The notes under the pieces were generated by a model. The model had not been told where the DNA came from. It saw nothing but the letters and a program-made list of their open reading frames with translations, and did no database searches. Made by a program: the position numbers and the translations under genes. From Bacillota bacterium (GTDB taxonomy: Bacteria; Bacillota; Sulfobacillia; Fermentithermobacillales; Fermentithermobacillaceae), in the NCBI GenBank assembly GCA_040766745.1, contig JAXGPX010000002.1, positions 317,248 to 381,247 of the forward strand: a stretch of DNA of 64,000 nucleotides, in the 5' to 3' direction. Of the stretch, positions 1 through 64,000 are shown in pieces; positions within the stretch are counted from its first letter, which is position 1, and each line of letters opens with the position of its first letter.

Positions 1-1129
1 GGTTCTCACTATGATCGTATTCAGGCTCATGGTAAGCGGAGATGACGCCTTCGTAGTTTCGCACTACTACTGTGTGTTCGCCCATAGACAGAATGTAATT
101 GGGGTTGAGAGGGATTTTCCCACCACCGCCCGGAGCGTCTACAACATACGTGGGAACAGCAAGGCCTGTGGTATGCCCTCTGAGGTATTCCATGATTTCC
201 AGTCCTTCTGCCACAGTGGTCCTGAAATGCTCAAGCCCCCAGGTAAGGTCACACTGGTAGATGTAATAAGGTTTCACCCTTATTCTCAGGAGCCCTTGGA
301 CCAAATCTTTCATGACATGGGGACAGTTGTTGACCCCTCTTAACAGCACACTCTGATTGCCAAGGGGAATTCCTGCATTGGCCAGGATTGCGCAAGCCCG
401 TTCAGTTTCCGGAGTTATCTCTTTGGGATGGTTAAAATGGGTATTGAGATATACCGGATGGTATTTGGCCAGCATATCAGCAAGTTCCTGGGTTATCCTC
501 TGTGGCATGACCACAGGTGCCCGTGAACCAATCCTAATTATCTCAACATGGGGAATCTGGCGGACCCTGCTCACCACGTACTCTATTTTACCATCTGATA
601 GGGTTAGGGGGTCACCGCCTGAAATGAGCACGTCACGGATTTCCTTGTGCTCCTTGATATACTTAAGCCCCATCTCAATCCGCTCAGTAGGTGCCACCCG
701 GTCTGTTACCCCGACAACTCTCCGCCTTGTACAGTGCCGGCAGTACATAGAACATTGCTCAGTAACAAGAAACAGCACCCTGTCCGGATACCGGTGGGTT
801 AGGCCCGGAACCGGAGAGTCTTCATCTTCGGCCAGGGGGTCAAAGGCTTCCCAGGGAAGCTGCCTAGCCTCAGGCCCTCTTGGGACCGCCTGAAGGCGGA
901 TTGGGCATTTTTCATCGTGAGGGTCTATCAGGCTGGCATAGTAAGGGGTAATGGCCATTCTGACCCTTGAAAGAGCCACGTTCACGCCTTCGATGGCTTC
1001 AGGGCTCAAGTCCATTACCTTTGAAAGAGTCTCAACATCTTCAATGCGATTCTTCCACTGCCAATGCCAATCGTTCCACTGCTCTTCTGTAACATCTTTG
1101 AAAAAGGGTATCTCTTTCCAATGGCGCAA
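1..1129 (-). CDS. kamA: L-lysine 2,3-aminomutase (radical SAM), 5' part of gene; continues beyond window start
   Basis: Hand translation of the minus strand from TTG at 1129 gives (M)RHWKEIPFFKDVTEEQWNDWHWQWKNRIEDVETLSKVMDLSPEAIEGVNVALSRVRMAITPYYASLIDPHDEKCP..., close to the KamA/AblA N-terminus. The segment 1139-1145 on the minus strand reads AAGGAGG, about 10 nt upstream. The frame stays open to position 1, so there is no stop in the window and the ORF is missing from the track. The ATG at 1137 is in another frame and terminates quickly. Confidence 0.8.
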   Translation of the reverse strand, partial: MRHWKEIPFFKDVTEEQWNDWHWQWKNRIEDVETLSKVMDLSPEAIEGVNVALSRVRMAITPYYASLIDPHDEKCPIRLQAVPRGPEARQLPWEAFDPLAEDEDSPVPGLTHRYPDRVLFLVTEQCSMYCRHCTRRRVVGVTDRVAPTERIEMGLKYIKEHKEIRDVLISGGDPLTLSDGKIEYVVSRVRQIPHVEIIRIGSRAPVVMPQRITQELADMLAKYHPVYLNTHFNHPKEITPETERACAILANAGIPLGNQSVLLRGVNNCPHVMKDLVQGLLRIRVKPYYIYQCDLTWGLEHFRTTVAEGLEIMEYLRGHTTGLAVPTYVVDAPGGGGKIPLNPNYILSMGEHTVVVRNYEGVISAYHEPEYDHSEN

Positions 1130-1163
1130 TTTGCCATAACCTCCTTGAGAATTGTGGATCCGG

Positions 1164-2234
1164 CTACCCCTCAAACATCTCTTCCAAAATTCTCCTTACT
1201 GTCTCATCGTTTCTGACCAGGTCCAGAGAGTACTTTGCATGATCCCTGGCATATCCGTTCCCTATTATCAATTCTACATCTGCGCCTACACCTTCGGCAC
1301 CCAAAGCAGCCGCTGTAAAACTTGTGGCCATTGAGAAGAAGTATACTTTTCCGCCTTCTCTGGTGCTGAGGATGGACGCCATTTCAGTACCTGGTATGTT
1401 GACACAGTTTATTGCAAGGTCGGCTTTCTTTCCACCGTTTGAGCCCATAACCTTCTTCATTGTGGAAATTGCATCTCTTGCATCTCCCTGAAGCACAATG
1501 TCGCAAACTCCCAGTCGCTCAAGGCGTTCCCTGGACCTGTTGCTGTGGGCAAGCCCAATAACTTTGCCGGTAGGCCCTGCTTTTTTCTTTGCAACGCTTG
1601 CGCACAGAAGCCCTGACTTGCCGCCGGCGCCAAGGATAAACACTGTATCTCCCGGTTTAACAAGCCTGTCAGTTTGAATGGGGGCCCCTGCCACATCAAG
1701 CACTGCAAGGGAAAGCTTGTCCCCAAGGTCAGACGGAATAACTGAAAATACTCCAGTCTCAAAAATTACTGCAGTTGCTTCAACATCTACCTGATCTTTG
1801 TCAAGGTGCACTTTCTTTACCTTGTGGATCTTAAGCGGTGTCAGGGACAAGGAAACCAGAGTGCATATGCGGTCTCCGACTTTAAGCCCGTCTTTGCCCT
1901 CAACTTTGGGCCCAAATTCCTTAATGCGCCCTAAAAGCATTCCGCCTGAACCAGTAACAGGATTGTGCATTTTCCCCCGCTTGCCAACAATATCCATGAC
2001 TACTGAAGCCACGTAGTCTTCCTTTTCCTGTTCGCTCATGTCAGGTTTGCACCCTGAGACGATTTGCTTAAAACTTGCCGCATCTATGTTTAGGGTCCCT
2101 ACGTCTATTAAAATTTCGTTATCGTAAATTTCAGGAAGATTATCTACCTTCCATGCGGCCTGAGGCAGTACCCCCTCAGGCTCAATCACTCTGTGGGTTC
2201 CGTATGGGCATCCAGGTCTGTATTCTTTGGCCAC
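1164..2234 (-). CDS. kdd: L-erythro-3,5-diaminohexanoate dehydrogenase (lysine fermentation)
   Basis: ORF 1164..2273 (369 aa). The N-terminus VAKEYRPGCPYGTHRVIEPEGVLPQ and the Rossmann GAGGKSG motif are typical of Kdd. The likely true start is GTG at 2234, preceded by GGAGGTG and a 6-nt spacer; the listed 2273 start is TTG with no RBS. It lies 26 nt upstream of kamA on the same strand. Confidence 0.75.
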   Translation of the reverse strand: MAKEYRPGCPYGTHRVIEPEGVLPQAAWKVDNLPEIYDNEILIDVGTLNIDAASFKQIVSGCKPDMSEQEKEDYVASVVMDIVGKRGKMHNPVTGSGGMLLGRIKEFGPKVEGKDGLKVGDRICTLVSLSLTPLKIHKVKKVHLDKDQVDVEATAVIFETGVFSVIPSDLGDKLSLAVLDVAGAPIQTDRLVKPGDTVFILGAGGKSGLLCASVAKKKAGPTGKVIGLAHSNRSRERLERLGVCDIVLQGDARDAISTMKKVMGSNGGKKADLAINCVNIPGTEMASILSTREGGKVYFFSMATSFTAAALGAEGVGADVELIIGNGYARDHAKYSLDLVRNDETVRRILEEMFEG

Positions 2235-2330
2235 TATGAACACCTCCATGTTATTTCGGCTTATGTAATTCAAGTTCGCATCCTTGCCGGTTTCCAGGCA
2301 GCACTATTCTTGGAACCACCTGATCATATA

Positions 2331-2346
2331 AGCAAATATCATGCCA
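2331..2346 (-). promoter_or_regulatory. sigma-54 (-24/-12) promoter candidate for kdd-kamA
   Basis: The minus strand reads TGGCAT-GATAT-TTGCT, which matches the TGGCAC-N5-TTGCW consensus in spacing and in the GG/GC dinucleotides. It sits about 60-90 nt upstream of the kdd start and about 120 bp downstream of the palindrome at 2455-2474. Confidence 0.6.
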
Positions 2347-2454
2347 CTGTAGGATGATGGCCAGCTGTGCTCACCAAATTGAAGGTGCTCCAGCAAAAAG
2401 CATACTCGAATGAATAACGGTATTATCCTGCCTTTCCGGCAGATGCGACAGGAT

Positions 2455-2474
2455 TTCGGCACATATGTGCCGAA
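2455..2474. promoter_or_regulatory. perfect 20-bp palindrome TTCGGCACATATGTGCCGAA; candidate enhancer (UAS) for the adjacent sigma-54 activator
   Basis: Read directly from the sequence. Additional TTCGGCA-like half sites occur near 2434 and 2505. It lies between the divergent kdd operon and the bEBP gene. Confidence 0.5.
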
Positions 2475-2650
2475 TATTTGTCACAAGGCAATCATATTGC
2501 CCAGTTTTCGGCATGTCCACATGGAGGGGACTGCGTGGGGCGGGGCTATCCCGGAGAGGATTGCGCGGGTCCCATCTATTTCGGATGGTTAGTTTGGAAC
2601 GTAATTACCCTGAAGCGTCATGAGCCACAAATAGATTAGGAGGGCGCACT

Positions 2651-4141
2651 TTGGACTTGCTAACGGCTCTTCTTCAAGTGCTTGAAATTGCAAACGAAGG
2701 CATTCACCTGGTAAATGAAGACGGCGTAACTGTGATCTACAACAAAGCTGCCTCAGAATTTGATGGGCTTTCGCCTAACGAAGTTATGGGCAGGCACCTC
2801 CTAGATGTCTTTCCTTCTTTGACCCACGATTCAAGCACCCTCTTAAGGGTCCTAAGGAGCGGAGTACCGGAAATAGCCAGACAGCAAACATTTTCCAACT
2901 ACAAGGGCAAGAAAATCACTACTATTAACTCAACTCATCCAATACAGGACGGCGGCCAAATCATGGGGGCTTGCGAGATTTCCACTGACATAACCAGAAT
3001 CAAGGAAATGGCCGAACGAATCACAGATCTAAGAAAGGAACTCAGAAACAAGGGCCAGGATAGCAGGGAGCAGGAATCAGTCTTGTCCCGAAAATTATAT
3101 ACAGTAGACGATATCATTGGCGAATCGACAGTAATGAGAGATGTCAAGCGACGGGTTTTTCAGGTCGCCCGGAGCCGGTCCAACGTAGTTGTCTGGGGAG
3201 AAACAGGCACAGGAAAGGAACTCATTGTTCAATCTATACATTCGGCTTCAGACAGGGCCGGTTTCCCTTTCGTTCCCCAAAACTGTGCAGCTCTTCCTGA
3301 AACTCTTCTTGAAAGCCTTGTTTTTGGAACTTCCAAAGGCGGGTTTACAGGGGCCCAGGACCGGCCGGGCCTTTTAGAACTGGCATCTGGAGGAACCCTC
3401 TACCTTGATGAAATCGACTCTATGCCACTTGGCCTACAGGCCAAACTCTTGCGGGTAATTCAGGAAAAAAGAGTCCGCAGGCTTGGCGATGTGAGGGAAC
3501 GGCCGGTAGACGTTAGAATTATCGGATCTGCAAGCGTTCCACCGCGGCATGCTGTGGAACACGGAATTCTCAGGGCTGACTTGTACTTCCGGCTTGCAGT
3601 TGTGGAAATAGGATTACCCCCTCTGCGAGAGAGGCGGGAAGATATCCCTCTGCTGTGCTCCCATTTCCTGCAAAAACACAGCAGAAGGCCTGTGCAGGTG
3701 TCAATATCTCCTCAGGTCATGTCTGCATTCCTAGCCTACGATTGGCCCGGGAACGTAAGGGAACTGGAACACGCCATAGAAGGGAGCCTGGCTTTTGCGA
3801 AAGACAATTCTATTGAACTTGATCATATTCCCTGGTCAGTACGGGGCGTTACAGCAGCCACCTGGATGTTCAAGACTAGGGCCAGTACCGGCAGCAAGGC
3901 AAGTTCCGAGATTGAATCGCTCGGTTACGGGGCGCACAATGAAAACACTGATATCTCAAAGCAAGAATCAATCAGAGACCAACTGAGGCTCAGAGAAAGA
4001 AGAGCCGTCGAAGAAGCGCTGAAACAGGCCGGGTCTGTATCTGAGGCTGCCAGAATCCTTGGGATGCCAAGGCAGACACTTCAATACAGGATGAAAATTC
4101 TTGGCATTACCAGGCAAAATCGTCGAAGAAGAACCAAATAG
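2651..4141 (+). CDS. sigma-54-dependent transcriptional activator (PAS sensor + AAA+ sigma-54 interaction domain + Fis-type HTH)
   Basis: The ORF translation contains the Walker A motif GETGTGKE, the GAFTGA motif (FGTSKGGFTGA), the typical ESLVFG..ELFGHEKGAFTGA region and a C-terminal HTH (RILGMPRQTLQYRMKILGI). An N-terminal PAS-like region is present. The start is TTG at 2651, with AGGAGGG 6 nt upstream. Confidence 0.85.
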   Translation: MDLLTALLQVLEIANEGIHLVNEDGVTVIYNKAASEFDGLSPNEVMGRHLLDVFPSLTHDSSTLLRVLRSGVPEIARQQTFSNYKGKKITTINSTHPIQDGGQIMGACEISTDITRIKEMAERITDLRKELRNKGQDSREQESVLSRKLYTVDDIIGESTVMRDVKRRVFQVARSRSNVVVWGETGTGKELIVQSIHSASDRAGFPFVPQNCAALPETLLESLVFGTSKGGFTGAQDRPGLLELASGGTLYLDEIDSMPLGLQAKLLRVIQEKRVRRLGDVRERPVDVRIIGSASVPPRHAVEHGILRADLYFRLAVVEIGLPPLRERREDIPLLCSHFLQKHSRRPVQVSISPQVMSAFLAYDWPGNVRELEHAIEGSLAFAKDNSIELDHIPWSVRGVTAATWMFKTRASTGSKASSEIESLGYGAHNENTDISKQESIRDQLRLRERRAVEEALKQAGSVSEAARILGMPRQTLQYRMKILGITRQNRRRRTK

Positions 4142-4285
4142 GAGAGAAAACAAGTGGGTGTGCCCTGAACTGATACCATACTGCCTTACTCTTCAGGCCA
4201 CACCCATTATATTTTTTCCGGGCCGGTCCGATTTATTCATTGTTCACAAATTAAATTTTAGCCCCGGCATCAATTCAGCACGGAA

Positions 4286-5983
4286 TTACATAGAATCTGG
4301 AGCCGAGATTCCTGCCAACCGCAGAGCATTGGCTAAAACAATCTGGCACAGTCTGGCCAGGTAAAGCCTTGCTGAACTCAGTTCCTTGTCCTCTCCTAAA
4401 ACCCTGCACCTGGTATAGAAAGAGTGAAACGCCGCCGAGACATTCATCATGTATGTGATCAAGCGGTTAGGCTCTCTTGCTGCAGCAATCTCCCGAATCT
4501 CCTCAGGAAAAGCAGCAAGAAGTTTCATTAACTGAATCTCAGATGGATCCCTAAGCAATGGAACCTTTACTTCCTTAGGGCCTGATGCAGGTACATACCC
4601 TTCCTGTCTTGCCTGACGGAATATACTGGCTATTCTTGCGTGGGCATACTGTACATAGTAAACCGGGTTTTCATTTGACTGCAGCCTAGCAAGATCCAGG
4701 TCAAAATCAAGGTGGCTGGAAGGTGCCCTCATCAAGAAGAAGAAACGGCAAGCATCCTTGCCTGCATCTTCCAGAAGTTCATCCATTGAAATGAACTCGC
4801 CGCCCCTCTTGGACATCTTAACAACATCTTTGCCTCTTACAAGCCGCACTGTTTGAGCAATAATCACCTCTAGGACATCGCCTGGATACCCAAGAGCCAT
4901 GAGTCCGGCCCTTAGCCGGTTAACGTAGCCATGATGATCGGGCCCTAGAATATCGATAAGGTGGCTAAAGCCTCTCTTTAACTTGTCTTTATGGTAAGCA
5001 ATATCAGGTGCCAGGTAGGTCATCTCACCGTCAGACTTGACCACAACACGGTCTTTGTCATCGCCAAATTCAGTTGACCTGAACCACAAAGCCCCGTCCT
5101 TTTCATATATGAATTCCCTTTCCCTGAGCTCTTCCACCAGGGCTTCGTGGGCCTTTGTCTCCCGCAAGCTCTTCTCTGAATACCAGGTGTCATACTTCAA
5201 CCCATATTCAAGTAGAGTCTGTTTCTGCTTCTCAATCATGTGAGACACAGCATACCCCTTTAGCCACTCATGCCGCTCGCCGGAAGGAAGGCCAAGAAGC
5301 CGGTCGCCTTCTTCAGAAGCCAGTTGTTTGGCAATGTCCAGGAGATACTCGCCCCGGTAGCCGTTCTCAGGCAGCTGGGCATCTTGGCCAAGAGCCTGCC
5401 TGTACCGTGCCTCAAGGGAATCTGCAAGCAAGTCAACCTGATGTCCTGCGTCATTTACGTAGAACTCTCTGGATACCTGATAACCGCTGGCTTCAAGCAG
5501 CGAAGCAAGGCAGTCGCCTATTGCAGCAGCCCTGGCATTAACTACATTCAATGGGCCTGTAGGGTTTGCGCTGACAAACTCAAGCAAGATACGTTTGCCT
5601 TCGCCATAATCAGTCCTTCCATATAGTGGGCCTTTCTTCCATATCTCTGCCATGGCCTTATCAAGCCATCCGGACCCAAGGAAGAAATTGAGAAATCCCG
5701 GCCCTGCAATATCAACCCTCTGTATCCATGAATCGTCCAGCGAAAGGTACCTTACTATGATCCCTGCAACCGATCGTCCGTCAGATTGCACCTCTCTGGC
5801 CAAAGACATGGCCACGCCTGTAGCGAAATCTCCTTGTTCAGGCCTGGCAGGAGTTTCGATCTTGATTTCAGTTTCTAAATACCCGGGTAAGTCGCCCTTT
5901 TCCTTGGCTTTATATATTGCATCAGAAATTCTGTTAGCAATGTCGTTCTTAACCTGACTCATAATACTGGCACTTTCATCCAT
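4286..5983 (-). CDS. argS: arginine--tRNA ligase
   Basis: 565-aa ORF with the class I aaRS architecture and the typical ArgS C-terminus (...DSM). AAAGGAGA lies 9 nt upstream of the ATG. Confidence 0.9.
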   Translation of the reverse strand: MDESASIMSQVKNDIANRISDAIYKAKEKGDLPGYLETEIKIETPARPEQGDFATGVAMSLAREVQSDGRSVAGIIVRYLSLDDSWIQRVDIAGPGFLNFFLGSGWLDKAMAEIWKKGPLYGRTDYGEGKRILLEFVSANPTGPLNVVNARAAAIGDCLASLLEASGYQVSREFYVNDAGHQVDLLADSLEARYRQALGQDAQLPENGYRGEYLLDIAKQLASEEGDRLLGLPSGERHEWLKGYAVSHMIEKQKQTLLEYGLKYDTWYSEKSLRETKAHEALVEELREREFIYEKDGALWFRSTEFGDDKDRVVVKSDGEMTYLAPDIAYHKDKLKRGFSHLIDILGPDHHGYVNRLRAGLMALGYPGDVLEVIIAQTVRLVRGKDVVKMSKRGGEFISMDELLEDAGKDACRFFFLMRAPSSHLDFDLDLARLQSNENPVYYVQYAHARIASIFRQARQEGYVPASGPKEVKVPLLRDPSEIQLMKLLAAFPEEIREIAAAREPNRLITYMMNVSAAFHSFYTRCRVLGEDKELSSARLYLARLCQIVLANALRLAGISAPDSM

Positions 5984-6022
5984 CCGGGCACATCTCCTTT
6001 CGCAGCAAGAATTCAGCCGCCG

Positions 6023-6901
6023 TCATTTCCCTTCAGGAGTCAGTAGCAAAAGACTCTCTCGTACAACTGCTGCTGCAAGCAGCCCTGTCTGGCCTGTACC
6101 GTCATAAGCGGGGGATACCTCAACAAGGTCAACCCCTACAATATTGTTTCCTGCAAGATACGAAAGGGCATCCAGGAGTTCCTGGGATGTAATACCTCCC
6201 GGCTCAGGAACACCTGTTCCGGGCGCAAAAGCCGGGTCAACCACATCAATGTCTATCGAAAGGTATACAGGGCTTTTGCCTAGCCTGGGTATAATTGACC
6301 GCAGCGGCTCGATTACATTATAGAAATGAACTTCTGAGAGCCCCCGGGTCTCCTGGAGTTCGGCCTCATCAGCCGAACGAATTCCAAGCTGGTATACTCT
6401 GCCCGGGCCCAGCAGTTCTATGACCCGGCGCATAACTGTGCCATGGGAAAACTGTGTTCCGGTAAACCTTGATCTCAAATCAGCATGGGCATCGAACTGA
6501 ATCAGCACAAGATCCGGATACTTCTCAAGCATTGCCTGGACCAGTGGATATGTAATAAGGTGCTCTCCGCCTACTGCCATAAACTTCTGCCCATTATCAA
6601 GCACCTGGTCGGCAGCGGTCTTGATTACAGAAAGCGCCTTTTCCACATTACCCATGGGTAAAACAAGATCCCCTGCATCATAGTAGTTGTCTGCAATCAG
6701 CGTACGCTTTTGCCTCAGAGAAAACTCTTCAAGAGCCATAGACGCTTCCCTTGTTGCAGACGGCCCAAACCTGGTTCCCGGGCGAAACGATGTGGTTTCA
6801 TCCAGGGGAATTCCAAGTATGACGCACGGCGACAAAGGATCTCTGGAAGACCAGAGAAACTTGTCAGGACGTACCCATTCGGTACGTTGGTTGTCTGTCA
6901 A
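6023..6901 (-). CDS. speB: agmatinase (arginase/ureohydrolase family)
   Basis: The ORF 6023..6967 translation shows binuclear-Mn ligand motifs (DAHADL, SIDIDVVDP) and the conserved GGEH. The listed ATG start would overlap speE by 20 nt. An in-frame TTG at about 6901, preceded by GGAGGGG, gives a ~292-aa product of typical size. Confidence 0.75.
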   Translation of the reverse strand: MTDNQRTEWVRPDKFLWSSRDPLSPCVILGIPLDETTSFRPGTRFGPSATREASMALEEFSLRQKRTLIADNYYDAGDLVLPMGNVEKALSVIKTAADQVLDNGQKFMAVGGEHLITYPLVQAMLEKYPDLVLIQFDAHADLRSRFTGTQFSHGTVMRRVIELLGPGRVYQLGIRSADEAELQETRGLSEVHFYNVIEPLRSIIPRLGKSPVYLSIDIDVVDPAFAPGTGVPEPGGITSQELLDALSYLAGNNIVGVDLVEVSPAYDGTGQTGLLAAAVVRESLLLLTPEGK

Positions 6902-6947
6902 TATGTACCCCTCCAGAATGTTTGGCGGTGTTTGGCAACCAGCCGGC

Positions 6948-7826
6948 CTAATCGGTAATACCCACATCCCGCTTTAACTTGGGATTTAGCACAAATACCC
7001 GTTCATGGATTTCAGGTGAATAAAACTTGAGGTTCCACGATTCATCCGGTCTGCGCAAGGGCTTCTTCGGATCAGTCCCTAGGGACCCACACGTAAAGCT
7101 CCACCATCCCCCAGGATAGCTCGGGATAGGAACTGTATAGAGCCCTGTCACAGGAAACACTCCGGCTATCCTTTGATAAATATCTCTGACCAGTTCAGGA
7201 GTGCCAATGGGGCTTTCGGTCTGCGCACATAACATTCCGCCAGGCTTCAATATCTTGGCTATTGCAGCATAAAATTCAGGCACAAAAAGTGCTTCACCGG
7301 GCCCCTCAGGGTCTGTTGAATCAACAATGACCAGGTCGAACCTGTCCCCGGTTGTTGCAACGAACTTAAGTCCGTCTTCAATCAGAACCCGTGCTCTCGG
7401 ATCACTAAATCCTGTATTCCAGCCCGGAAGGTACTGCTTGGAAGCCTCAACCACGTCACCGTCTATATCTACCATAGTGACTTGCTTTATCCCAGGGTGG
7501 CGAAGGGCCTCACGCAAACTCCCTCCATCCCCACCACCTATTATCAAAACATTCTCGGGGTTGGGATGGCTGAACAGCGGTACATGCACAATGCTTTCGT
7601 GGTATATGTATTCGTCTTTCTCAGTGGTCTGAATTGCGTTATCCAGAACCAACATCCTTCCAAATTCGACAGTGTCGAAAATGCACAACTCCTGGAACTT
7701 TGTACGTTTTGTATAGACAACAGACTCAATCTGAACAGATATACGGAGGCCGTCAAGCCAATCTTCAGTAAACCATACCTGCAATAAAGTCCCCTCCGAG
7801 CATAATAGTTCAAAAACCAACGTCAA
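6948..7826 (-). CDS. speE: spermidine synthase
   Basis: 292-aa ORF with the polyamine aminopropyltransferase motifs VLIIGGGDGG and VDIDGDVVE and an N-terminal WFTE motif. Confidence 0.85.
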   Translation of the reverse strand: MTLVFELLCSEGTLLQVWFTEDWLDGLRISVQIESVVYTKRTKFQELCIFDTVEFGRMLVLDNAIQTTEKDEYIYHESIVHVPLFSHPNPENVLIIGGGDGGSLREALRHPGIKQVTMVDIDGDVVEASKQYLPGWNTGFSDPRARVLIEDGLKFVATTGDRFDLVIVDSTDPEGPGEALFVPEFYAAIAKILKPGGMLCAQTESPIGTPELVRDIYQRIAGVFPVTGLYTVPIPSYPGGWWSFTCGSLGTDPKKPLRRPDESWNLKFYSPEIHERVFVLNPKLKRDVGITD

Positions 7827-7951
7827 GCGTCGAAAGGAATTATATCAGAAAAGGATATGGGATAAAACATTAGCAAAGCAGGGGTAGAGGATATGTTGCC
7901 TTGTAGATGAAATGCTGGTAAGCTGAGTTGTTCAGAAAGGAGAAGTGAGAT

Positions 7952-10228
7952 ATGGCAGAGACCCAGGATTCAGTCAAAGAATTCGCCGGTGCGAAGAACT
8001 CTTCCCGTTCCAGGCCCCTGAAGTTGAAAACTCTTCTCCTGGCACTGGTAAAGGCCGGCGTGGCACTGGCTCTTATCTCCGTAACCATTTTTGCCCTGCT
8101 TTTTGTTTTCTTGCCTCTGCCCGAGCCTGCAATTCCCGAGGCAACAAGGATTTATGACATTAACGGGAAGACTGTGTCTTCTCTTTTTGTTGAAAATAGA
8201 GTAGTAGTCCCATTTGATGAGATTCCTGAGAGCCTCAGACAAGCAGTTGTCGCAGTAGAAGACAAGAGGTTTTACAGCCATAAAGGCGTCGATTTCCGTT
8301 CTCTGGCAAGGGCTCTTGCGGCAAACATCAAGGCAGGCGAAGTTGTAGAAGGCGGGAGTACAATAACCCAACAGCTGTCATGGAACCTGTTTTTGACCCA
8401 CGAAAGAACTCTGAAGCGAAAACTACTTGAAGCAATCTACGCACTAAAGCTTGAAATGCGCTATTCAAAGCAAGAAATCCTGGAAATGTACTTGAACGTC
8501 ATATACCTGGGACATGGAACCTACGGGTGTGAGACGGCATCAAAACTTTACTTCGGCAAGCCAGTTAAAGACCTGACCCTGTCTGAGTCTGCCATGATTG
8601 CAGGAATCATTAAAGGGCCTGAGATTTACTCTCCGTATCACAACATGGAACTGGCAGAGAAGAGAAAAACCCTTGCCCTTGATCTTATGGTGGAACAAGG
8701 CAGCATCGATGAGGCCTTGGCAGAAAAGGCCAAGGCAGAGCCTATCAAACTTGCCGGAATGCCCAAGAGCAGTGCCGCCTACTTTGTGGATTTCATCATA
8801 GCCCAGATAAGGCAGGCCAAACCTGAAATCGCAGCCGAGATTTACCGGGGAGGATATGAGATTTTTACTACCCTGGACCTAGACATGCAGTTAGCAGCCG
8901 AAAAAGCATTTTCACGCTACCTCCCTGAAGGGGTTGTAGACTCCAAGGGCATCACTCAGCCTCAGGGTGCCCTGGTAGCAATAGAACCTCTAACCGGGTA
9001 TGTCAAGGCTTTGGTTGGCGGGCGGGATTGGAATGAAACACAGTTGAACAGGGCTTATCAGGTTAGGCGGCAACCTGGATCTGCCTTTAAGGTCTTTTTG
9101 TATGCTGCCGCTATTGATCTTGGACATCCGATCAATGAAACAAGAATCTGCGAACCTGTTGAGTTTCCGGGAAAGTCTCAGGGCGATGTATACAAGCCAA
9201 GGGATTTCGGGTGGCAACCTTACCACTATGAAGCACTGGATATCCGCCAGGCTGTGGCAATATCTGATAACGTAGTTGCAGCCAGGTGGGCATCGGAACT
9301 CGGGCCCTCTAAGATCATTGAATACGCCAGAAAATTGGGCATAAAGAGCCCTTTGCAAGCGAACATACCCCTGGCTTTAGGAGCTTCAGAGGTTACGCCC
9401 CTTGAAATGGCAGCTGCAGGTGCCGCTATTTCTGCTCAAGGGGTGTATGCAGAACCTATTGCCATCCTCAAACTAGTTGACTCAAGAGGCAACGTTCTTA
9501 TAGAGAACAAAGTTCAATCAAAACAAGTGCTCGACCCGGGTACGGCGTACATGCTTACAAGCGTCCTCCGTTCTGTAATAGGCCCTGGAGGTACCGGATC
9601 AGGGCTTCAAGGTTTTCTTGGAAACAGGCCTGCAGCCGGCAAAACGGGAACAAGCGATGACCAGCTGGAAGCATGGTTTGTGGGATATACCAGGGAACTT
9701 TCGTGTGCGGTATATGTAGGGTGGGACGATCGTGATAAGTCCTTGTCAGGCACAGGCGGTGGCGTGGCCGGGCCGGTCTGGGCAGGTTTCATGGGCAGCG
9801 CCCTTTCAGGCAAACCGGTCCAAAATTGGCCAATCCCCGGTGATTTGTCATGGGAGAGGGTCTGCGACAAGACAGGCCGAAGGGCTAATGTAACGTGTTT
9901 CGATTGGCACTATGAACTCTTCAGGGCGGGAACCGGCGCACCTGTCTGCTCTACAAATCATATATTTGAGTTTCTCATGCCCGGATGGCCAGCTTCAGGT
10001 GCTGAAGAGCCTCAGATCAAAAACGTTCCTTACTTCATCCCCCCAGATGCACCTGCAGTAAAACCTGAGGACAAGGAACGTCCTATGTCACCTGATGACG
10101 TTGACATACCCCTGACTGAAGACGAAAACGGCCTTTCGGCCCCCTGGGGCCATGAGGGCCTGCTCGAACCAGATGGCCAAGAGGGCCTTCCAGAACCAGA
10201 GGGTCAAGAGGGCACAACAAATCGATAA
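7952..10228 (+). CDS. class A penicillin-binding protein (bifunctional glycosyltransferase/transpeptidase)
   Basis: GT51 motifs (EDKRFYSHKGVD, GGSTITQQL) and the transpeptidase motifs SAFK and KTGT in the ORF translation. N-terminal TM anchor. The C-terminus is a low-complexity acidic PEGQEG repeat. Confidence 0.9.
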   Translation: MAETQDSVKEFAGAKNSSRSRPLKLKTLLLALVKAGVALALISVTIFALLFVFLPLPEPAIPEATRIYDINGKTVSSLFVENRVVVPFDEIPESLRQAVVAVEDKRFYSHKGVDFRSLARALAANIKAGEVVEGGSTITQQLSWNLFLTHERTLKRKLLEAIYALKLEMRYSKQEILEMYLNVIYLGHGTYGCETASKLYFGKPVKDLTLSESAMIAGIIKGPEIYSPYHNMELAEKRKTLALDLMVEQGSIDEALAEKAKAEPIKLAGMPKSSAAYFVDFIIAQIRQAKPEIAAEIYRGGYEIFTTLDLDMQLAAEKAFSRYLPEGVVDSKGITQPQGALVAIEPLTGYVKALVGGRDWNETQLNRAYQVRRQPGSAFKVFLYAAAIDLGHPINETRICEPVEFPGKSQGDVYKPRDFGWQPYHYEALDIRQAVAISDNVVAARWASELGPSKIIEYARKLGIKSPLQANIPLALGASEVTPLEMAAAGAAISAQGVYAEPIAILKLVDSRGNVLIENKVQSKQVLDPGTAYMLTSVLRSVIGPGGTGSGLQGFLGNRPAAGKTGTSDDQLEAWFVGYTRELSCAVYVGWDDRDKSLSGTGGGVAGPVWAGFMGSALSGKPVQNWPIPGDLSWERVCDKTGRRANVTCFDWHYELFRAGTGAPVCSTNHIFEFLMPGWPASGAEEPQIKNVPYFIPPDAPAVKPEDKERPMSPDDVDIPLTEDENGLSAPWGHEGLLEPDGQEGLPEPEGQEGTTNR

Positions 10229-10294
10229 GGCCCCCTGAATCCAGAGGGCCAATATGAAACCGACAAATGATGCCAAGATTGCTCCGAAGCACGG

Positions 10295-11506
10295 TTACCT
10301 GGTTTCAGATGCAGCTTCGGCCAGAACAACATCAAACTCCAGTGTTTGATCATTTCTGAGTACTTTGATCTTAACCCTGTCGCCTGGCGATTTTTCCGAC
10401 AAAAGGGCAACAAACGTGCCTATATCGTTAACGGAGCGTCCGCCAAATTCAGTAATAATATCGCCCTTCCGAATTCCAGCCTTGGCAGCCGGCCCGCTGG
10501 AAAGGACTTCAACAACATAAACTCCATGGTCTATCTTAACCTCAGGCATGTATAACTTTGCCTCGGCCTTGTCTATAAAACTGACACCTACAAGAGCCCT
10601 GCGTACCTTTCCTGTTTCCATTATCTCTGTAACAATGCGCTTAACCTGGTTAGACGGTATGGCAAAACCCATTCCCTCAACGGCCTGCACATCCAACTTA
10701 GCTGAATTGAGCCCGATAACCTGAGCTTCACTGTTGATTAGTGGGCCGCCGCTGTTTCCAGGGTTGATAACTGCATCAGTCTGAATAAGCCTTACGTAGC
10801 CGTCACCTATACTGAGCACCCGGTCAAGGCCTGAGATAACCCCGGCAGTAACCGATCTGTTAAACTCCATCCCAAGAGGGTTGCCTATGGCGATTGCCAG
10901 CTGTCCCGGCTTTACTTTGTCCGAATCGCCAAATACGGCCGTAGGCAGTTCAGATCCTTCTATCTTGATGACCGCCAAATCAGTGGCCGGATCGGTACCG
11001 ACTATCTTTGCAGCCATAGTACTTCCATCAGCTAGAAATACAGTTAGTTTGCGTGAGTCACCGGATACTACGTGGTTATTTGTGACAATATACCCATCAC
11101 TGGTGATAATGACGCCGGAACCTGATGTATCCCGGATATATTCCCTGCCGAAGAAGTCGTAGGTTGACTTGGTGTTCACAATACCTACAACAGCCGGGCT
11201 GACCTTCTCGGCTGCATCTACAACAATCTGCCATGGGTCTTGACTAACCTGGTTGTTGACAGGTTTTAACAGAGAGAGGGAGTCACTACCTTCAAGAATG
11301 CTTCCCAAAGAGGGGACTGAAAGCTGCAAACCTGCCATTCTGTTAACTATTAGTTGCGGCACTAGGCCTGCAACAAGCAGCCCGCCAATAACAGCCCCCA
11401 CAAGCCCCACTAGCAGGTATGACCACACCTGTGATGCTTTCCGTTTCTTCGGCTCCTTGTAGTTTTGAATTTCATAATGCTCAAAATCCAAAACCCCCAC
11501 CTCCAT
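10295..11506 (-). CDS. HtrA/DegP-family serine protease with C-terminal PDZ domain
   Basis: Trypsin-like catalytic motifs including GNSGGPL. N-terminal TM segment. PDZ-like C-terminal domain. Confidence 0.85.
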   Translation of the reverse strand: MEVGVLDFEHYEIQNYKEPKKRKASQVWSYLLVGLVGAVIGGLLVAGLVPQLIVNRMAGLQLSVPSLGSILEGSDSLSLLKPVNNQVSQDPWQIVVDAAEKVSPAVVGIVNTKSTYDFFGREYIRDTSGSGVIITSDGYIVTNNHVVSGDSRKLTVFLADGSTMAAKIVGTDPATDLAVIKIEGSELPTAVFGDSDKVKPGQLAIAIGNPLGMEFNRSVTAGVISGLDRVLSIGDGYVRLIQTDAVINPGNSGGPLINSEAQVIGLNSAKLDVQAVEGMGFAIPSNQVKRIVTEIMETGKVRRALVGVSFIDKAEAKLYMPEVKIDHGVYVVEVLSSGPAAKAGIRKGDIITEFGGRSVNDIGTFVALLSEKSPGDRVKIKVLRNDQTLEFDVVLAEAASETR

Positions 11507-11678
11507 ACAACTGATTAGTTCATTGATTTAACGGTATTTAGTTCCCACAATAATATATCTATCATACCGTTAATATGAATTTACGAAAGATTGGACAAGA
11601 AGTAACGATAGTATCTTTCCCACGGGGGCCTTCGAGCTGTGTCTTAGAGGCTGAGCTTACCTTGGCAAAACTGAGGTT

Positions 11679-12938
11679 CTATTCCTGGCCGTCTACCCTC
11701 TGTACATGGGCACCTATAGCCTGTAGTTTATCTACAATAGATTCATAGCCTCTCTCGATTATCTCAAGGCCATAGATTTCTGTTGTGCCTTCTGCAGACA
11801 GGCCTGCAACTACCAGGCTGGCTCCTGCCCTCAAGTCACTGGCGGTAACCGGAGATCCTGTAAGTTTCGGAGCGCCTTCAACAATAGCAGTCTTACCCTG
11901 GACTTTGACCTTTGCCCCCATCTTAACGAGCTCATTTAGGTGCCCAAGCCTGTTGTCGTACTGTGATTCCTGAATTACACTGACTCCCGTAGCCCGGGTG
12001 AGCACAGCTGTAAGTGGCTGTTGTGCATCTGTAGGAAAACCCGGATAGGGTAAAGTCTTTACATTAACGGGCCTGGGCCGCTCTGGCCCAACAACCCTGA
12101 CAAAATCACCGTTTTGCTCTATGGACGCCCCTGCCTCCTTGAGTTTTGCCACTACCGGCTCGAGGTGCTTCGTAATGACCCCCTGAATTTCTACATCACC
12201 GCCTGTGGCCACAGCCATCATCATATAGGTGGCGCCTTCCATATCGTCAGGAATAATCGAATGAGACGTTCCTTTGAGGCTTTTTACTCCCTTAATTCTG
12301 ATAATATCAGTACCGGCTCCGTGGATCCTTGCACCCATGGAATTAAGGCAGTTTGCCAGGTCCACTACATGTGGTTCCTTGGCTGCGTTCTCTATGATAG
12401 TAGTCCCCTTGGCCAGGCAGGCCGCAAGCATGATGTTTATTGTAGCCCCTACACTTGGCATATCCAGGTATAATGGGGCTCCTACCAGTTCATTGGCATA
12501 CAGCCTTACAACTCCGCCTTCCACTGAGGCTTCTGCCCCCAGAGCACGAAAACCCTTAAGGTGCTGATCAATAGGCCTTGGGCCGATATCGCACCCGCCA
12601 GGGAGCCCAACTTCAGCCTTACCAAACTTGGCAAGCAAGACACCCATAAGGTAATAAGAAGCCCTTAGTTTTCGGACCAAATCGTAAGGGGCCACATGAG
12701 AAGCAAATCCATTGGGTGAAATAGTCATAGTGTTCCGGTTCAAAGAAACAAGTGCGCCCAGATCCTGAAGGATCTGGGCAAACACTTTGACGTCACGTAT
12801 GGCAGGAACATTCTCAAGGGTAGACTGGCCTTCGCCTAGAAGGACAGCAGGTATTATGGCCACTGACGAATTCTTGGAACCTCCGATTTTGACTTCGCCT
12901 GTAAGCCTTCTTCTTCCCTCGATTACGAGTTTGGCCAT
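11679..12938 (-). CDS. murA: UDP-N-acetylglucosamine 1-carboxyvinyltransferase
   Basis: 419-aa ORF whose N-terminus MAKLVIEGRRRLTGEVKIGGSKNS is typical of MurA, with an EPSP-synthase fold. The active-site Cys region is present. Confidence 0.9.
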   Translation of the reverse strand: MAKLVIEGRRRLTGEVKIGGSKNSSVAIIPAVLLGEGQSTLENVPAIRDVKVFAQILQDLGALVSLNRNTMTISPNGFASHVAPYDLVRKLRASYYLMGVLLAKFGKAEVGLPGGCDIGPRPIDQHLKGFRALGAEASVEGGVVRLYANELVGAPLYLDMPSVGATINIMLAACLAKGTTIIENAAKEPHVVDLANCLNSMGARIHGAGTDIIRIKGVKSLKGTSHSIIPDDMEGATYMMMAVATGGDVEIQGVITKHLEPVVAKLKEAGASIEQNGDFVRVVGPERPRPVNVKTLPYPGFPTDAQQPLTAVLTRATGVSVIQESQYDNRLGHLNELVKMGAKVKVQGKTAIVEGAPKLTGSPVTASDLRAGASLVVAGLSAEGTTEIYGLEIIERGYESIVDKLQAIGAHVQRVDGQE

Positions 12939-12963
12939 ACGTTATATTCTCCGTTCTCCGGTT

Positions 12964-14433
12964 CTATTTGTAAAAACCCAACGGGTCTTTGGCTACGCCC
13001 TCTACGTGTACTTCAAAGTGAAGGTGGGGGCCTGTTGAGATGCCTGTGCTGCCTACATAACCGATTACCGCACCTTTCTCCACCTTATCTCCGGTCTTTA
13101 CTGCCATTTTGGACATATGGGCATACCAGGTTTGGGTGCTGCCGTGATCTACCTTGACGAGGTTTCCATATCCGCCGTTCCATCCGGCAAAGGTTACCAC
13201 CCCTGAGTCAGCAGCCTTGATTTCCGTACCCGAAGACGCTCCAATGTCAATCCCTCTGTGAAACGAACCCCAGCGCCATCCAAATTTCGAAGTAATTGTA
13301 CCCTGCACAGGCCAAACCAGTTCGCCCGATCCCATTGCAGGTACTTGCTTGTTTCCCCTGGTGAGTTTCTTGGGAACCGGATGGGAAATGACTGTTTCAG
13401 AAATTCTCGTACGGGAAACCTCTTTTCCGTTTTCCCTTACTACTTGCTCAATGATTTCCTTTTGGCCGCTTTTGCCCTGCTGGGTGACTGTCTCTTGCCA
13501 GGGCCACATCGACGAATCATGTGTTACCTGTACCGAGTACGGAATCGATTGAATGTAGGTGACTGTCTCACGGCTCGACAGAGTTACGTAGGGGTCCGGC
13601 ACAACCAAATTGAGGTTCTCTCCCTCTTTAATCAGATCACCCTTTACTTCAGGGTTTGCTTTCCTGAGGTCATCAACGCTCATTTGGTTGGCACGGGCAA
13701 TTGTCCAAAGGCTGTCTCCTCGCTGGACTGTGTAGCTTAACATCTTATCAGTGCCGCGAGTAAGGATCGTGCCTGCCTCGTCCCTATTTCTAAAGAGCGA
13801 AGTAGAAATCTCTTTTTCTGTTATGTCGATCTTCTCTTTGATCAGGACTTCGTCGCAAGTGGCATGGCCTGGTTCCACAATAGTCTTAACGTAGTTGTCG
13901 CGAAGATCTGAAAGGGTTCCCCTTGCCTCTTCCTCAGAACCCAGGGCTACCACGTCTTCTCCATCAATGCAGATAACGTAGCCTAATGCCACCAAAGAAA
14001 TTTTCTCTTTGAGGATCTGCCCCAAATCATCAGGCTCGCTCACTACTGAGTCTTTTTCCCATTTGACTTTCTCGTAAGCTATTTCGCTGGCAACCTTGAC
14101 CTCGGCGCCAATGCGAAAAGATTCTTCTTCTGATAGCCTGGCAACCATCTTACCTACAAGGTCTTTATCGTCGGTGTGCCCGATTACCTCGCCATCAACC
14201 ATAACAGCAAAGAGTTTTGCCCTGTTGGCATTTGCCGCAATCGCAACAACGCTGACCAGGAGTGCCATTATCACTCCTGTTGATATGTAGATAGCTTTTT
14301 TGTCAAACTTTGGCCGCCGAGAGTTCTGCCCTGGTGTTCTAGGGGCCTCTGGCGTCCTGCCCCGGGCCCGTGTCCTTTTTGGCCGCCGTCCCGGGTGCAA
14401 TTTCTCAGGGTGTAAGCTAGTTTCGTCCATCAT
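12964..14433 (-). CDS. membrane-anchored LysM + M23 (LytM) metallopeptidase
   Basis: Basic N-terminal tail, one TM helix, a LysM motif (YTVQRGDSLWTIA...LRKANP), and M23 catalytic motifs HRGIDI and GPHLHFEVH. Confidence 0.8.
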   Translation of the reverse strand: MMDETSLHPEKLHPGRRPKRTRARGRTPEAPRTPGQNSRRPKFDKKAIYISTGVIMALLVSVVAIAANANRAKLFAVMVDGEVIGHTDDKDLVGKMVARLSEEESFRIGAEVKVASEIAYEKVKWEKDSVVSEPDDLGQILKEKISLVALGYVICIDGEDVVALGSEEEARGTLSDLRDNYVKTIVEPGHATCDEVLIKEKIDITEKEISTSLFRNRDEAGTILTRGTDKMLSYTVQRGDSLWTIARANQMSVDDLRKANPEVKGDLIKEGENLNLVVPDPYVTLSSRETVTYIQSIPYSVQVTHDSSMWPWQETVTQQGKSGQKEIIEQVVRENGKEVSRTRISETVISHPVPKKLTRGNKQVPAMGSGELVWPVQGTITSKFGWRWGSFHRGIDIGASSGTEIKAADSGVVTFAGWNGGYGNLVKVDHGSTQTWYAHMSKMAVKTGDKVEKGAVIGYVGSTGISTGPHLHFEVHVEGVAKDPLGFYK

Positions 14434-14647
14434 TGTGCCGCACTCAAAAGCTTTGCTGATTTCCGACGGGTTTGTCTGTATCTCACCCTCTACAGTAGAA
14501 AGTGCAGCCTTCCCCTCCTTTCATAGCCTGATTCATATTTGTCCCCGGCTTGTACTACATGGGCCGGGTGAAAATTTGTACATGTTTTGCCTATCTTGGT
14601 TTTGCTCCACCAGAATGGGATATTCTATCCCGTTTACGAAATTCCTG

Positions 14648-16162
14648 CTAAACGCTTTTTATATATTGAACATAAAGGGCAAATTCTAGTCTAATTTTCA
14701 TAATGCGGCACGCCAGAGGGTCCGGATTCAACATGTCGCCAGTAGATGCAAGGGCCCCGGCATGGCAGCCCCCCCCACACAAGTACCTAGCCCAACATTT
14801 TATGCAGCTCTCTTTATTGGGGACACGAGAGTGATAAAACTTTCTGGCTATGTTCTGTCTCTTCAATATGTCAACATGTTTCTGGCCATGTTGTGAAACG
14901 CCAGGCGTGGTATCTGACGGAGAATCCAGTATGGTGCCTAGATTGAAATCCCCTTGTCCCACAAGCTGGTGGCATGGATAAATAGTACCCTCAGGAGTAA
15001 CCGCCAGGTACTCGTAACCGGCTCCGCAGCCTGTTACTCGCCGCTCCCGGCATACACCGCGGTCAAGTCCAAGCTCGAAATGGTAATAATCCATAGGGGC
15101 ATTATTCTTGTAGCAATCTTCCCAGAAAGCCGTAAGCTCAGAGTATGACTCTCTGACAATCGGAAGATCATCTTCGGTAATAGACCAGTCTGCATCTGCC
15201 CCTATTGCCGGTTCCAGAGACATTCTCCTGAAACCAAGTTCATACAGATACCTGGCATCCCTGTGGAAATCGAGATTGCAGCGTGTATAGGTGCCTCTCA
15301 CATAGTAATCCCGTCCGCCTCTAGATTCTACAAGCCTCTGGGCGTTGGCAACAGCAGGCCCATGGCTGAAAGAACCATCTCTGCAGCGCCGCATTTTGTC
15401 GTGAACTTCAGGCCTGCCATCAAGGCTGAGAATTACACTGATATTCCAGTCATTGAGGAAATCAATGATCTCCTTATTTAGCAGAGTGCAGTTAGTCGTT
15501 AGGGTAAATCGAAATTCCTTGCCGTGCCTCGGGCCCTCTTCGGCGGAATACAGAACTGCTTGCTTTACTGTATCAAATGCCAGAAGAGGTTCGCCCCCGA
15601 AAAAGTCCACATCAAGGTATCGCCTGCTGCCTGATGCGCCAATGAGGAAATCTATGGCCTTTTTGGCAGTTTCAGCACTCATGAGCATGGGTTTTCCCCC
15701 GAAACGCCCCTGGGCAGCAAAGCAATACCTGCAAACAAGGTTGCAGTCGTGGGCAATGTTGAGGCACATGGCCTTAACAGACGGTAGAGGTTCATCTATA
15801 GCAGGTTGGGGCATAGTTCCCCCTGGCTGGGTACCGGGGAATAAAAGGCTATTATCCTGGATTTCATCTTTGCCCCATAGTGATTTGCCGGCTTGCAGCT
15901 TTATTTCTTCCCATGCTGCCGCTATGTCCTCCCTAGAGAACGGCGGTGATAACACTGACATTGCTTGGTTCAGCTGGGCTTGTTCGTAGGCATTGTCACT
16001 GAAATGCTGAAAATCTATGCCTTGTTCCGAGCAATAATCAATGACGCCACGTCCTACAGAATCAAGCTTATGCAGTGAGCCGGTTGCTGCATCGTGGGCC
16101 AGGTCTATCCCTTTGATTCTGAAAGTATGAACTTGTTTCCCGTCTGCTACTTTTCCGGGCAT
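14648..16162 (-). CDS. radical SAM/SPASM peptide maturase (SCIFF maturase family)
   Basis: CNLVCRYC (CxxxCxxC) and a C-terminal SPASM Cys cluster (CIKCWARYLCGGGCHAG). It sits immediately downstream of the SCIFF peptide gene. The start is ambiguous: ATG at 16219 (AGGTG RBS) or 16162. Both overlap the peptide gene in another frame. Confidence 0.75.
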   Translation of the reverse strand: MPGKVADGKQVHTFRIKGIDLAHDAATGSLHKLDSVGRGVIDYCSEQGIDFQHFSDNAYEQAQLNQAMSVLSPPFSREDIAAAWEEIKLQAGKSLWGKDEIQDNSLLFPGTQPGGTMPQPAIDEPLPSVKAMCLNIAHDCNLVCRYCFAAQGRFGGKPMLMSAETAKKAIDFLIGASGSRRYLDVDFFGGEPLLAFDTVKQAVLYSAEEGPRHGKEFRFTLTTNCTLLNKEIIDFLNDWNISVILSLDGRPEVHDKMRRCRDGSFSHGPAVANAQRLVESRGGRDYYVRGTYTRCNLDFHRDARYLYELGFRRMSLEPAIGADADWSITEDDLPIVRESYSELTAFWEDCYKNNAPMDYYHFELGLDRGVCRERRVTGCGAGYEYLAVTPEGTIYPCHQLVGQGDFNLGTILDSPSDTTPGVSQHGQKHVDILKRQNIARKFYHSRVPNKESCIKCWARYLCGGGCHAGALASTGDMLNPDPLACRIMKIRLEFALYVQYIKSV

Positions 16163-16314
16163 GGCTGATTGGAAACTGTGCACGAAGTTTTGCATGCAGA
16201 CTGGCAAGAAGCCTGGCATGATTCACACCTGGGATTCTTCTTGCTCCAATCAGGGACAATCACCGGAACAACATGAATAGTTTGGCTTCTGGGGTCTCTA
16301 CTTGTGGTCTTCAT
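16147..16314 (-). CDS. SCIFF ribosomal peptide precursor (six cysteines in forty-five residues)
   Basis: Translation MKTTSRDPRSQTIHVVPVIVPDWSKKNPRCESCQASCQSACKTSCTVSNQPCPEK has the family signature C..C..SCQSACKTSCTV.NQ.C. GGGAGGAA lies 6 nt upstream of the ATG at 16314. The track ORF 16147..16335 begins at an upstream TTG. Confidence 0.85.
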   Translation of the reverse strand: MKTTSRDPRSQTIHVVPVIVPDWSKKNPRCESCQASCQSACKTSCTVSNQPCPEK

Positions 16315-16553
16315 TACCGGTTCCTCCCTAAACAACTATGTAAAAGTCTCAATACCATACACATACACTAACATACAGGTCGTATATAAAGATTATAAAG
16401 GACAATCAGCAGATATCAAGGTCAACAAGGCCGCCGGTTAAGTTTAAGTGATGGCAACTGTCCAAGATAATTAGCCTCAAAACCTGCAATTTCAGTTCTT
16501 ATAATTTCCCCCCACAGGTAAATATTATATTGTAAGGAGAGTGCTTCCAGACA

Positions 16554-17762
16554 ATGGACGGCGGACGATGCAAAATAGTGTATGTCTCCAAAGAAAAGCC
16601 GGCCTCCAGACAGAGGTATGGCCTGGTTGTCTTGGCGTTGTGTGCTGTGCTCGTTGGCGTGATGATCGGATTGTGGAGGACTCCCCCTCACGATTGGACT
16701 CAAAGGAACCTACCAGGCTTTACAGGTGGAATTCAAGACAGCTCCAAGAGTGGTTCCTCAAACCGTAACGGGGTTAACTCGATTGGTGGAGCAGGTAACA
16801 GTCAAGGGCCGGGCTATGCTAACGGCAGTTTGGGCCTGCCGGGATGTGATGGCCGGACAGTTGCTGAATCAGACTCCTCAGGCTCAGAAGTGCCTGCATT
16901 TGCTGATTCGCCTGAAGAACCGTCTTTGAGCCTCCCTGAGGTATTGATAATGATCCCTGCTGTTCAAAACCCTGGGGCCGGAGAAGCTGAAACCTCACCT
17001 TCGGTGACTGGTACCGTGAAACATCCGATCAGGCTTGTGTCGTACAAAGTACAGAAAGGGGACACCCTTACCCGAATAGCTGCCAAGTTCAACACCACTG
17101 TAAACTCAATTGTAGCCATCAACGGGCTTGCTGTTCCTGATAGCATCGCCCAGGGCATAGAGCTGGCAATAATGGAGAACGGGTCGGGTACAGTTTGCAG
17201 AGTGGAGAGAGGGGATACCCTTTCAGAAATATCCAGGGTTTACGGTGTTCCTGTCGACATAATTATGGAGGCAAATGACCTATCAGACCCGCAGAATCTT
17301 TCGCCAGGGCAGTTGCTGCTGCTTCCAGGAACAAAAATAACTGCAACCAGTCTTCAAGTGGCAGCGGCGTCAAGATCGTCAACTTTCTCATGGCCTGTGT
17401 CAGGAAAAGTTACAGACGGGTATGGGTGGAGAACGCACCCCATAACAGGTAAGCGTCAGTTTCACGAAGGGATAGACATAGCAGCCCAATCAGGAACTGC
17501 CGTAAGGGCAGCGGCAAGCGGGACAGTGACTTTTGTCGGCTGGTCAAACGGCTACGGCAGGCTTGTTGTAGTAAGCCACGGAGAGGGCTACGAGAGCAAG
17601 TACGGGCATCTCTCCCGTTATGCAGTGTCAAATGGAGCCAAAGTGTCTAAGGGCGATACACTGGGGTATGTAGGCCAGTCAGGCGATGCTACAGGCCCGC
17701 ATTTACATTTTGAAATCACGGTTTCGAAACAGTCAAAGAATCCCCGAAATTACTTGCCCTAG
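16554..17762 (+). CDS. LysM (x2) + M23 metallopeptidase
   Basis: N-terminal TM. Two LysM repeats (YKVQKGDTLTRIA..., CRVERGDTLSEIS...). M23 motifs HEGIDI and GPHLHFEI. Confidence 0.8.
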   Translation: MDGGRCKIVYVSKEKPASRQRYGLVVLALCAVLVGVMIGLWRTPPHDWTQRNLPGFTGGIQDSSKSGSSNRNGVNSIGGAGNSQGPGYANGSLGLPGCDGRTVAESDSSGSEVPAFADSPEEPSLSLPEVLIMIPAVQNPGAGEAETSPSVTGTVKHPIRLVSYKVQKGDTLTRIAAKFNTTVNSIVAINGLAVPDSIAQGIELAIMENGSGTVCRVERGDTLSEISRVYGVPVDIIMEANDLSDPQNLSPGQLLLLPGTKITATSLQVAAASRSSTFSWPVSGKVTDGYGWRTHPITGKRQFHEGIDIAAQSGTAVRAAASGTVTFVGWSNGYGRLVVVSHGEGYESKYGHLSRYAVSNGAKVSKGDTLGYVGQSGDATGPHLHFEITVSKQSKNPRNYLP

Positions 17763-17803
17763 ATCATCTGTGAGGCAGCAAACATGAGAGTGTGCCGGAG
17801 CAT

Positions 17804-17839
17804 GAAACGCGCGAACCGTCCCCGCGTTCCTTTGTTCAG
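17804..17839 (+). terminator. hairpin plus T-rich tract between convergent M23 gene and bofA; copy of a palindromic repeat element
   Basis: GAAACGCGCGAACCGTCCCCGCGTT (6-bp GC stem) followed by CCTTTGTT. The same core recurs at 22975-23045. Confidence 0.45.
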
Positions 17840-18099
17840 ATGAGGTATTTGACGGCAAGGAGCAAAATAGCGCCTGGGATCCCCAGGATGCCTAGGGTGA
17901 TTGCAGAGATAAGGTTAAGCCCCAGGTGAAACCCGAAAAATCCGCCGGCAATGTTCACAGCCCAAATGCCGAAGAAGGCAACGAAAGATCTGAGAAGTAC
18001 TCTACCGAGGCCTTTAAGCCTGGCGCCTATTGGACGGAGAAGTAGAAACATGACTAAAGAGGCCATGGCAATTCCGACAACCTCGTATATGCTCAACAC
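17836..18099 (-). CDS. bofA: pro-sigma-K processing inhibitor BofA
   Basis: 87 aa, two TM segments, conserved C-terminal ...ISAITLGILGIPGAILLLAVKYLI. It occupies the same position as bofA in B. subtilis (dnaX-yaaK-recR-yaaL-bofA). Confidence 0.75.
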   Translation of the reverse strand: MLSIYEVVGIAMASLVMFLLLRPIGARLKGLGRVLLRSFVAFFGIWAVNIAGGFFGFHLGLNLISAITLGILGIPGAILLLAVKYLI

Positions 18100-18158
18100 A
18101 AATCCCTCCTGAAAATACTCTTATGAACAGGAGGGTGATTATATTCGCAAAAGTGAGT

Positions 18159-18404
18159 TTACTGCCAAATGCTTTGGCCCTCTTGAGTGTAGTCTCTGAG
18201 CCTCTTGAGGTAATATGAGTATTTCCTTCGAGCTGCCTCCATAAGGAAAATAGCTTCGTCGATTCTGTCACTTTCGACAGCCTCATCAAAACATGAAGCT
18301 GCCACACAATAGTCTTTCTGAGCTTGCTCTAACGCTTTCATCAAATCAGACAGTTCTCTTTCGCAAGTATCCTCTTTCTTTGAAAACATTGGTAATGATA
18401 ACAT
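18159..18404 (-). CDS. yaaL: YaaL-like DUF2508 protein
   Basis: Small protein between recR and bofA, as in Bacillus. Start uncertain among M1, M13 and M18 of the 93-aa ORF. Confidence 0.55.
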   Translation of the reverse strand: MLSLPMFSKKEDTCERELSDLMKALEQAQKDYCVAASCFDEAVESDRIDEAIFLMEAARRKYSYYLKRLRDYTQEGQSIWQ

Positions 18405-18498
18405 CCACCCAGTCGCCCCCACATTAATATGTACGCACAATCTTGGCAGTTTGACACTAATATGAGTATGGGTTTCAGGTGGAAAATTTATACATTGG

Positions 18499-19104
18499 TT
18501 ACATCTCTCTGCGCCCTTCTAAAGACTTGGCCAAAGTGACCTCATCAGCGTAGTCAAGATCTGCCCCGAAAGGCAGGCCTCTTGCAAGCCTTGTAACCCT
18601 TATGTTCAAGGGTTTAATGGCTCTGGCAATGTAAAGGGCAGTAGTCTCTCCGTCAATATTGGGATTTGTGGCGAGGATAACTTCTTTTGTCTTTACCCGG
18701 TTGTCTCTGATTCGCGAAAGCAATTCCTTAACTCTTATATCGTCGGGGCCAATACCCTTGAGAGGCTCGATATATCCGTGGAGGACATGGTATACGCCCT
18801 GGTGGCCGCCAACCCGTTCAATGGACAGTACATCCTTTGGATAACCGACTACGCAAATTATACCCTGGTCTCTCTTAGGGTCACGGCAGATTCCACAAGG
18901 GTCAGTGTCTGTAAGGTTTCCACACACAGTACAGTACCCTATCTTGTCCCTTGCCTCTTCAAGGCTGCCTATAAGCCGGTTTATCGATGATTTCCCGGAA
19001 ACAACCAGGTGAAAAGCCAACCGCTGGGCTGTTTTCGGGCCAACGCCGGGCAATTTCCTTAGTTCGTCAATTAGCCTTGAAATGGCCTTTGGATAATCTT
19101 GCAT
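18499..19104 (-). CDS. recR: recombination protein RecR
   Basis: HhH N-terminus, a C4 zinc finger (CTVCGNLTDTDPCGIC) and a Toprim domain. Confidence 0.9.
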   Translation of the reverse strand: MQDYPKAISRLIDELRKLPGVGPKTAQRLAFHLVVSGKSSINRLIGSLEEARDKIGYCTVCGNLTDTDPCGICRDPKRDQGIICVVGYPKDVLSIERVGGHQGVYHVLHGYIEPLKGIGPDDIRVKELLSRIRDNRVKTKEVILATNPNIDGETTALYIARAIKPLNIRVTRLARGLPFGADLDYADEVTLAKSLEGRREM

Positions 19105-19108
19105 CAGG

Positions 19109-19444
19109 TTACCACTTCATGGGCATGTTCAAGCCGCCGGTTACTTTGGCCATTTCTTCCTGGCTTGTTTCCCTGGCTTTGGTTATGCCTGCGTTAACTG
19201 CAGCAATAATCAGGTCTTGAAGCATTTCTATGTCATCAGGATCAACCACGTCAGGTGCGATCTCTATGGCTTTCAGTTCGAGAGAGCAAGTTACAACAGC
19301 TTTGACCATTCCTCCGCCTGAGGTTCCCTCTACGGTCTTGCTTGCCAGTTCTTCTTCTACCCTGGTCATTTCCATCTGGAGTTTTTGAGCCTCTTTCATG
19401 AGGCGTTGCATATCGAGGCCGCCTGGCCCTGGAAATTTCGGCAT
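19109..19444 (-). CDS. ybaB: nucleoid-associated protein YbaB/EbfC
   Basis: 111 aa with the typical N-terminus ...GGLDMQRLMKEAQKLQ.... Located between dnaX and recR. Confidence 0.9.
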   Translation of the reverse strand: MPKFPGPGGLDMQRLMKEAQKLQMEMTRVEEELASKTVEGTSGGGMVKAVVTCSLELKAIEIAPDVVDPDDIEMLQDLIIAAVNAGITKARETSQEEMAKVTGGLNMPMKW

Positions 19445-19457
19445 AAGTACTCTCCTC

Positions 19458-21188
19458 CTATGTAACCACTTTTCCGTCCAATATAGTTATTGCAGCTTTC
19501 ACTAAAGGATGCAAATCATCACCGTTACCGCCTGCTCCTTGGTTATCATGATCTTGCCCCGGCTGATCCACTTCAACAGCCAGGTCCAATCTGCAATTAA
19601 TCAATTTCTCAAGATAATCTTGTACTACCCTTTTATGATTGTCAGTAAGGATTTGCTCCATGTGGGTAGCATAGCCCTGTGGATACGCCAGGACCAGTGT
19701 CTTGTTGTCGATTACCTTAGATGGCCTTGAAGGTAAAAGATAGGCCCGTGCCTGGATTTTGCGCTTCTTCTGAAGATCGCCAAGAAGAGAGTCCCACACC
19801 TGCTGAACAATCTCTAGCAAATTCCCATCCGGGCGTGGCCCGCCTACCTGTACGCGCTCCGGGTCTTCTGCAGAATCCCTGCTAATACCGTGGCCGGTTT
19901 CATTATCAGGTTCACCGGGCATCTCTCCGGTTTGGCCTTTGGCACCCCATTGGCCAAACTGGGCTTGCTCAATAGGGCCGCCGGCAGATGCTTCAGAACG
20001 CGGCCTGGGCCGTGTAGTTCTTTCTGTAACTTGGTGCCCAGCCGAAAGAGGCCTAACAGATTGGGCTTGAACCATGTCTGATGCAAGATAGGCCGGCACC
20101 GGCTCACTCTCGGTGAAAAGCCCCAGTAAGGCAACATCAACAACAAGCCTGGGGTTATCACTGTTTCGCATTTGGCTTATGGCATTTGATGTAGCTTCAA
20201 GAAGTCTGATAAGTATCCCCTTTGGGAAGGCTCCTGACAGTGGCTTCATCTCTTTGAGCTCATCAGGCGTCCTTCCAAGCCCTGACGCTTCCCCTCCTGA
20301 AGCCAGGAAAAGAAGATCCCTGGCGAACACTCCAATCTCCTGACATAGCTCGCCCATGTCTTTGCCGCGCTCTGAAATCTCTCTAACCACGTCTATGACA
20401 CCTTTGAGGTCTTCCCTGGAGATGGCCTTGAAAAGCCTGGCCATAACCTCACCTGAGGTCTCTCCCAGAATTTCACGGGCGTCCTTTTCCAGCACCTTTC
20501 CGTCACCATAGGTAATGCACAGATCCAAAATTGAAAGGCCGTCGCGCATGGAGCCCCCTGCAGCCCGTGCTATGAGCCTCAGGGCACCTTTTTCCCATTG
20601 AATATCCTGAGACACAAGTATTTTTTCAAGCTGGCCCTCGATGTCTTCTATTGAGAGCCGCCGAAACTCTAACCTCTGGCACCTTGAGGCAATAGTGACC
20701 GGAATTTTATGAGCCGCTGTAGTGGCAAGTATAAACATGACATGTTCAGGTGGTTCTTCAAGGGTCTTTAGAAGGGCATTAAAAGCTTCTGGCGTGAGCA
20801 TATGAACTTCGTCGATTATGTAGACTTTGTAACTACCCATAACAGGCAAATACCTAACGCTCTCCCTGAGGCTGCGTATCTCGTCAATACCCCTGTTGGA
20901 AGCAGCATCGATCTCGATTACGTCAACTGAGCTGCCCTTGGCAATGGCCTGGCACGGGCCACATTGGTTGCATGGTTCTGCATCTTCTCTCCTGCTGCAG
21001 TTTACTGCTTTTGCCAGGAGCCGCGCTACAGTTGTTTTTCCTGTTCCACGGGGCCCGGAAAAAAGATACGCATGAGATACTTTGTTTTCGACAAGGGCAT
21101 TTTGCAGAATTCGAATTACCGGTTTTTGGTTAACTACATCTTCCCATTGCTTAGGGCGCCAGATACGATACAGGGCCGTGTAGGACAA
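19458..21188 (-). CDS. dnaX: DNA polymerase III subunits gamma/tau
   Basis: AAA+ clamp-loader motifs (GPRGTGKTT, zinc module CxxC..C). 576 aa. Confidence 0.9.
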   Translation of the reverse strand: MSYTALYRIWRPKQWEDVVNQKPVIRILQNALVENKVSHAYLFSGPRGTGKTTVARLLAKAVNCSRREDAEPCNQCGPCQAIAKGSSVDVIEIDAASNRGIDEIRSLRESVRYLPVMGSYKVYIIDEVHMLTPEAFNALLKTLEEPPEHVMFILATTAAHKIPVTIASRCQRLEFRRLSIEDIEGQLEKILVSQDIQWEKGALRLIARAAGGSMRDGLSILDLCITYGDGKVLEKDAREILGETSGEVMARLFKAISREDLKGVIDVVREISERGKDMGELCQEIGVFARDLLFLASGGEASGLGRTPDELKEMKPLSGAFPKGILIRLLEATSNAISQMRNSDNPRLVVDVALLGLFTESEPVPAYLASDMVQAQSVRPLSAGHQVTERTTRPRPRSEASAGGPIEQAQFGQWGAKGQTGEMPGEPDNETGHGISRDSAEDPERVQVGGPRPDGNLLEIVQQVWDSLLGDLQKKRKIQARAYLLPSRPSKVIDNKTLVLAYPQGYATHMEQILTDNHKRVVQDYLEKLINCRLDLAVEVDQPGQDHDNQGAGGNGDDLHPLVKAAITILDGKVVT

Positions 21189-21263
21189 GTTTCACGCCTC
21201 CGAAATTGAACTCCCTGCAGGCTCCAATTGTAGCAGAAACAATTCATAGAGATATCTAAATTG

Positions 21264-21530
21264 GCCGTGCACCTATCTTCGAACGGCCTCCCCAGGCGAT
21301 ACCAACATGGCTGGCTCCAGCTAGGAACCCCTGCGGCACATGAGAAGGCTCGCTTACCGCTGCTTCCTCCCGGATCTGACGGGGTTTGCGAATTCTCATT
21401 GCGCAGGCCCCGGCTTTCAACGCTGCCCGCGCCGGCCAGACCCTAAAAAGGCTCGCCCTCGGATAGGCTTCAACCCCGCTATAGCGGATTGCGGGTTACA
21501 GGGCACCGCTAACTCCCCGTTTAGCACGGC
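21264..21530 (-). ncRNA. ffs: signal recognition particle RNA (long Bacillus-type scRNA/ffs, ~267 nt)
   Basis: The minus strand begins GCCGTGCTAAACGGGGAGTTAGCGGTGCCC and ends GGTGCACGGC, like B. subtilis scRNA. It contains the domain IV core CGTCAGATCCGGGAGGAAGCAGC. It lies directly upstream of dnaX, as in Bacillus. Confidence 0.85.
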
Positions 21531-21578
21531 CAAACCTTCAAACAAATTGATTTCGCGCCTACTCTAAATATCATTTGG

Positions 21579-21669
21579 TGGCGGAGGGAGTGGGATTTGA
21601 ACCCACGAGACGCATAACACGTCTACACGCTCTCCAGGCGTGCTCCTTCAGCCGCTCGGACATCCCTCC
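21579..21669 (-). tRNA. tRNA-Ser (anticodon GGA), long variable arm, CCA encoded
   Basis: Manual cloverleaf: GGAGGGA..anticodon loop CTGGAGA..TTCAAAT T-loop..CCA. Confidence 0.85.
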
Positions 21670-21689
21670 GCGTATGGCAGTATATCGAT

Positions 21690-21779
21690 TGGCGGAGGGG
21701 GTGGGATTTGAACCCACGAGGCGCTTGCACGCCTACCCGCTTTCGAGGCGGGCTCGTTCAGCCGCTCCGACACCCCTCC
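21690..21779 (-). tRNA. tRNA-Ser (anticodon CGA)
   Basis: Manual cloverleaf: GGAGGGG..anticodon loop CTCGAAA..long variable arm..CCA. Confidence 0.85.
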
Positions 21780-21906
21780 GGGCATCAAAAGTCCCCACCT
21801 GCCAGGACCTGCCGTACTTAGATTACTTATATCATTTTCAGTTTTCAAGTGCACGTGTTTTAATTTCGACAACACCAGTATTCAAAGTTTACCCTTTGAA
21901 AGGCTG

Positions 21907-22380
21907 TCAGGCACGGAGTTCCTGAAAGAACACTTCGAGAATGTTCCGGCATTCTTCTTCCCTGATTCCTACAGAAACGTCAACTCTGTGATTCAGCCTT
22001 GGATCCCCGGTAATATCCCACAAAGAGCCGCAAGCTCCTGTCTTAGGGTCTCTTGTTCCAACAACCAGCCTGGGGATCCGTGCCATTACTATTGCTCCGG
22101 CACACATGGGGCAAGGTTCAAGGGTTACATACATTGTGGCATCTAAAATGCGCCATCCTGTCTTGTACCGAGCCGCCTGGCGTATGGCAATTATCTCTGC
22201 GTGGGCTGTAGGATCGTTCAGAGTTTCTTTGAGATTGTGCCCCTTACCGATGACTTGGCCATCTCTTAGAATCACTGCCCCAACAGGTACTTCCCCTAAG
22301 GCATAAGCTTTTTTGGCCTCCTCAAGGGCAAGCTCCATACCGTATGAATCAATCCACTCTTTGCTTTTCAAACCATTCAA
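21907..22380 (-). CDS. tadA: tRNA-specific adenosine-34 deaminase
   Basis: CDA zinc motifs HAE...PCPMCAGA. Adjacent to tRNA genes and the SRP RNA, as in B. subtilis (yaaJ). Confidence 0.9.
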   Translation of the reverse strand: MNGLKSKEWIDSYGMELALEEAKKAYALGEVPVGAVILRDGQVIGKGHNLKETLNDPTAHAEIIAIRQAARYKTGWRILDATMYVTLEPCPMCAGAIVMARIPRLVVGTRDPKTGACGSLWDITGDPRLNHRVDVSVGIREEECRNILEVFFQELRA

Positions 22381-22417
22381 TTACTCAATCCACCAGCCTC
22401 GCTGGGCCTACAAAACT

Positions 22418-22496
22418 TGGTGCGCCCGGGAGGACTCGAACCTCCGGCAGACGGGGATTAGGAATCCCCCGCTCTATCCACCTGAGCTACGGGCGC
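22418..22496 (-). tRNA. tRNA-Arg (anticodon CCT); the fold I obtained has an atypical 7-nt variable region
   Basis: GCGCCCGTAGCTCAGGTGGATAGAGC..anticodon stem-loop GGGGA-TTCCTAA-TCCCC..GGAGG-TTCGAGT-CCTCC..CGGGCGCACCA. Confidence 0.7.
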
Positions 22497-22516
22497 AACG
22501 CTACTACTACGATTCA

Positions 22517-22593
22517 TGGTGCGCCCGGCGGGATTTGAACCCACAACCTACAGATCCGTAGTCTGTCGCTCTATCCAATTGAGCTACAGGCGC
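22517..22593 (-). tRNA. tRNA-Arg (anticodon ACG), the TadA substrate
   Basis: GCGCCTGTAGCTCAATTGGATAGAGC..ACAGA-CTACGGA-TCTGT..GTGGG-TTCAAAT-CCCGC..CGGGCGCACCA. Confidence 0.85.
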
Positions 22594-22607
22594 GCCTTAG
22601 ATTTAAG

Positions 22608-22697
22608 TGGCGGAGAGGGAGGGATTCGAACCCTCGAAGGAGTTGCCCCCTTAACGGTTTAGCAAACCGTCGCCCTCGGCCTCTAGGCGACCTCTCC
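22608..22697 (-). tRNA. tRNA-Ser (anticodon GCT)
   Basis: GGAGAGG..ACGGT-TTGCTAA-ACCGT..long variable arm..CCA. Confidence 0.85.
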
Positions 22698-22753
22698 GCA
22701 TCCAAAACCCTACTGCACTGAGTATATTACCACGTCTTGATTGTTGATGCCAG

Positions 22754-22844
22754 TGGCGGAGGGGGTGGGATTCGAACCCACGGAGGGCCAGTAACCCTCA
22801 ACGGTTTTCAAGACCGCCGCATTCAACCGCTCTGCCACCCCTCC
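22754..22844 (-). tRNA. tRNA-Ser (anticodon TGA)
   Basis: GGAGGGG..GCGGT-CTTGAAA-ACCGT..long variable arm..CCA. Confidence 0.85.
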
Positions 22845-22964
22845 GGCAGACAGAACAACCTGCTCCAGGCTGTTATGCTGCCCGGAGTCAGACAGGTTCC
22901 TCGAATGCAAATGTTATCACATCTGACAGGCGAAATCAACGAAATACATGTATTGTGCCGAGCA

Positions 22965-24413
22965 TTATCCCTGTGAAACGCCAGAACCGTCCCCGTGTTC
23001 CAGTCCCCGTGAAACGCCAGAACCGTCCCCGCGTTTCACCCGCGTTTCAATGGCCCTGGCAGCAATGACTCCTGATACAGATGCCTGGGCTAGGCTCCTG
23101 GTAATGCCTGCCCCGTCGCCTATGGCAAAAAGGCCTTCTACCTCGGAACTCATATCTTCTCTTACCTTCACTCTGGCAGAATAATACTTGACTTCGACGC
23201 CGTACAGAAGTGTGTGTTTTGACCATATGCCTGGCATGAGATTGTTCAATACTTCCAGCATTTCCATGATGTTTTGTATGTGCCTGTATGGCAAGACCAG
23301 AGTAAGATCGCCGGGGGTTGCGTCTTTTAATGTAGGCTCTACCATGCTCTTTGCCAGGCGTTTTTCAGTAGACCGCCGCCCTTCCCAGAGATCCCCAAGC
23401 CTCTGGACTATTACTCCGCCGCCTAGCATGTTTGCAAGGCTGGCAATGTACTTGCCATAGGAAATGGGCTTCCTGAAAGGCTGTGTAAATGTCTTGGATA
23501 CTAATAAGGCGAAGTTGGTATTGTCAGTGGTACGGTTGCTCCAGGAATGGCCGTTAACCGTGATGACGCCCCCGGTATTCTCAATAACTACCTCTCCCCT
23601 TGGGCAGACGCAGAACGTTCTGATGAGATCATCAAAAGACCTGGAGTAGTAATGTATTTTGGGCTCCCAGACCTTGTTTGTTATGTCGTCTGCCACCACA
23701 GCCGGAATCTCAACCCTTACACCAATGTCAACAGGGTTTATCTCCTGGGTTAAGCCCAGCCTTTGGGCCTCATCTGAAAACCATGAAGAACCTTCACGGC
23801 CTGGCGCAGCAATAAGGTAGCGGCACCTCTCTTCGGTGCCGTCTGTCAGAGCGACTCCCTGTACCCGGTTTTTGTGAACCAGAATTCTGGCTACTTCAGC
23901 TTTGGTCCTTATAGACACCTTGGGTTCCAGGTGCAAATACATGTTTTTCAGTATTTTGGGGCTGTTGTCGCTTCCTAGGTGTCTGATAGGGGCAGGTATG
24001 AGTTCTAATCCGGCAGTAGCTGCCCTCCGCACAAGGTCACCTGTGGCATCCTTGTCAGTGCCAAATACCCGGCCTGTTGCGCCAAAATCAAGCCATATGT
24101 TGTCGATATAGCTTATGAGGTCCGTTAGTTGGGCCCTGGAAACATACTCGTGGAGAAAACCGCCAAACTTGTTGGTGAGCGTGAGTTTCCCATCACTGAA
24201 CGCTCCTGCGCCGCCCCATCCTGATGTTATTGAGCATGGAGAGCAGTTTAAGCACCCGCCGATTATCCCCTGCCGCGGGCATAATCTCTTCTCAAGATCG
24301 AGCCCTTTGTCCAGGATAAGCACAGACAGCCCGGGCGCTCTCTTGGTAAGTTCCAGGGCTGCAAAAATACCTGCAGGCCCTGCGCCTACTATGATGACAT
24401 CCCAGGTTTTCAA
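22965..24413 (-). CDS. FAD-dependent oxidoreductase (COG2509-like NAD/FAD-utilizing dehydrogenase)
   Basis: N-terminal GAGPAG dinucleotide-binding motif. 482 aa. The last ~25 codons (RGDGSGVSRGLEHGDGSGVSQG) are encoded by the palindromic repeat array, so the native C-terminus is uncertain. Confidence 0.7.
   Translation of the reverse strand: MKTWDVIIVGAGPAGIFAALELTKRAPGLSVLILDKGLDLEKRLCPRQGIIGGCLNCSPCSITSGWGGAGAFSDGKLTLTNKFGGFLHEYVSRAQLTDLISYIDNIWLDFGATGRVFGTDKDATGDLVRRAATAGLELIPAPIRHLGSDNSPKILKNMYLHLEPKVSIRTKAEVARILVHKNRVQGVALTDGTEERCRYLIAAPGREGSSWFSDEAQRLGLTQEINPVDIGVRVEIPAVVADDITNKVWEPKIHYYSRSFDDLIRTFCVCPRGEVVIENTGGVITVNGHSWSNRTTDNTNFALLVSKTFTQPFRKPISYGKYIASLANMLGGGVIVQRLGDLWEGRRSTEKRLAKSMVEPTLKDATPGDLTLVLPYRHIQNIMEMLEVLNNLMPGIWSKHTLLYGVEVKYYSARVKVREDMSSEVEGLFAIGDGAGITRSLAQASVSGVIAARAIETRVKRGDGSGVSRGLEHGDGSGVSQG
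22975..23045. repeat. tandem copies of a ~30-nt palindromic element GTGAAACGCCAGAACCGTCCCCGCGTTTCAC
   Basis: Read directly: GTGAAACGCCAGAACCGTCCCCG / TGTTCCAGTCCCC / GTGAAACGCCAGAACCGTCCCCGCGTTTCAC / CCGCGTTTCAA. The same core occurs at 17804-17828. Confidence 0.7.
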
Positions 24414-24424
24414 CAGATAACCTC

Positions 24425-25762
24425 CTAAACACCGCTATCTCCAGGAGCGTGTATTGTATCCAAATCTCCAAATCTGCAAACTTCTCTTGAGAAGAACAAC
24501 CTTACAGAACCTGTAGGGCCGTTTCTCTGTTTGGCTACAATCAAATCGATAGCGTTGTTCTGCTCAAGTTCAGGCTCAGAGTACAAGAACATGACAATAT
24601 CTGCATCTTGTTCTATAGCACCGGACTCTCTCAGGTCTGACAGCATAGGCCTTCTATCCTGACGCTGTTCCACTGCTCTTGACAGCTGAGACATGGCTAT
24701 TACAGGCACCTCCAGTTCCCTGGCAAGCCCTTTTAGAGACCGTGAAATTTCTGAAATCTCCTGCTGCCTGTTTTCTTGCTTTCTGGTTCTCATAAGCTGC
24801 AAGTAGTCTATGACTACAAGGCCCAGGCCATGTTCTGCCTTGATTCTCCTGGCCTTTGCCCTGAGTTCCATTACTGATATTCCCGGTGTATCGTCAATGA
24901 AAATCTTGGCCTCTCCAAGCCTTCCCAAAGCGATAGACAATCTTCTCCATTCATCATCATTAAGAAAACCGTTTCGCAGATTCTGGCTGTTTATTGCCGA
25001 CTCTGAACACAGTAACCTTTGAGCCACCTGCTCCTTTGACATTTCGAGGCTGAATATAACAACTGCGCAATCTCCCTTGACAGCTGTACTCCTTGCAATA
25101 TTAAGCCCAAGGGAGGTCTTTCCCACAGACGGGCGCGCTGCAAGAATTATTAAGTCAGATGGCTGAAACCCTGACGTTAAATTGTCTAAATCAGTAAGTC
25201 CGCTGGGAAGCCCTACCACATCTCCTCTGTGAGATGCAAGGTACTCAAGTTTCTCCATTGTTTCTACCAGCACATCTTTTAGGTGAACATATCCCTGGGT
25301 ACTGCGGCCCTGTGATATTTGGAATATAGTTTCTTCGGCCTTGTCAAGGAGTTCATCAACTTCAGACTGGGATACGTAGGCACTGGCTGCTATCTCTGTG
25401 GCAGCGGCAATTAGCCGCCTTAATACCGCTTTCTCTGCAACTATCTTTGCATAGTACTCTACGTTTGCTGCTGTAGGCACAAAGTTGGCAAGCCTGGCAA
25501 GTTCGGCAGCTCCGCCTATCCTCTCAAGATGGCCTGACCCTTTAAGAGACTCGGACAAAGTCACAAGGTCTACCGCTTCAAGCTTATCTGCCATTGCCTC
25601 CATATGCCTGAAGATAATTCTGTGGCTTTCTTTGTAAAAGTCGTCAGGTTTCAGGATCTCAAGTGCCGAAATCACAGCGCTTTGCTCAATGAGCATAGAT
25701 CCGATAACGGCTTCTTCAGCCTCAATGTTTTGAGGCGGCACCCTTTGTGGCACCTGAGACAA
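24425..25762 (-). CDS. dnaB: replicative DNA helicase
   Basis: 445 aa with DnaB N-terminal domain and RecA-like Walker A motif GKTSLGLN. Confidence 0.9.
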   Translation of the reverse strand: MSQVPQRVPPQNIEAEEAVIGSMLIEQSAVISALEILKPDDFYKESHRIIFRHMEAMADKLEAVDLVTLSESLKGSGHLERIGGAAELARLANFVPTAANVEYYAKIVAEKAVLRRLIAAATEIAASAYVSQSEVDELLDKAEETIFQISQGRSTQGYVHLKDVLVETMEKLEYLASHRGDVVGLPSGLTDLDNLTSGFQPSDLIILAARPSVGKTSLGLNIARSTAVKGDCAVVIFSLEMSKEQVAQRLLCSESAINSQNLRNGFLNDDEWRRLSIALGRLGEAKIFIDDTPGISVMELRAKARRIKAEHGLGLVVIDYLQLMRTRKQENRQQEISEISRSLKGLARELEVPVIAMSQLSRAVEQRQDRRPMLSDLRESGAIEQDADIVMFLYSEPELEQNNAIDLIVAKQRNGPTGSVRLFFSREVCRFGDLDTIHAPGDSGV

Positions 25763-25779
25763 CTTAACTCCCCCTCATT

Positions 25780-27651
25780 TTAGGCGCAGAAAGAAGACTC
25801 TCTCCATTGTGGGCAAATATGGTCAAGGGCATCTTCCAGGGTTTTTACGTAGGCCACTTCTATTCCCCTGATTTCCTTTATCCCCTGGGCATTCTCAAAA
25901 GGGATCAGAATCTTCTTCATGCCCGCTTGTTTTGCACCATATATTTTCTCGTATACTCCTCCAATAGCTTTAACCTGGCCGGTTAAGGATACCTCACCGG
26001 TGACTGCAACATCCTGCCTCATAGGAAGCCCGGTAATGGCGGAAAACACAGCCAGAGTAATGGCCAGTCCTGCCGACGGCCCGTCTATTCTGGCGCCTCC
26101 GATTATGTTTACGTGTACATCCCAGTTGTAAAGGTCGATACTGAAGGCCTTTCTCAAAGCAGATCCTGCGTTGAACAGCGAGTCTTTCACCATTGAACCG
26201 GCAGTATCGTTCATACGCATGGTTCCTTTGCCAGATTCCCTGGCCGGAAAACAGACTGTCTCAATCTCGATCACAGATCCAAGGTAGCCCAAGACCCCAA
26301 GGCCAAATGTCTTGCCCGTCTCTTCGGCGTCTCTAGCCCTTACAATGACGCTAGGCTGGATTCTGCCTGTTTCTATGGCAACTCTTACATCTTCAGCCGA
26401 TATGGGCAAGTACCCGCGCTCTGGAAAACCTCCTGCATTGTGAAGGGCAACTGCGTACGCATCAGCCAGAAGCCCTACTGCCTTTCTGCCTTCGATAGTA
26501 TGGTCGGCTATAATATGGCACGCTTCGGGTGTTATTTTTGCCCTAAGCCTTCTTACGGCCCCTTTTACAATCTTTACAATTTGCTCGGGAGTAAGGGCAT
26601 CGAAAAACACTTCTGCACACCTGGAGCGAAGTGCAGGACTAATCTCGTCAGGGTCTCTTGTGGTAGCCCCAACCAGAACAAAATCAGCCGGCGCCCCCTG
26701 GCTGAACAGGCGCTTAACGTACTCAGGTACCCTTGGGTCGTCAGGATCGTAGTAAGACGAGTCGAAATAGACCCTCTTGTCTTCAAGTACCTTTAGCAGC
26801 TTGTTTTGAAGAAGAGGATCCATTTCTCCGATTTCATCTATAAACAGAATTCCTCCGGTGGCCGAAGTAACCAGCCCCAGTTTGGGCTCAGGAACTCCAC
26901 CGTCTGCAAGGTCACGCCTTGCACCCTGATAAATCGGATCGTGTACCGAGCCCAGGAGAGGATTTGTAATCTCCCTGGGATCCCATCGCAAAGTTGCGCC
27001 ATCTGTTTCGATAAACGGAGCTTCCTTGGCGAACGGAGAAAACGGCAATCCTTTTGACTCTTCGAGCACAAGCCTGGCTGCTGAGGTCTTTCCAACACCT
27101 GGAGGCCCGTACAATATGACGTGCTGCGGGTACGGGCTTGCAATCTTAGCCAGAAGAGCCTGTATGGCTCTTTCTTGCCCTACAATATCTTTTAACCCTC
27201 TGGGTTTTAGAACCGACAGAGCTGAACGGGAAAGGGATCGCTTTTCCAGCTGCAATATAGACTCAAGTCGTTTCTGGGTTTCCTGTGTTTCAGGGCCGCT
27301 GTTTTCAAGAAGTATTTCTTTCTTGATATCTTGTAAGTACTCGTCATGTTTTTCCTGCATTTTCCGGGAAACCCTGTCTTCGATTTCCTGCTCTATGGAC
27401 TGCCGGGCTATCCTTTCTGCAATCTCTTCCTGACAATGATCCAAAATTGCCGGAATATCGTGAATCGCAGGCGACGAATGGATAGTAGGGTCCTCGTAAA
27501 CCACCTTCTGCAGCGCCACTATCTGCTGAAGAAGATCCTGGGACTTCATTCCTTTGAGAGCCCCTAACTTGCCGGCCTTCAGAACCAATTTCTCCGGCCC
27601 GTAAATAGCTGCAAGAAACCCAAACATGGCGCCAATTCGCCTTTTGAGCAT
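25780..27651 (-). CDS. Lon-family ATP-dependent protease (LonB/LonC-like)
   Basis: AAA+ Walker A GPPGVGKTS and the Lon S16 catalytic region DGPSAGLAITLAV. The listed start 27729 overlaps rplI by 32 nt, so the in-frame ATG at 27651 is preferred. Confidence 0.75.
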   Translation of the reverse strand: MLKRRIGAMFGFLAAIYGPEKLVLKAGKLGALKGMKSQDLLQQIVALQKVVYEDPTIHSSPAIHDIPAILDHCQEEIAERIARQSIEQEIEDRVSRKMQEKHDEYLQDIKKEILLENSGPETQETQKRLESILQLEKRSLSRSALSVLKPRGLKDIVGQERAIQALLAKIASPYPQHVILYGPPGVGKTSAARLVLEESKGLPFSPFAKEAPFIETDGATLRWDPREITNPLLGSVHDPIYQGARRDLADGGVPEPKLGLVTSATGGILFIDEIGEMDPLLQNKLLKVLEDKRVYFDSSYYDPDDPRVPEYVKRLFSQGAPADFVLVGATTRDPDEISPALRSRCAEVFFDALTPEQIVKIVKGAVRRLRAKITPEACHIIADHTIEGRKAVGLLADAYAVALHNAGGFPERGYLPISAEDVRVAIETGRIQPSVIVRARDAEETGKTFGLGVLGYLGSVIEIETVCFPARESGKGTMRMNDTAGSMVKDSLFNAGSALRKAFSIDLYNWDVHVNIIGGARIDGPSAGLAITLAVFSAITGLPMRQDVAVTGEVSLTGQVKAIGGVYEKIYGAKQAGMKKILIPFENAQGIKEIRGIEVAYVKTLEDALDHICPQWRESSFCA

Positions 27652-27697
27652 TTCCTCGCCTTCGGCTCCCTGGAACTCAGCGGTTTTCCGAGTCACC

Positions 27698-28150
27698 CTA
27701 TTGGCCCCCTTCCGGTTGTATTTCCACAATAACTTCTGCTTTCACTTTAGGGTGAAGCTGGACCTGAACCCTGTGAGAACCAAGTTCCTTCAAGTTTTCA
27801 GACAGCAAGACCTTTCTCTTGTCTACCGGTACTCTGAAAGAAGACTTGATTTTCGAGGCAATATCGCTTGAAGTCACTGAGCCGAAAATACGGCTACCGC
27901 CTGATTTCGCACGGAAAACCAGGGTTTTGCCTTCTATTTTTGCAGCGTAGTTTTTTGCTTCGGCCAAAAGCCTATCTTCTTTCTGCTCCTGGGCCTGATC
28001 GAGATTCTTTTGCTCTCTCAAAGTACTTTGTGTTGCCGGCACAGCCAGCCCTCTCGGAATAAGGAAATTACGTGCATACCCGTCTTTTACCTTTACTATA
28101 TCTCCTGCTTTCCCCAAGCCGGCAACATCTTGCTTTAGGACAACATTCAT
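27698..28150 (-). CDS. rplI: 50S ribosomal protein L9
   Basis: N-terminus MNVVLKQDVAGLGKAGDIVKVKDGYARNFLIPRGLAV is classic L9. Confidence 0.9.
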   Translation of the reverse strand: MNVVLKQDVAGLGKAGDIVKVKDGYARNFLIPRGLAVPATQSTLREQKNLDQAQEQKEDRLLAEAKNYAAKIEGKTLVFRAKSGGSRIFGSVTSSDIASKIKSSFRVPVDKRKVLLSENLKELGSHRVQVQLHPKVKAEVIVEIQPEGGQ

Positions 28151-28262
28151 TTCCCTTCCTCCCTTCCCAAACTGACTGGATTATATAAAAATCCAATATG
28201 TAATCTTTTTGTTTTTGACTCTTCCCCAACGGATGCTTTGGCACTCTTCCAAGGTAGAATCC

Positions 28263-29222
28263 CTAGATCTCATTAACCCAACCATATCTCAAGTGGCGGA
28301 AATCAAAAAGTATATCTACTATACCAAAAAGCGTAGCCAGGGTGTTAAGGCCAGGGGTTAGAAACAAGTAAAAAATCGCAAACCCTATGAAAATCTTTGG
28401 CACCCTTGCCCGCAGCAGAAAGTAAGATATGGCCGATGCTGCCTGAGCAAACAGAATGAGGGAAAGTACAATCAATGCATTTTCGCCTACCTGGGTGAGG
28501 ACCGCCAACTTGTGGTACGGTTCAAGGACTATGAGCAGATAACTTGCTATTGCGCCGTGGGCAACATACTCAGGGAAGATCCACCGGGAAAACGGCTCGA
28601 GCGGTTCAAGTTGATAACCCAGTTTGCCCAAAACACGCCTTGCTACCTCGAAGTTCATGTACGACTGGAACAAAGCAGATAGCAGGATTGCCCCGGGCAT
28701 AATCCGGAGAAGCTGCTCTTTGACCTGGTCTAGGTTTCGGAATTGCTCCAAAATGGGGTTTTGGCCAAAGAGTTTTTCGTTCACTTTGGTAGCCGACTCC
28801 ATAGCCTTAATGTAGTCGTCAAGCAATTTAGCCGGAGTAAAGCCTGCCACCAAATAAAGGGATAGGAAAGACATCAGCAGGCCTATAAGGAATGCCACAC
28901 TTGTAATCAGAATGACAACAACCGGCGAATAGTCCTTACTGACCGCATAACCAAAGGTTACTCCTGTAAGCGCAAAAAGGACCCACAAGCTCAAAGCTGT
29001 GAGCCAATCCATGAAAAGGAGCAACGACAGCCCTGTGACTATTGAAGAGAGAAAACCCCACCGCGTGCCGTGGCGAAGAACCGCCAGAGCTGACGGAAGA
29101 GGCCATAGGAAAACGGCAATAGGGCCAAGCAGGGGTACATAATACCCGAAAAGCACCAATACAGACCCCAAAGCCGCAAGAAGTGCACTCTCAACCAGGG
29201 ACCTAGTCATTCGTCCGGCCAC
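28263..29222 (-). CDS. yybS: YybS-like DUF2232 polytopic membrane protein
   Basis: 319 aa, multi-TM. Conserved position upstream of rplI. No gdpP follows it here. Confidence 0.6.
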   Translation of the reverse strand: MAGRMTRSLVESALLAALGSVLVLFGYYVPLLGPIAVFLWPLPSALAVLRHGTRWGFLSSIVTGLSLLLFMDWLTALSLWVLFALTGVTFGYAVSKDYSPVVVILITSVAFLIGLLMSFLSLYLVAGFTPAKLLDDYIKAMESATKVNEKLFGQNPILEQFRNLDQVKEQLLRIMPGAILLSALFQSYMNFEVARRVLGKLGYQLEPLEPFSRWIFPEYVAHGAIASYLLIVLEPYHKLAVLTQVGENALIVLSLILFAQAASAISYFLLRARVPKIFIGFAIFYLFLTPGLNTLATLFGIVDILFDFRHLRYGWVNEI

Positions 29223-29292
29223 CTGACGCCCCCCATTGTCAATTTCACATGCCGGAGCAGGACAGATTGCTCTGCCGCCCCGGCCTCTGTTC

Positions 29293-29523
29293 CTACTCGA
29301 TAGTGTATGGCATCAATGCCATTACTCTGGCCTTCTTAATCGCTCTTGTAAGAAGGCGCTGGTGTCTTGCACAATTGCCTGTTATTCTTCTGGGCAGTAT
29401 CTTTCCGCGCTCTGTGATATACCTGCGCATCCTGCCTGTATCTTTGTAATCGATATATGAGACACCGTCTACGCAGAAATTGCAAACACGTTTCTTTGAT
29501 CTGCGCCCATGCTCTCTCCGCAA
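29293..29523 (-). CDS. rpsR: 30S ribosomal protein S18
   Basis: ...[34 protein letters not shown] is the S18 signature. Confidence 0.9.
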
Positions 29524-29563
29524 AAAGAAGCCCTCCTTTAACGATAGTCAACCACAACCGTGA

Positions 29564-29962
29564 TCACTCAGTAAAAGTGTTTTGCTCCCCTGACTGAGTG
29601 TATTCTTCGTCTGCCCCATCATTGGAAGATTCGCCCTGGTTCCTGGGCCTACCGCCAAGGAACTCAATTGAATCTGCAACAACCTCCCACGACTTCCGCT
29701 TCTGGCCGTCTTTGGTTTCCCAACTCCGGCTCTGAAGCCTGCCTTCCACAGCTACCAGACGCCCCTTGTCCATATATTTGCATGTGACCTCAGCCAGCCG
29801 TCCGAACAAAACCACATCAATAAAGTCTGTGTCTCGTTGGCCGCCCTGAGTGGGCTTCCGGTCGACTGCAACTGTAATGGTGGTAACAGAAACCCCGCTA
29901 GGAGTAATCCTTAGCTCGGGTTGTCTGGTCAATCTTCCTATCAGTACTATCCGGTTGAGCAA
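29564..29962 (-). CDS. ssb: single-stranded DNA-binding protein
   Basis: OB-fold N-terminus MLNRIVLIGRLTRQPELR and an acidic C-terminal tail with a terminal F. Confidence 0.9.
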   Translation of the reverse strand: MLNRIVLIGRLTRQPELRITPSGVSVTTITVAVDRKPTQGGQRDTDFIDVVLFGRLAEVTCKYMDKGRLVAVEGRLQSRSWETKDGQKRKSWEVVADSIEFLGGRPRNQGESSNDGADEEYTQSGEQNTFTE

Positions 29963-29997
29963 TTTCTCCCCTCCAAAACAACTTTTTCTTTGCCTTG

Positions 29998-30429
29998 CTA
30001 CTCTTTGACTTGGGCTTCTTCTTCGGAAACCTTGGTGTCTACAACGGCAACTTCAGGCCTTGCCTGGCCCCTTGGGCCCTTCTCGAATCTGGGCTCTTCG
30101 GTTCTTGCCCTTTCTTTCCTGGGCTCAGCGACTCTATTAGGAATATCATCAATACGGGAAATCATATGCCTCAGTACTTCCTGATCGATCTTCATCAGAC
30201 GATCTAATTCTGCGGCAATGTCGGGAGTCCCCTCGAAGGTCATGATGATGTAGAGTCCCTCTCGAAAACCGGCAATCTCGTATGCGAGCCTGCGTTTGGC
30301 CCACTTTTCTGCTGCAGTGACTACTCCCTGGTCATTTGCGATGACGCCCTTATACCTGGCAATTACAGAGGCGATTTGCTCCTCTTCATAATCAGGACGG
30401 ACAATGAACAATACTTCGTAAATACGCAA
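29998..30429 (-). CDS. rpsF: 30S ribosomal protein S6
   Basis: MRIYEVLFIVRPDYEEEQ... followed by an acidic extension. TTG start, with GGGAGGAGG 10 nt upstream. Confidence 0.9.
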   Translation of the reverse strand: MRIYEVLFIVRPDYEEEQIASVIARYKGVIANDQGVVTAAEKWAKRRLAYEIAGFREGLYIIMTFEGTPDIAAELDRLMKIDQEVLRHMISRIDDIPNRVAEPRKERARTEEPRFEKGPRGQARPEVAVVDTKVSEEEAQVKE

Positions 30430-30560
30430 TTATTCTATACCTCCTCCCATGGACTTTAGTGGCCCCTCTAAGGGGCGGGAGTAACCGGAGGCATGCCTCC
30501 GCGTCGCTCAACCGGCGCAGAACAATTATAGACTGCCCCACAAGGAAACTCAAGGCTACA
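30430..30560 (-). ncRNA. structured 5' leader of the rpsF-ssb-rpsR operon (possible S6:S18 autoregulatory leader)
   Basis: GC-rich palindromes CGGAGGCATGCCTCCG and CCCCTTAGAGGGG lie within 130 nt upstream of rpsF. Assignment is by position and hairpins only. Confidence 0.3.
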
Positions 30561-30565
30561 AAAGG

Positions 30566-30772
30566 CTAGTTGCCATCTTTTGCTATATTGATCCTTTGTT
30601 TGAACCTTGAAGAGAACTTATTCCTGTCGAGCAGGACCACCCTGCCGCAGCCTATGCACTTCAGCCTAACATCTGTACCGGCTAGCAGCACTTGCCAGGA
30701 ATCGTTTCCACAAGCGTGGTTCTTCTTAAGCCTTACAATATCGCCCGGGCGTAGCGGTGGGTCCAAAAGCAT
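30566..30772 (-). CDS. DUF951 family small protein (YyzM-like)
   Basis: 68 aa with a CxxC...CxxC zinc-ribbon-like pattern. Conserved neighbour of rpsF in Firmicutes. Confidence 0.6.
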   Translation of the reverse strand: MLLDPPLRPGDIVRLKKNHACGNDSWQVLLAGTDVRLKCIGCGRVVLLDRNKFSSRFKQRINIAKDGN

Positions 30773-30793
30773 AGTATCAAGCTCCCTCCCCTA

Positions 30794-31510
30794 TCAAAGC
30801 TTTGGCTTAATCCGGGACAAGGCAGCAGGAAGCAGTACTTTGTATACACCAAGGAGAACAGCTACCATCTGAGATGAAGAAACAATATCTCGTACCTGCC
30901 CAAGGGACTCTAAGCCTATCAAAGGGTACAGGCTACCTACCACCAGTGATAACCAAACTACAGACAGCCCCAATTGGAGAAGGCCTCCAAGGAACCTCTG
31001 GGCAAAGGACAGAGAGGTTGCAAAAGACAGAGTCCGTGCAAAGAAGGACCAGGCGATTCTAATTAGTGACAAAAGCACAAAGAACACTACACTTGCCACT
31101 ACAATCTGGGCAAGGAGAAGGGCAAGCATCCTGCCCCATGTAGCGCCAGGCCCTGCCAGTACTTCGATTTCCAGGAAATAATCTTTCAGAAGGGCCGAAA
31201 TAGGCCTTAGCCACGGGGTAGAATCGATCCCCTGGAAAAACTCTGCCACAGAGTTAGGGTCGTAAGGTTTTGCATAACTGGGGAGCAAGATAAAGACATC
31301 TTTCCACCATTCTGATATATGGCTTACCCAACCCGCTGAATGCTCTAGATAGTTGACCACAGGCCCTGTGAAGAAGTAGGCCCCTAGGAAGCCCACTACT
31401 GTCCCTGCCAGCCCCAGGACTGAGGCCCAGAAACCGGTCAGGAACCCTTTGATAAAACCCAGGGCAAGAAAGCATCCGATGATTATGTCTGCGTAGTTCA
31501 CAGTAGTCAC
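30794..31510 (-). CDS. CvpA-like polytopic membrane protein
   Basis: N-terminal pattern IIIGCFLALGFIKGFLTGFWASVLGLAGTVVGF resembles the CvpA family. 238 aa with multiple TM helices. Confidence 0.4.
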   Translation of the reverse strand: MTTVNYADIIIGCFLALGFIKGFLTGFWASVLGLAGTVVGFLGAYFFTGPVVNYLEHSAGWVSHISEWWKDVFILLPSYAKPYDPNSVAEFFQGIDSTPWLRPISALLKDYFLEIEVLAGPGATWGRMLALLLAQIVVASVVFFVLLSLIRIAWSFFARTLSFATSLSFAQRFLGGLLQLGLSVVWLSLVVGSLYPLIGLESLGQVRDIVSSSQMVAVLLGVYKVLLPAALSRIKPKL

Positions 31511-31875
31511 CTCCGGATAATTACGTCAAGAATGGCAAATACCAAGGCCGGCACTGCCGGGCCGCCACCTTTTCCCGTATAGATAGAGATTTGGGCGTCA
31601 AGGTACCAGGCCAGTGCTCCAAGGCCTGCGCACAGCAGCAACCCAAGAAGCATATCTTCCAAATAAGAAGGGAGCAACGCGTCTTTGCCTGCCAAAAGAA
31701 ACTTGCCTGCAATATCTACAGTCAGAAACACAGAAACAAACCAGGCATGCCCTGGAAGTGTCGAAAAAACCTTCTGGGCAATAAACGCAATAGCAATAAG
31801 TATCAACACATGGCTCCTGTTTCTTGAACCCACAGTTAAGTCACCTGGCCGGTCCTGAAATTCCGATATCCACAA
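31507..31875 (-). CDS. hypothetical small membrane protein
   Basis: 122-aa ORF with 3 predicted hydrophobic helices. No recognisable motif. Confidence 0.35.
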   Translation of the reverse strand: MWISEFQDRPGDLTVGSRNRSHVLILIAIAFIAQKVFSTLPGHAWFVSVFLTVDIAGKFLLAGKDALLPSYLEDMLLGLLLCAGLGALAWYLDAQISIYTGKGGGPAVPALVFAILDVIIRR

Positions 31876-33016
31876 GAGTAATGTCGCAATCCTTTTCTAC
31901 TAGAATAACACCTTTGGCATATGCTTTGGGGTATCCGCCTGCAATCGTAGAGAAAAACCTGTAACCGTCGGCCAATTCATAGGCTGTTACCCGGCGTGAT
32001 TCCAGTACAACGAGAGTCTCTTCTGATGTGTAGATCCTAGGGCACAAATCCCGGGACACCCTGGTCCAACTGGCCTTTCCATCTCGTGCAATCACAGAAA
32101 TCGCGCTGCTCCCCAGCACTTTGCTGACGGGTTCTGCCAAGTCTCTTAGGAATGCAATGGCCGTAACATCAGAAGATACGCTGGCAGACACTACATTGCC
32201 TTCAGGGCGGTATACCCACAAAGGGCTTCCATCAGGCGCCATCAGATACACACCACCATCTAGTATTGCGCTTATCTCGCCTGCCGGGTAGAAAGCCAAA
32301 TTGCGCCAGAAGCCTTGCTCCAGTTTCCTCTGCCAGAGTACTGTGCCTGTGTCCCTTGACAGGCAGATTACCCAGGGAATTCCGCCTGCTGATATATCCA
32401 CGGCCCCAACGGCTAGTATATTGGCATTGCATGCTGCAATGTATGGGGCATAAGATACTTTGCTTTCCCATAGGACATTTCCTTGTGCTGAAAACCCCCG
32501 CAGCCACCAGACTTCACCGAACTTCAATCCTGAGCCAGGCCTGAAAGTCACAGCAATGTCGCCGCCTGTAACAGGAATGTGCCTTTCTGCAGGATGGAGG
32601 TTAGTCGATACAGGTATTGCATGTCTTCCATCAGCAGGAAACAGAGTCATACGTGATGGCCGGGACCCTACGATCCAGGGGCCTGCCACTACATATCGTT
32701 CAAATTCCTCATTGAACTTCAAGATACTGCCATCTGAGAAGACCAATGCGTCGGTTTCTTTAGACCTGATTATGAACCCCGATTCATTGGCCAACATAAC
32801 CTTTGCATTGGAGAAATGGGCTACAATTCTACCGGCGGGAGTCCTTACAATGGCCATTCTATATACACCAAATGCTGCTGCCAATGCAAGCAATAACAGC
32901 AGGTACACTCCTGGCCTCCCATGCCCCTGCTTTCTTGGCCTGTGGCCGGGCCCAGGTGCGGCAGGGCCCCTCACCGGCTGCTTACCTTTCCTGACTGTCG
33001 GAACTGTTACACTCAT
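31841..33016 (-). CDS. hypothetical membrane-anchored protein with beta-rich extracytoplasmic domain
   Basis: Start placed at the internal ATG at 33016 (MSVTVPTVRKGK...), a basic Pro-rich linker, one TM helix (VYLLLLLALAAAFGV), then a ~300-aa WxxG/GG-rich domain. No family recognised. Confidence 0.4.
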   Translation of the reverse strand: MSVTVPTVRKGKQPVRGPAAPGPGHRPRKQGHGRPGVYLLLLLALAAAFGVYRMAIVRTPAGRIVAHFSNAKVMLANESGFIIRSKETDALVFSDGSILKFNEEFERYVVAGPWIVGSRPSRMTLFPADGRHAIPVSTNLHPAERHIPVTGGDIAVTFRPGSGLKFGEVWWLRGFSAQGNVLWESKVSYAPYIAACNANILAVGAVDISAGGIPWVICLSRDTGTVLWQRKLEQGFWRNLAFYPAGEISAILDGGVYLMAPDGSPLWVYRPEGNVVSASVSSDVTAIAFLRDLAEPVSKVLGSSAISVIARDGKASWTRVSRDLCPRIYTSEETLVVLESRRVTAYELADGYRFFSTIAGGYPKAYAKGVILVEKDCDITLVDIGISGPAR

Positions 33017-33042
33017 AATGTGGGTACTACTCCTGAATGCAG

Positions 33043-33537
33043 TTAGTGAGCTAGCCTGGCACAGATTAGCACGATTGCCAATGCAGATAGGGTGCCCCAG
33101 AAGAACACCTTGCCCCAAAGCGTAATCCTGGCCACCAAAGTATATTCTTGCAGCGCCCAAAGGGCCTTTTCGGCCTGTCCCAACTGAAGGTAGGCCATGC
33201 AGCTATTATACCTTGGCTCAACAGCCCACAGGTTTCTGGCAGATGCCTTCCTGTACAATTCCAGGGCTTCTATAGGTTTGCTTTCTAGAAGGGCTACGTT
33301 GCCTAAATTGTTCAGCGTCCTTAGGTCTTGGGGCGCTTGGGAGAGCGTCTCATTGAGTATATCTCTGGCCCCTATGAAATCTCCCATTTCCGCTCTGCAA
33401 ATTGCCAAGAGGTTTTTCTGCCTGGCACTGGCCTTAGAACTGGCTGTCATCCTTTGGCCAAGTTCACTGGCGGCCTCTTGTACATTACCCTGGCGCACCA
33501 TTCGTGCAATACCGGCTTCAAAGCACACCTGTACCAC
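33043..33537 (-). CDS. TPR-repeat protein with C-terminal TM helix
   Basis: TPR-like repeats (LGNVALLESKPIEALELYRKA..., MAYLQLGQAEKAL...). Confidence 0.5.
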   Translation of the reverse strand: MVQVCFEAGIARMVRQGNVQEAASELGQRMTASSKASARQKNLLAICRAEMGDFIGARDILNETLSQAPQDLRTLNNLGNVALLESKPIEALELYRKASARNLWAVEPRYNSCMAYLQLGQAEKALWALQEYTLVARITLWGKVFFWGTLSALAIVLICARLAH

Positions 33538-33667
33538 CTCTCACTTACGTGATATTTCTAGAAACTTCCTTCAGATCCTGCTTGGGTTTGCAGAGGCTTT
33601 GCCCTTTGTAGTGTATACACATAGCCGCTAAAGCTAAGGTTAATCCTAGTACAGGAGGTGGATTACG

Positions 33668-33922
33668 TTGACGAAAATAGCGGTGGAACAGGGCCTGAGG
33701 CCCTTTCATCAAGCGCTTGAGACTGCCGGGTTCCTTGTAGTGGAAGTCAGGCAAGCCGGTGAACTTGATCGCCTCGGCGCCCACGCGGTTGTAGTATCAG
33801 GAATGGACGATAATTTTATGGGAATAGAGGACGCCCGTGAGGCACCGGTGATTACTGCCGCCGGCCGGACACCGGAGCAAGTTGTGGATGAGGTTCGGCG
33901 GACTTTGGGCCCAAGAGAATGA
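33668..33922 (+). CDS. UPF0180/YkuS-family small protein
   Basis: MTKIAVEQGL...AVVVSGMDDNFMGI... resembles YkuS. Confidence 0.6.
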   Translation: MTKIAVEQGLRPFHQALETAGFLVVEVRQAGELDRLGAHAVVVSGMDDNFMGIEDAREAPVITAAGRTPEQVVDEVRRTLGPRE

Positions 33923-34535
33923 CATCTTTCAAGATCGGCCCGGGCCCGGAGGGAAACCGGCCATGCTCCAGGTAATGGCTGGCATAGAAAATCCCTGCTG
34001 AAATGGTCTGGGCCATCTTAACAACAAGGTTTAACCTTGTATTTTGAAGTACCATGTGCTCCATGAAACCGCCTACGTTGACGACGCCCGCTATGTGTAA
34101 GTCGCCAACAGGGGGAAGATTCTTGTTAACGCCAAGGCCAGGCTTGAGTGAGCCCTGGCGGACTATGATTGAGCCTACCTCTGCCTTTGTCCCCAGACAT
34201 GCGTCGACCCCAAGCACAATTCCTTCCTCGGTGTCAAGATTGGCCAGGATACCTTCGAGGTTTGCTGCATGCACCGGTTGGTCTAAAGTGCCGAGGACCT
34301 TGCCTCCAAAACCACCCCATGACAGAATGCTCCCCACCAGAGGGCCTAAACTGTCTCCCGTGGCCCGGTCGCTTCCTACGCACAAAACAAGAAACTGCAA
34401 CGGATGCCCCAGTTCGCGAAGAATGGACACCAGTGCCGAACCCACCTTTTCGCTTGCGTGTGGCGTGGCGGCGCAAATTGAGAATGGATTCACTGCCATA
34501 TATACCCCTGTTAGGAGAATATGCGCAGAAAGCAA
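33852..34535 (-). CDS. yyaC: spore protease YyaC-like (germination-protease-like DUF1256)
   Basis: Conserved GSDRATGDSLGPLVG motif. Sits next to the parB-parA cluster, as in B. subtilis. The 3' end overlaps the ykuS-like gene by ~70 nt. Confidence 0.65.
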   Translation of the reverse strand: MLSAHILLTGVYMAVNPFSICAATPHASEKVGSALVSILRELGHPLQFLVLCVGSDRATGDSLGPLVGSILSWGGFGGKVLGTLDQPVHAANLEGILANLDTEEGIVLGVDACLGTKAEVGSIIVRQGSLKPGLGVNKNLPPVGDLHIAGVVNVGGFMEHMVLQNTRLNLVVKMAQTISAGIFYASHYLEHGRFPSGPGPILKDVILLGPKSAEPHPQLAPVSGRRQ

Positions 34536-34556
34536 TCAAATGATACTAGGCCAAGA

Positions 34557-35186
34557 TTATTGCGCCTTGAAGGAGGAAAGAATCTCTTTCACTTCCTGAT
34601 CCGAGGTCTGGCCAAACTCGTGATACCACTGGCCTACAGCATAAAACGAGTCGGGGACAAGAGGGCATACCGTGTGGTCTACGTGGCCTGAAAGGAGATC
34701 CAAAGTATCCTGTGGGGCAACAGGTACAGCCAGGATTAACCGGCTTGGTTTTAACGTACGTACGTAATCGATGGCGGCAAGTGCTGTAAGCCCTGTGGCG
34801 AGGCCGTCATCGACCAAAAAGACATTTCTGCCACTTACCGGTTTTGCAGGCTTTCCCTGTCTAAGGGCTTTAAGCCTAACTGCTATTTCTCTTCGTAGTT
34901 GGGCCGCCTGGCGGTGAATGTATTGCTCAGAAACATATCTGGCCTCTCCAGGCGGAAACGTTACTCGTCCGTCTACGTCTACGGCGCCCACAGCAAACTC
35001 GGGGTTGAACGGGGCTCCTATCTTCTTGGCCATAACTACGTCCAGGTCTCCGCCGGTTTGAAGGGCCACTTCCCGCCCTACCACCACGCCCCCGCGCGGA
35101 ATAGCGAGGATAATCGGTTTTTCAAGATTTAGGCCTATCAGGTGTCGAGAAAGGCTCCTGGCCGCATCCTGCCTGTCTTTGTACAC
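34557..35186 (-). CDS. phosphoribosyltransferase-domain protein (COG1926-like)
   Basis: PRTase fold motif VFLVDDGLATGLT. 209 aa. Confidence 0.6.
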   Translation of the reverse strand: MYKDRQDAARSLSRHLIGLNLEKPIILAIPRGGVVVGREVALQTGGDLDVVMAKKIGAPFNPEFAVGAVDVDGRVTFPPGEARYVSEQYIHRQAAQLRREIAVRLKALRQGKPAKPVSGRNVFLVDDGLATGLTALAAIDYVRTLKPSRLILAVPVAPQDTLDLLSGHVDHTVCPLVPDSFYAVGQWYHEFGQTSDQEVKEILSSFKAQ

Positions 35187-35213
35187 CGTAAGACCCGCCT
35201 CTCTCTACTTGAT

Positions 35214-35606
35214 CTATTCCTTTGGCCTTCCGCTAGGTGCCTTTCTGGGCTGCTCAGGTGGATCAGCCATTTGTGATGAGCCAAAGAACCTTGCTCCCTC
35301 AGAAATTACGAGACTGCCTGAACATACATCGCCTTTTAGTGTGCCGGAAGAAAGAATTTCAAGTCGCCCTGTAGACTTCACATTGCCTGTAACACTACCT
35401 GCAATTGTAACGTTGGTGCCGTCAATATCTGCGTTTACAACTGAACTCTGGCCAATCATTACGTCGGCATCGCATTGAACCTTGCCTTTTATCCTTCCAT
35501 CCACTCTTATGCTTCCCTTAGAATGAACAGTTCCTTCAATTTCAATGCCCTTACCCAGAACACTTTCGAAGGTAGTTTTTTGGGCGGTGTCTCTAGACAT
35601 GAACAT
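35214..35606 (-). CDS. bactofilin (DUF583, CcmA-like cytoskeletal protein)
   Basis: Repetitive beta-helix pattern (G.I.V.G...G.V) across the 130-aa ORF. Pro-rich C-terminal tail. Confidence 0.7.
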   Translation of the reverse strand: MFMSRDTAQKTTFESVLGKGIEIEGTVHSKGSIRVDGRIKGKVQCDADVMIGQSSVVNADIDGTNVTIAGSVTGNVKSTGRLEILSSGTLKGDVCSGSLVISEGARFFGSSQMADPPEQPRKAPSGRPKE

Positions 35607-35622
35607 ATGTCATTACCTCCCG

Positions 35623-36627
35623 TTATTTTTTGGGCAGAATAAAGTCCAGAGGATTTTGGGAGTTCCCGTTCTTGTGTATTTCGTAGTGAAGGTGCGGCCC
35701 AGTTGAAGCGCCTGAAGATCCAACGTAACCGATAATATCTCCTCTGCGAACCTTCTGCCAGTTTGATACCTTGAGCGAGCTGCAGTGGCTATAAAGGGAC
35801 TCGAGGCCGTAACCGTGGCTGATTACTACTGTCCGGCCGTATCCGACCTTATACCCTGCAAACACTACTGTGCCATCGGCTGTAGCCTTAATAGGGGTGC
35901 CATAGTGTCCTGCAATGTCTATTCCCTCGTGGAAATCGCTCCTGCGTGTGATTGGGTGCTTTCTCCACCCGTACTTGGAGGTAATACTCCCATTGACAGG
36001 AAATATATTTGGTTGTGCCCTGGAATAGTCGACAGCTTCAAGGGCATCTTTGTGAAGGGCGTCAACCCGTTCTTCAAGATCACTGAGTTGAACATTCAAT
36101 CCTGTCGCGTATTCGTCCAGGGAAGTCAGGATTGAGGACATAGACCGGACAGGGATAGAGGTTCGCCTGTTAACCCCGCTTCTCGAGGTAACCCCCAGCG
36201 CGATCTGCCTTGACGCAACAATGGCGCTCTGTTCATCGAGAGATTGATCTATCAGCCCTTCTTGCAATAGCATGTTACGGGTTTGGCTTTCAGCAAGTTC
36301 TGTTTGGCGAAGCCTATCTGCTAAGTTTGCCAGGTAATCTTGCATCTCCCGTATTTTTTGCTCCTGAAGGTCAGCCACCTCATAGAGATAGGCAAGTTCC
36401 CGGTTTTCGTTTTTTGTGTCCAGGTAGGAGCTGACGAAGAAACCAAGGGTAGTCAGGGACATGCAAACAACAGCAAGCAAAGCGAGAATGGTTTTTAGGC
36501 TGTAACTATAAGTAAGAGTCTTTCCATGGGAATACACCAATAGAAAAGTAAACCGGCGTTCCCGGTTGCTGTGTGGCTTCTTAAGGCCGCCTGGCTTCTT
36601 ACTGTTGATACCTCTGAGAATGGACAA
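35623..36627 (-). CDS. M23 metallopeptidase with N-terminal TM and coiled coil
   Basis: HEGIDI and GPHLHYEIH motifs. Coiled-coil region (LQEQKIREMQDYLANLADRLRQ). Confidence 0.8.
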   Translation of the reverse strand: MSILRGINSKKPGGLKKPHSNRERRFTFLLVYSHGKTLTYSYSLKTILALLAVVCMSLTTLGFFVSSYLDTKNENRELAYLYEVADLQEQKIREMQDYLANLADRLRQTELAESQTRNMLLQEGLIDQSLDEQSAIVASRQIALGVTSRSGVNRRTSIPVRSMSSILTSLDEYATGLNVQLSDLEERVDALHKDALEAVDYSRAQPNIFPVNGSITSKYGWRKHPITRRSDFHEGIDIAGHYGTPIKATADGTVVFAGYKVGYGRTVVISHGYGLESLYSHCSSLKVSNWQKVRRGDIIGYVGSSGASTGPHLHYEIHKNGNSQNPLDFILPKK

Positions 36628-36762
36628 CCCTGTAATTCCCCCGAACTTGCGTTTCGATGCTTATGCTACGGCAAGACTGCCACGTACATAGCAGTTCGAC
36701 GCCTACGCTATTATTCCTGCCGCCTCGAATGGAAATCATCCGATTTCTCTTAGTCCGGTAAT

Positions 36763-37893
36763 CTACATATAGATCCTTGGTACCCTTGGAGCTATCCCTG
36801 TAAGGATTTCGTGGGCAATAGTCTGGGCCAGTTCTGCCACTTCATCAACGGTAATACACTCAGTTCCGTCCTGTCCTATCAGTGTAACAAGCTCTCCCGG
36901 TTCGACATCTGTAGTGCCGCCAAGATCGATCATTAGCTGGTCCATGCAAATCCGGCCTGCAATAGGGTACCTTCGGCCTTTGATCAAGACAGACCCTCGG
37001 TTGGATAGGAGCCTGGGGTAGCCGTCTGCGTATCCAATGGGCACTGTGGCTATAGTAGTGCCTGACCCTGTTCTATAGGTCATACCATAGCCTATATAAG
37101 ACCCTGGGCCTACGTGCTTTACGTAAGAAACCCGGGCTTTCAACGAGAATACAGGATATAGAGGAGCTTTTCCTGCCAGTGATTGATCCGGGTAGGAGCC
37201 ATAGATCATTATGCCTGGGCGGACCAGGTCAAGATGTGACTCGGGAAAATCAAGTATAGCTGCTGAGTTTGCTGCATGTAGATACCTGGGCCGGATGTGG
37301 GCCTGAGACGCCTGTTCCACAGCCGTGTTAAAGTTCGACCATTGGTTCATGGTGTACTTTTTATTCACATCTGCAGCTGAAAAGTGAGTGAAGATCCCTT
37401 CCACTTCTACATAATTGCACTGCTGCAGTAGATCCAGGGCTTTCTGTAATTCAGGGCCTGGCATGAAGCCTGTGCGGCCCATGCCTGTTTCCACCTTTAT
37501 GTGAATCTTTGTCTTTCGCCCTATGGACTTGCCTGCCTCTTCAGCTGACTGTATCCCCATAGTAGATGTAACTGCCATGGAAACACTCAAGTCAGCAAGG
37601 GCTCTGGCCCCTCCTGGTGTTACAGGCCCAAGAACCAAGATCCCACAGTCAATTGACTCGCTCCTAAGTTCGATCGCTTCTTCTGGCGTAGCAACAGCAA
37701 GCCCCATAACCCCAGGCACTTCCAGTGCCGCCCTTGATGCAGGTACTGCTCCTATGCCATAGGCATTTGCCTTGACCACGGCAATTATCTGAGTTGACGC
37801 TGGAATTAGGCCCTGAACGACCTGCAGGTTCTTTTTGAAGTTGCCCAGATCAATTTCTGCCCATACGGGCCTTAACGGTTCCGGCTTAGTCAT
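36763..37893 (-). CDS. alr: alanine racemase
   Basis: PLP-lysine motif AVVKANAYGIG and a C-terminal beta domain. 376 aa. Confidence 0.9.
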   Translation of the reverse strand: MTKPEPLRPVWAEIDLGNFKKNLQVVQGLIPASTQIIAVVKANAYGIGAVPASRAALEVPGVMGLAVATPEEAIELRSESIDCGILVLGPVTPGGARALADLSVSMAVTSTMGIQSAEEAGKSIGRKTKIHIKVETGMGRTGFMPGPELQKALDLLQQCNYVEVEGIFTHFSAADVNKKYTMNQWSNFNTAVEQASQAHIRPRYLHAANSAAILDFPESHLDLVRPGIMIYGSYPDQSLAGKAPLYPVFSLKARVSYVKHVGPGSYIGYGMTYRTGSGTTIATVPIGYADGYPRLLSNRGSVLIKGRRYPIAGRICMDQLMIDLGGTTDVEPGELVTLIGQDGTECITVDEVAELAQTIAHEILTGIAPRVPRIYM

Positions 37894-37981
37894 AGTTTCA
37901 AATGCCTCCTGTGCTGCAGATATGCAGGAAATGTTTCACGTGAAACATATGGATACACTTGCCGCCTGAATGCTTTGTGCA

Positions 37982-38833
37982 TTACACACTGTCGCCGCTT
38001 GCACTTTTATGTATTGCCTCGACCAAACGTTCAAGATCCTCTGAACCAAAAAACGAAATACTTATCGTACCCCTGTTCCCCTGTTTCTTTACCACAACAG
38101 GACTTCCAAGGGCAGCCGTCAATACCTCTTCAGCTTCTTTCACACGAATTGCCGTAACTGTATCCTTCTTTGCTTTCCTGGCAGCCTTACCTGACACGGC
38201 CTCCTCAGTGCCCCTAACGGACAGTCCCTTAGATACAATGGCCCTGGCAAGCCGGATCTGCTGATCCCTTGCCAGTCCGACAATAGCTCGTCCATGGCCG
38301 CCTGTCATTTTCCCCTGGTTAATCAGTTCCTTAACTTCAGGCTCCAAACGCAACAACCTGAGAGTGTTTGCCACTTCTGACCGGCTCTTGCCAACTCTCT
38401 TGGAAATATCCTCTTGGGTGAGGCCAAACTCCTCTGAAAGCCTCTGGTAGGCCTCTGCTTCCTCAAGAGGCCCAAGGTCCTCCCGCTGCAGGTTCTCTAC
38501 AAGAGATATCTCCATGGCCTCACGGTTGCTCATGGTTCTAACTACTACCGGAATTTTATCAAGGCCCGCCTCCAGAGCAGCTCTTAGGCGTCTCTCACCT
38601 GCAACTAATTGATAGCCGGCACCTTCTCTCCTGACTATCAAGGGCTGAATAACCCCGTGTTCTTTCATAGATGCAGCGAGTTCTTGGATTTTCCCATCGT
38701 CGAATATCTGCCGGGGCTGATATGGATTAGGCCGTATCTCTGCTGGATTCAGTTCTAGGATATCTTCACTCTCATCACCGGCTGCAACCGGAATCAGTGC
38801 GTCAATACCTCTACCAAGACCCCTCTTGGCCAC
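37982..38833 (-). CDS. parB: chromosome partitioning protein ParB/Spo0J
   Basis: ParB-box GERRLRAA, HTH and C-terminal dimerisation domains. Probable GTG start (M)AKRGLGRGIDALIP at 38833. The listed ATG at 38893 would overlap soj more extensively. Confidence 0.85.
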   Translation of the reverse strand: MAKRGLGRGIDALIPVAAGDESEDILELNPAEIRPNPYQPRQIFDDGKIQELAASMKEHGVIQPLIVRREGAGYQLVAGERRLRAALEAGLDKIPVVVRTMSNREAMEISLVENLQREDLGPLEEAEAYQRLSEEFGLTQEDISKRVGKSRSEVANTLRLLRLEPEVKELINQGKMTGGHGRAIVGLARDQQIRLARAIVSKGLSVRGTEEAVSGKAARKAKKDTVTAIRVKEAEEVLTAALGSPVVVKKQGNRGTISISFFGSEDLERLVEAIHKSASGDSV

Positions 38834-39587
38834 GCCGTAACACCTCCTCTGCAAGTTCCCTGTATACTTCGGCGCCGCGGGACCTGCTATCATAAACAGT
38901 GATTGGCTTGCCGTGAGAGGGCGCCTCTGACAGCCTTACGTTCCTGGGAATTATCGTCATAAACACTTTTCCCCTGAAATATCTCTTAACCTCATCAGCC
39001 ACCTGTAGGGAAAGGTTTGTTCGCCCATCAAACATGGTAAGCAGAACTCCTTCCAGTTCTAAACTGGAGTTAAGCCTGCCTCTTATCAATTTGATGGTGC
39101 TAAGCAGCTGGGTTAACCCTTCGAGGGCGTAGTACTCGCATTGAATGGGTATGAGAACGGAATCTGCGGCCGCCAAGGCATTAACTGTGAGAAGGCCCAA
39201 AGACGGAGGGCAGTCAATGAAAGTATAGTCGTAGTTATCCCTGAGTTGGGCCACTACCTTCTTGAGTCTGTGTTCCCGTTCAGGGACAGAGACAAGTTCG
39301 ATCTCTGCTCCTGCTAGATCAATTGACGACGGCAACAGCCAGACACCTGTATACTCTGTGGCACGGAGGGCCTTGACAGGCTCAATATCCCTTACAAGAC
39401 AGTCATAAATCGAAAAGTCCAGTTTGCTCCGGTCCACTCCCAGTCCACTTGTTGCATTTCCCTGAGGATCTGTATCCACAATCAAAATAGAACGGCCGAG
39501 CTCTCCCAGGCAAGCTCCAAGGTTAACAGCGGTAGTGGTCTTGCCCACCCCGCCTTTCTGATTGGCAACGGCAATAACTCTAGACAT
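38811..39587 (-). CDS. soj: ParA/Soj chromosome partitioning ATPase
   Basis: Deviant Walker A KGGVGKTT. 258 aa. Confidence 0.9.
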   Translation of the reverse strand: MSRVIAVANQKGGVGKTTTAVNLGACLGELGRSILIVDTDPQGNATSGLGVDRSKLDFSIYDCLVRDIEPVKALRATEYTGVWLLPSSIDLAGAEIELVSVPEREHRLKKVVAQLRDNYDYTFIDCPPSLGLLTVNALAAADSVLIPIQCEYYALEGLTQLLSTIKLIRGRLNSSLELEGVLLTMFDGRTNLSLQVADEVKRYFRGKVFMTIIPRNVRLSEAPSHGKPITVYDSRSRGAEVYRELAEEVLRRGQEGSW

Positions 39588-39589
39588 GG

Positions 39590-40381
39590 CTATGTTCTTA
39601 CCAACACCTTAAACTCCCATGATTTTTCATAAGACTCTTCTCTGCATACTACATCAAGTCCTGCCTTTTTCATCTCAACGACAATTTTCCGCAAAGTATT
39701 CTGGAAGATCCTCGGATCTTTGTATATAACTTTACCTCTTGCAGACGGCATTGCGGTACGCTTTTTGACTCCAGACGGCGAAAACCCGCAGAGGCTTTCC
39801 ATATCCCCGGCGGTTAGATTCATCTTAACACACCTGCGGAAGAGCTCCAGTTGCCGTGCATCATCTTTAACCCTCAATAGAGCCCTTGCCTGCCGTTCAC
39901 CTATTTCGCCAGACTTGAGAGCCTCAAGAACCTCCCCTGGCAGGCGCAGCAATCGAAGCTTGTTAGACACAGTGCACTGCATTCTGCCGCAGCGAATGGC
40001 TATCTCCTGATGGGTCATTCCATATTCATTAACCAATTGATCAAGTAATAGAGCCTCTTCTACCGGATTTACGTCCTTGCGCTTAGCGCCTTCAGAAATC
40101 CTTGTAACAATTGCAGTCACATGGTCCATTTCCCTTACCACACATGTGACTGCTTCCTCACCTCTTTTTCGGGCCACCCAATACTCAAGATCTCCCGCCA
40201 CAAGTTCATACTTGCTGCCAACGGGCCTCACCAGAAGAGGCTCTCTGCTCCCCTTTACAAGTTCGGCAAGGATCGCCCGGGAAACAGCAGTATCGCCACC
40301 AGGCAGGCAAGCTCCTGGCATTAAGGTTATGTGATCTACCGGCACATTCTTAGTCTCAAACCCCTCAGCTGCTATAAACAT
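39590..40381 (-). CDS. ParB-like/Noc-like nucleoid occlusion paralog
   Basis: ParB N-terminal domain and HTH (HQEIAIRCGRMQCTVSNKLRLLRL). Located between rsmG and soj, like noc/yyaA. Confidence 0.7.
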   Translation of the reverse strand: MFIAAEGFETKNVPVDHITLMPGACLPGGDTAVSRAILAELVKGSREPLLVRPVGSKYELVAGDLEYWVARKRGEEAVTCVVREMDHVTAIVTRISEGAKRKDVNPVEEALLLDQLVNEYGMTHQEIAIRCGRMQCTVSNKLRLLRLPGEVLEALKSGEIGERQARALLRVKDDARQLELFRRCVKMNLTAGDMESLCGFSPSGVKKRTAMPSARGKVIYKDPRIFQNTLRKIVVEMKKAGLDVVCREESYEKSWEFKVLVRT

Positions 40382-40442
40382 AAAAAAGCCACCTCCACGG
40401 TGACATTTCTTGGTACAGGAAATTATTTCCTGCCTTAATCTA

Positions 40443-41231
40443 CTAGTCCAGGGGGTTTTTTCTAATGGCTCCGTACCGTCGCGGGTACTTCCGACTCATA
40501 GGTGTTACCTTGGAATACACTGCCAGTATCCTTGCACCCATGCCGTCAGGTAATGTGTACGTGTGCTTAGCCGTTAAAGACAGGCCGGCCTTTTTCAAGC
40601 CCTGGCCTGATTCAGGAACTTCCTGTTCAGAAGATATCCAAAGCACGGCTTTTCCTCCCACCGCCAAAAAGCCTGAACACAGTTCAAGGGCAATCCGCGG
40701 CCCTGCCATAGCCCTGGTAGTAACCAGGGTATACGTCTCTCTGTGAATAGGATCGTGGCCCAGCTCTTCTGCCCTGTCTTGAATTACGCGTACCCCCGAA
40801 ATCCCTGAAGCACCTATGTACCCCTGTAGAAAATCACAGGCTCCCTGCCGTGAATCAAGCAGGCATACCTGAGCGCAGGGGCTAAGAATCCTTACTGCCA
40901 GCCCGGGCCAGCCGTTGCCGCTTCCCAAATCTATAGCCTTTTCAGGAGATACAATGCCGTCCAGGTAAGCAATGGCAAAAGAATCAACCAGAAGTTTAAC
41001 TGCCAATTCTGCAGGATCGTCGAATCCTACCACACGCCTTCCTTCCCAACCGGTGTAAAACCTGAGCCATTCTTCTACAAGAGCCTGGTTCCCAGGTGGC
41101 AGGGAAATGTTCATACGGCCCATGCTTCCGGCAAACGCTTTAATAGCCTCATCTACATATATATGGTTCGGTAAGACTTGCTTATCTGTCAACGTAAACT
41201 CCCTCGCCTGGTTATTTCGTGGATCAGGCAT
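40443..41231 (-). CDS. rsmG: 16S rRNA (guanine527-N7)-methyltransferase
   Basis: SAM-binding motif DLGSGNGWPG. GidB family. Confidence 0.85.
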   Translation of the reverse strand: MPDPRNNQAREFTLTDKQVLPNHIYVDEAIKAFAGSMGRMNISLPPGNQALVEEWLRFYTGWEGRRVVGFDDPAELAVKLLVDSFAIAYLDGIVSPEKAIDLGSGNGWPGLAVRILSPCAQVCLLDSRQGACDFLQGYIGASGISGVRVIQDRAEELGHDPIHRETYTLVTTRAMAGPRIALELCSGFLAVGGKAVLWISSEQEVPESGQGLKKAGLSLTAKHTYTLPDGMGARILAVYSKVTPMSRKYPRRYGAIRKNPLD

Positions 41232-43047
41232 CAGATTGGCTTACTGTATTCTCTGAAGATAACTTCCCGCCTCTGAGCAGAGCAAGAATCACCAGTGCAT
41301 CAGACGGGGAAACTCCGGCATCAAGTGCACGGCCCAAAGATGAAGGCCTGTACTTGTTCAGTTTGTCTACGGTTTCCCGCGAAAGCCCGTTAACACCGGC
41401 CCAATCTATGCTAACCGGAAGCCTCCTCCCAAGGTATCTCTCAAGCCGCCTTGCCTCTCGTTCCTGTCTCTGAATAAATCCTGCATACTTAGCCTCAATT
41501 TCGATTTCAGCCAGGACTTCCTCTGGAAGGGTTTGTAGGCCGTCTACGATCCCAAAAAAGTCTTCAATGCACTGTCCTGGCAATCGCAGAAGATCCTTGA
41601 CGCTACTTCCTGAGACCTTCTCCTCAAGAAGTGCCCTGCCCCTGGCAATAAGGCTTTTTTTAGTGCAAAACCCATGCCATCTGGTATCGGAAACAAGGCC
41701 TACTCTTCTACCTGCAGCAGTAAGCCTCATATCAGCATTTGAGTGCCTGAGCAGAAGCCTGTATTCTGCCCTTGAAGTGAGCATTCTGTACGGCTCTTCA
41801 ATCAGAGTGCTCACAAGGTCATCAAGCAATACACCAATGTATGCTTCCCTTCGTCCAAGTACCAAAGGTTCTTCCCCTTTGATCTTCATAACAGCGTTAA
41901 TCCCAGCCAAAAGCCCCTGGGCTGCGGCTTCTTCATACCCCGAGGTTGCGTTGATCTGCCCGGCAGTAAATAGCCCAGACATACCCTGTACTTCGAAAGT
42001 CGGCAGAATCTGCGACGGTACCAGGTAATCATATTCAATTGCATACCCAGGCCTTGTTATCTGGGCCCTTTTCAGTCCAGGAAGAGTTCTGACCATCTGG
42101 TACTGAACATCTTCAGGCAGGCTGGTAGACAGGCCAAGAATATATACATCTGAACTCTCTTCTGATTCAATTTCAAAGTATATCTGGTGACGGCTCCGGT
42201 TAGGAAACCTCATAATCTTATCTTCTATGGACGGACAATACCTGGGCCCGGTCCCCTGTATGGTACCGTCGAAAAGGGGCGCCCTCTCTATGTTGTTCCT
42301 TATAACCTCGTGGGTCTTCTCATTGGTATAGGTGGAATAGCAAACTTTCTTGTCCCATATTCGTGGAACCGACATAAACGAGAACGCAATTGGCTTATCC
42401 AGGCCGCCTTCAGGCGTAAGCTCATCCCAGGCGATACTGGCCTTGTGTATCCTAGGCGACGTCCCGGTCTTGAACCTGCCAAGGTTAAACCCAAGTCCTC
42501 TAAGTGAAGCAGAAAGCCCTCTGGCTCCCGGCTCGCCCAAAGGCCCGGACTCAATAATTTCTTCCCCTATTACAATCCGGCTCTCAAGATATACACCTGT
42601 ACAGAGAATCACTGCCCTGGAACGAATCTTGCTCATATCTTCAAGAATGACTCCACATGCCTTGCCATCCTCAATCATGACTTCAGTTACCATCCCCTGG
42701 ACCAGTTCAATCCCAACTGTCTCGATCTGCCGCTTCATGTAACGGGAATATGCCTTTTTGTCTATTTGGGCCCTTAGAGATTGGACAGCAGGCCCTTTCG
42801 ATGCATTTAGCAGGCGCATTTCTATGGCGCAATTATCTGCGGCAAGAGCCATTTCACCGCCAAGGGCATCTATCTCAGCCACGATCTGGGCTTTTCCAGG
42901 GCCGCCAATGGCAGGGTTACACGGCATGCCGGCGATATTGGCTTTATCCAGAGTCACCATGGCAACTTTCATGCCAAGGCGCGCCGAAGCCAGGCCTGCC
43001 TCACATGCAGCATGGCCGCTGCCCACGACAACTACATCAAAATCCAT
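41224..43047 (-). CDS. mnmG: tRNA uridine 5-carboxymethylaminomethyl modification enzyme MnmG (GidA)
   Basis: FAD motif VVVVGSGHAACEAG. Start taken at MDFDVVVV (43047). Confidence 0.9.
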   Translation of the reverse strand: MDFDVVVVGSGHAACEAGLASARLGMKVAMVTLDKANIAGMPCNPAIGGPGKAQIVAEIDALGGEMALAADNCAIEMRLLNASKGPAVQSLRAQIDKKAYSRYMKRQIETVGIELVQGMVTEVMIEDGKACGVILEDMSKIRSRAVILCTGVYLESRIVIGEEIIESGPLGEPGARGLSASLRGLGFNLGRFKTGTSPRIHKASIAWDELTPEGGLDKPIAFSFMSVPRIWDKKVCYSTYTNEKTHEVIRNNIERAPLFDGTIQGTGPRYCPSIEDKIMRFPNRSRHQIYFEIESEESSDVYILGLSTSLPEDVQYQMVRTLPGLKRAQITRPGYAIEYDYLVPSQILPTFEVQGMSGLFTAGQINATSGYEEAAAQGLLAGINAVMKIKGEEPLVLGRREAYIGVLLDDLVSTLIEEPYRMLTSRAEYRLLLRHSNADMRLTAAGRRVGLVSDTRWHGFCTKKSLIARGRALLEEKVSGSSVKDLLRLPGQCIEDFFGIVDGLQTLPEEVLAEIEIEAKYAGFIQRQEREARRLERYLGRRLPVSIDWAGVNGLSRETVDKLNKYRPSSLGRALDAGVSPSDALVILALLRGGKLSSENTVSQSDA

Positions 43048-43151
43048 TGCTCTCACCCTGCCACCCCCCTTCAACTGTTAAACGAACCTGCTTAGAGCAA
43101 ACACAGAACCGGCGTTTTCAAAGCACCCCGGCCCTGCCGGCAAGTAAATAT

Positions 43152-44555
43152 CTACTTACCTACACAAAACCGCGAGAATATCCTGTCAAGGGTCTCATTG
43201 CTCACTACTTTGCCAGTTAGCTCCATAAGCGCCCTAGCAGCCTCTTCTAAGGATAGCACTACTACATCGTCAGTCCAACCCAGGCTCAAATCGTCAAGGG
43301 CTCTCCTTATGCCATTCAATGCACGCTCAAGGCAATCCACCTGCCTGGCAGATCCAGGTGCAAGAACTTCAGGATCGCCAAGAGAAGTGAACATGTACTG
43401 GACTCTCTTTTTTAACTCCTCCAAACCTTCACCTGTAACAGATGATACTCTGACCCAGTCGCCACGGGAAACGTGATCCAGTTCGCCGGCGCCAATCTTG
43501 CCTTTCCCCAGGTCACCCTTGGTGACTACAGCCACACAGTACCTGTCCTGCCACCGTGTGAGCCACTCACGGTCCTCTTCAAGAATGCCCTCAGTGTCGT
43601 CGAGAACATACAGAATCACATTAGATTCCTGGGCTGCGCTTTTGGCCCTTTCAACGCCCATTGCTTCGACTACTTCCCGTGTCTGCCTCAGGCCCGCTGT
43701 ATCAAGCAGAACCACAGGAAGTCCGTACCATTGCGTCCTCTCGCTTAGGACATCTCTTGTAGTTCCGGGTATATCAGTGACAATGGCCCGCTCCCTGGAA
43801 AGCAGCGCGTTGAATAGAGATGATTTTCCAACGTTCGGGCGGCCAACCAAGCAGACCTCTACTCCGCCTGACAGGGCAAGCCCCAGAGGGGCCTTCGCCA
43901 ATACAGCTCCTATGTCTCGCGACAGTTCTGTGAGCAGGGCCTCAATGCGGCTGTGCTCAGATTCTATGTTTTCCGGAAAATCCATGGAACCCTGAAGCAG
44001 CGCCAATATGTCAATAATCAGGCTCTCCCATCTCTCAACCATTGCGCCCAGTTCACCTTTGAGCCGCCGGCCTGCCTGGCTGAGTGATGCCTCTGACGCA
44101 GAATTGATCACGTCAAGGACTGCCTCTGCTTCGTCGAGGGTTATTCGGCCATTGAGAAAGGCCCGTCTCGTAAACTCCCCAGGCATAGCAGCTCTCACAC
44201 CAAGCCGAAATGCAATATTCAGGACTTTCTCGGCTACAAGCATTCCGCCGTGGCATTGAATCTCTACTACGTCTTCGCCTGTGTATGATCTAGGCCCTTT
44301 CATCAAAAGCACCACAGCTTCGTCTATAGTGGTGCCTGCATCAGTATCAACAATGTCAGCCAGGGCCATGGACCAACTGGCCATAGAATGCAAGGTACCC
44401 CCCCGTCTTCTTAACCGGATCATCTTGTCAGCAATAGACACAGAGTTACCGCCGCTCAGCCTTACTATGGCTATGCCCCCGGTACCCATCGGGCTGGCTA
44501 TGGCGCCTATGGTTTCTGTATCTGCATCCAAATAGGAATCTACCATGTCGTGCAT
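43152..44555 (-). CDS. mnmE: tRNA modification GTPase MnmE (TrmE)
   Basis: G-domain motifs GRPNVGKSS and DTAG, and the C-terminal CxGK. Confidence 0.9.
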   Translation of the reverse strand: MHDMVDSYLDADTETIGAIASPMGTGGIAIVRLSGGNSVSIADKMIRLRRRGGTLHSMASWSMALADIVDTDAGTTIDEAVVLLMKGPRSYTGEDVVEIQCHGGMLVAEKVLNIAFRLGVRAAMPGEFTRRAFLNGRITLDEAEAVLDVINSASEASLSQAGRRLKGELGAMVERWESLIIDILALLQGSMDFPENIESEHSRIEALLTELSRDIGAVLAKAPLGLALSGGVEVCLVGRPNVGKSSLFNALLSRERAIVTDIPGTTRDVLSERTQWYGLPVVLLDTAGLRQTREVVEAMGVERAKSAAQESNVILYVLDDTEGILEEDREWLTRWQDRYCVAVVTKGDLGKGKIGAGELDHVSRGDWVRVSSVTGEGLEELKKRVQYMFTSLGDPEVLAPGSARQVDCLERALNGIRRALDDLSLGWTDDVVVLSLEEAARALMELTGKVVSNETLDRIFSRFCVGK

Positions 44556-44682
44556 GAATGTAATCCTCCATACAACGGCTCAAAAAGCACACCTTCGCCC
44601 TTGAATTATACAGTGTGGGACGAGAAAACGGAAAAGGCCCCCTTTCGGAGGCCTGCTATTATTTTTAAACGTTAGATTTATA

Positions 44683-45336
44683 TTACACGGGGTTACGTTT
44701 TGTATCCTGGCCGGCACCCTTGCGCGGGGAAACTACTACCCTTCTAAAGGGCTCATCTCCTTCGCTATGGGTTACAACCCTCCCATTCTTCTGAAGGGTC
44801 ATATGAACAATCCTGCGGTCCCTTGCATCCATAGGCCGTAAAAACGCACTTCTTCCTGTCCTCTCTACCCTTCTGGCCATATTTCTGGCCATTTCCTCTA
44901 GATCTTTTTCCCTGCGCTTTCTGTACCCGCCTACGTCTACTGTAATTCTTCTTGCCAACCCGGTCCCTTTTGAAGACACTACATTTGCGAGAAACTCAAG
45001 GTGCCTCAAAGTCTCGCCGTGGCGTCCAATAAGAAGGCCAAGGTCGGTCCCGGTTACGTCTATAGCCCGCATGTCTCCTTGGTTGCGAACTTCGACTTTT
45101 CCGGCTATGCCCATAGCGGCAAGCAGTCCCTCAATAAACTCACAAGCTATCTCTGCCCTTTCTTTCTTTGCAGTCACCCTTACCCTTGCATCCCTACCTC
45201 CGAGGATTCCCAAGAAACCTCTGGTAGGCTCTTCAATTACCTCAACAATAACATCATCTTCTGAAACCCCAAGATCGCTGAGGGCGCTTTCCACAGCTTC
45301 TTCTACAGTACGTCCGGATTTTTCAATACTTCTCAC
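44683..45336 (-). CDS. jag: Jag/SpoIIIJ-associated RNA-binding protein (KH + R3H)
   Basis: [25 protein letters not shown]-terminus and an R3H domain at the C-terminus. Confidence 0.85.
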   Translation of the reverse strand: MRSIEKSGRTVEEAVESALSDLGVSEDDVIVEVIEEPTRGFLGILGGRDARVRVTAKKERAEIACEFIEGLLAAMGIAGKVEVRNQGDMRAIDVTGTDLGLLIGRHGETLRHLEFLANVVSSKGTGLARRITVDVGGYRKRREKDLEEMARNMARRVERTGRSAFLRPMDARDRRIVHMTLQKNGRVVTHSEGDEPFRRVVVSPRKGAGQDTKRNPV

Positions 45337-45995
45337 TTAGACTGAGCTCCCTCCCCGGTAGTATCGCCTCGTGGTATTGCCAACCGTTCCAGCAAGCCTG
45401 CAAAGTTGGCTGTTATTATATATATGGAAACTGCAGTAGCAAATTTCACTGTAAAATAGCCCATAAAAGCGAGCATTCCAATCATCATGATATTCTGGCT
45501 CTGGCCTTGCTGGGTGCCTGCCCCCATTGACGGGGACAACCTCATAGCCAGGTACGTTGTACCTATGGTAATGGCGATTACAATTATCCCGTACAGAGTA
45601 CCTTGTTGCATGGCCGGCTCCCCTAATTTGAGCCCCAGAAACATCCCTTCTTTCATGGCCGGATGTGCCTCAAGGGCCCTGATCATCGCCCACAAAACAG
45701 GAAACTGGATAAAAAGCAACAGGCAGCTCGAAGCGGGATTTACCTTGTTGCGCCTGTAAATATCCATAATTTCAAGATTCAGCCTTTCCGGATCATCTTT
45801 GTATTTCTTCTGTATTTTATCTAGTTCCGGCTGAATCATGGCCATACGCTGCGTGGACCGTCCCTGCATTATAGTAAAGGGCAAAATTATGAGGCGGACA
45901 AGAAGAGTCAGGCCTATAATTGACAGGCCCCAGTTGCCTGTCAGGCCGTGCAAAACGTCCATAACTTTAAGCATGGTGTCGACTATGTATGACAT
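45333..45995 (-). CDS. yidC: membrane protein insertase YidC/SpoIIIJ (short Gram-positive form)
   Basis: 220 aa with 5 TM helices and a conserved LLPLT-like region. Confidence 0.85.
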
Positions 45996-46240
45996 CGTTT
46001 GAACCTCCTTGGCTCCAACAAGCCATCTTGGGGCACAGGGTCATAACCCCCACGAGAAAAAGGGTTGCATCGCAGTAACCGCCATATGGCCAAAATAACC
46101 CCTTTTAGGGGTCCGTGGATAATAACAGCTTGCCGGGCATATTCGGAACAAGTAGGATAATACCTGCATGTAGGTCCTTTAAAAGGGGATATATACTTTT
46201 GGTAACACCGTATTAGAAATAATACCAGTCGAGTAAGCAT
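45983..46240 (-). CDS. yidD: membrane protein insertion efficiency factor YidD
   Basis: [27 protein letters not shown] signature. Confidence 0.85.
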
Positions 46241-46564
46241 CTAAAGCAAACCCATCCTCTTCAGAAGGTCTTTGACCGCGTCTGAAATTTCTCGGTAAGT
46301 ACACAAGGCCGCCCGTTGCCGCGCAATGAAAACAAATTCGCCCCTTGGCTCAATAGAAGGCAAAATGAGCCGGAAACTTTCTTTGATCCGGCGCCTAACC
46401 TTGTTACGAACACAAGCTTTCCCAAGCCGCTTGGAAACTACAACCCCCAGCCTCGCCGGGAACGTATCGTTTCGATAATACAAGACCAAGTACCTATTCG
46501 CTATCGAACGGCCTTCCTCATATACTTTACGATAGGATGGCGCAGGTATCCTTCCTGATACCAC
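46241..46564 (-). CDS. rnpA: ribonuclease P protein component
   Basis: Basic small protein immediately downstream of rpmH, conserved position. The true start may be internal. Confidence 0.8.
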   Translation of the reverse strand: MVSGRIPAPSYRKVYEEGRSIANRYLVLYYRNDTFPARLGVVVSKRLGKACVRNKVRRRIKESFRLILPSIEPRGEFVFIARQRAALCTYREISDAVKDLLKRMGLL

Positions 46565-46625
46565 ATAAACTGCCTCACTTTTTGCCTTACGTCAAGAAAA
46601 GATGCCGAAAGTAAAATGCCCCACG

Positions 46626-46760
46626 CTAAACAGCTAACTCTTTCCTGCCCCTAGACCGCCTTCTTCTTACTATTCTCCGGCCGCTCTTGCTTCTCATGCG
46701 AACCAAAAAACCATGGGTCTTCTGTCTTTTTCTACGCTTTGGTTGATATGTCCGTTTCAT
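46626..46760 (-). CDS. rpmH: 50S ribosomal protein L34
   Basis: Hand translation: [52 protein letters not shown] lies 8 nt upstream. It is missing from the ORF track because it is under 60 aa. Confidence 0.9.
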
Positions 46761-47013
46761 CTAAACCGTTCCTCCCACAAGTCCTCTTGGAACTAAGCCC
46801 CACCGAATCGAACGAATTATATCTTAGCATTGGCAAAAGTGTCAATAAACCTTGTTTTTGCAGGTATTTTAAGCATGGATGCCCCTTAACGTGAGCAATC
46901 TTACCTTTCAAACCCAAGCCAGTTTTTCATTGCCACCACAGACATGCCTTGATATAGTCTTAGTGGACCACCTTTGTGGCCTTCGCCGGTTTTACCCGGC
47001 GCTTTTTCAAGAC

Positions 47014-47045
47014 ATATCCACATCTGTGGATAACTATGTGCATAA
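47014..47045. other. oriC DnaA-box cluster upstream of dnaA (ATATCCACA, TGTGGATAA, TGTGCATAA)
   Basis: One perfect box and two near-consensus TTATCCACA boxes within 32 bp, inside the 500-bp rpmH-dnaA intergenic region. Confidence 0.7.
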
Positions 47046-47263
47046 CCTGTGAGCTTCTTATACGAGTAAGATGAGCATGGGTTTTATCAAGAAACGGATT
47101 CTAGGGGAAACACAACCGCCGTCTTGCTAGGGTGAAGCATATTCGCTACTGTATACAGCCAGATAGAAGGCGTTTTCTTCTCTTCATCGGGCAAGAGGCC
47201 AGTGCATAGAGTAGTCTGATTTGTCTCAAATATTTAACAATTACAGAAATGGTGGTCTTCATA

Positions 47264-48631
47264 ATGAGCAGAAACCTTGAAGAACTCTGGAATGACACAC
47301 TTTCTAGGGCTTCCTTGAGGTTCTCCAACCCGGGATTCATACAAAACTGGCTGAAAGATACCAGGCCAACAGATCTAAAAGGCGATATATTAACCGTAGC
47401 GGTGCCCAGCGAGTTCGCCAAGAACTGGATTGAGTCTAGGTATAAGGACGAGCTTGCCAGGGCTTGGAAAGAAACATACGGTAACCGTTCAGAACTAAGG
47501 TTCACTGTCAAGCAACCTGAGAAACTTGTGCCTGAGGCACTGTTTCCCCAAGAACAGGCTCCGGTGCAAAAGAGGAAACGCACATCTGATGACCGGCTAT
47601 CTCAGGTAAAAAGCCTTAATCCCAGGTATGTGTTTGAGAACTTCATTGTCGGGGCATCTAACAGGTTTGCCCATGCTGCAGCCCTGGCCGTTGCAGAGAG
47701 TCCCTCGAAAGCATATAACCCTCTTTTTTTGTATGGCGGAGTTGGCTTAGGGAAAACACATCTGATGCAAGCCATTGCCCACCATGTGTTTGTCCATCAC
47801 CAAAACCTTAAGATCTCCTATGTATCGTCGGAAACGTTCACAAACGAACTCATTCTTGCGATCCAGGAAGGCAGCACCCAGGAGTTTAGAAACCGTTACC
47901 GGAGCGCAGATATTCTCCTAATTGATGACATTCAATTTGTGGCAGGCAAAGATGCAACCCAGGAAGAATTCTTCCATACGTTCGATGCCCTGCATCAAGC
48001 CTCAAAACAAATAATCATCTCCTCGGACAGGCCCCCAAAGGAAATCTCGACTCTTGAAGAGCGGCTCAGAACACGATTTGAATGGGGCCTAATATGCGAC
48101 ATTCAACCACCTGACATCGAAACTCGCATAGCGATTTTGCGAAAGAAAGCAGAACTGGAAGGAAGGCAAGTACCCCTTGAGGTTTGCCAATATATAGCAG
48201 AAAGAATACCGTCAAATATCCGGGAACTGGAAGGTGCCTTAATCAGAGTTCTAGCATTTACAGCATTGCAAAAGAAAGAAGTCAATTTGCACATAGCCCA
48301 AGAAGTGCTAAGAGACTTGCTCCCTGAAAAAAGGGCGGTTCCAATATCTATCGATGCAATACAGGAGGTTGTCGCAGGCTACTACAATATTTCCATAAGC
48401 GATTTCTCGGCGAAAAGGCGGACACGCAACATTGCTTTTCCCAGGCAAGTGGCTATGTACCTTTGCCGGACTTTGACAGATTCCTCGTTGCCTCAGATAG
48501 GGCATAATTTCGGCGGCCGGGATCATACTACAGTCCTTCATGCCTGTTCAAAGATTGAATCCGAGAGGGAAACTAACCCTGACCTTGATCGCAGTCTAGA
48601 TGAATTGATTAAGCTGATTAGGGAGGGGTAA
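47264..48631 (+). CDS. dnaA: chromosomal replication initiator protein DnaA
   Basis: AAA+ motifs GGVGLGKTHL, domain IV HTH. Start taken at MSRNLEELWN (47264) rather than the upstream in-frame ATG at 47249. Confidence 0.95.
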   Translation: MSRNLEELWNDTLSRASLRFSNPGFIQNWLKDTRPTDLKGDILTVAVPSEFAKNWIESRYKDELARAWKETYGNRSELRFTVKQPEKLVPEALFPQEQAPVQKRKRTSDDRLSQVKSLNPRYVFENFIVGASNRFAHAAALAVAESPSKAYNPLFLYGGVGLGKTHLMQAIAHHVFVHHQNLKISYVSSETFTNELILAIQEGSTQEFRNRYRSADILLIDDIQFVAGKDATQEEFFHTFDALHQASKQIIISSDRPPKEISTLEERLRTRFEWGLICDIQPPDIETRIAILRKKAELEGRQVPLEVCQYIAERIPSNIRELEGALIRVLAFTALQKKEVNLHIAQEVLRDLLPEKRAVPISIDAIQEVVAGYYNISISDFSAKRRTRNIAFPRQVAMYLCRTLTDSSLPQIGHNFGGRDHTTVLHACSKIESERETNPDLDRSLDELIKLIREG

Positions 48632-48651
48632 AATCTTCCTGTGCAGAATTC

Positions 48652-48750
48652 TGTGGATGAAGTCTGGATTACCTGTTGAGGAGATGTGGATAAAATGGCA
48701 ATTTGGGAGCGGATCATCACTTATGCACAATCGTCCACATTTCATCCACA
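48652..48750. other. second DnaA-box cluster plus AT-rich unwinding region (dnaA-dnaN intergenic part of a bipartite oriC)
   Basis: TGTGGATGA, TGTGGATAA (perfect), TTATGCACA and TCATCCACA, followed by AT-rich 48836-48900 (ATATACACAATCGATATAGATAAGGATTGCTTTTTT). Confidence 0.7.
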
Positions 48751-48914
48751 CCTGTCTCCACAGGAGAAAAAGGCGTTCTACGTGGGTCAGAAGAGCCTTT
48801 TCAACAAACTCACAGCGCCTATTACTACTACTGACTTAAAGATATACACAATCGATATAGATAAGGATTGCTTTTTTCAGCAAGAATCTAGATAACAAAC
48901 AGGGAGGGTTACAT

Positions 48915-50051
48915 ATGCATCTGACAATAACAAGAGAACATCTGGCCTGGTTAGTGCAAACAGCTTCTCGTCCGATACCTCCCCGAAGCACTCTGCCTTC
49001 AATCAAGGGCTGCCTTATTGAAGCTCTTTCTGACAGGGTGGTTTTTTCAGGAACTAACCTGGATTGGGGAGTTAGGGTATCTGCACCTGCAAAAGTATCT
49101 TCTTCAGGCTCCCTTGTCGTATCGTCAAAGCTGCTTGAAGATATTGTAAGAACACTGTCGCTGCCGGAAGTTACTCTTTCCCTTGATGAATCAGCCTGGG
49201 CGTTAGTGGTCAAATCAGGAACGTCGGAAATGGTTCTGAATGCAGTTCCGGCCGACGATTTTCCTAAATGGCCTGAGCCTTCAGGAGGACAGCAAATTAC
49301 ACTAAAAGACGAAACATTCAGAGATCTTGTGAAAGTAGGAGCCACGTCAGCGGTAAACAATCCTGCAAGGCCATTGTGGGGTGCTTGCCTGCTTGATCTG
49401 TTAGGTGACAGAATCGTTCTTGTAAGTACAGATCAATTTGCCCTTTCCAGGGCACAAGCTTCTGCAAGCGTTGGTGAGTCGCGTGCCATTGTGCCTGCCA
49501 ATGTATTTCAGGAAATGGCACGCCTTAAGGATACAGAAGAAAGTGATGAGATTACTCTGGCCCTTTCAGACAGCCACTTGTATTTCTCATCAAAAAACCT
49601 ATCTTGCTTTACCCGTCTCATTGAAGGGCAATATTATGCTTACCAGCAGGTAATCCCTAAGTCATGCTCATCGACTGCTAAGGTGGCCACTGCCGATCTT
49701 GCAAGCGCTGCTTCAAGAGCGTCTATAGTGGCAAGTGAAGAAGATAGGGCAATGAGGATAATCCTTGACAAGAATGCCGGAACCCTTACTGTTAGGGCCG
49801 GTTCACCTGAGAAAGGGAAGATGGAGGAGGTACTGCCGGCTGAGGTCACCGGCGAGAATATTGAAATATGGGTTCAACACCGGTATGTACTGCAGGCATT
49901 AGGAAAGATTAGTGCCGGTGAGACAATGCTGGGAATGACAGGCCAGGTAAGCCCTATGCTCATTGAACCGGTTCAGGCGCAAGAAACACCAGGTGATTCA
50001 GTGATGTCCACCTTTGTAGTAATGCCAATGAGCCCTAAGGGAGCATTCTAG
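48915..50051 (+). CDS. dnaN: DNA polymerase III beta sliding clamp
   Basis: 378 aa with three-domain clamp architecture. AGGGAGGG RBS. Confidence 0.95.
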   Translation: MHLTITREHLAWLVQTASRPIPPRSTLPSIKGCLIEALSDRVVFSGTNLDWGVRVSAPAKVSSSGSLVVSSKLLEDIVRTLSLPEVTLSLDESAWALVVKSGTSEMVLNAVPADDFPKWPEPSGGQQITLKDETFRDLVKVGATSAVNNPARPLWGACLLDLLGDRIVLVSTDQFALSRAQASASVGESRAIVPANVFQEMARLKDTEESDEITLALSDSHLYFSSKNLSCFTRLIEGQYYAYQQVIPKSCSSTAKVATADLASAASRASIVASEEDRAMRIILDKNAGTLTVRAGSPEKGKMEEVLPAEVTGENIEIWVQHRYVLQALGKISAGETMLGMTGQVSPMLIEPVQAQETPGDSVMSTFVVMPMSPKGAF

Positions 50052-50054
50052 CCG

Positions 50055-51161
50055 TTGCAGTTTTCTTATGTTTACCTAAGACACTTCCGTAACTACCGGT
50101 ACCTGGAGCTTGAGCTGCCTCAAGGTGCATCTTTATTCATCGGCGATAATGCCCAGGGGAAAACCAATTTGCTTGAGGCCTGCTATTATGTGTCTTCTCT
50201 AAATTCGCCGAGATCCGAAAAAGAATCAGACCTGGCCTATTGGGGGGAGCAGTCATTTTCACTGGCTGCCCGGCTCGAAGGTGACGAAGAGTCTACTACA
50301 GTCAAAATCGAGACTGCTGTAACTCCGTCTGTTCGGCGTAGAATCGAGATTAACGACAGATACGCCAGGAGGCAGGACCTTTTGGCGTTGTTTCCTTGCG
50401 TCTACTTCTCTCCTGATGATCTATATATGATAAAGGGAAGTTCTGCATTAAGGCGAAAGTTCATTGATTCAATACTCTCACGCCAGGACCCGGTGTATGC
50501 CAAGGAACTGTCTCGATACAACGAAACAGTATCCAGGCGTAATATGGCCTTAAAGAAGGCCGGAATGGATGCGTCTTGGTTGAAAGCTCTTGAGAGTCTT
50601 GATGAGCTCCTGGTGAATTTTGGCTCCAGGGTACTCGAGAAACGGCTTCAACTCATTGAGAGACTGTCTGCCTTTGTCAAGACTACCTACGATTTCATCT
50701 CTACAGGGGATTGCGATGTAACATATGCTTCAACCATTGGAGAAATCGAGCCTGACTTAGGAGTTATCAAAGCCCAATTTGCAAAGAAACTTGGCGAGAT
50801 AAAGAGGGATGAGAGACTGCGGGGCATAACCCTTGCCGGCCCTCACAGAGATGAGATGGTAGTATCTTTTCAGGGAAAGACATTTAGGTACTTTGGGTCC
50901 CAGGGCCAGCAGCGTAGCATGGTTTTGGCTTTGAAAATGGCTGAAGCCAGAGCCCTTGAAGCAACGTTCAATACGAAGCCGGTTCTTCTTTTAGACGACG
51001 TTCTGTCAGAACTGGATTCAGAGAAGCGTCTGCAAGTTCTTTCGTTGTGCGACTTTGGGTACCAGGTCTTGATGACCTCAACAGAGATGCCTGAAGATAC
51101 CAGGCCAAGGTTTTCAGTATTTGTGGTAGAGAGAGGCCAAGTACGGCCGGCAAATAACTAG
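50055..51161 (+). CDS. recF: DNA replication and repair protein RecF
   Basis: Walker A GDNAQGKTN and the ABC signature region. TTG start 4 nt after the dnaN stop. Confidence 0.9.
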   Translation: MQFSYVYLRHFRNYRYLELELPQGASLFIGDNAQGKTNLLEACYYVSSLNSPRSEKESDLAYWGEQSFSLAARLEGDEESTTVKIETAVTPSVRRRIEINDRYARRQDLLALFPCVYFSPDDLYMIKGSSALRRKFIDSILSRQDPVYAKELSRYNETVSRRNMALKKAGMDASWLKALESLDELLVNFGSRVLEKRLQLIERLSAFVKTTYDFISTGDCDVTYASTIGEIEPDLGVIKAQFAKKLGEIKRDERLRGITLAGPHRDEMVVSFQGKTFRYFGSQGQQRSMVLALKMAEARALEATFNTKPVLLLDDVLSELDSEKRLQVLSLCDFGYQVLMTSTEMPEDTRPRFSVFVVERGQVRPANN

Positions 51162-51189
51162 CGGATAAATGGGAGAGTGAGGGCAAACT

Positions 51190-52110
51190 ATGGCACGTCC
51201 AGAGATTGTAGGCAATGTCTTGCAGAGATCCTTAGACGGCATGGGCCTTCTCCCAAAGGCCAGGCGATTCCAGGTTTTTGCCCTGTGGCCGAGAATCGTT
51301 GGAGATATTGCTCTAAATGCACGGCCTCGCAGGGTCGATGGCGATGTGTTGTATGTTGCCACGTCTTCGTCGATGTGGGCCCAGGAACTGAGCATGATGC
51401 GACGTAGGATTATATCCGAGATAAACAGGGCTTTAGGCGGCGATTACTTAAAAGATATTCGCTTTTCTGAGCACTTGTGGGGTATAACCGGTAATTATTC
51501 CGGCAGCGAAACTGATAATTTCCCTGACAAAGAATACAGAGAATTTATCTCTCAACCTGACTCAATAAGCAGGCCCGATTTGTCGAGAATCAAATTGCTC
51601 ATTGGAGGCGAACACGATTCCACGCTTTCCTTCACTTTCCAGAAGTTTGCTGTTACTATGGAAAAGCGGAAAAAATATCTTGTGAGAAAAGGTTATCAGA
51701 AGTGCCCTACGTGTGGATATATTTATCAACCGGGACGTAAATGCCCAAGTTGCAGAGCAAAAGAGGAATTTTACAATCACCGCAAGATAATCTCCATTCT
51801 TGAGAAACACCCTGAAACGTCAGACACTACCTTGTCTGTAAGTACAGGCATAACTCAGAGACACGTGTTTGAACGGGCAAGGGAAGAGCTGGATTCAAGA
51901 TGGTACCGCACTGTAATAAGTGGCGTCTTCAAGGCCGGCTCCGGGCAGTTGTCCGGTAACGAGAAAGCCCAATTACAGGGTTTGATAAAGAAGCTGGCGA
52001 GTTTACGCAGCGGGAAACCTGAGCATGAACTAACACAACAGGATCTTAACAAAGTTCTGGGAAAACGTTTTTCGGGTTTGCTGAAACATCAGCGTTGGAG
52101 AAAAAAGTAG
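51190..52110 (+). CDS. DUF721 (YaaB-like, RecF-associated) protein with long C-terminal extension containing a CxxC...CxxC zinc ribbon
   Basis: The N-terminal ~100 aa match DUF721 (LPKARRFQVFALWPRIVGDIALNARPRRVDGDVLYVATSSSMWAQEL). The extension holds CPTCGYIYQPGRKCPSCR. It sits in the conserved recF-gyrB slot. Confidence 0.7.
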   Translation: MARPEIVGNVLQRSLDGMGLLPKARRFQVFALWPRIVGDIALNARPRRVDGDVLYVATSSSMWAQELSMMRRRIISEINRALGGDYLKDIRFSEHLWGITGNYSGSETDNFPDKEYREFISQPDSISRPDLSRIKLLIGGEHDSTLSFTFQKFAVTMEKRKKYLVRKGYQKCPTCGYIYQPGRKCPSCRAKEEFYNHRKIISILEKHPETSDTTLSVSTGITQRHVFERAREELDSRWYRTVISGVFKAGSGQLSGNEKAQLQGLIKKLASLRSGKPEHELTQQDLNKVLGKRFSGLLKHQRWRKK

Positions 52111-52186
52111 TCTGTTTTCTCTGTGAGGGTGTGTTACTCCAATGGCATCTTCATCGAACATAGATTCGCCACACGAACTATGCTAA

Positions 52187-54130
<1,944 letters not shown>

Positions 54131-54147
54131 GGAAAGGGGCTTTACGC

Positions 54148-56580
54148 ATGACAGATATCGCTCGGAGGTTGGTTTCAACACCTATAGAAGAAGAAATGAA
54201 ACGGTCTTACATCGACTACTCCATGAGTGTAATTGTTTCCCGCGCCCTGCCCGATGTGCGTGACGGCCTGAAACCCGTTCAGAGAAGAATTATCTACTCA
54301 ATGGATGAGTTAGGGGTAAGGCATGATAAGCCGCATAAGAAATCTGCAAGGCTTGTTGGCGAGGCCATGGGAAAGTACCATCCCCACGGAGACTCGGCCA
54401 TATATGATGCCCTGGTTAGGATGGCACAGCCATTCAATATGAGATATCCCCTTGTTGACGGCCACGGAAACTTTGGGTCGGTTGACGGAGACTCACCGGC
54501 GGCCATGCGGTACACAGAGGCGAGATTAACAGCTATTGCAGAAGAACTTCTTGTAGATCTGGATAAAGAAACCGTAGATTTTGTGCCAAACTTTGATGAC
54601 AGCCTGAAGGAACCTGCTGTTCTCCCTTCAAGAATCCCTAATCTTATGGTTAACGGGTCTGCCGGAATTGCCGTTGGCATGGCTACAAATATCCCGCCCC
54701 ATAACCTTGGAGAAACAGTAGATGCACTAATTGCGCTTATAGATAATCCGGAACTAGGGCCTTTGGACCTTATGGAGTACATTAAAGCCCCTGACTTTCC
54801 TACAGGCGGCCTAATAGTGGGGTTGGGCCCTGTGAGATCTTTGTACACTACCGGTAGGGGAGTAATGAAACTCAGGGCTAAGACCAGGATTGAACGAGAC
54901 AAGAAAAACGGCAAGCAGTGGATTGTTGTTGATGAGCTTCCTTACCAGGTCAACAAAGCCCGGCTTATTGAGAACATAGCAGATTTGGTAAGAGACAAGA
55001 AGATTCAGGGTGTAACAGACTTAAGAGATGAGAGTGACAAGAGCGGCCTCAGAGTCGTTATAGAGGTGCGGAAGGATGTAGAAGCCAAGGTTGTTCTTAA
55101 CCAGCTTTTCAAGCATACAACCTTGGAAACAAGCTTTGGAGGCATAATGCTAGCCCTGGTTAACGGGCGGCCTGAGGTGCTTGATTTAAGGGCCATGCTT
55201 TCACACTACATCTCCCACAGGGAAGAGGTAGTTACCAGAAGGACCAGATACGAGCTGAGGAAGGCCGAAGAAAGGGCTCACATTCTTGCGGGCCTTGAGA
55301 TTGCCCTTGCCAACCTTGATGAAGTAATCGCCATAATCAGAAGTTCCCAAAACGGCGAAGAAGCCCGTAACAGGCTCATGGAGAGGTTTGTTCTTGACGA
55401 GATACAGGCAAAAGCCATTCTGGATATGAGGCTTGAGCGGCTTACCGGCCTTGAGAGAGACAAGATCATCGAAGAACGCAGGGCTTTGCTGAAGGAAATT
55501 GAGTACCTAAGGGCGGTCCTCGGTTCAGAAAAGATGATTCTTGGCATAGTTAAGAAGGAACTGGAGGATGTGAAAAAGAAATATGCAGACCCACGGCGTA
55601 CTCGCATCCTGGCCAAGGCCGAAGAGATTTCGGAAGAGGAACTTATTATAGAGCAGGAAGTTTCGGTGATTTTGACAGGCATGGGGTATATCAAGAGAAT
55701 GCCCCTAAACATATACCGGAGCCAGAGAAGAGGCGGGCTGGGCGCTACAGCCATGCAGACCAGGGACGAGGACTGGGTGGAAAAGGTTGTATCCACTACG
55801 ACCCGTGAATCCTTGCTGCTGTTTACTTCCCATGGAAAAGCCTACTGGCTAAAGGTTTTTGAGATACCTGAAGCTGGAAAACAGGCAAAGGGGCACCTGA
55901 TGTCCAGGCTAATTGCCCTTGATAAGGGCGAAAGGGTCACTGCACTTATACCTGTCCCTGCAAAGCCGGAGACGGCAGGAGACTTGTTCTTCGTAACCAA
56001 GCAGGGAATGTGCAAGAGGACTCCGTTCTCTGAATACTTAACACAGAGAAAAACGGGACTCAGGGCCATAAATCTTAGGACAGGAGATTCGCTGATTCTC
56101 GCCCGCCTGGCGCAAGACGGTGATGAGGTACTTATCGGTACTTCATTCGGTAAGGCCTTAAGAATGAAAGTAGATGATGTTAGGACTATGGGCCGGACTG
56201 CCACCGGTGTGATTGGAATAAGGCTTGCCAAGGGCGACTACGTTGTCGGGGCCGATCCGGTTACGCCTGACGCAAAAGTGCTATTGGTGAGTGAATACGG
56301 ATACGGCAAGATAACAAAAGTCGGCGGTTTTCCTCTTCAGGGAAGGGGAGGAAAAGGAGTCATTGCCCTCAAGGTTTCAGAAAAGAGCGGGCCTCTGGCT
56401 ATTATGCGATTGGTTTCGCCCCAAGATGAAGAGGCTTTGCTCATTACTGCAGAGGGAGTGGCAATAAGGATAGACTTGTCTGAGATCAAAGTAGCCCGCA
56501 GGGCCACTTTGGGCGTTAGGCTTATGAAAATCGAGCCTAACGACAGGCTATCGGCTTGCAGCATTCTTGAAGGAGAATAA
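54148..56580 (+). CDS. gyrA: DNA gyrase subunit A
   Basis: Active-site Tyr region ([10 protein letters not shown]), QRDR and the C-terminal beta-pinwheel repeats. 810 aa. Confidence 0.95.
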
Positions 56581-56582
56581 GA

Positions 56583-57008
56583 ATGCCTGCAGGGTTTCAG
56601 ATTGTTGATCATGTTGCAGATGTACGAGTACGGGCGTGGGGGACCTGCTTCCAGGAGGCCTTTTCTGAAATTACAAAAGGCATGTGGTTTCTCATGTTTG
56701 GCGGAAGCAGTATCCCCGCCCTGGATAAATGGAGTGTTGAGGTAAGAGGCATTGATATGGAAGACCTCTTAATCGGCTTTCTCAATGAGCAGCTGGCACT
56801 TTTCGACATTGAGGGCCTGGCTGTTTCCGGCACAGAAGAGATAATTTTCGAAGAAAGCCCAGACGGTGAAGAAATCTGCCTGAAATCAGTTATGTGTGGG
56901 GCTCATATCTCCCAGGTAAACGTAAGACCTGATCTGCAAATCAAAGCCGCTACTTTTCACAGACTAAAGCTAACTCCCACCGAGGCCTGGGTCACGTTCG
57001 ACGTTTGA
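56583..57008 (+). CDS. archease (RtcB activator)
   Basis: 141 aa beginning FQIVDHVADVRVRAWG. Directly upstream of rtcB. Confidence 0.8.
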   Translation: MPAGFQIVDHVADVRVRAWGTCFQEAFSEITKGMWFLMFGGSSIPALDKWSVEVRGIDMEDLLIGFLNEQLALFDIEGLAVSGTEEIIFEESPDGEEICLKSVMCGAHISQVNVRPDLQIKAATFHRLKLTPTEAWVTFDV

Positions 57009-57077
57009 AACAACAGTGTTTGAAAAGCCGAGGATACCAGACTAAACGGCAAAACTATTAAAGGGAGTGTTCCTCTA

Positions 57078-58523
57078 ATGGCAATGGATCTAAGACGGGT
57101 TTCAGGGCAACAGTGCCATTGGATTATGCCCAAAAAGGACGGCATGAAAGTAGACGGAATTGTGTATGGAACAAAGGAGATTATCCAAGACCTGGAGGGG
57201 ACTAAGGCTCTAGAGCAAGTAAGAAACGTTGCATACTTGCCCGGCATACTCCAGGCGTCTCTGGCCATGCCTGATATCCATGAAGGATATGGGTTTCCAA
57301 TAGGCGGAGTTGCTGCGACAGATTTGGATAGCGGTGTCATAAGCCCAGGCGGAATCGGATACGACATAAATTGCGGTGTTAGGCTAATGGTTTCTAGCCT
57401 TACCCGGCCTGAAGCAGAGAAGCATATTGAGAGACTGGTAGAAGCTTTCTTTGCAAGAATTCCGTCAGGCGTAGGGAGGGAAGGGGCAATCCGCCTTTCA
57501 AAAAAGGAACTTGAAGGCGTCCTGACACAGGGTGCGAAATGGGCGGTTAAGAAAGGGTATGGCTGGAACGGGGACTTAGAGCATTCTGAAGAGCAAGGCG
57601 CAATGGATGGGGCAGACCCCGGCAATGTATCTGAGCGCGCCCTCAAGCGTGGAAGCAGCGGATTGGGGACCTTAGGTTCAGGCAATCACTTTGTTGAAGT
57701 AAGTTTCGTTGAACAGATCTTTAATAAGCAGGCAGCAGAGGCCTTCGGACTCTTTCCGGATCAGGTTGTTTTCTGGGTCCATTCAGGATCTCGGGGCCTT
57801 GGCCACCAGGTATGCACTGACTACCTCACCGTAATGAGGAGGGCTGTCCCCAAATACGGCATATCTTTACCTGACAGGCAGCTAGACTGCGCTCCGGCCA
57901 TGTCTGATGAAGGCAGACGGTATTTCTCGGCAATGGCCGCAGCTGCCAACTACGCTTGGGCAAACAGGCAGATCTTGGCCCATTACGTGAGGGAATCTAC
58001 CGGAAAGGTATTTGGAAAAAGCCCTGAGAGCCTGGGAATGCACTTGCTTTATGATGTAGCACATAACATTGGGAAGATAGAAGAGCACAGGGTAGGCGGA
58101 AGCAACCGGAAGGTGCTTGTACACAGGAAAGGCGCAACCAGGGCGTTCGGCCCCGGGCACATAGATGTGCCTGAAAGGTACAGGAATCTTGGCCAGCCGG
58201 TCTTAATACCCGGTGACATGGGAACAGGCTCATATATTCTCATAGGCACTGAAGAAGCCATGGAATTCTCATTTGGATCTGCGTGTCATGGAGCAGGAAG
58301 GGCCCTTTCCAGGACTCAGGCCAAGAATACTATTTCGGCCAAGGAACTAAGGGATCAGCTGGCGAGCCACGGTGTTTATGTGAGGTCTGCCACTGTGAAA
58401 GGGCTTGTAGAAGAGGCGCCTGATGCCTATAAAGATGTAGATTCAGTGGTAGAGGCCACTAGCTGTGCCGGACTTGCCGAGAGGGTAGCTAGAGTGCGCC
58501 CTATGGGGGTAATAAAAGGGTAG
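57078..58523 (+). CDS. rtcB: RNA-splicing ligase RtcB
   Basis: RtcB metal-binding motifs (GYDINCGVRL, HSGSRGLGHQ, SACHGAGR). 481 aa. Confidence 0.9.
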   Translation: MAMDLRRVSGQQCHWIMPKKDGMKVDGIVYGTKEIIQDLEGTKALEQVRNVAYLPGILQASLAMPDIHEGYGFPIGGVAATDLDSGVISPGGIGYDINCGVRLMVSSLTRPEAEKHIERLVEAFFARIPSGVGREGAIRLSKKELEGVLTQGAKWAVKKGYGWNGDLEHSEEQGAMDGADPGNVSERALKRGSSGLGTLGSGNHFVEVSFVEQIFNKQAAEAFGLFPDQVVFWVHSGSRGLGHQVCTDYLTVMRRAVPKYGISLPDRQLDCAPAMSDEGRRYFSAMAAAANYAWANRQILAHYVRESTGKVFGKSPESLGMHLLYDVAHNIGKIEEHRVGGSNRKVLVHRKGATRAFGPGHIDVPERYRNLGQPVLIPGDMGTGSYILIGTEEAMEFSFGSACHGAGRALSRTQAKNTISAKELRDQLASHGVYVRSATVKGLVEEAPDAYKDVDSVVEATSCAGLAERVARVRPMGVIKG

Positions 58524-58656
58524 ACGTTGTGAGCATGAGGCAACCTGGGGGCAGGCCACGGCAGGTTAGCAGTTAACATGTGTAGAATCATGAAGGGGAT
58601 ACATTGATAATTCCAGGCAGCCGTATGCAAGGCAATACCAGAAAGGGGACGCAGGT

Positions 58657-59466
58657 ATGACCGTCACTGACAGGAAGGCAGATATTGCGGTTATAGGGGG
58701 AACCGGCTTTTATAAGTTTCTGGATGATGTTACTGAGATCCAAGTAAATACTCCCTACGGTTTCACATCTGATCGAATATCCCTCGGGTCGCTTTCAGGC
58801 AAGAAGATTGCTTTCCTACCAAGACATGGAAAGCAGCACCAGTACCCGCCTCATATGGTAAACTACAGGGCCAATTTGTGGGCACTTAAGCAGCTTGGGG
58901 TATCACAGGTTCTTGGGCCTTGTGCAGTGGGCAGCCTGCAGCCTGATGTGCACCCGGGAGACTTTGTTTTTTGCGATCAATTTGTGGATAGAACTACAGG
59001 CAGAAAAGATACGTTTTATGATGGGCCAAAGACGGTTCACCTGAGCTCTGCTGATCCGTACTGCCAGGAATTACGTGAGATCGGCATAGAAGCCGCCAGG
59101 GAACTTGGCTTGCGCTATCACCCTACCGGCACAATGGTAGTAATTCAAGGCCCGAGATTTTCCACCAGGGCAGAATCTAAATGGTTCTCGTCTATGGGAT
59201 GGAAGGTCGTCAACATGACCGGCTACCCCGAGGTCATGCTGGCACGGGAATTGGGCATGTGTTATTTGAACGTATCGCTGATAACAGATTACGATGCCGG
59301 CCTTGAAGGAAGAGATGACATAAAACCTGTAACCGCAGAAGAAGTAACCAAGGTGTTCATGGAACATAATGAGCTGTTGAAGAAACTTATGGCAAAGATC
59401 ATTGATGCAGTTCCAGCTGACCGCCATTGCTCATGCCACCACGAGCTCGAAAGAATCATGTCTTGA
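58657..59466 (+). CDS. mtnP: S-methyl-5'-thioadenosine phosphorylase (PNP family)
   Basis: PNP/MTAP fold (ADIAVIGGTGF...). Adjacent to mtnA. Confidence 0.8.
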   Translation: MTVTDRKADIAVIGGTGFYKFLDDVTEIQVNTPYGFTSDRISLGSLSGKKIAFLPRHGKQHQYPPHMVNYRANLWALKQLGVSQVLGPCAVGSLQPDVHPGDFVFCDQFVDRTTGRKDTFYDGPKTVHLSSADPYCQELREIGIEAARELGLRYHPTGTMVVIQGPRFSTRAESKWFSSMGWKVVNMTGYPEVMLARELGMCYLNVSLITDYDAGLEGRDDIKPVTAEEVTKVFMEHNELLKKLMAKIIDAVPADRHCSCHHELERIMS

Positions 59467-59479
59467 GAGGTGGCCCAAT

Positions 59480-60556
59480 ATGATACCTGCTATCAAGTGG
59501 GATAATGGGGTCCTGTCGTTATTGGACCAAAGGCTTCTGCCTGAGCGAATTGAGTATGTTGAATGCAATGATTACAAGCAGGCGGCTAAAGCCATTAAGG
59601 ATATGGTAGTACGTGGAGCGCCTGCTATAGGTATAGCCGGAGGCTATGGTGTTGCCCTGGCAGTAGAAGAGGCTGTAGGTGAGTTTGGCTCTGGCCCAGG
59701 CGACACAAGCACCATGGCCAAAACAGAAGAGTTCTTACGACAGGCCGGTACATACCTGGCTTCTGCAAGGCCCACGGCTGTAAACTTACCCTGGGCTGTT
59801 GGCCGTGTGCTCAGTAAGGCAATATTCTCCCTTAATGCTGACGGAATAATCAAAGCATTGGAAGTTGCCCGGTCTGAGGCCAGGGCAGTGGAACTTGAAG
59901 ACATTGAGATTAACCACAAGATAGGTTCTAATGGTTCAGCCCTCATTAAGCCGGGTTCCAGAGTCCTCACACACTGTAATGCAGGGGCTCTAGCCACAGG
60001 TGGCTGGGGTACCGCCCTGGGCATAGTGCGCCAGGCGTGGTCCGAGGGCAAAATCTCAATGGTATATGCAGATGAGACCCGGCCTTTTCTTCAAGGTGCC
60101 AGGCTTACTGCATGGGAGCTTATGCAAGACGGGATTGATGTAACGGTGCTGGTTGACAGTGCCGCCGGGTACTTGATATCCCAGGGAAATGTTGATGCAG
60201 TCATTGTTGGCGCAGATCGAATCGCAGCAAACGGGGATACAGCCAACAAAATTGGAACATATACGCTGGCTTGTTTATGCCGGCAACACTGTATACCATT
60301 CTACGTTGCAGCCCCTGTCTCTACATTTGACCTGAATTTGAACAGCGGCAGCGAGATACCTGTTGAACAACGGGCCGAAGCCGAAGTTCTCGAGTTTATG
60401 GGCCGCCCGGTGGCTCCCAAGGGAGTAAGGGCGTTTAATCCATCCTTTGATGTGACTCCGGGGGACATGATTTCCGCTATAATTACAGAGAGGGGTGTCA
60501 TATCTCCTATATCGGAAGAAAACATCAAGAGGGCCATGCCCGGTTTGAACCCATAG
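59480..60556 (+). CDS. mtnA: methylthioribose-1-phosphate isomerase (eIF2B-related)
   Basis: MIPAIKWDNGVLSLLDQRLLP... is typical of MtnA. GAGAGGTGG RBS. The listed 59402 start is an upstream in-frame extension. Confidence 0.85.
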   Translation: MIPAIKWDNGVLSLLDQRLLPERIEYVECNDYKQAAKAIKDMVVRGAPAIGIAGGYGVALAVEEAVGEFGSGPGDTSTMAKTEEFLRQAGTYLASARPTAVNLPWAVGRVLSKAIFSLNADGIIKALEVARSEARAVELEDIEINHKIGSNGSALIKPGSRVLTHCNAGALATGGWGTALGIVRQAWSEGKISMVYADETRPFLQGARLTAWELMQDGIDVTVLVDSAAGYLISQGNVDAVIVGADRIAANGDTANKIGTYTLACLCRQHCIPFYVAAPVSTFDLNLNSGSEIPVEQRAEAEVLEFMGRPVAPKGVRAFNPSFDVTPGDMISAIITERGVISPISEENIKRAMPGLNP

Positions 60557-60558
60557 GG

Positions 60559-60609
60559 GCATATGTAGACAGCAGACAGCGAACTGCATATGCGTGCATT
60601 GATTTTTTT
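60559..60609 (+). terminator. possible intrinsic terminator after mtnA
   Basis: GCATATG...CATATGC 7-bp stem followed by GATTTTTTTGG. Confidence 0.35.
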
Positions 60610-60640
60610 GGCATAGAGATGGATACCGGAGGAGGAGAAC

Positions 60641-61060
60641 ATGGAACCTGCAAGAAGATTCGTTGATTCAGGTTGGCGGTTGACAATCCCCAAAGCAATG
60701 CGCCAGAGCCTGGGGTGGGCTGAAAACACCCTGGTATGCCTTCATTGGGATGGCTTTGAGATTACCATCAAGGCTCCCTTTGCCGGTTGCAGTAAGTGTC
60801 CGGATATAAGCCGTATAGGCGCGCTTGGCAAGCTGGTGATTCCTCAGCGGGTAAGAGAGGAAGCAGGACTTTATCCTGGGCAGATCCTGACGCTGGCCAT
60901 TGAAGACAGACAGGTTATTGTATCTACAGGTGACAAGCAGGTACGCTGTAGCGCATGTGGTTCCGAACTTGACGTCAGAAAAGTCCTTCCAAATGTACAT
61001 TTGTGTACAACATGCCGGGATAAGCTCCAATCGGCAGCAGGCAAGTCCAGAAAAGCGTAA
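60641..61060 (+). CDS. tandem-AbrB/SpoVT-fold (x2) protein with C-terminal CxxC...CxxC zinc ribbon
   Basis: Two swapped-hairpin-like segments (GWRLTIPKAMRQSLGW; GKLVIPQRVREEAGL) then CSACGSELD...LCTTCRDK. Strong GGAGGAGGAG RBS. Confidence 0.65.
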   Translation: MEPARRFVDSGWRLTIPKAMRQSLGWAENTLVCLHWDGFEITIKAPFAGCSKCPDISRIGALGKLVIPQRVREEAGLYPGQILTLAIEDRQVIVSTGDKQVRCSACGSELDVRKVLPNVHLCTTCRDKLQSAAGKSRKA

Positions 61061-61083
61061 CTATTCCAAGGGTGGTATGGTTC

Positions 61084-61524
61084 GTGGAGAATGAAAAACT
61101 AGATAAGCAACACGTACGTACTCTTACTACCGGATGGAGGCTTACCCTTCCTGCCCAACTAAGGAGGGCTCTCGGTTGGGAACAGGGCACTATGCTCAGG
61201 GTCACGGTTACAGGTGATCAGCTGGCATTATCCAAAGGAGCAGATGTGCCTCAAGGAAGTCCCGCAAGTAACAGTAATTCGGGTTCAACCTGTTATATTG
61301 GGTCCGGTGGGAAGATAGTAATACCTTCTGAGGTTAGGGAGTTAACAGGCTGGCAAGTTGGTGAAAGGCTTTCTGTTAGAAATCAGGGCCAAGAAATAGT
61401 CATATCTCCATGCTGTCAAAAGCACAGATGCCGTTCATGTGGGAGTCTGCATGGTGTAACTGAAGTAATCGACAACCTGTTTTTGTGTTCAGATTGCTGG
61501 AGCCGGTACCTGCTGAAAAACTGA
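61084..61524 (+). CDS. paralogous tandem-AbrB-fold protein with C-terminal zinc ribbon
   Basis: GWRLTLPAQLRRALGW and GKIVIPSEVRELTGW, followed by CCQKHRCRSCGS...CSDCW. Probable GTG start at 61084 with AAGGGTGG 8 nt upstream. Confidence 0.6.
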   Translation: MENEKLDKQHVRTLTTGWRLTLPAQLRRALGWEQGTMLRVTVTGDQLALSKGADVPQGSPASNSNSGSTCYIGSGGKIVIPSEVRELTGWQVGERLSVRNQGQEIVISPCCQKHRCRSCGSLHGVTEVIDNLFLCSDCWSRYLLKN

Positions 61525-61694
61525 TTTACACCTGGGAATTACTACTGTAGACTGTAAAGGCAAGTTGTATGCTCTGCGTTATTGCCTGCTACAGGAGTTG
61601 TCTAGCATCTGGTTTTAGGAGTGGCTCGATTACGGAAGTATATGTGGCTAGGTGGCATAGAATTAAGCTGAACGGGGGAGCGGAGGCGAGGCCT

Positions 61695-62141
61695 GTGTGG
61701 AAAGAATTCAAGGAGTTTGCCCTAAAGGGTAATGTCATCGATCTTGCCATTGGCGTAGTCATCGGTGGAGCCTTTGGCAAAATAGTCAGTTCTATGGTCA
61801 ATGATTTGATAATGCCGTTAGTTTCCCTATTCACCGGTAGAATGGATTTTACTAACTGGTTCGTGGCCCTTGACGGAGTGGCCTACAAGACACTGGAAGA
61901 GGCTAAAGAAGCAGGTGCAGCCACACTCAACTATGGCAATTTCCTCACCGTAGTCGTAGATTTCCTGATTATTGCTTTTGCCCTTTTCTTGATTGTAAAG
62001 CAGATCAACAGAGCAAGAGCCAAGAAGGCAGCTCCGGCCGAGGTACCTGCTGAGCCTACGACCAAGGCCTGTCCTTTCTGCCAGAGTGAGATATCTGTAA
62101 AGGCGGTTAAGTGCCCACATTGCACTTCAGATTTGAAGTAG
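61695..62141 (+). CDS. mscL: large-conductance mechanosensitive channel MscL with C-terminal zinc-ribbon tail
   Basis: KEFKEFALKGNVIDLAIGVVIGGAFGKIVSSMVNDLIMP is the MscL signature. The C-terminus has CPFCQ...CPHC. Probable GTG start at 61695 after GGAGG; the listed 61569 start adds 42 unrelated residues. Confidence 0.8.
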   Translation: MWKEFKEFALKGNVIDLAIGVVIGGAFGKIVSSMVNDLIMPLVSLFTGRMDFTNWFVALDGVAYKTLEEAKEAGAATLNYGNFLTVVVDFLIIAFALFLIVKQINRARAKKAAPAEVPAEPTTKACPFCQSEISVKAVKCPHCTSDLK

Positions 62142-62290
62142 CAAGTCTGCGGCAACAGAAAAGTATATTGCACGCGGAGGCAGCACTTGGCTACCGGCAA
62201 TGCAGTTAGCCAATTCATGGTAAATTACAAGCATTGGTTTGTGGGTTCTTGCGCGAGCACTTATTGCAAGATATAATTAGTCTGCAAAGA

Positions 62291-62365
62291 GCGAGAGTAG
62301 TTTAGTGGTAGAACATCGGCTTCCCAAGCCGAGGGCCGCGGGTTCGAATCCCGTCTCTCGCTCCA
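62291..62365 (+). tRNA. tRNA-Gly (anticodon CCC)
   Basis: GCGAGAGTAGTTTAGTGGTAGAAC..TCGGC-TTCCCAA-GCCGA..GCGGG-TTCGAAT-CCCGT-CTCTCGC-T-CCA. Confidence 0.85.
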
Positions 62366-62376
62366 AATTTTTAAGA

Positions 62377-62451
62377 GCCGGCGTAGCTCAACGGCAGAGC
62401 AACGGTTTCGTAAACCGTAGGTTAAGGGTTCGATTCCCTTCGCCGGCTCCA
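62377..62451 (+). tRNA. tRNA-Thr (anticodon CGT)
   Basis: GCCGGCGTAGCTCAACGGCAGAGC..ACGGT-TTCGTAA-ACCGT..AAGGG-TTCGATT-CCCTT-CGCCGGC-T-CCA. Confidence 0.85.
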
Positions 62452-62492
62452 TGTCATTCACCCTAAGTACTGATCAAACCGCTAATAATCCT

Positions 62493-64000
62493 TCATGCGT
62501 GCCGTAATACCATTCCGGGGCGACTTCCGGTATGGCGGCCGTCTTCAACCACGGGGATACCGTTTACCACAACCCAGTAAACCCCGACAGCGTACTGGTG
62601 GGGTTCAATGAATGTAGCCTTATCCAGTATCTCTTTGTCATCAAACAGTACCAGGTCAGCTCGCATGCCTTCCCGCAAGATACCACGATCCTGCAGTCCC
62701 AAACGCATGGCAGGAAGTGAGGTCATCTTTCTAATGCCTTCTTCTAATTTGAAAAGGTTTGCCTCGCGGACATATCTTGCCAAAATTCTGGCGAAAGTTC
62801 CATAGTTTCTTGGATGAGGCTGCCCCTTGGCTGTATCGATGTTGATGGAACTGCCATCAGAACCTGCCATAACCCAGGGCTGACTCATTACTGTTTTCAC
62901 GTCTTCTTCGCACATGGCAAAATTGACGATTTGGACAATTCCGCCGTTCCTTTCAAGCAAGCCCAGGCATGCTTCTTCAGGCGAGATTTCGAGTGCTTCG
63001 CCAACTTCCTGTACGCTCTTGCCAATGAATCTGAGGTCATCTTCATTCTTCAAAGAAGCTATGACAAGATTTCCCCAGGTCTCGCGCCCTGATATCGCCT
63101 CAAGGATTTTCTTGCGTTCAGCCGGATCTTTGAATCTCTTCAAGCCTTCTTCACGGCTTCCTGCCCACACCCAAGATGGAAGCGATGAGCCAAGCCCAGT
63201 TGAAGACGCAATATATGGGTACTGGTCGGCTGTAATGTCCAGGCCGTTTTTTCTGGCCTCTTCAATCATGGCTATGGCCTTGGCGGGCTTTCCCCAGTTT
63301 TGCTTGCCCATACCCTTAAAGTGAGAGATCTGAACTGGGATATTTGCTTCAAATCCGATCTTTATGGCTTCTTCAAGAGACTCAAGGAGACGGTCTCCTT
63401 CATTTCTCATATGTGTAAAGTAGATACCTCTGTAATCAGCAGCTACTTTTGCCAGTTCGATTACTTCACTGGTATCCGAGTATGTTCCTGGAACATAAAT
63501 TAGCCCGGTCGAGATACCAAACGCTCCTTGCTCCATGGCATCTGATACTAGTTTCTTCATGAGGGCTAGTTCCTCAGGAGTAGCGAGGCGCTTATCTGCA
63601 CCCATAACTTGCCTTCTAACGGTTCCGTGGCCTACCAGAGCCGCAACGTTGATGCTGACCCCCTGTTCTTCAAGTACTTTGATGTACGACTCCATGTCTG
63701 TCCAGGCCGGAGACTCTTCATCTTCACCTGTATCCTCATCAGGCCTGAATCCCAGGCCTCTTGGGGCTGCCGATGAGCCGCATTGCCCGATAACTTCTAG
63801 GGTTACTCCCTGCATTATCTTGCTGTTGGCAGTGGGGTTGGCTACCAAAACCGAGTCTGAGTGTGAATGGGCATCTATGAAACCTGGAGATAAACACTTC
63901 CCGTCTGCGTCTACAACCTTCTTGGATTCTTCAGTGACTTTTCCTACTTTCACAATGTACCCGTCTTTGACGGCCACATCAGCCCGGAACCATGGGGCCC
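62493..64000 (-). CDS. N-acyl-D-amino-acid deacylase (D-aminoacylase) family amidohydrolase; N-terminus beyond window end
   Basis: Amidohydrolase metal motif GFIDAHSHSD. The listed ORF starts at M 63977, but the frame stays open to 64000, reading ...PWFRADVAVKDGYIV, which matches the conserved D-aminoacylase N-terminal region. Confidence 0.75.
   Translation of the reverse strand, partial: APWFRADVAVKDGYIVKVGKVTEESKKVVDADGKCLSPGFIDAHSHSDSVLVANPTANSKIMQGVTLEVIGQCGSSAAPRGLGFRPDEDTGEDEESPAWTDMESYIKVLEEQGVSINVAALVGHGTVRRQVMGADKRLATPEELALMKKLVSDAMEQGAFGISTGLIYVPGTYSDTSEVIELAKVAADYRGIYFTHMRNEGDRLLESLEEAIKIGFEANIPVQISHFKGMGKQNWGKPAKAIAMIEEARKNGLDITADQYPYIASSTGLGSSLPSWVWAGSREEGLKRFKDPAERKKILEAISGRETWGNLVIASLKNEDDLRFIGKSVQEVGEALEISPEEACLGLLERNGGIVQIVNFAMCEEDVKTVMSQPWVMAGSDGSSINIDTAKGQPHPRNYGTFARILARYVREANLFKLEEGIRKMTSLPAMRLGLQDRGILREGMRADLVLFDDKEILDKATFIEPHQYAVGVYWVVVNGIPVVEDGRHTGSRPGMVLRHA

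Follow-up and report, generated by a model that had tools for sequence, protein, structure and literature searches.

How is the fermentation of lysine switched on in bacteria that carry its genes under a dedicated regulator? The question is raised by the left end of a 64-kb stretch of DNA (hereafter the window), where kdd and kamA, two lysine-fermentation genes, are separated by a 417-bp intergenic region from a divergently transcribed regulatory gene. The host is an uncultured anaerobic Bacillota bacterium. Lysine fermentation yields acetate, butyrate and ammonia, and ranks among the major sinks for amino acids in anaerobic digesters, sediments and guts. A preliminary description proposed that kdd-kamA share one unit with a sigma-54 promoter, with activator sites upstream of it and with a divergently encoded enhancer-binding protein (bEBP) that has a PAS domain. 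This core claim is supported by the phylogenetic footprinting set out below.

The kdd-kam operon

The two structural genes in the window are as follows.

1 to 1129, minus strand: kamA, L-lysine 2,3-aminomutase (TIGR03820), TTG start at 1129-1127
1164 to 2234, minus strand: kdd, L-erythro-3,5-diaminohexanoate dehydrogenase, 356 aa, GTG start at 2234, ribosome-binding site GGAGGTG at 2241-2247

The identities of both products, as first proposed, are borne out by scores above equivalog cut-offs: 246 bits for Kdd on NF052381 (cut-off 200) and 565 bits for KamA on the NCBIfam profile TIGR03820 (cut-off 525). KamA contains the Radical_SAM and LAM_C domains. Kdd orthologues are 355-357 aa long, and the kdd ribosome-binding site is invariant in five relatives. 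Only the first 376 codons of kamA are inside the window, the gene leaving at its left edge; on an identical contig (L005) the full gene encodes 442 aa and has been called with the same start codon. This agrees with the earlier choice of the TTG at 1129, the nearby ATG being out of frame. In orthologues the aligned codon is TTG, ATG or GTG, with AAGGAGG around 8-10 nt upstream.

The expectation that kamD and kamE would lie past the window edge proved correct, as both are found on the identical contig after two reactivase genes. The order there is kdd-kamA-kamB-kamC-kamD-kamE, then rpoE. Beyond the edge, KamB, KamC, KamD and KamE each exceed their NCBIfam equivalog cut-offs, so that with KamA and Kdd the lysine fermentation set passes in six cases of six. 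The pathway is completed by Kce (3-keto-5-aminohexanoate cleavage enzyme) and Kal (3-aminobutyryl-CoA ammonia-lyase), whose genes are not in the operon, which on L005 ends at rpoE after kamE.

A conserved -24/-12 element upstream of kdd

2331 to 2346, minus strand: predicted sigma-54 (-24/-12) promoter TGGCATGATATTTGCT, with a predicted transcription start near 2320

The element can be read directly on the minus strand, in the orientation required for kdd, as had been reported. Of the 11 positions specified in TGGCAC-N5-TTGCW it agrees at 10, and its GG and GC are exactly 10 nt apart, the correct spacing. On both strands of the 64 kb, TGGCA-N6-TTGCW is matched twice against 0.52 expected. The other match, at 41664-41679, falls within a coding region and was rejected as a second sigma-54 promoter, leaving 2331-2346 as the sole intergenic match in the window. 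Between the end of the element and the kdd GTG (2234) there are 96 nt, inside the range of about 30-200 nt set for such promoters; this implies a 5' UTR of roughly 85 nt and is consistent with the 60-90 nt or so originally given.

Conservation of the element was assessed in two ways. Alignment of the regions upstream of kdd/kamA orthologues, a check suggested in the preliminary description, showed the GG/GC element to be retained in every relative of the window clade. In these four loci (L001-L004), whose activators are 64-89% identical to that of the window, the promoter is kept as TGGCAYG-N4-TTGCW, 69-158 nt before kdd, while the flanking intergenic DNA has diverged, with insertions. Promoter frequency was also assessed in 84 kdd loci from many phyla, taken from GTDB species genomes and from contigs with bEBP homologues. 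TGGCA-N6-TTGC occurs less than 400 nt before kdd in all 20 loci with an adjacent bEBP but in only 3 of the 64 without (Fisher p = 1.6e-16, although the loci are phylogenetically related and such p-values overstate their independence). In two of these three exceptions kdd lies at a contig edge. Across orders of Bacillota the activator gene accompanies kdd, the other neighbours varying. These patterns suggest that kdd-kam transcription depends on sigma-54 in vivo, an rpoN gene being assumed in the genome; the RpoN-box peptide is absent from every frame of the 64-kb window.

The divergent activator

2651 to 4141, plus strand: bEBP gene, 496 aa, TTG start, ribosome-binding site AGGAGGG at 2638-2644
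About 2693 to 2998, plus strand: PAS_4 domain (Pfam), residues 15-116
About 3113 to 3610, plus strand: Sigma54_activat domain (PF00158), residues 155-320, 194 bits
Between the AAA+ and HTH_8 domains, plus strand: AAA_lid_14 domain (Pfam)
About 3983 to 4096, plus strand: HTH_8 domain (Pfam), residues 445-482
4155 to 4206: hairpin (arms of 15 nt, 93% complementarity) in the gap between the bEBP gene and argS, which converge here with stops at 4141 and 4286

The divergent gene does encode a bEBP with PAS, AAA+ and HTH domains, and the translation has intact Walker A (GETGTGKE) and Walker B (DEID) motifs. The canonical GAFTGA ascribed to it is, however, not present: the loop reads GGFTGA (nt 3338-3355), a variant of the sigma-54 contact loop in which F and T are retained. 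Where the loop could be located in orthologues it is GGFTGA in 31 and GSFTGA in 2, and the next tier of homologues has GSFTGA in 39, GGFTGA in 22 and GAFTGA in 2. From these counts, GGFTGA or GSFTGA appears to be the norm for the sigma-54 contact loop of this activator family.

The orthologous tier, at 57-100% identity, consists entirely of uncultured Bacillota, and the gene is syntenic with kdd-kamA in L001-L004. Although NF041552 is the best NCBIfam model, an identification as PrdR was rejected, the score being 333 bits against a cut-off of 795. Lysine or beta-lysine may be the signal for the PAS domain, a suggestion drawn from the pathway that is regulated. The hairpin beyond the gene is probably a bidirectional terminator closing the unit.

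Dyads upstream of the promoter

2498 to 2513: candidate upstream activator site 1 (best), TGCCCAGTTTTCGGCA, 20.8 bits, rank 1 in the 64-kb window
2468 to 2483: candidate upstream activator site 2, TGCCGAATATTTGTCA (TGACAAATATTCGGCA in kdd orientation), 12.3 bits, rank 5 in the window
2455 to 2474: perfect 20-bp palindrome TTCGGCACATATGTGCCGAA, at the junction of sites 3 and 2
2446 to 2461: candidate upstream activator site 3 (weak), CGACAGGATTTCGGCA, 8.0 bits, rank 22 of about 64,000 positions
2285 to 2300: dyad-motif match TGCCGGTTTCCAGGCA, in the predicted kdd 5' UTR at about +20 to +35 from the predicted start, 14.4 bits, rank 2

The perfect palindrome, put forward earlier as the upstream activator sequence, lies at exactly 2455-2474 and is unique in the 64 kb even with three mismatches allowed; no shuffled sequence matched it. 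Two additional TTCGGCA half-sites had been described. That near 2505 is exact at 2507-2513 and forms part of the best site, whereas that near 2434 reads TTCCGGCA, with one base extra, and is no true copy. The conserved recognition unit, as predicted from the alignments, is not the palindrome but a 16-bp dyad, TGCC-N8-GGCA (consensus TGCCGAAATTTCGGCA), and the palindrome would be the tail-to-tail junction of two adjacent dyads. The right half of site 3 is the left arm of the palindrome, and site 3 mirrors site 2 inside a 42-bp imperfect dyad (2444-2485).

Site 1 is 152-167 nt from the -24 TGG, on its upstream side, and precedes the bEBP start by 138 nt. All of L001-L004 retain it, and its score is reached by only 0.05% of shuffles of the region. 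The core of site 2, AATATTCGGCA, is the only block invariant in all five relatives. The match at 2285-2300, whose function is doubtful, falls on the downstream side of the promoter and is not kept in L001, the relative at 89% identity. An intragenic matrix match (AGCCTTGTTTTCGGCA-like) that recurs in the activator genes of relatives was rejected, since it encodes a conserved ESLxFG peptide and can be put down to coding constraint.

The strict form TGCC-N8-GGCA is found 8 times in the 7 kb of DNA upstream of the promoters, where 0.5 would be expected, but the motif was recognised post hoc from the data and only two held-out tests are unbiased. In the first, a scoring matrix built solely from distant loci, without window-clade sequence, was applied to the window, and the matches ranked 1, 2 and 5 all fall in the 417-bp intergenic region. 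In the second, the held-out Symbiobacterium-type loci L087 (Symbiobacterium terraclitae) and L088 were found to have two sites each, scoring 19-23 bits and located 30-130 nt ahead of a sigma-54 promoter, which in turn is 45-51 nt before kdd. A TTCGGCA-containing motif recurs upstream of the sigma-54 promoters of bEBP-linked kdd loci, these held-out loci included.

Proposed mechanism and alternatives

The sequence elements are all present, conserved and co-occurring across Bacillota. We consider it very probable that the region acts as a unit that places the upper lysine-fermentation operon, kdd-kamA-kamB-kamC-kamD-kamE, under sigma-54-dependent control. Sigma-54 RNA polymerase would sit on the -24/-12 element (2331-2346, minus strand) as a closed complex unable to open alone. 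The HTH_8 domain of the activator would bind two or three TGCC-N8-GGCA dyads, at 2498-2513, 2468-2483 and, weakly, 2446-2461; the conserved dyads sit 100-167 bp upstream of the promoter -24 element, inside the 80-200 bp range set for cognate sites. A signal sensed by the PAS domain, which we infer to be lysine, beta-lysine or a pathway intermediate, would free the activator to form an AAA+ ring, loop to the promoter, touch sigma-54 via GGFTGA and open the complex by ATP hydrolysis.

The dyads probably also autoregulate the activator gene, given their position between the two divergent genes and, in sister species, immediately ahead of that gene. This raises the question of whether they, palindrome included, are mainly operators of that gene, with kdd activated through other contacts or through none of them. 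Two sister Fermentithermobacillaceae loci (L006, L008) lend this some weight. There, a pair comprising TGCCGAATATTnTGCC and nGCC-N8-GGCA precedes the activator gene by 28-41 nt and is some 1.5 kb away from the kdd promoter, and no site of at least 10 bits is found within 350 nt upstream of that promoter; with respect to the activator gene, the pair has the order and orientation seen in the window. Elsewhere, however, the motif goes with the kdd promoter. In 13 more distant loci it follows the activator gene and is found 59-197 nt ahead of the kdd sigma-54 promoter; in L087 and L088 the activator gene is 2.7-3.7 kb away; and in Formimonas (L009) three sites precede the sigma-54-like promoter of thiolase-kdd. 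A mainly autoregulatory role is on balance unlikely and, equally, the two roles are not mutually exclusive.

The sister loci, in which the whole activator gene separates the dyad pair from the kdd sigma-54 promoter, can be accommodated if the dyads are an enhancer module that travels with the activator gene and acts irrespective of distance and orientation. Inversion of just the activator gene and its upstream sites in the window clade might then have moved the module to 100-167 bp from the promoter. We offer this only tentatively, and a search for inverted repeats flanking the activator gene, a possible cause of such an inversion, gave none that were convincing.

Might the 20-bp palindrome nevertheless be the binding site of one dimer, of the activator or of another regulator, with the 16-bp dyad an artefact of overlapping half-sites? 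It is perfect and unique in the window, both of its arms are retained in the window, L001 and L002, and the half-site TTTCGGCA is identical under the two models. Its geometry is less well kept: the arms are 6 nt apart in the window and in L002 and 5 nt apart in L001, while L003 has a degenerate partner arm and L004 lacks one. Conversely, a 16-mer TGMC-N8-GGCA that includes the left palindrome arm is retained in all five (the window and L001-L004), and nearly all distant loci have head-to-head TGCC-N8-GGCA while none has the tail-to-tail arrangement. The palindrome is therefore an improbable recognition unit and the dyad is preferred.

Finally, it is very hard to credit that the -24/-12 match is fortuitous, with kdd-kamA read from a sigma-A promoter and the activator serving other genes such as the adjacent argS-speB-speE. 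In favour of this reading, arginine or polyamine targets would fit the label 'arginine utilization regulatory protein' that many bEBP homologues carry at JGI, a 48%-identical homologue in Thermosediminibacter oceani adjoins argS without a nearby kdd operon, and the minus strand has a sigma-70-like TGGACA-17-TATGAT at 2519-2491. The -10 of the latter is not retained in L001, however, and sigma-70-like matches number 2 against 3.3 expected by chance; a sigma-70 promoter for kdd was rejected on these two counts. Every related locus keeps the -24/-12 element, and the activator gene goes with kdd whatever its other neighbours. Control by a riboswitch or leader was rejected too: 2100-2800 matched no Rfam family at E <= 1, and the 90-nt kdd leader folds no better than shuffled sequences (z = 0.29). 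The palindrome was also flagged in a scan for intrinsic terminators, but no gene ends upstream on that strand and the candidate was discarded.

Comparison with known systems

The closest precedents are, in Bacillus thuringiensis, the control of kamA by KamR (HD73_2539) and sigma-54 and, in Clostridiales, OrdR. The former was demonstrated in strain HD73 with sigL and kamR mutants, according to the summary of Zhang et al. (2014, J Bacteriol 196:2934) in PMC4428206. As outlined in that summary, kamR has the same direction as kamA, whereas the activator here is divergent, and the kamA locus is without kdd or kamDE, in contrast to the anaerobic fermentation route kdd-kamABCDE of the present operon. 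The fate of beta-lysine described there is also different, being sporulation-linked, and kamA is additionally driven by sigma-K (PMC4428206). The resemblance lies in kamA being placed behind a sigma-54 promoter, here a predicted one, with an adjacent activator, although in our operon kamA is the second gene.

The ornithine route is a direct analogue of the lysine route, with a B12 aminomutase, its reactivase and a diamino-acid dehydrogenase. OrdR, one of 39 Clostridiales EBP groups, controls ord-ortBA-oraSEF-orr (Nie, Dong and Yang 2019, PMC6615313), and shares with the present case a sigma-54 promoter and an adjacent EBP with its own upstream motif before an amino-acid fermentation operon. 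Lysine, kamA, kdd and aminomutase are not mentioned in the text or one supplementary file of that study. Fifteen of its groups, as presented there, use TGT-N10-12-ACA, whereas activators of the window type would use TGCC-N8-GGCA, and its 57 species largely leave out Fermentithermobacillia, Symbiobacteriaceae, Tissierellales, Peptococcaceae and others. RocR-type activators (Bacillus) and PrdR (Clostridioides difficile) have the same PAS-AAA+-HTH architecture with no receiver domain, but their target operons and upstream motifs are unlike those of the window activator.

Our literature search found no paper describing sigma-54 regulation of lysine fermentation. Francke 2011 contains nothing relevant to it, and a 2025 survey goes only as far as listing lysine 2,3-aminomutase among sigma-54 targets in Bacilli.

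Significance of the arrangement

The arrangement, common to many Bacillota, adds an ordinary case to a kind of switch that is already well known. Amino-acid fermentations already known to be under sigma-54 control in Firmicutes include those of proline, ornithine, leucine, arginine and GABA. Lysine would be one more, leaving the understanding of such control unchanged. What is gained is a regulon definition that can be tested across a wide range of Bacillota, combining a sigma-54 promoter, TGCC-N8-GGCA sites and a PAS activator, together with a candidate sensor for lysine or beta-lysine in the bEBP. Further regulon members can be predicted, as in Formimonas, where they would include a LysO-type transporter and a thiolase. 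If both layouts of the activator gene are functional, the window clade and its sister loci would amount to a natural experiment, in Bacillota, on enhancer action over kilobase range, rewired by the inversion of a single gene.

The lysine fermentation operon

Direct reading and an ORF listing of the first 4.4 kb of the window yielded the following genes.

1-1129, minus strand: kamA, 5' 376 codons; matches TIGR03820 (lysine 2,3-aminomutase equivalog) at 565 bits, cut-off 525
1164-2234, minus strand: kdd, complete; matches NF052381 (L-erythro-3,5-diaminohexanoate dehydrogenase equivalog) at 246 bits, cut-off 200
2651-4141, plus strand: activator, 496 aa; PAS_4, Sigma54_activat, AAA_lid_14 and HTH_8 domains

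A Logan-assembled contig encoding 100% identical proteins (L005) runs past the left edge of the window, where kamD and kamE had been expected. Both are present, in the order kdd-kamA-kamB-kamC-kamD-kamE followed by an RNA polymerase delta subunit gene, and KamB, KamC, KamD and KamE alike exceed their NCBIfam equivalog cut-offs. The TTG start proposed for kamA holds, since the gene call on L005 starts at the codon matching TTG 1129 and the aligned start codon in orthologues is TTG, ATG or GTG, with AAGGAGG around 8-10 nt upstream. The database Kdd call (P0121, 369 aa) begins at an upstream TTG at 2273 (region 2234-2273). It is probably 13 codons too long, because orthologues have 355-357 residues and GGAGGTG lies 6 nt ahead of GTG 2234.

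A probable sigma-54 promoter accompanies the activator

The preliminary description placed a near-consensus -24/-12 element on the minus strand at 2331-2346, and this can be read directly, the reverse complement being TGGCATGATATTTGCT. The pattern TGGCA-N6-TTGCW has two matches in the 64-kb window against 0.52 expected. The other, TGGCATGGGTTTTGCA at 41664-41679, is perfect, lies inside a long ORF (mnmG/gidA-like by translation) and is taken as a chance occurrence.

Four window-clade loci (L001, L002, L003 and L004; activators 89, 82, 71 and 64% identical) share the synteny of the window, with the activator divergent from kdd-kamA-kamB-kamC(-kamD) and with argS, an agmatinase gene and speE on its far side. 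Their kdd-activator spacers range from 253 to 743 nt and are largely unalignable. Comparison of these orthologous upstream regions, which the preliminary description had proposed, shows the -24/-12 element to be kept in all four, as TGGCAYG-N4-TTGCW, oriented towards kdd and 69-158 nt ahead of the kdd start.

A broader set of 80 kdd loci was obtained by Kdd alignment from one-genome-per-species GTDB contigs of many phyla, operon genes and activator homologues being placed on them by tblastn. An activator homologue (37-63% identical) adjoins kdd in 16 of the 80, all labelled Bacillota/Firmicutes or clostridial lineages, and nearly always lies upstream of kdd in the same orientation. TGGCA-N6-TTGC is found within 400 nt of kdd in all 20 activator-adjacent loci (these 16 plus L001-L004) but in only three of the 64 loci without an adjacent activator, which take in Bacteroidota, Thermotogota, Betaproteobacteria and Actinomycetota. 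The Fisher p-value of 1.6e-16 overstates independence because the loci are phylogenetically related; the pattern of co-occurrence is unambiguous. In two of the three exceptions kdd lies at a contig edge, and in one of these (L034) the upstream DNA, as read from its sequence, holds the end of a truncated activator gene, coding for its C-terminal HTH.

The proposed upstream sites are 16-bp dyads

The 20-bp palindrome first put forward as the enhancer, TTCGGCACATATGTGCCGAA, is found exactly at 2455-2474 and is unique in the window even at three mismatches. Two TTCGGCA half-sites had been claimed beside it; one is exact, at 2507-2513, while that near 2434 reads TTCCGGCA and is no true copy. Among the five window-clade spacers a single block, AATATTCGGCA, never varies; another conserved one, ATGCCGAAA...GGC, sits 30-50 nt farther from the promoter. 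The second arm of the palindrome is present in L001 with a 5-nt rather than a 6-nt spacer, degenerate in L003 and absent from L004.

What recurs ahead of the sigma-54 promoter at distant activator-linked loci is a 16-bp dyad with head-to-head arms, TGCC-N8-GGCA (consensus TGCCGAAATTTCGGCA). DNA upstream of the promoters, 7 kb in total, holds eight strict matches; the frequency in 1.15 Mb of locus sequence predicts 0.5. Because this motif was picked after inspection of the data, two held-out tests were run. In the first, a matrix of 13 sites, from distant loci only, was scanned across the whole window, giving the following sites in the kdd-activator spacer.

2498-2513: TGCCCAGTTTTCGGCA, 20.8 bits, window rank 1
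2285-2300: TGCCGGTTTCCAGGCA, 14.4 bits, window rank 2
2468-2483: TGCCGAATATTTGTCA, 12.3 bits, window rank 5
2446-2461: CGACAGGATTTCGGCA, 8.0 bits, window rank 22

With ranks 1, 2 and 5, the 417-bp spacer thus holds three of the top five matches in 64 kb. The second test used loci reached through second-tier activator homologues, none of which had contributed to the matrix. In Symbiobacterium terraclitae (L087) and in L088 a TGGCACG-N4-TTGC element lies 45-51 nt ahead of kdd, and 30-130 nt farther upstream each locus carries two sites scoring 19-23 bits; the activator gene is 2.7-3.7 kb off, with unrelated genes between. Beside the activator homologue of Thermosediminibacter oceani (L086), no sigma-54 promoter, dyad or kdd-kam operon was found within 6 kb. 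That homologue (6001-7422, 48% identical) keeps the argS neighbourhood.

Since the distant loci and the held-out tests both point to the 16-bp dyad as the unit, the 20-bp palindrome reads as the place where two neighbouring dyads meet, its arms being the right half of 2446-2461 and the left half of 2468-2483. The two sites mirror each other in a 42-bp imperfect dyad, their centres 22 bp apart. Likewise the 'extra half-site' at ~2505 is real as sequence and belongs to the strongest dyad, 2498-2513. The site at 2285-2300 lies in the kdd leader, downstream of the sigma-54 promoter, and is not kept in the 89%-identical L001. It may have arisen by chance, or act in this lineage alone as a roadblock or a feedback site.

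The activator and its relatives

The divergent gene does encode the PAS, AAA+ and HTH protein first described, and both of its Walker motifs are intact (A, GETGTGKE; B, DEID). The loop that contacts sigma-54, given as GAFTGA, is actually GGFTGA (3338-3355). GGFTGA or GSFTGA is the norm among homologues (P0001-P0120): where the loop was located, orthologues have 31 GGFTGA and two GSFTGA, and the next tier has 39 GSFTGA, 22 GGFTGA and only two canonical GAFTGA. All members of the first tier, 57-100% identical, come from uncultured Bacillota; Candidatus Fermentithermobacillus carboniphilus (64%) is the closest relative with a name. Below this tier, identity drops to 52% or less. Solved structures match the generic AAA+ core only (NifA, ZraR, FleQ, NtrC1). 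PrdR was the best NCBIfam model, with a score far under its cut-off, and was rejected. The activator gene and argS converge, and between their stops, at 4155-4206, a hairpin (15-nt arms, 93% complementary) probably serves as a bidirectional terminator.

In the sister Fermentithermobacillaceae loci L006 and L008, argS, activator and kdd lie on one strand. When window 2446-4141 is compared with L006:5263-6836 and L008:6473-7957, only the activator gene and its upstream dyad pair are inverted, an event that brought the dyads to 100-167 bp from the kdd promoter, as against ~1.5 kb in the sister loci. A search for inverted repeats on either side of the segment turned up none that were convincing.

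Proposed mechanism and alternatives

A standard enhancer-dependent mechanism is the best-supported reading. Sigma-54 holoenzyme would occupy 2331-2346 and the activator would bind 2446-2513, 100-167 bp upstream; on a signal received through its PAS domain it would assemble and remodel the closed complex, the transcript beginning near 2320 and running through kdd-kamABCDE. What the comparisons display is the sequence elements and their co-evolution, from which we infer binding, sigma-54 dependence, start site and ligand, lysine, beta-lysine or an intermediate being the natural guess for the last. Conservation supports the original grouping of promoter, upstream sites and bEBP as one unit, with the 16-bp dyads replacing the palindrome as enhancer.

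The dyads may also, or in the L006/L008 lineage mainly, autoregulate the activator, because there the pair immediately precedes the activator gene, ~1.5 kb from a kdd promoter with no comparable dyad close by. In many loci, however, dyads occupy the stretch from the activator stop codon to the kdd promoter, or stay with that promoter where the activator gene is distant. Both arrangements speak for true upstream activator sites. A sigma-70 promoter for kdd was rejected, the hexamers being at chance level and unconserved, and no riboswitch or structured leader was detectable by an Rfam search of 2100-2800 or by folding the 90-nt kdd leader against shuffles.

Relation to known systems

Control of amino-acid catabolism by sigma-54 and a PAS-type activator is well established in Firmicutes, and the ornithine pathway, the target of OrdR, is an analogue of the lysine pathway. 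The kamA promoter of Bacillus thuringiensis HD73 is of -12/-24 type and activated by the PAS-bEBP KamR (Zhang 2014, as relayed in PMC4428206); that locus is without kdd and kamDE, whereas the operon here has both. According to a 2025 survey, the sigma-54 targets enriched in Bacilli include lysine 2,3-aminomutase. Nie et al. 2019 (PMC6615313) reconstructed 39 EBP groups in Clostridiales, OrdR among them, and a lysine, kdd or kam group is absent from its text and one supplementary file. Full-text literature searches found no account of sigma-54 control of the kdd/kamDE pathway. The initial observation is confirmed, and the comparisons support a sigma-54/EBP regulon for the lysine-fermentation operon that appears not to have been catalogued before and is common to several orders of Bacillota; it is of use for annotation and regulon prediction, and will not surprise a specialist.

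Other activators and regulon members

A second, unrelated activator type lies ahead of kdd, with a strong sigma-54 promoter, at L034:380-530 and L050:7400-7775 (37% identical in L050; C-terminus ...RKAAKAIGISQ...). Its repeats differ: those of L034 are inverted and those of L050 direct, all of ATCGGTTCA type. The unrelated activator and different repeats suggest that sigma-54 was recruited independently to the same operon.

In Candidatus Formimonas warabiya (L009; 4384-8000, 10135-11514) the operon itself contains the activator gene, between kamB and kamD. Upstream of thiolase-kdd are three dyads (6497, 6519, 6577) and TGGTATGGATTTTGCA (6666), a LysO-family transporter gene has a further sigma-54-like element (4384) ahead of it, and more dyads occur at 14765, 16607 and 16884, so that this looks like a multi-operon regulon.

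Finally, low-complexity A/G-rich DNA (GAACGAA/ACAAGC-like units, ~250 nt) lies between dyads and promoter in the L003 spacer (5258-5700), and the L003 kdd leader carries tandem GGTTTACAGCTA-like units, both missing from other relatives.

Follow-up and report, generated by a model that had tools for sequence, protein, structure and literature searches.

An ordinary clostridial SCIFF/radical-SAM maturase pair with a lineage-specific gene overlap in a member of the Bacillota

SCIFF peptides are near-universal in Clostridia-type Bacillota, and their biological role is unsettled, so that a robust contextual clue to this role would be useful. [quoted passage not shown] The locus that we compare with them lies in a window of 64,000 nt (the whole stretch of DNA analyzed) on contig JAXGPX010000002.1 of a Bacillota bacterium. 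It is a known system, an ordinary copy of the clostridial SCIFF/radical-SAM maturase pair with a lineage-specific operon architecture. As read from the sequence, the one unusual trait of the pair is a 16-base overlap, specific to its lineage, that replaces a hairpin spacer of ~100 bases. For SCIFF peptides in general, the chemistry of the thioether is established and a part in quorum sensing has been put forward (PMC8326336, PMC8102284); an earlier note on this DNA was nearly right in calling SCIFF function unknown. In C. beijerinckii, sporulation genes are down-regulated in an scf mutant (PMC8102284).

The precursor gene, scfA (16147..16314, minus strand), runs from ATG 16314 to the TAG at 16149-16147 and encodes a peptide of 55 aa, compared with a family norm of ~45 residues and with 49-61 aa among the members of its subclade. 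In profile searches, ScfA scored 55.5 bits against TIGR03973 (cutoff 50; E=3.9e-15) and 55.3 bits against PF13165 (cutoff 27), both above the curated cutoffs and well past what chance would give, which bears out the six-cysteine SCIFF peptide described in the earlier note. The profile matches span core residues 25-52 alone, the leader lying outside the aligned part. The cysteines C30, C33, C37, C41, C45 and C52 are spaced C-x2-C-x3-C-x3-C-x3-C-x6-C, and the core extends from C30 to C52. All six are invariant, as are T43 and T46, when ScfA is aligned with 22 homologs, and the SCQSACKTSCTV block does not vary in this 23-sequence alignment. A protein identical to ScfA in a sibling MAG (MGI6164188.1) bears the NCBI name ‘six-cysteine ranthipeptide SCIFF’. 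The Shine-Dalgarno sequence of scfA, GGGAGGAA (16321..16328, minus strand), is found 6 nt upstream of ATG 16314. Initiation at TTG 16335 would put this sequence within the coding region, and the corresponding 62-aa form has no record in the protein collection; the ribosome-binding site belongs to the internal ATG, as had been noted before. Further upstream, a sigma-70-like promoter candidate, TTGATA-16 nt-TATAAT (16392..16419, minus strand; 11/12 consensus matches), is the best-scoring site within 12800-18200, but it is to be taken as a consensus match only, because the total of such sites in the region is no higher than in shuffles. Searches of Rfam gave no match upstream of scfA even at E<=1, and none at gathering score around the locus.

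Directly downstream of scfA lies a gene matching TIGR03974, scfB (14648..16162, minus strand), which encodes a 504-aa radical-SAM/SPASM SCIFF maturase, thioether-forming by family. ScfB scored 447.7 bits against TIGR03974 (cutoff 425), matching positions 1-449 of the 451 in the profile; among solved structures, CteB (PDB 5WGG; E=1.4e-98) is its nearest relative. The PF04055 and TIGR04085 (SPASM) models match as well. The cysteines of the radical-SAM CxxxCxxC motif (C140, C144, C147) and those of the SPASM region (C371, C379, C397, C453, C456, C462, C466, C485) are invariant in a 24-sequence alignment. TIGR03974 covers the N-terminus of ScfB from profile position 1, while the direct match to the N-terminus of CteB is weak, at 5.4 bits. 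The 504-aa form of the maturase is annotated as such by NCBI in a sibling MAG (MGI6164189.1). PapB/freyrasin, QhpD, nif11-type and ‘not_ScfB’ maturases share the radical-SAM/SPASM fold and their models match ScfB in part, but with scores below their own cutoffs (NF047865, 242 bits, cutoff 340; TIGR03906, 199 bits, cutoff 453; NF040492, 379 bits, cutoff 855). Assignment to the orphan ‘not_ScfB’ maturases of NF040492 was rejected, with 378.9 bits for a cutoff of 855 and with ScfA adjoining. Because TIGR03974 is the only model passed and a genuine ScfA lies alongside, scfB is neither an orphan nor part of another ranthipeptide system.

The pair belongs to the same families as CteA/CteB (TIGR03973 and TIGR03974), with the precursor gene directly upstream of the maturase gene in both systems. 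ScfB aligns with CteB over residues 128-499, and the core of ScfA, ...SCQSACKTSCTV.NQ.C, is identical to that of CteA, donor Cys and acceptor Thr residues included. In contrast, the leader of ScfA is longer and divergent, with a variable N-terminal extension, and ScfA has HxxP[VI]IxPDW instead of KHIKT[LI]N...GGCGEC and ends in NQPCPEK. ScfB exceeds CteB by ~50 residues; its linker following the N-terminal domain is extended, and its SPASM region contains an insert. Between the genes, the 16-nt overlap is found in place of a hairpin-containing spacer. Tte1186a/Tte1186 resembles the pair in family and in the predicted Cys(4th)-to-Thr thioether (PMC8326336), and would differ from it in leader and operon architecture as do CteA/CteB. 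By analogy with both systems, the N-terminal recognition domain of ScfB would bind the leader motif HVVPVIVPDW (H14-W23), which is aligned with the canonical KHIKTLN; the leader itself has no profile match, and in the alignment H14-V-V-P-V-I lines up with KHIKT[LI]. The enzyme would then use SAM and [4Fe-4S] clusters to link the fourth cysteine, C41, by a thioether to a side-chain carbon of T46 or T43. The predicted donor and both acceptors are present in ScfA.

The maturase frame, which differs from that of scfA, is open over 14648-16219 and offers in-frame starts at 16219 (ATG), 16207 (TTG), 16195 (ATG), 16183 (GTG) and 16162 (ATG), with no in-frame ATG, GTG or TTG downstream of 16162 within the first 80 codons of the maturase. 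The overlap with scfA would thus be 73 nt from 16219 or 16 nt from 16162, the two figures of the earlier note, which the coordinates bear out; a start far downstream of 16147, which would leave no overlap, was looked for, and no canonical start codon follows 16162 over that span. Comparison with relatives makes ATG 16162 the best-supported start, with a predicted overlap of 16 nt (16147..16162, minus strand) in which the Pro51-Cys52 codons of scfA (CCA TGC) supply the ATG. In six distinct relatives, the maturase frame is interrupted by a stop 22 nt ahead of that of scfA (or, in L089, at -10, just after the -16 codon). For L087, L091 and L092, a closed frame immediately upstream and the lack of any later start leave the -16 codon as the sole option. 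Across 12 distinct relatives, this codon is ATG in five, GTG in five (one at -19), TTG in one and CTG in one, and the subclade locus with CTG instead uses a GTGA overlap of 4 nt. The presence of NTG at -16 is no evidence in itself, because three of the four Pro codons create a start codon when followed by a Cys codon, and NTG in 11 of the 12 loci has a probability of about 0.16 under random codon choice; the argument for 16162 rests on the closed frames and on the absence of alternative starts. The segment 16163..16219 (minus strand), included in a 523-aa form of the maturase, is a probable over-extension of the call and most likely forms no part of the translated enzyme.

Overlaps of 4-16 (19) nt are found in 12 of 12 distinct loci of the SCIFF subclade (Ca. 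Fermentithermobacillaceae-like Bacillota), which were gathered by exact-protein look-ups and by a degenerate-pattern scan yielding seven loci. Among the matches listed, none of 70 canonical loci has such an overlap, the canonical set being sampled SCIFF loci with <=45% identity to the proteins of the window. Similarly, a conserved VHxF codon follows the scfA stop at a distance of 14-17 nt in 13 loci of the subclade, whereas among the matches listed the median distance for 70 canonical loci is 98.5 nt. The canonical spacers fold with z<-2 in 55 of 68 cases among the matches listed, relative to shuffles that kept mononucleotide and not dinucleotide content, and many are terminator-like. At the scfA/scfB junction of the window, no significant RNA structure was found (z=-0.8 relative to shuffles), and a structure sequestering the start was rejected on this ground. 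Stop-start overlaps of the GTGA/TTGA type occur in L086, L088 and L089. The one new descriptive point is thus that the whole SCIFF subclade has swapped the hairpin spacer for a 4-16-nt coding overlap, and it offers a natural system in which to ask what fixes the precursor-to-enzyme ratio in operons of ribosomally synthesized, modified peptides.

The reading that we favor with good confidence is that scfAB is a standard SCIFF ranthipeptide biosynthetic pair, in which ScfB would start at 16162, act by leader-bound thioether chemistry and be made by termination-reinitiation, the neighboring genes not being partners. That the small ORF might instead be a chance Cys-rich reading frame has its size in its favor and nothing else, and this has a negligible probability given curated HMM matches above their cutoffs, 43 homologs that keep an invariant core, a cognate maturase gene next to it, and the presence of both a promoter candidate and a ribosome-binding site. 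An AGGTG-driven start of the maturase at ATG 16219 would yield the longest ORF, the 523-aa form used by most automatic calls in the protein collection; AGGTG sits 6 nt upstream of that codon and is a better Shine-Dalgarno-like sequence than anything at ATG 16162, which has none, and the frame is also open in several relatives. Nevertheless, the TIGR03974 alignment begins only at residue 30 of the 523-aa ORF, 10 codons after ATG 16162, and the curated pipeline of NCBI calls the same sequence at 504 aa. The extension cannot be conserved, because six distinct relatives have a stop in its frame, and its seeming conservation is a +1-frame shadow of the invariant SCIFF core. The ATG and the AGGTG are by-products of the Ser-Cys and Arg-Cys codons of scfA, respectively; Arg29 of ScfA is not conserved, and relatives have TCG TGC at Ser-Cys. 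The start at 16219 was thus rejected on comparison with relatives as improbable, and only the second of the two positions put forward in the earlier note stands. In the favored reading, scfA has a strong promoter candidate and a canonical Shine-Dalgarno sequence of its own, and the hairpin-bearing spacer of ~100 nt would have been lost in this lineage. Ribosomes that end translation of scfA would most likely restart at the nearby AUG, a process that would link scarce enzyme to abundant precursor. Such translational coupling is plausible because the overlap is conserved and a Shine-Dalgarno sequence is missing: the start is near the upstream stop with no purine-rich motif ahead of it, a pattern found in 12 distinct loci. 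With downstream starts 4-16 nt upstream of the stop, weak start codons tolerated and no Shine-Dalgarno sequence, these loci resemble coupled overlapping pairs of the ATGA/GTGA type and those with short upstream restarts, but the back-step of 16 nt exceeds the classic 1 or 4 nt. It is conceivable, if rather unlikely, that scfB is translated independently of scfA, either from an internal transcript or by de novo initiation at AUG 16162 with no Shine-Dalgarno sequence, in which case the overlap would reflect mere compaction of the genome. Bacillota do translate some genes devoid of a Shine-Dalgarno sequence, the start is not sequestered by structure, and short overlaps are common in compact operons. 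On the other hand, all subclade loci examined lack both spacer and Shine-Dalgarno sequence while canonical loci keep spacer, hairpin and Shine-Dalgarno sequence, and the tolerance of weak GTG and TTG codons at -16 together with the GTGA/TTGA overlaps is a classic signature of reinitiation.

The pair is flanked by two genes for membrane-anchored peptidoglycan metalloendopeptidases. M23A (12964..14433, minus strand) has LysM, G5 and M23 domains (PF01476, PF07501, PF01551), and M23B (16554..17762, plus strand), divergent from scfA, has two LysM domains and one M23 domain by Pfam. A hydrophobic segment is present near the N-terminus of each, and the HxxxD/HxH zinc motifs are intact, with FHRGID...PHLHFE and FHEGID...PHLHFE in the translations; the two score 120.1 and 117.6 bits against PF01551. 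A bofA-family gene is found at 17836..18099 (minus strand; PF07441, 56.6 bits), with a product just under the cutoff of TIGR02862 (48.2 bits for 53.35). The two LysM/M23 flanks and bofA reported in the earlier note are thus confirmed by the Pfam matches and the coordinates. Downstream of M23A lies murA (11679..12938, minus strand), of the UDP-N-acetylglucosamine 1-carboxyvinyltransferase family (the syntenic genes match PF00275, with phmmer E values as low as 1e-221). Identification of the M23 proteins as SpoIIQ, SpoIVFA, DipM, NlpD or EnvC was rejected, all scores being far below the NCBIfam equivalog cutoffs (50-58 bits for a cutoff of 250 with SpoIIQ), and hence their assignment is to generic M23 peptidases. 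Directly after the scfB stop is a promoter-like site, TTAGCA-18-TAGAAT (14620..14651, minus strand; 9/12), with a conserved GGGATAGAATAT box that L001, L090, L091, L094 and L013 share at this position. Because this box trails the scfB stop, it suggests that M23A is transcribed separately, and the site is a possible promoter of its own for M23A. Rfam has no RNA element in the scfB-M23A spacer even at E<=1. ORFs of 36-40 aa after the maturase gene in relatives were discarded as genes, their sequences differing between near-identical loci.

The earlier note saw in this location a suggestion of a cell-wall or sporulation context, and the flanks are indeed real and conserved in the lineage. Wherever a subclade locus has sufficient flank, M23A directly follows scfB, only 30 nt away in L092, and M23B has the same position in L085, L086, L088, L089 and L092-L094. 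The same M23B/scfA-scfB-M23A arrangement is found in L097, which has a canonical SCIFF, and the order scfB, LysM/G5/M23, murA recurs in seven to eight of 80 canonical loci among the matches listed; canonical loci with scfB next to M23A come from Syntrophomonadaceae, Pelotomaculum and other Bacillota, with different upstream genes. These observations, together with the down-regulated sporulation genes of the C. beijerinckii mutant (PMC8102284), might argue that scfAB forms a functional module with the LysM-M23 endopeptidases, and with murA and bofA, in which mature SCIFF acts in cell-wall remodeling or sporulation. We consider this improbable. Among the matches listed for a sample of 80 canonical loci, 39 of the 74 with a callable maturase are in queA-tgt-yajC-...-secDF-recJ and 28 in other contexts. 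In a reciprocal check, scfAB was beside only one of six distant M23A orthologs; M23A-murA(-htrA-PBP1) occurs without SCIFF in L096 and L099, as does a divergent M23B/M23A pair in L100. The block dnaX-ybaB-recR-DUF2508-bofA ... murA-htrA-PBP1-speE is kept as a whole, including clearly unrelated genes, and the promoter-like box after scfB suggests separate transcription of M23A. Thus, the M23 genes, bofA and murA are probably parts of a conserved origin-proximal housekeeping backbone, neighbors rather than partners of scfAB. Because the M23 linkage is facultative and the neighborhood is such a backbone, context is weak evidence on function; the M23/LysM clue, being restricted to some lineages, adds little. 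The recurrent linkage across Clostridia that the earlier note proposed to look for is accordingly found in some lineages, most Clostridia having the yajC-secDF context. Similarly improbable is the proposal that in several deep-branching Bacillota lineages scfAB is a working part of a conserved cassette with the membrane-anchored LysM-M23 peptidases and murA, mature SCIFF modulating wall hydrolysis or serving as a sporulation-linked envelope signal instead of as a diffusible quorum signal. Were it true, the change from attenuator hairpin to coding overlap would point to a switch toward production in tight stoichiometry. The deep-branching lineages concerned are the Ca. Fermentithermobacillaceae-like clade, Syntrophomonadaceae and Pelotomaculum.

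The protein collection lists the exact 55-aa product for a 10.9-kb sibling contig alone; a 693-kb contig that carries the identical maturase call of 523 aa has no record of it. It is plausible that scfA was missed in the source annotation, as the earlier note proposed, and the reason for its absence from the calls of the source contig seems to be that the maturase call was extended too far, to 523 aa. The practical value of the analysis lies in this annotation, the correct pair being 55 aa for the precursor and 504 aa for the maturase.

The precursor gene scfA runs on the minus strand from ATG 16314 to TAG 16149-16147, and the translation of its 55 codons is identical to the peptide given in the earlier note. 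The SCIFF identity proposed there is borne out by a profile search, in which the peptide scored above cutoff with both TIGR03973 (55.5 bits; cutoff 50) and Pfam SCIFF (55.3 bits; cutoff 27), in alignments that cover core residues 25-52 only. The internal ATG also stands as its start: the Shine-Dalgarno sequence GGGAGGAA is found 6 nt 5' of it, and would lie within the coding region if translation began at TTG 16335. A sigma-70-like promoter candidate (TTGATA-16-TATAAT, 11/12 matches) is located at 16419-16392 on the same strand. The gene of the radical-SAM/SPASM maturase, scfB, in its longest form (14648-16219), reaches 447.7 bits with the SCIFF-maturase equivalog TIGR03974 (cutoff 425) and remains far below every cutoff of the other radical-SAM/SPASM maturase families searched, including the 'not_ScfB' exception model. 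The closest solved relative of the enzyme is CteB (PDB 5WGG; E=1.4e-98), and its CxxxCxxC motif and all SPASM cysteines are invariant in an alignment of 24 maturases. Judged by sequence, the pair clearly belongs to the SCIFF/ScfB ranthipeptides, and the system is already known, since identical proteins carry names in GenBank.

Bioinformatic work defined the SCIFF family, and studies of CteB and Tte1186 have characterized its thioether chemistry; for solventogenic clostridia, it has been proposed to act in quorum sensing and in the expression of sporulation genes (PMC8326336, PMC8102284, PMC7470986). The names of close homologues put the window's lineage near Candidatus Fermentithermobacillaceae. 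Among 23 aligned SCIFF sequences, the six cysteines are invariant, as are T43 and T46, and the peptides of this lineage (Ca. Fermentithermobacillaceae-like Bacillota, hereafter the subclade) form a distinct group with a variable N-terminal extension, a leader motif of their own (HxxP[VI]IxPDW, aligning with KHIKT[LI]N of canonical peptides) and the tail NQPCPEK. Because of its homology with CteA and Tte1186a, ScfA is expected to carry a thioether from its fourth cysteine (C41) to T46 or to T43; the former acceptor comes from in vitro work and the latter from co-expression, a discrepancy that stands according to a review (PMC8326336). The system of the window departs from the canonical form in that its leader is longer and divergent, its maturase is somewhat larger and its collapsed junction has the genes overlap, three differences that leave the kind of system unchanged.

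The extent of this overlap depends on the maturase start, for which the earlier note had offered ATG 16219 and ATG 16162. Counted from the base following the scfA stop, the in-frame candidates lie at -73 (ATG 16219), -61, -49, -37 and -16 (ATG 16162). A start well downstream of 16147, which would abolish the overlap, was also considered; no canonical start was found after 16162 within the first 80 codons, and the family HMM alignment opens at residue 30 of the 523-aa ORF, 10 codons past M20 (ATG 16162). With a canonical start codon, the two genes must therefore overlap by 16 nt or more. ATG 16162 is made by the Pro51-Cys52 codons of scfA (CCA TGC), and the corresponding codon in 12 distinct subclade loci is ATG (5), GTG (5, one of them at -19, where the peptide has one extra residue), TTG (1) or CTG (1); at the CTG locus a stop follows two codons on, and the start used is a GTG overlapping the TGA stop (GTGA). 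As three of the four proline codons create a start codon before a cysteine codon, an NTG at -16 is not in itself beyond chance, and the argument rests instead on frames being closed and other starts being absent. At L087, L091 and L092, a stop lies directly upstream of the -16 codon and no later start exists in frame, which leaves -16 as the sole option for a canonical start. Six distinct relatives (L001, L087, L089, L090, L091 and L092) have a stop just 5' of the maturase start that precludes an equivalent of 16219, whose AGGTG and ATG derive from non-conserved scfA codons. The proposal of 16219 was thus abandoned, and scfB very probably starts at 16162.

A scan of species-representative genomes provided at least 80 canonical SCIFF loci for comparison. 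Among the matches listed, the maturase frame has no start codon ahead of the scfA stop in any of the 70 canonical loci with both genes readable. In the canonical loci, a median of 98.5 nt separates that stop from the conserved VHxF codon (minimum 11, next smallest 45), against 14-17 nt in 13 subclade loci. The overlapping junction is, on this sequence comparison, a lineage trait, and it adds to the description of the family an operon architecture specific to one lineage. Almost every canonical spacer (median length about 100 nt) holds a very stable hairpin. Many consist of a GC-rich hairpin followed by a U-run, similar to a terminator or attenuator, and 55 of the 68 listed are more stable than shuffles that kept mononucleotide content only (z<-2; median z -3.1). 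No Rfam family covering this hairpin was seen here; it resembles an attenuator or processing element common to SCIFF operons in general. The window junction has no significant structure (z=-0.8 against shuffles), and 16162 lacks a Shine-Dalgarno sequence upstream. The mechanism slightly favored is termination-reinitiation, by which translation of scfB would be coupled to that of scfA, and coupling would substitute for the usual hairpin in setting the precursor-to-enzyme ratio. Initiation of scfB independently of scfA is a less likely possibility.

An exact-sequence look-up identified the 55-aa peptide as MGI6164188.1 ('six-cysteine ranthipeptide SCIFF') of a sibling Bacillota MAG, followed by MGI6164189.1, a 504-aa 'thioether cross-link-forming SCIFF peptide maturase'. 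It returned no record of the peptide on the 693-kb contig bearing the identical 523-aa maturase call, and none anywhere of the 62-aa TTG form, which makes it plausible that scfA was missed as annotated, as had been claimed. By inference, the likely reason is a 73-nt overlap between the peptide gene and the over-extended call of the maturase. SCIFF genes are easily missed in structural annotation (Haft and Haft, PMC5300114). Many database entries for maturases of the clade (P0045, P0050, P0051, P0054, P0063 and P0088) have seemingly conserved N-terminal extensions like MPGLLPISVQDV..., with a window counterpart at 16163-16219 (minus strand). These extensions appear to be spurious, the invariant SCIFF core read in the +1 frame as a shadow, and they likely make gene calling miss scfA systematically. 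A 90%-identity cluster of 52-aa SCIFF peptides (cluster 1, P0196) lists a 403-aa cyanobacterial CCA tRNA nucleotidyltransferase, probably a clustering artefact of the protein collection.

Both genes flanking scfAB encode M23 metallopeptidases with LysM domains, M23A downstream (12964-14433, minus strand), which also has a G5 domain, and M23B (16554-17762, plus strand). Each has a hydrophobic anchor at its N terminus and zinc motifs that are intact, as the description of two membrane-anchored peptidases had implied, and neither reached a named equivalog (SpoIIQ, DipM, NlpD etc.) in the profile search. Two conserved non-coding motifs lie on the minus strand between scfB and M23A, the -10-box-like GGGATAGAATAT (14620-14631) and GAAAGGAGGGnnAGGCTGCACTT (14500-14522), about 85 nt 5' of the peptidase ATG; the latter resembles a ribosome-binding site, yet no conserved ORF follows it. 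Motif sites recur at L001 (5437 and 5612), L090, L091 (6289 and 6454), L094 (8448) and L013 (9371), and neither motif has an Rfam match. The placement of GGGATAGAATAT, which immediately follows the scfB stop, points to a possible promoter of its own for M23A.

The window order is tadA, tRNAs, SRP RNA, dnaX, ybaB, recR, DUF2508, bofA, M23B, scfA, scfB, M23A, murA, htrA-like, PBP1 and speE, with M23B and PBP1 on the opposite strand, and it is kept in clade members whose maturases share only about 50% identity. Contexts were counted at the 74 of 80 listed canonical loci where the maturase gene was callable. The order queA-tgt-yajC-(~130-aa membrane protein)-scfA-scfB-secDF-recJ-apt-relA occurs at 39 of these, so that SCIFF is embedded in a Sec-accessory operon in most Clostridia; at 7, scfB is followed by the same LysM-G5-M23 orthologue as in the window, then a TPR protein, a Peptidase_MA_2 protein and murA, and the other 28 have different contexts. 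The scfB-M23 loci (8 if L011, from phmmer, is added) belong to Syntrophomonadaceae, Pelotomaculum and other Bacillota MAGs, and their upstream genes vary. Reciprocally, among six distant M23A orthologues (36-44% identity), only L097 has M23B beside scfA-scfB-M23A, with a canonical, non-overlapping SCIFF; L096 and L099 have M23A...murA without SCIFF (L099 also with htrA and PBP1), L100 has a divergent M23B/M23A pair with no gene in between, and L095 and L098 have unrelated contexts. From both comparisons, the scfAB-M23A adjacency is recurrent but facultative: the suspected M23/LysM linkage recurs at 7-8 of 80 listed canonical loci, and in the reciprocal test 1 of 6 orthologues has scfAB beside it. 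Within a conserved backbone of envelope and housekeeping genes, scfAB appears to be an optional presence, and a functional SCIFF-M23 link is very improbable.

The bofA and M23B genes are convergent and 74 nt apart (16554-18099), a pairing kept across the clade (L085, L086, L092-L094); the BofA protein of Bacillus works with the LytM-domain protein SpoIVFA. Farther upstream, the large bacterial SRP RNA (21265-21529, minus strand, 203.6 bits) precedes dnaX and adjoins a cluster of six tRNA genes (21582-22844, minus strand); two further tRNA genes lie near 62.3 kb (62291-62448, plus strand). Between 47249 and 56580 (plus strand), ORFs of 460, 378, 368, 306, 644 and 810 aa follow one another, in sizes and an order that look like those of a dnaA-dnaN-...-gyrB-gyrA origin region, and some 30 kb would then separate the SCIFF locus from the replication origin.

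Follow-up and report, generated by a model that had tools for sequence, protein, structure and literature searches.

The question raised by this locus is what is encoded by two adjacent, similar genes whose products end in a four-cysteine motif, and whether they belong together with the channel gene mscL, which lies directly downstream and whose product also ends in such a motif. The locus was analysed within a stretch of 64,000 nt, here called the window, and all features described are on its forward strand. Gene A (60641..61060, ATG start) encodes a protein of 139 aa and gene B (61084..61524, GTG start) one of 146 aa. Each product is a double-AbrB protein with a C4 zinc finger, and the two represent paralogue groups A and B, respectively. 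The open reading frames of A, B and mscL, and the peptides quoted from them in a first-pass annotation, are present as given there. That annotation also had both genes beginning with Met-Glu codons; this holds for the ATG start of A, but the start codon of B is GTG, not ATG. A database protein that is 99% identical to B, P0001, is also 146 aa long.

The ribosome binding site of A is GGAGGAGGAG and that of B is AAGGGTGG. The two genes are separated by 23 nt in the window, and no terminator was predicted between them. These features agree with the earlier proposal of ribosome binding sites and co-transcription, and A and B very probably form one transcript. A scan for promoters and terminators gave counts at or under the shuffled expectation.

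Both proteins are members of the AbrB/MazE/SpoVT superfamily. Protein A scores 31.6 bits with Pfam PF04014 (cut-off 24.7) and 40.9 bits with NCBIfam TIGR01439 (cut-off 28.3), and protein B scores 49.8 and 54.3 bits with the same two profiles, above the curated cut-offs; in each case two stretches of the protein are matched. The AlphaFold (AF2) models have a pLDDT of 88 for A and 83.7 for B, and in a Foldseek search their best PDB matches are headed by MraZ and also include PhS018, SpoVT and AbrB. The predicted fold is a swapped-hairpin beta-barrel. Thus the two AbrB/MazE/SpoVT segments per protein that had been read from the sequence are borne out by the double profile matches and the MraZ-like models. 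The paralogy of A and B, also claimed previously, is confirmed by BLASTP (31% identity over 127 residues, E 3e-22). BLASTP of half 1 against half 2, within A and within B, produced no alignment; as the halves are too diverged for this method, the support for a duplication within each protein comes from the profile matches and the fold only.

The first half of A (residues ~4-44; 60650..60772) is modelled with the elements E4-7, E13-15, H18-24, E31-36 and E41-44, and the second (residues ~56-100; 60806..60940, with the best Pfam and TIGR01439 stretch at 57-94) with E56-58, E64-66, H69-75, E81-88 and E91-100. In B the first half (residues ~10-51; 61111..61236, best Pfam stretch 20-51) shows E10-13, E19-21, H24-30, E37-43 and E46-51. 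It is followed by a low-complexity linker (61237..61284) that varies in length among orthologues and has a pLDDT below 50 at residues 58-65. The second half of B (residues ~68-109; 61285..61410, best TIGR01439 stretch 72-109), which includes the conserved C70, shows E68-71, E77-79, H82-88, E95-100 and E104-109. Residues R6, R13 and R21 in half 1 of A are invariant, and the profile alignment pairs them with R8, R15 and R23 of AbrB, which we take from AbrB mutagenesis to be the DNA-contact arginines. In half 2, K64 and R72 are found at positions equivalent to these arginines.

Among known proteins MraZ (PF02381; PDB 1n0e, 9qlg, 9sz7) is similar in that two AbrB-like halves in one chain form one barrel. 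However PF02381 gives only 15.2 bits with A and 13.0 bits with B against a cut-off of 23, and the NCBIfam MraZ equivalogs match neither protein. MraZ itself has no zinc finger, and the halves of A and B are nearer to AbrB (TIGR01439) than to MraZ. The genomic settings differ as well: mraZ heads the dcw cluster (mraZ-mraW/rsmH-ftsL...), whereas A and B have mtnA upstream and mscL and tRNA genes downstream. The N-terminal domain of AbrB, Abh and SpoVT (PDB 1yfb, 1z0r, 2w1t) belongs to the same half-domain family, with the arginines R8/R15/R23 aligned, and SpoVT shows it in use as the DNA-binding head of a larger protein that has a further domain. These canonical proteins differ from A and B in having one half per chain, with the barrel formed by homodimerisation, and the multimerisation or GAF domains at their C-termini have no relationship to the Cys4 finger. 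PhS018 of Pyrococcus horikoshii (PDB 2glw) differs in being archaeal, 92 aa long and without a zinc finger. A tblastn search of the window for canonical AbrB and SpoVT gave no match.

The finger of A (C103/C106/C122/C125), together with the C-terminal helix 123-138, occupies 60944..61054 and is modelled as a hairpin (E113-116/E119-121) followed by the helix H123-138. In B, the region 61411..61518 holds the cysteine pair C110/C111, the finger C116/C119/C135/C138 and the C-terminal helix, modelled as E125-129, E132-135 and H136-145. The finger motif of A is R-C-x2-C-G...L-C-x2-C, and both proteins have an invariant CxxCG...LCxxC. None of the four cysteines varies among 34 orthologues from groups A and B, in accord with the four-Cys ribbon first reported for both proteins, and the same holds for 37 distant relatives with this architecture. 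The C4 finger of DksA/TraR was considered as an identity for this module and rejected: the NCBIfam TraR profiles give only E 0.007-0.011, with 16-17 bits against cut-offs of 60-108, and the coiled coil of DksA/TraR is absent from the AF2 secondary structure of A.

On balance, A and B, as two paralogues within the AbrB/MazE/SpoVT superfamily that very probably share a transcript, probably combine an MraZ-like barrel with a zinc finger and act jointly as DNA-binding regulators. The two half-domains of each chain would form a complete swapped-hairpin beta-barrel in the manner of MraZ, so that a single polypeptide would present the DNA-binding surface that AbrB makes by homodimerisation, and this surface would be asymmetric. 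The invariant Cys4 finger, which resembles a treble clef in its predicted secondary structure, would bind a structural zinc. Since the finger and helix are placed where the C-terminal domain of AbrB multimerises, they probably link barrels to one another, and A-B hetero-oligomers are the likeliest form. The two proteins may then serve as a chromosomal transcription regulator or as a nucleoid-associated factor in Candidatus Fermentithermobacillaceae.

The cysteines outside the finger suggest a possible refinement of the regulator explanation, not a replacement for it. In A there is an extra triad, C33/C50/C53, with D55 in a CxxCPD linker (60737..60805); the cysteines are kept in 29-30 of 30 orthologues, and C33, C53 and D55 are invariant in the alignment of this group (A3). 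In B, C110 and C111 are invariant in 23 group-B sequences and C70 is found in at least 90%. Each paralogue group therefore has seven conserved cysteines, which is beyond what a purely structural zinc finger would explain, and the extra ones are missing from most distant relatives of the same architecture, in which only the finger cysteines are invariant. The sites (C33/C50/C53 with D55 in A, and C70/C110/C111 in B) might hold a second metal, an Fe-S cluster or reversible disulfides, and A and B would then be redox- or metal-sensing regulators whose DNA binding is switched in strict anaerobes. However the triad of A is placed differently from that of B, so the two do not descend from one ancestral site. 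Pfam and NCBIfam gave no match to a known cluster-binding motif, and in a thermophile cysteines may be conserved for structural reasons only. We consider such sensing possible, though unlikely. A stronger version, in which the two proteins are obligate partners in a heteromeric redox or Fe-S switch based on an MraZ-like single-chain barrel, with a labile cluster or second metal at the family-specific Cys triads gating DNA binding, possibly as a global regulator of transition state or anaerobiosis, appears distinctly unlikely; to our knowledge no such sensor design occurs in the AbrB superfamily.

The A/B subfamily is confined to the uncultured family Candidatus Fermentithermobacillaceae. Of 30 species loci, 29 have B as the next gene after A, at a distance of -4 to ~90 nt, and the contig of the thirtieth stops just after A. 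Upstream in the window are genes for an archease (56583..57008), rtcB (57078..58523), mtnP (58657..59466) and mtnA (~59480..60556). The order archease-rtcB-mtnP-mtnA, judged by Pfam labels, is repeated in relatives, where the usual arrangement is mtnP-mtnA-(serS)-A-B-tRNA-Gly-tRNA-Thr. The tRNA-Gly(CCC) and tRNA-Thr(CGU) genes, identified in the window by ARAGORN and Rfam at 62291..62451, are the conserved downstream neighbours of B; a scan of 26 related loci located them within ~50-140 nt of its stop codon in 24. The position of A and B is chromosomal, origin-proximal and fixed throughout the family, and inheritance is vertical; the pair clearly exemplifies a duplication whose two copies have since been inherited together. 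It should be noted that gene order says nothing about the function of A and B, since the carriers are all from a single family in which this order is conserved.

The spacers 5′ of A are 15-85 nt long across species, with the ribosome binding site as the sole conserved feature, and the search yielded neither a target site of the proteins nor a conserved operator. In the window a hairpin just past the mtnA stop codon (60559..60593; inverted repeat I2) is followed by a T7 run and might act ahead of A as an attenuator or a weak terminator. Its RNA fold has -25.3 kcal/mol and z -2.7, and it shows no cross-species conservation. Rfam at E 0.1 returned only the two tRNAs and no riboswitch or other RNA element near A and B. 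The pair would be expressed from the origin-proximal housekeeping operon archease-rtcB-mtnP-mtnA-(serS)-A-B, not from its own promoter and operator.

The constant order rtcB...mtnA-(serS)-A-B-tRNA-Gly-tRNA-Thr also invites a non-transcriptional reading, in which barrel and finger bind RNA or protein, for example in connection with the flanking RNA-repair and tRNA genes. Swapped-hairpin and related cradle-loop barrels do bind ligands other than DNA. However the synteny is limited to one family and so is possibly just inherited, and the tRNA genes in the window apparently have their own -10 box, as judged by eye. The arginines with which AbrB contacts DNA are preserved, and relatives are fused to sensor domains in the way of typical DNA-binding heads. 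A role of this kind is thus regarded as improbable, and regulation through DNA binding is the reading kept here.

An exhaustive profile search revealed the same double-AbrB plus C4 layout in ~60 other clusters at 50% identity, and a layout of one AbrB plus C4 in ~35 such clusters. The wider group aligns with A/B in hhalign with 99.6% probability (E 9e-25, 131 columns). Proteins with the double layout are spread through Bacillota/Firmicutes, phages, prophages and plasmids under the generic labels AbrB/MazE/SpoVT or antitoxin. No named family in Pfam, NCBIfam or PDB spans the whole architecture, and no studies of these proteins were found in the literature, in agreement with the first-pass annotation, which recognised no named family that joins an AbrB duplication to a zinc ribbon. 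The suggestion of an undescribed transcription-factor family was overstated: the family is uncharacterised, but it had not gone unseen, as the ~60 clusters and their generic annotation show. The unnamed Bacillota proteins (~130-145 aa; e.g., P0172-P0303, including fusions to CHAD and MEDS) have a three-part architecture identical to that of A and B, but are only ~23% identical to them and have the four finger cysteines as their only invariant ones. In other bacteria the AbrB-AbrB-C4 module is N-terminal to CHAD and MEDS domains, which is the layout of a one-component regulator. P0172, the sole member whose surroundings were examined, lies in a phage-like stretch, outside any tandem pair.

The unit of one AbrB plus C4 is PHROG 4681 (~87 aa, e.g., gp48 of Paenibacillus phage Dragolir), which has an AbrB half, a CxxCG...CxxC finger and a helix. 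Residues 58-135 of A match positions 9-85 of the 87 in phrog_4681 (E 2.5e-16) and in B the match is between residues 74-140 and positions 12-77 (E 6.9e-16); curated cut-offs do not exist in PHROGs. The phage proteins are found in early regions and lack both the additional N-terminal half and the extra cysteine triads; having a single half, they are presumably dimeric. Phage members of the wider family lie in early or regulatory regions and adjoin antirepressor and excisionase genes, and a fold search of BFVD returned only unnamed or uncharacterised phage proteins. No relative of A or B was found in the viral contigs of IMG/VR, and a search for viral relatives with one distant family protein found none.

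These relationships bear on whether A and B were left behind by a mobile element, as type II antitoxins or phage-derived immunity regulators. The match of half 2 and the finger to phrog_4681, which carries the label 'antitoxin', the IMG label of PrlF-type antitoxin, the database label 'PrlF/YhaV antitoxin' and the frequency of the wider family in phages, prophages and plasmids are in line with such an origin. Yet a toxin gene (MazF, YhaV, VapC, Doc...) adjoins the pair neither in the window nor in any of at least 30 loci, where each gene is flanked by its paralogue and the pair by mtnA or serS and by tRNA genes. In contrast to PHROG 4681, A and B are not encoded by a phage or prophage; their site is fixed in the chromosome with vertical inheritance over the whole family, and IMG/VR holds no relative. 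A mobile remnant is accordingly very improbable.

The third gene, mscL (61695..62141, GTG start, 148 aa), encodes a protein that matches PF01741 over residues 1-119 with 148.3 bits (cut-off 27.4) and NF010557 with 169 bits (cut-off 159). As in canonical MscL of the E. coli and M. tuberculosis type, positions 1-110 of the 123 in PF01741 are matched, which takes in the N-terminal helix, TM1, the loop and TM2. However the last positions of the profile, which we take to be the cytoplasmic helical bundle, are unmatched, and the protein ends instead in a short zinc ribbon, C126-x2-C129-x10-C140-x2-C143 (62070..62123), that has only sub-threshold matches to Pfam zinc-ribbon profiles. The ribbon had been noticed in the first reading and is present, but it is not special to this locus: the tail is found in 120 of the 120 best MscL homologues, with carriers in cultured Clostridium and Brevibacillus and in MAGs assigned to Tissierella and Lachnospiraceae. 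No relevant literature on a zinc-ribbon or zinc-finger MscL was found.

The gene is a lineage-specific insertion outside the A/B unit. Only two genomes, that of the window and its nearest relative (L044), have it 3′ of B, and it is absent within ~5 kb of the pair from the loci of all 30 other species. In a sister MAG it is at another place, adjoining sbcCD-like genes, and in L037 an ABC transporter cassette is found at the junction downstream of B that mscL occupies in the window. Thus mscL beside B is a recent insertion, unrelated to A and B. A shared operator for A/B and mscL, sought in the spacers 60557-60640 and 61525-61694, was not found, as the two share neither a direct nor an inverted repeat. 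Three C4 proteins in a row are not significant by themselves, since the motif occurs in 5 of the 59 long open reading frames of the window, and A and B, being paralogues, count as one event; mscL, in turn, is a recent arrival. The proposed module of three consecutive zinc-ribbon proteins is not supported. Although A, B and mscL are adjacent in the window and the closest relative and all three have a C4 motif, the idea that A and B regulate mscL within a shared zinc-ribbon sensing module is extremely improbable and already contradicted by the comparative data: mscL is off the locus in the 30 other species, elsewhere in the sister MAG, and the junction is occupied by the ABC transporter in L037; its tail is present whatever the context and differs in type and cysteine spacing (x10, against x15 in the A/B finger); and the spacers have no common motif. 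There would be no specific tie between the A/B pair and mscL.

The locus thus reveals no channel-regulator system. The zinc-tailed MscL is a separate, common variant in Bacillota that has apparently gone undiscussed, and as it seems to have exchanged the usual C-terminal bundle for the ribbon, it may be of interest to channel biophysicists. If the regulator explanation of A and B is true, the doubled AbrB with zinc finger would be a second widespread single-chain swapped-hairpin DNA-binding barrel besides MraZ, with a zinc-dependent module at the place where AbrB carries its multimerisation domain. With all members still unstudied, the biochemistry of a single one would bear on hundreds of genes now labelled generically as AbrB or antitoxin. 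The lineage-specific cysteine triads of the pair hint at sensing, and if the two proteins did form a heteromeric redox or Fe-S switch, it could fill in Fermentithermobacillaceae the role that AbrB has in Bacillus.

Gene A (60641–61060, plus strand; ATG start, 139 aa), gene B (61084–61524, plus strand; GTG start, 146 aa) and mscL (61695–62141, plus strand; GTG start, 148 aa) are all present as the first-pass annotation had described them. P0001, a database protein 99% identical to B, likewise has 146 aa, and a longer mscL open reading frame from ATG 61569 only adds a non-MscL leader. Both AbrB profiles, PF04014 (Pfam) and TIGR01439 (NCBIfam), score above their curated cut-offs on A and on B, with two matching stretches per protein. 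The two proteins are paralogous: their alignment shows 31% identity over 127 residues (E 3e-22) and extends across both AbrB halves as well as the cysteine motif. The motif R-C-x2-C-G...L-C-x2-C is invariant in both groups in an alignment of 34 orthologues. Certain metagenome gene calls, such as P0018 (172 aa) and P0161 (177 aa), either run from the C-terminal part of A into the N-terminal part of B or have a frameshift in A at the zinc finger. Such calls probably stem from errors in assembly or sequencing, not from true fusions.

AlphaFold2 models built from the family alignment are confident (pLDDT 87.7 for A and 83.7 for B), with a disordered linker between the halves of B. Foldseek matches B most closely to crystal and cryo-EM structures of MraZ (E 8e-6, TM 0.52). 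Thus each protein is predicted to form a single-chain swapped-hairpin barrel, in agreement with the AbrB-fold duplication proposed earlier. The cysteine module is modeled in both proteins as a knuckle, a beta-hairpin and then a helix that starts at the second CxxC; judged from this secondary structure, a treble clef is a better description than a rubredoxin-type ribbon. AbrB contacts DNA through arginines R8, R15 and R23. The family's invariant R6, R13 and R21 (A numbering) align with these in an HMM alignment, and in the second half K64 and R72 occupy positions equivalent to the first-half arginines in the orthologue alignment.

The chromosomal origin region lies in the window (47249–56580), with a dnaA-sized 460-aa ORF at 47249 and dnaN, recF, gyrB and gyrA; these assignments follow from position and from Pfam labels in relatives. 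This puts A and B on the leading strand at ~12 kb from dnaA. Also seen in the window are a 306-aa ORF between recF and gyrB (51190–52110) with a CPTCG...CPSC motif, and a minus-strand cluster of six tRNAs, four tRNA-Ser and two tRNA-Arg (21579–22844). The order after gyrA is archease, rtcB, mtnP, mtnA, A, B, mscL, tRNA-Gly(CCC), tRNA-Thr(CGU) and a minus-strand amidohydrolase. The longest mtnA ORF, from TTG 59402, starts inside the 3′ end of mtnP, but orthologues are 353–360 aa long, which indicates ATG 59480 as the true start. Relatives display gyrA-archease-rtcB-mtnP-mtnA-A-B-tRNA-Gly-tRNA-Thr, some with serS before A; beyond the tRNAs come the amidohydrolase, an operon for a 2-oxoacid:ferredoxin oxidoreductase, or both.

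B comes straight after A in 29 of 30 species loci, and the contig of the remaining one, L036, stops just past A. The A–B gap ranges from -4 to ~90 nt. The spacer 5′ of A is 15–85 nt across species, with the Shine-Dalgarno sequence alone conserved, and in some species A starts within ~25 nt of the mtnA or serS stop codon. Because these spacers are short and conserve only the Shine-Dalgarno sequence, the pair appears to form the end of a longer housekeeping operon and to lack a promoter and operator of its own. A hairpin 3′ of the mtnA stop codon (60559–60593; 10-bp stem, RNA fold z -2.7), followed by TTTTTTT (within 60559–60610), may be a weak terminator or attenuator of read-through into A. 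It is not conserved across species; comparable hairpins of different sequence were read by eye in the closest relative (L044) and in locus L001.

A shared operator had been suggested for the spacers 60557–60640 and 61525–61694, and no common repeat was found in them. The proposal that A and B are a regulator pair for mscL is not supported: mscL was found within ~5 kb of the pair in none of the 30 species loci, and the window and the closest relative, GCA_053529315.1 (L044), are the only places where it comes after B. In the MAG AnMBR.bin277 (78% identity for A, 67% for B) the orthologous mscL is on a different contig, adjoining sbcCD-like genes. At locus L037 the junction between B and the tRNAs is occupied by a 4-kb, four-ORF cassette (L037 5950–9900), which from its ORF translations looks like an iron/cobalamin-type ABC transporter. 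By gene order, mscL in the window is an insertion; the B/tRNA-Gly junction (window 61525–62290) is a variable insertion point, occupied by the cassette in L037 and by mscL in L044 and the window. A perfect -10 box, TATAAT (62272–62277), is 13 nt 5′ of tRNA-Gly, with a weak -35, TTGCGC, 17 nt upstream; this segment (62249–62277) is likely the promoter of the tRNA-Gly/tRNA-Thr pair, at a score below the promoter-scan threshold.

The MscL protein ends in C-x2-C-x10-C-x2-C (62070–62123, plus strand) and does not match the last part of the Pfam model. A shared module had been suggested from the three consecutive zinc-ribbon tails of A, B and MscL. The MscL tail is not special to this locus: the CxxC-x10-CxxC ending is found in 120/120 of the best MscL homologues, including those of cultured Clostridium and Brevibacillus and of MAGs assigned to Tissierella and Lachnospiraceae; a literature search found no pairing of MscL with a zinc ribbon. 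The tail also differs from the A/B finger in spacing (x10 versus x15) and in Pfam affinities, those of the tail being sub-threshold, to short zinc ribbons. The shared module is not supported. As C4 motifs occur in 5 of the 59 long ORFs of the window, and the paralogues A and B are a single event, a further C4 ORF beside them is unremarkable.

Three cysteines beyond the finger are conserved in each paralogue group, at sites that differ between A and B. Those of A (60737–60805) are C33 and the linker motif C50-x2-C53-P-D55, present in 29–30 of 30 sequences with D55 invariant; those of B (61291–61416) are C70 and an invariant C110-C111 immediately before the finger. One possibility is a second site for metal or redox chemistry, the basis of a rival and less probable reading of the proteins as sensors; another is a structural role. 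They are absent from most of the distant relatives.

Confidence in the architecture and predicted fold described here is high. A role in DNA-binding regulation is reasonably probable, and the explanation as a whole, that A and B bind DNA as proteins of the AbrB/MraZ type, is the one we lean towards. One chain would provide the entire barrel, so that the two DNA-contacting halves would be free to diverge and could read asymmetric sites. The putative zinc finger and following helix would replace the AbrB C-domain, probably in assembly. Strict co-inheritance and the occasional start/stop overlap make an A–B hetero-oligomer the simplest reading, although such a heteromer is proposed only tentatively.

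Word-indexed searches returned ~20 clusters per paralogue, from Bacillota MAGs only. A survey of one genome per GTDB species gave 30 loci with A/B-type genes, in genomes named Candidatus Fermentithermobacillaceae, among them that of Ca. Fermentithermobacillus carboniphilus, which is complete, or in unclassified Bacillota/"Eubacteriales" MAGs that share the gene order. An exhaustive profile search found 960 representatives at E ≤ 1e-3. The best 150 of these include ~60 other 50%-identity clusters of 101–160 aa in which one CxxC...CxxC accompanies two AbrB hairpin motifs, ~35 proteins of ≤100 aa with a single AbrB and a finger, and a few (AbrB-finger)x2 proteins or longer fusions. Profile–profile comparison with 37 distant double-AbrB proteins (99.6% probability, E 9e-25, 131 columns) covers both halves and the finger. 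By these profile matches, the A/B subfamily is shown as a divergent branch of a much larger group.

The AbrB-plus-finger unit is already defined by PHROG phrog_4681, which matches residues 58–135 of A and 74–140 of B nearly end to end. A protein of just this kind is gp48 of Paenibacillus phage Dragolir, which carries the annotation "transcriptional regulator AbrB"; other members are found in a phage-like contig, a Clostridium butyricum prophage early region and a Paenibacillus larvae plasmid. The AbrB-AbrB-finger module is fused to CHAD in P0182, P0202 and P0226 (an example is Halobacillus rhizosphaerae WP_411790608.1) and to a MEDS sensory domain in P0203. This domain layout is that of a DNA-binding head plus sensor, and the fusion proteins are uncharacterised, one-component-like regulators.

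No entry in Pfam, NCBIfam or PDB covers the full A/B architecture, and no literature on it was found. Public annotations of relatives read "hypothetical", "AbrB/MazE/SpoVT family" or "PrlF-type antitoxin". Of the "candidate undescribed transcription-factor family" first suggested, it holds that the proteins are uncharacterised and without a named family, but they are widespread and already generically annotated. The A/B pair itself is a lineage-specific subfamily of a widespread uncharacterised architecture.
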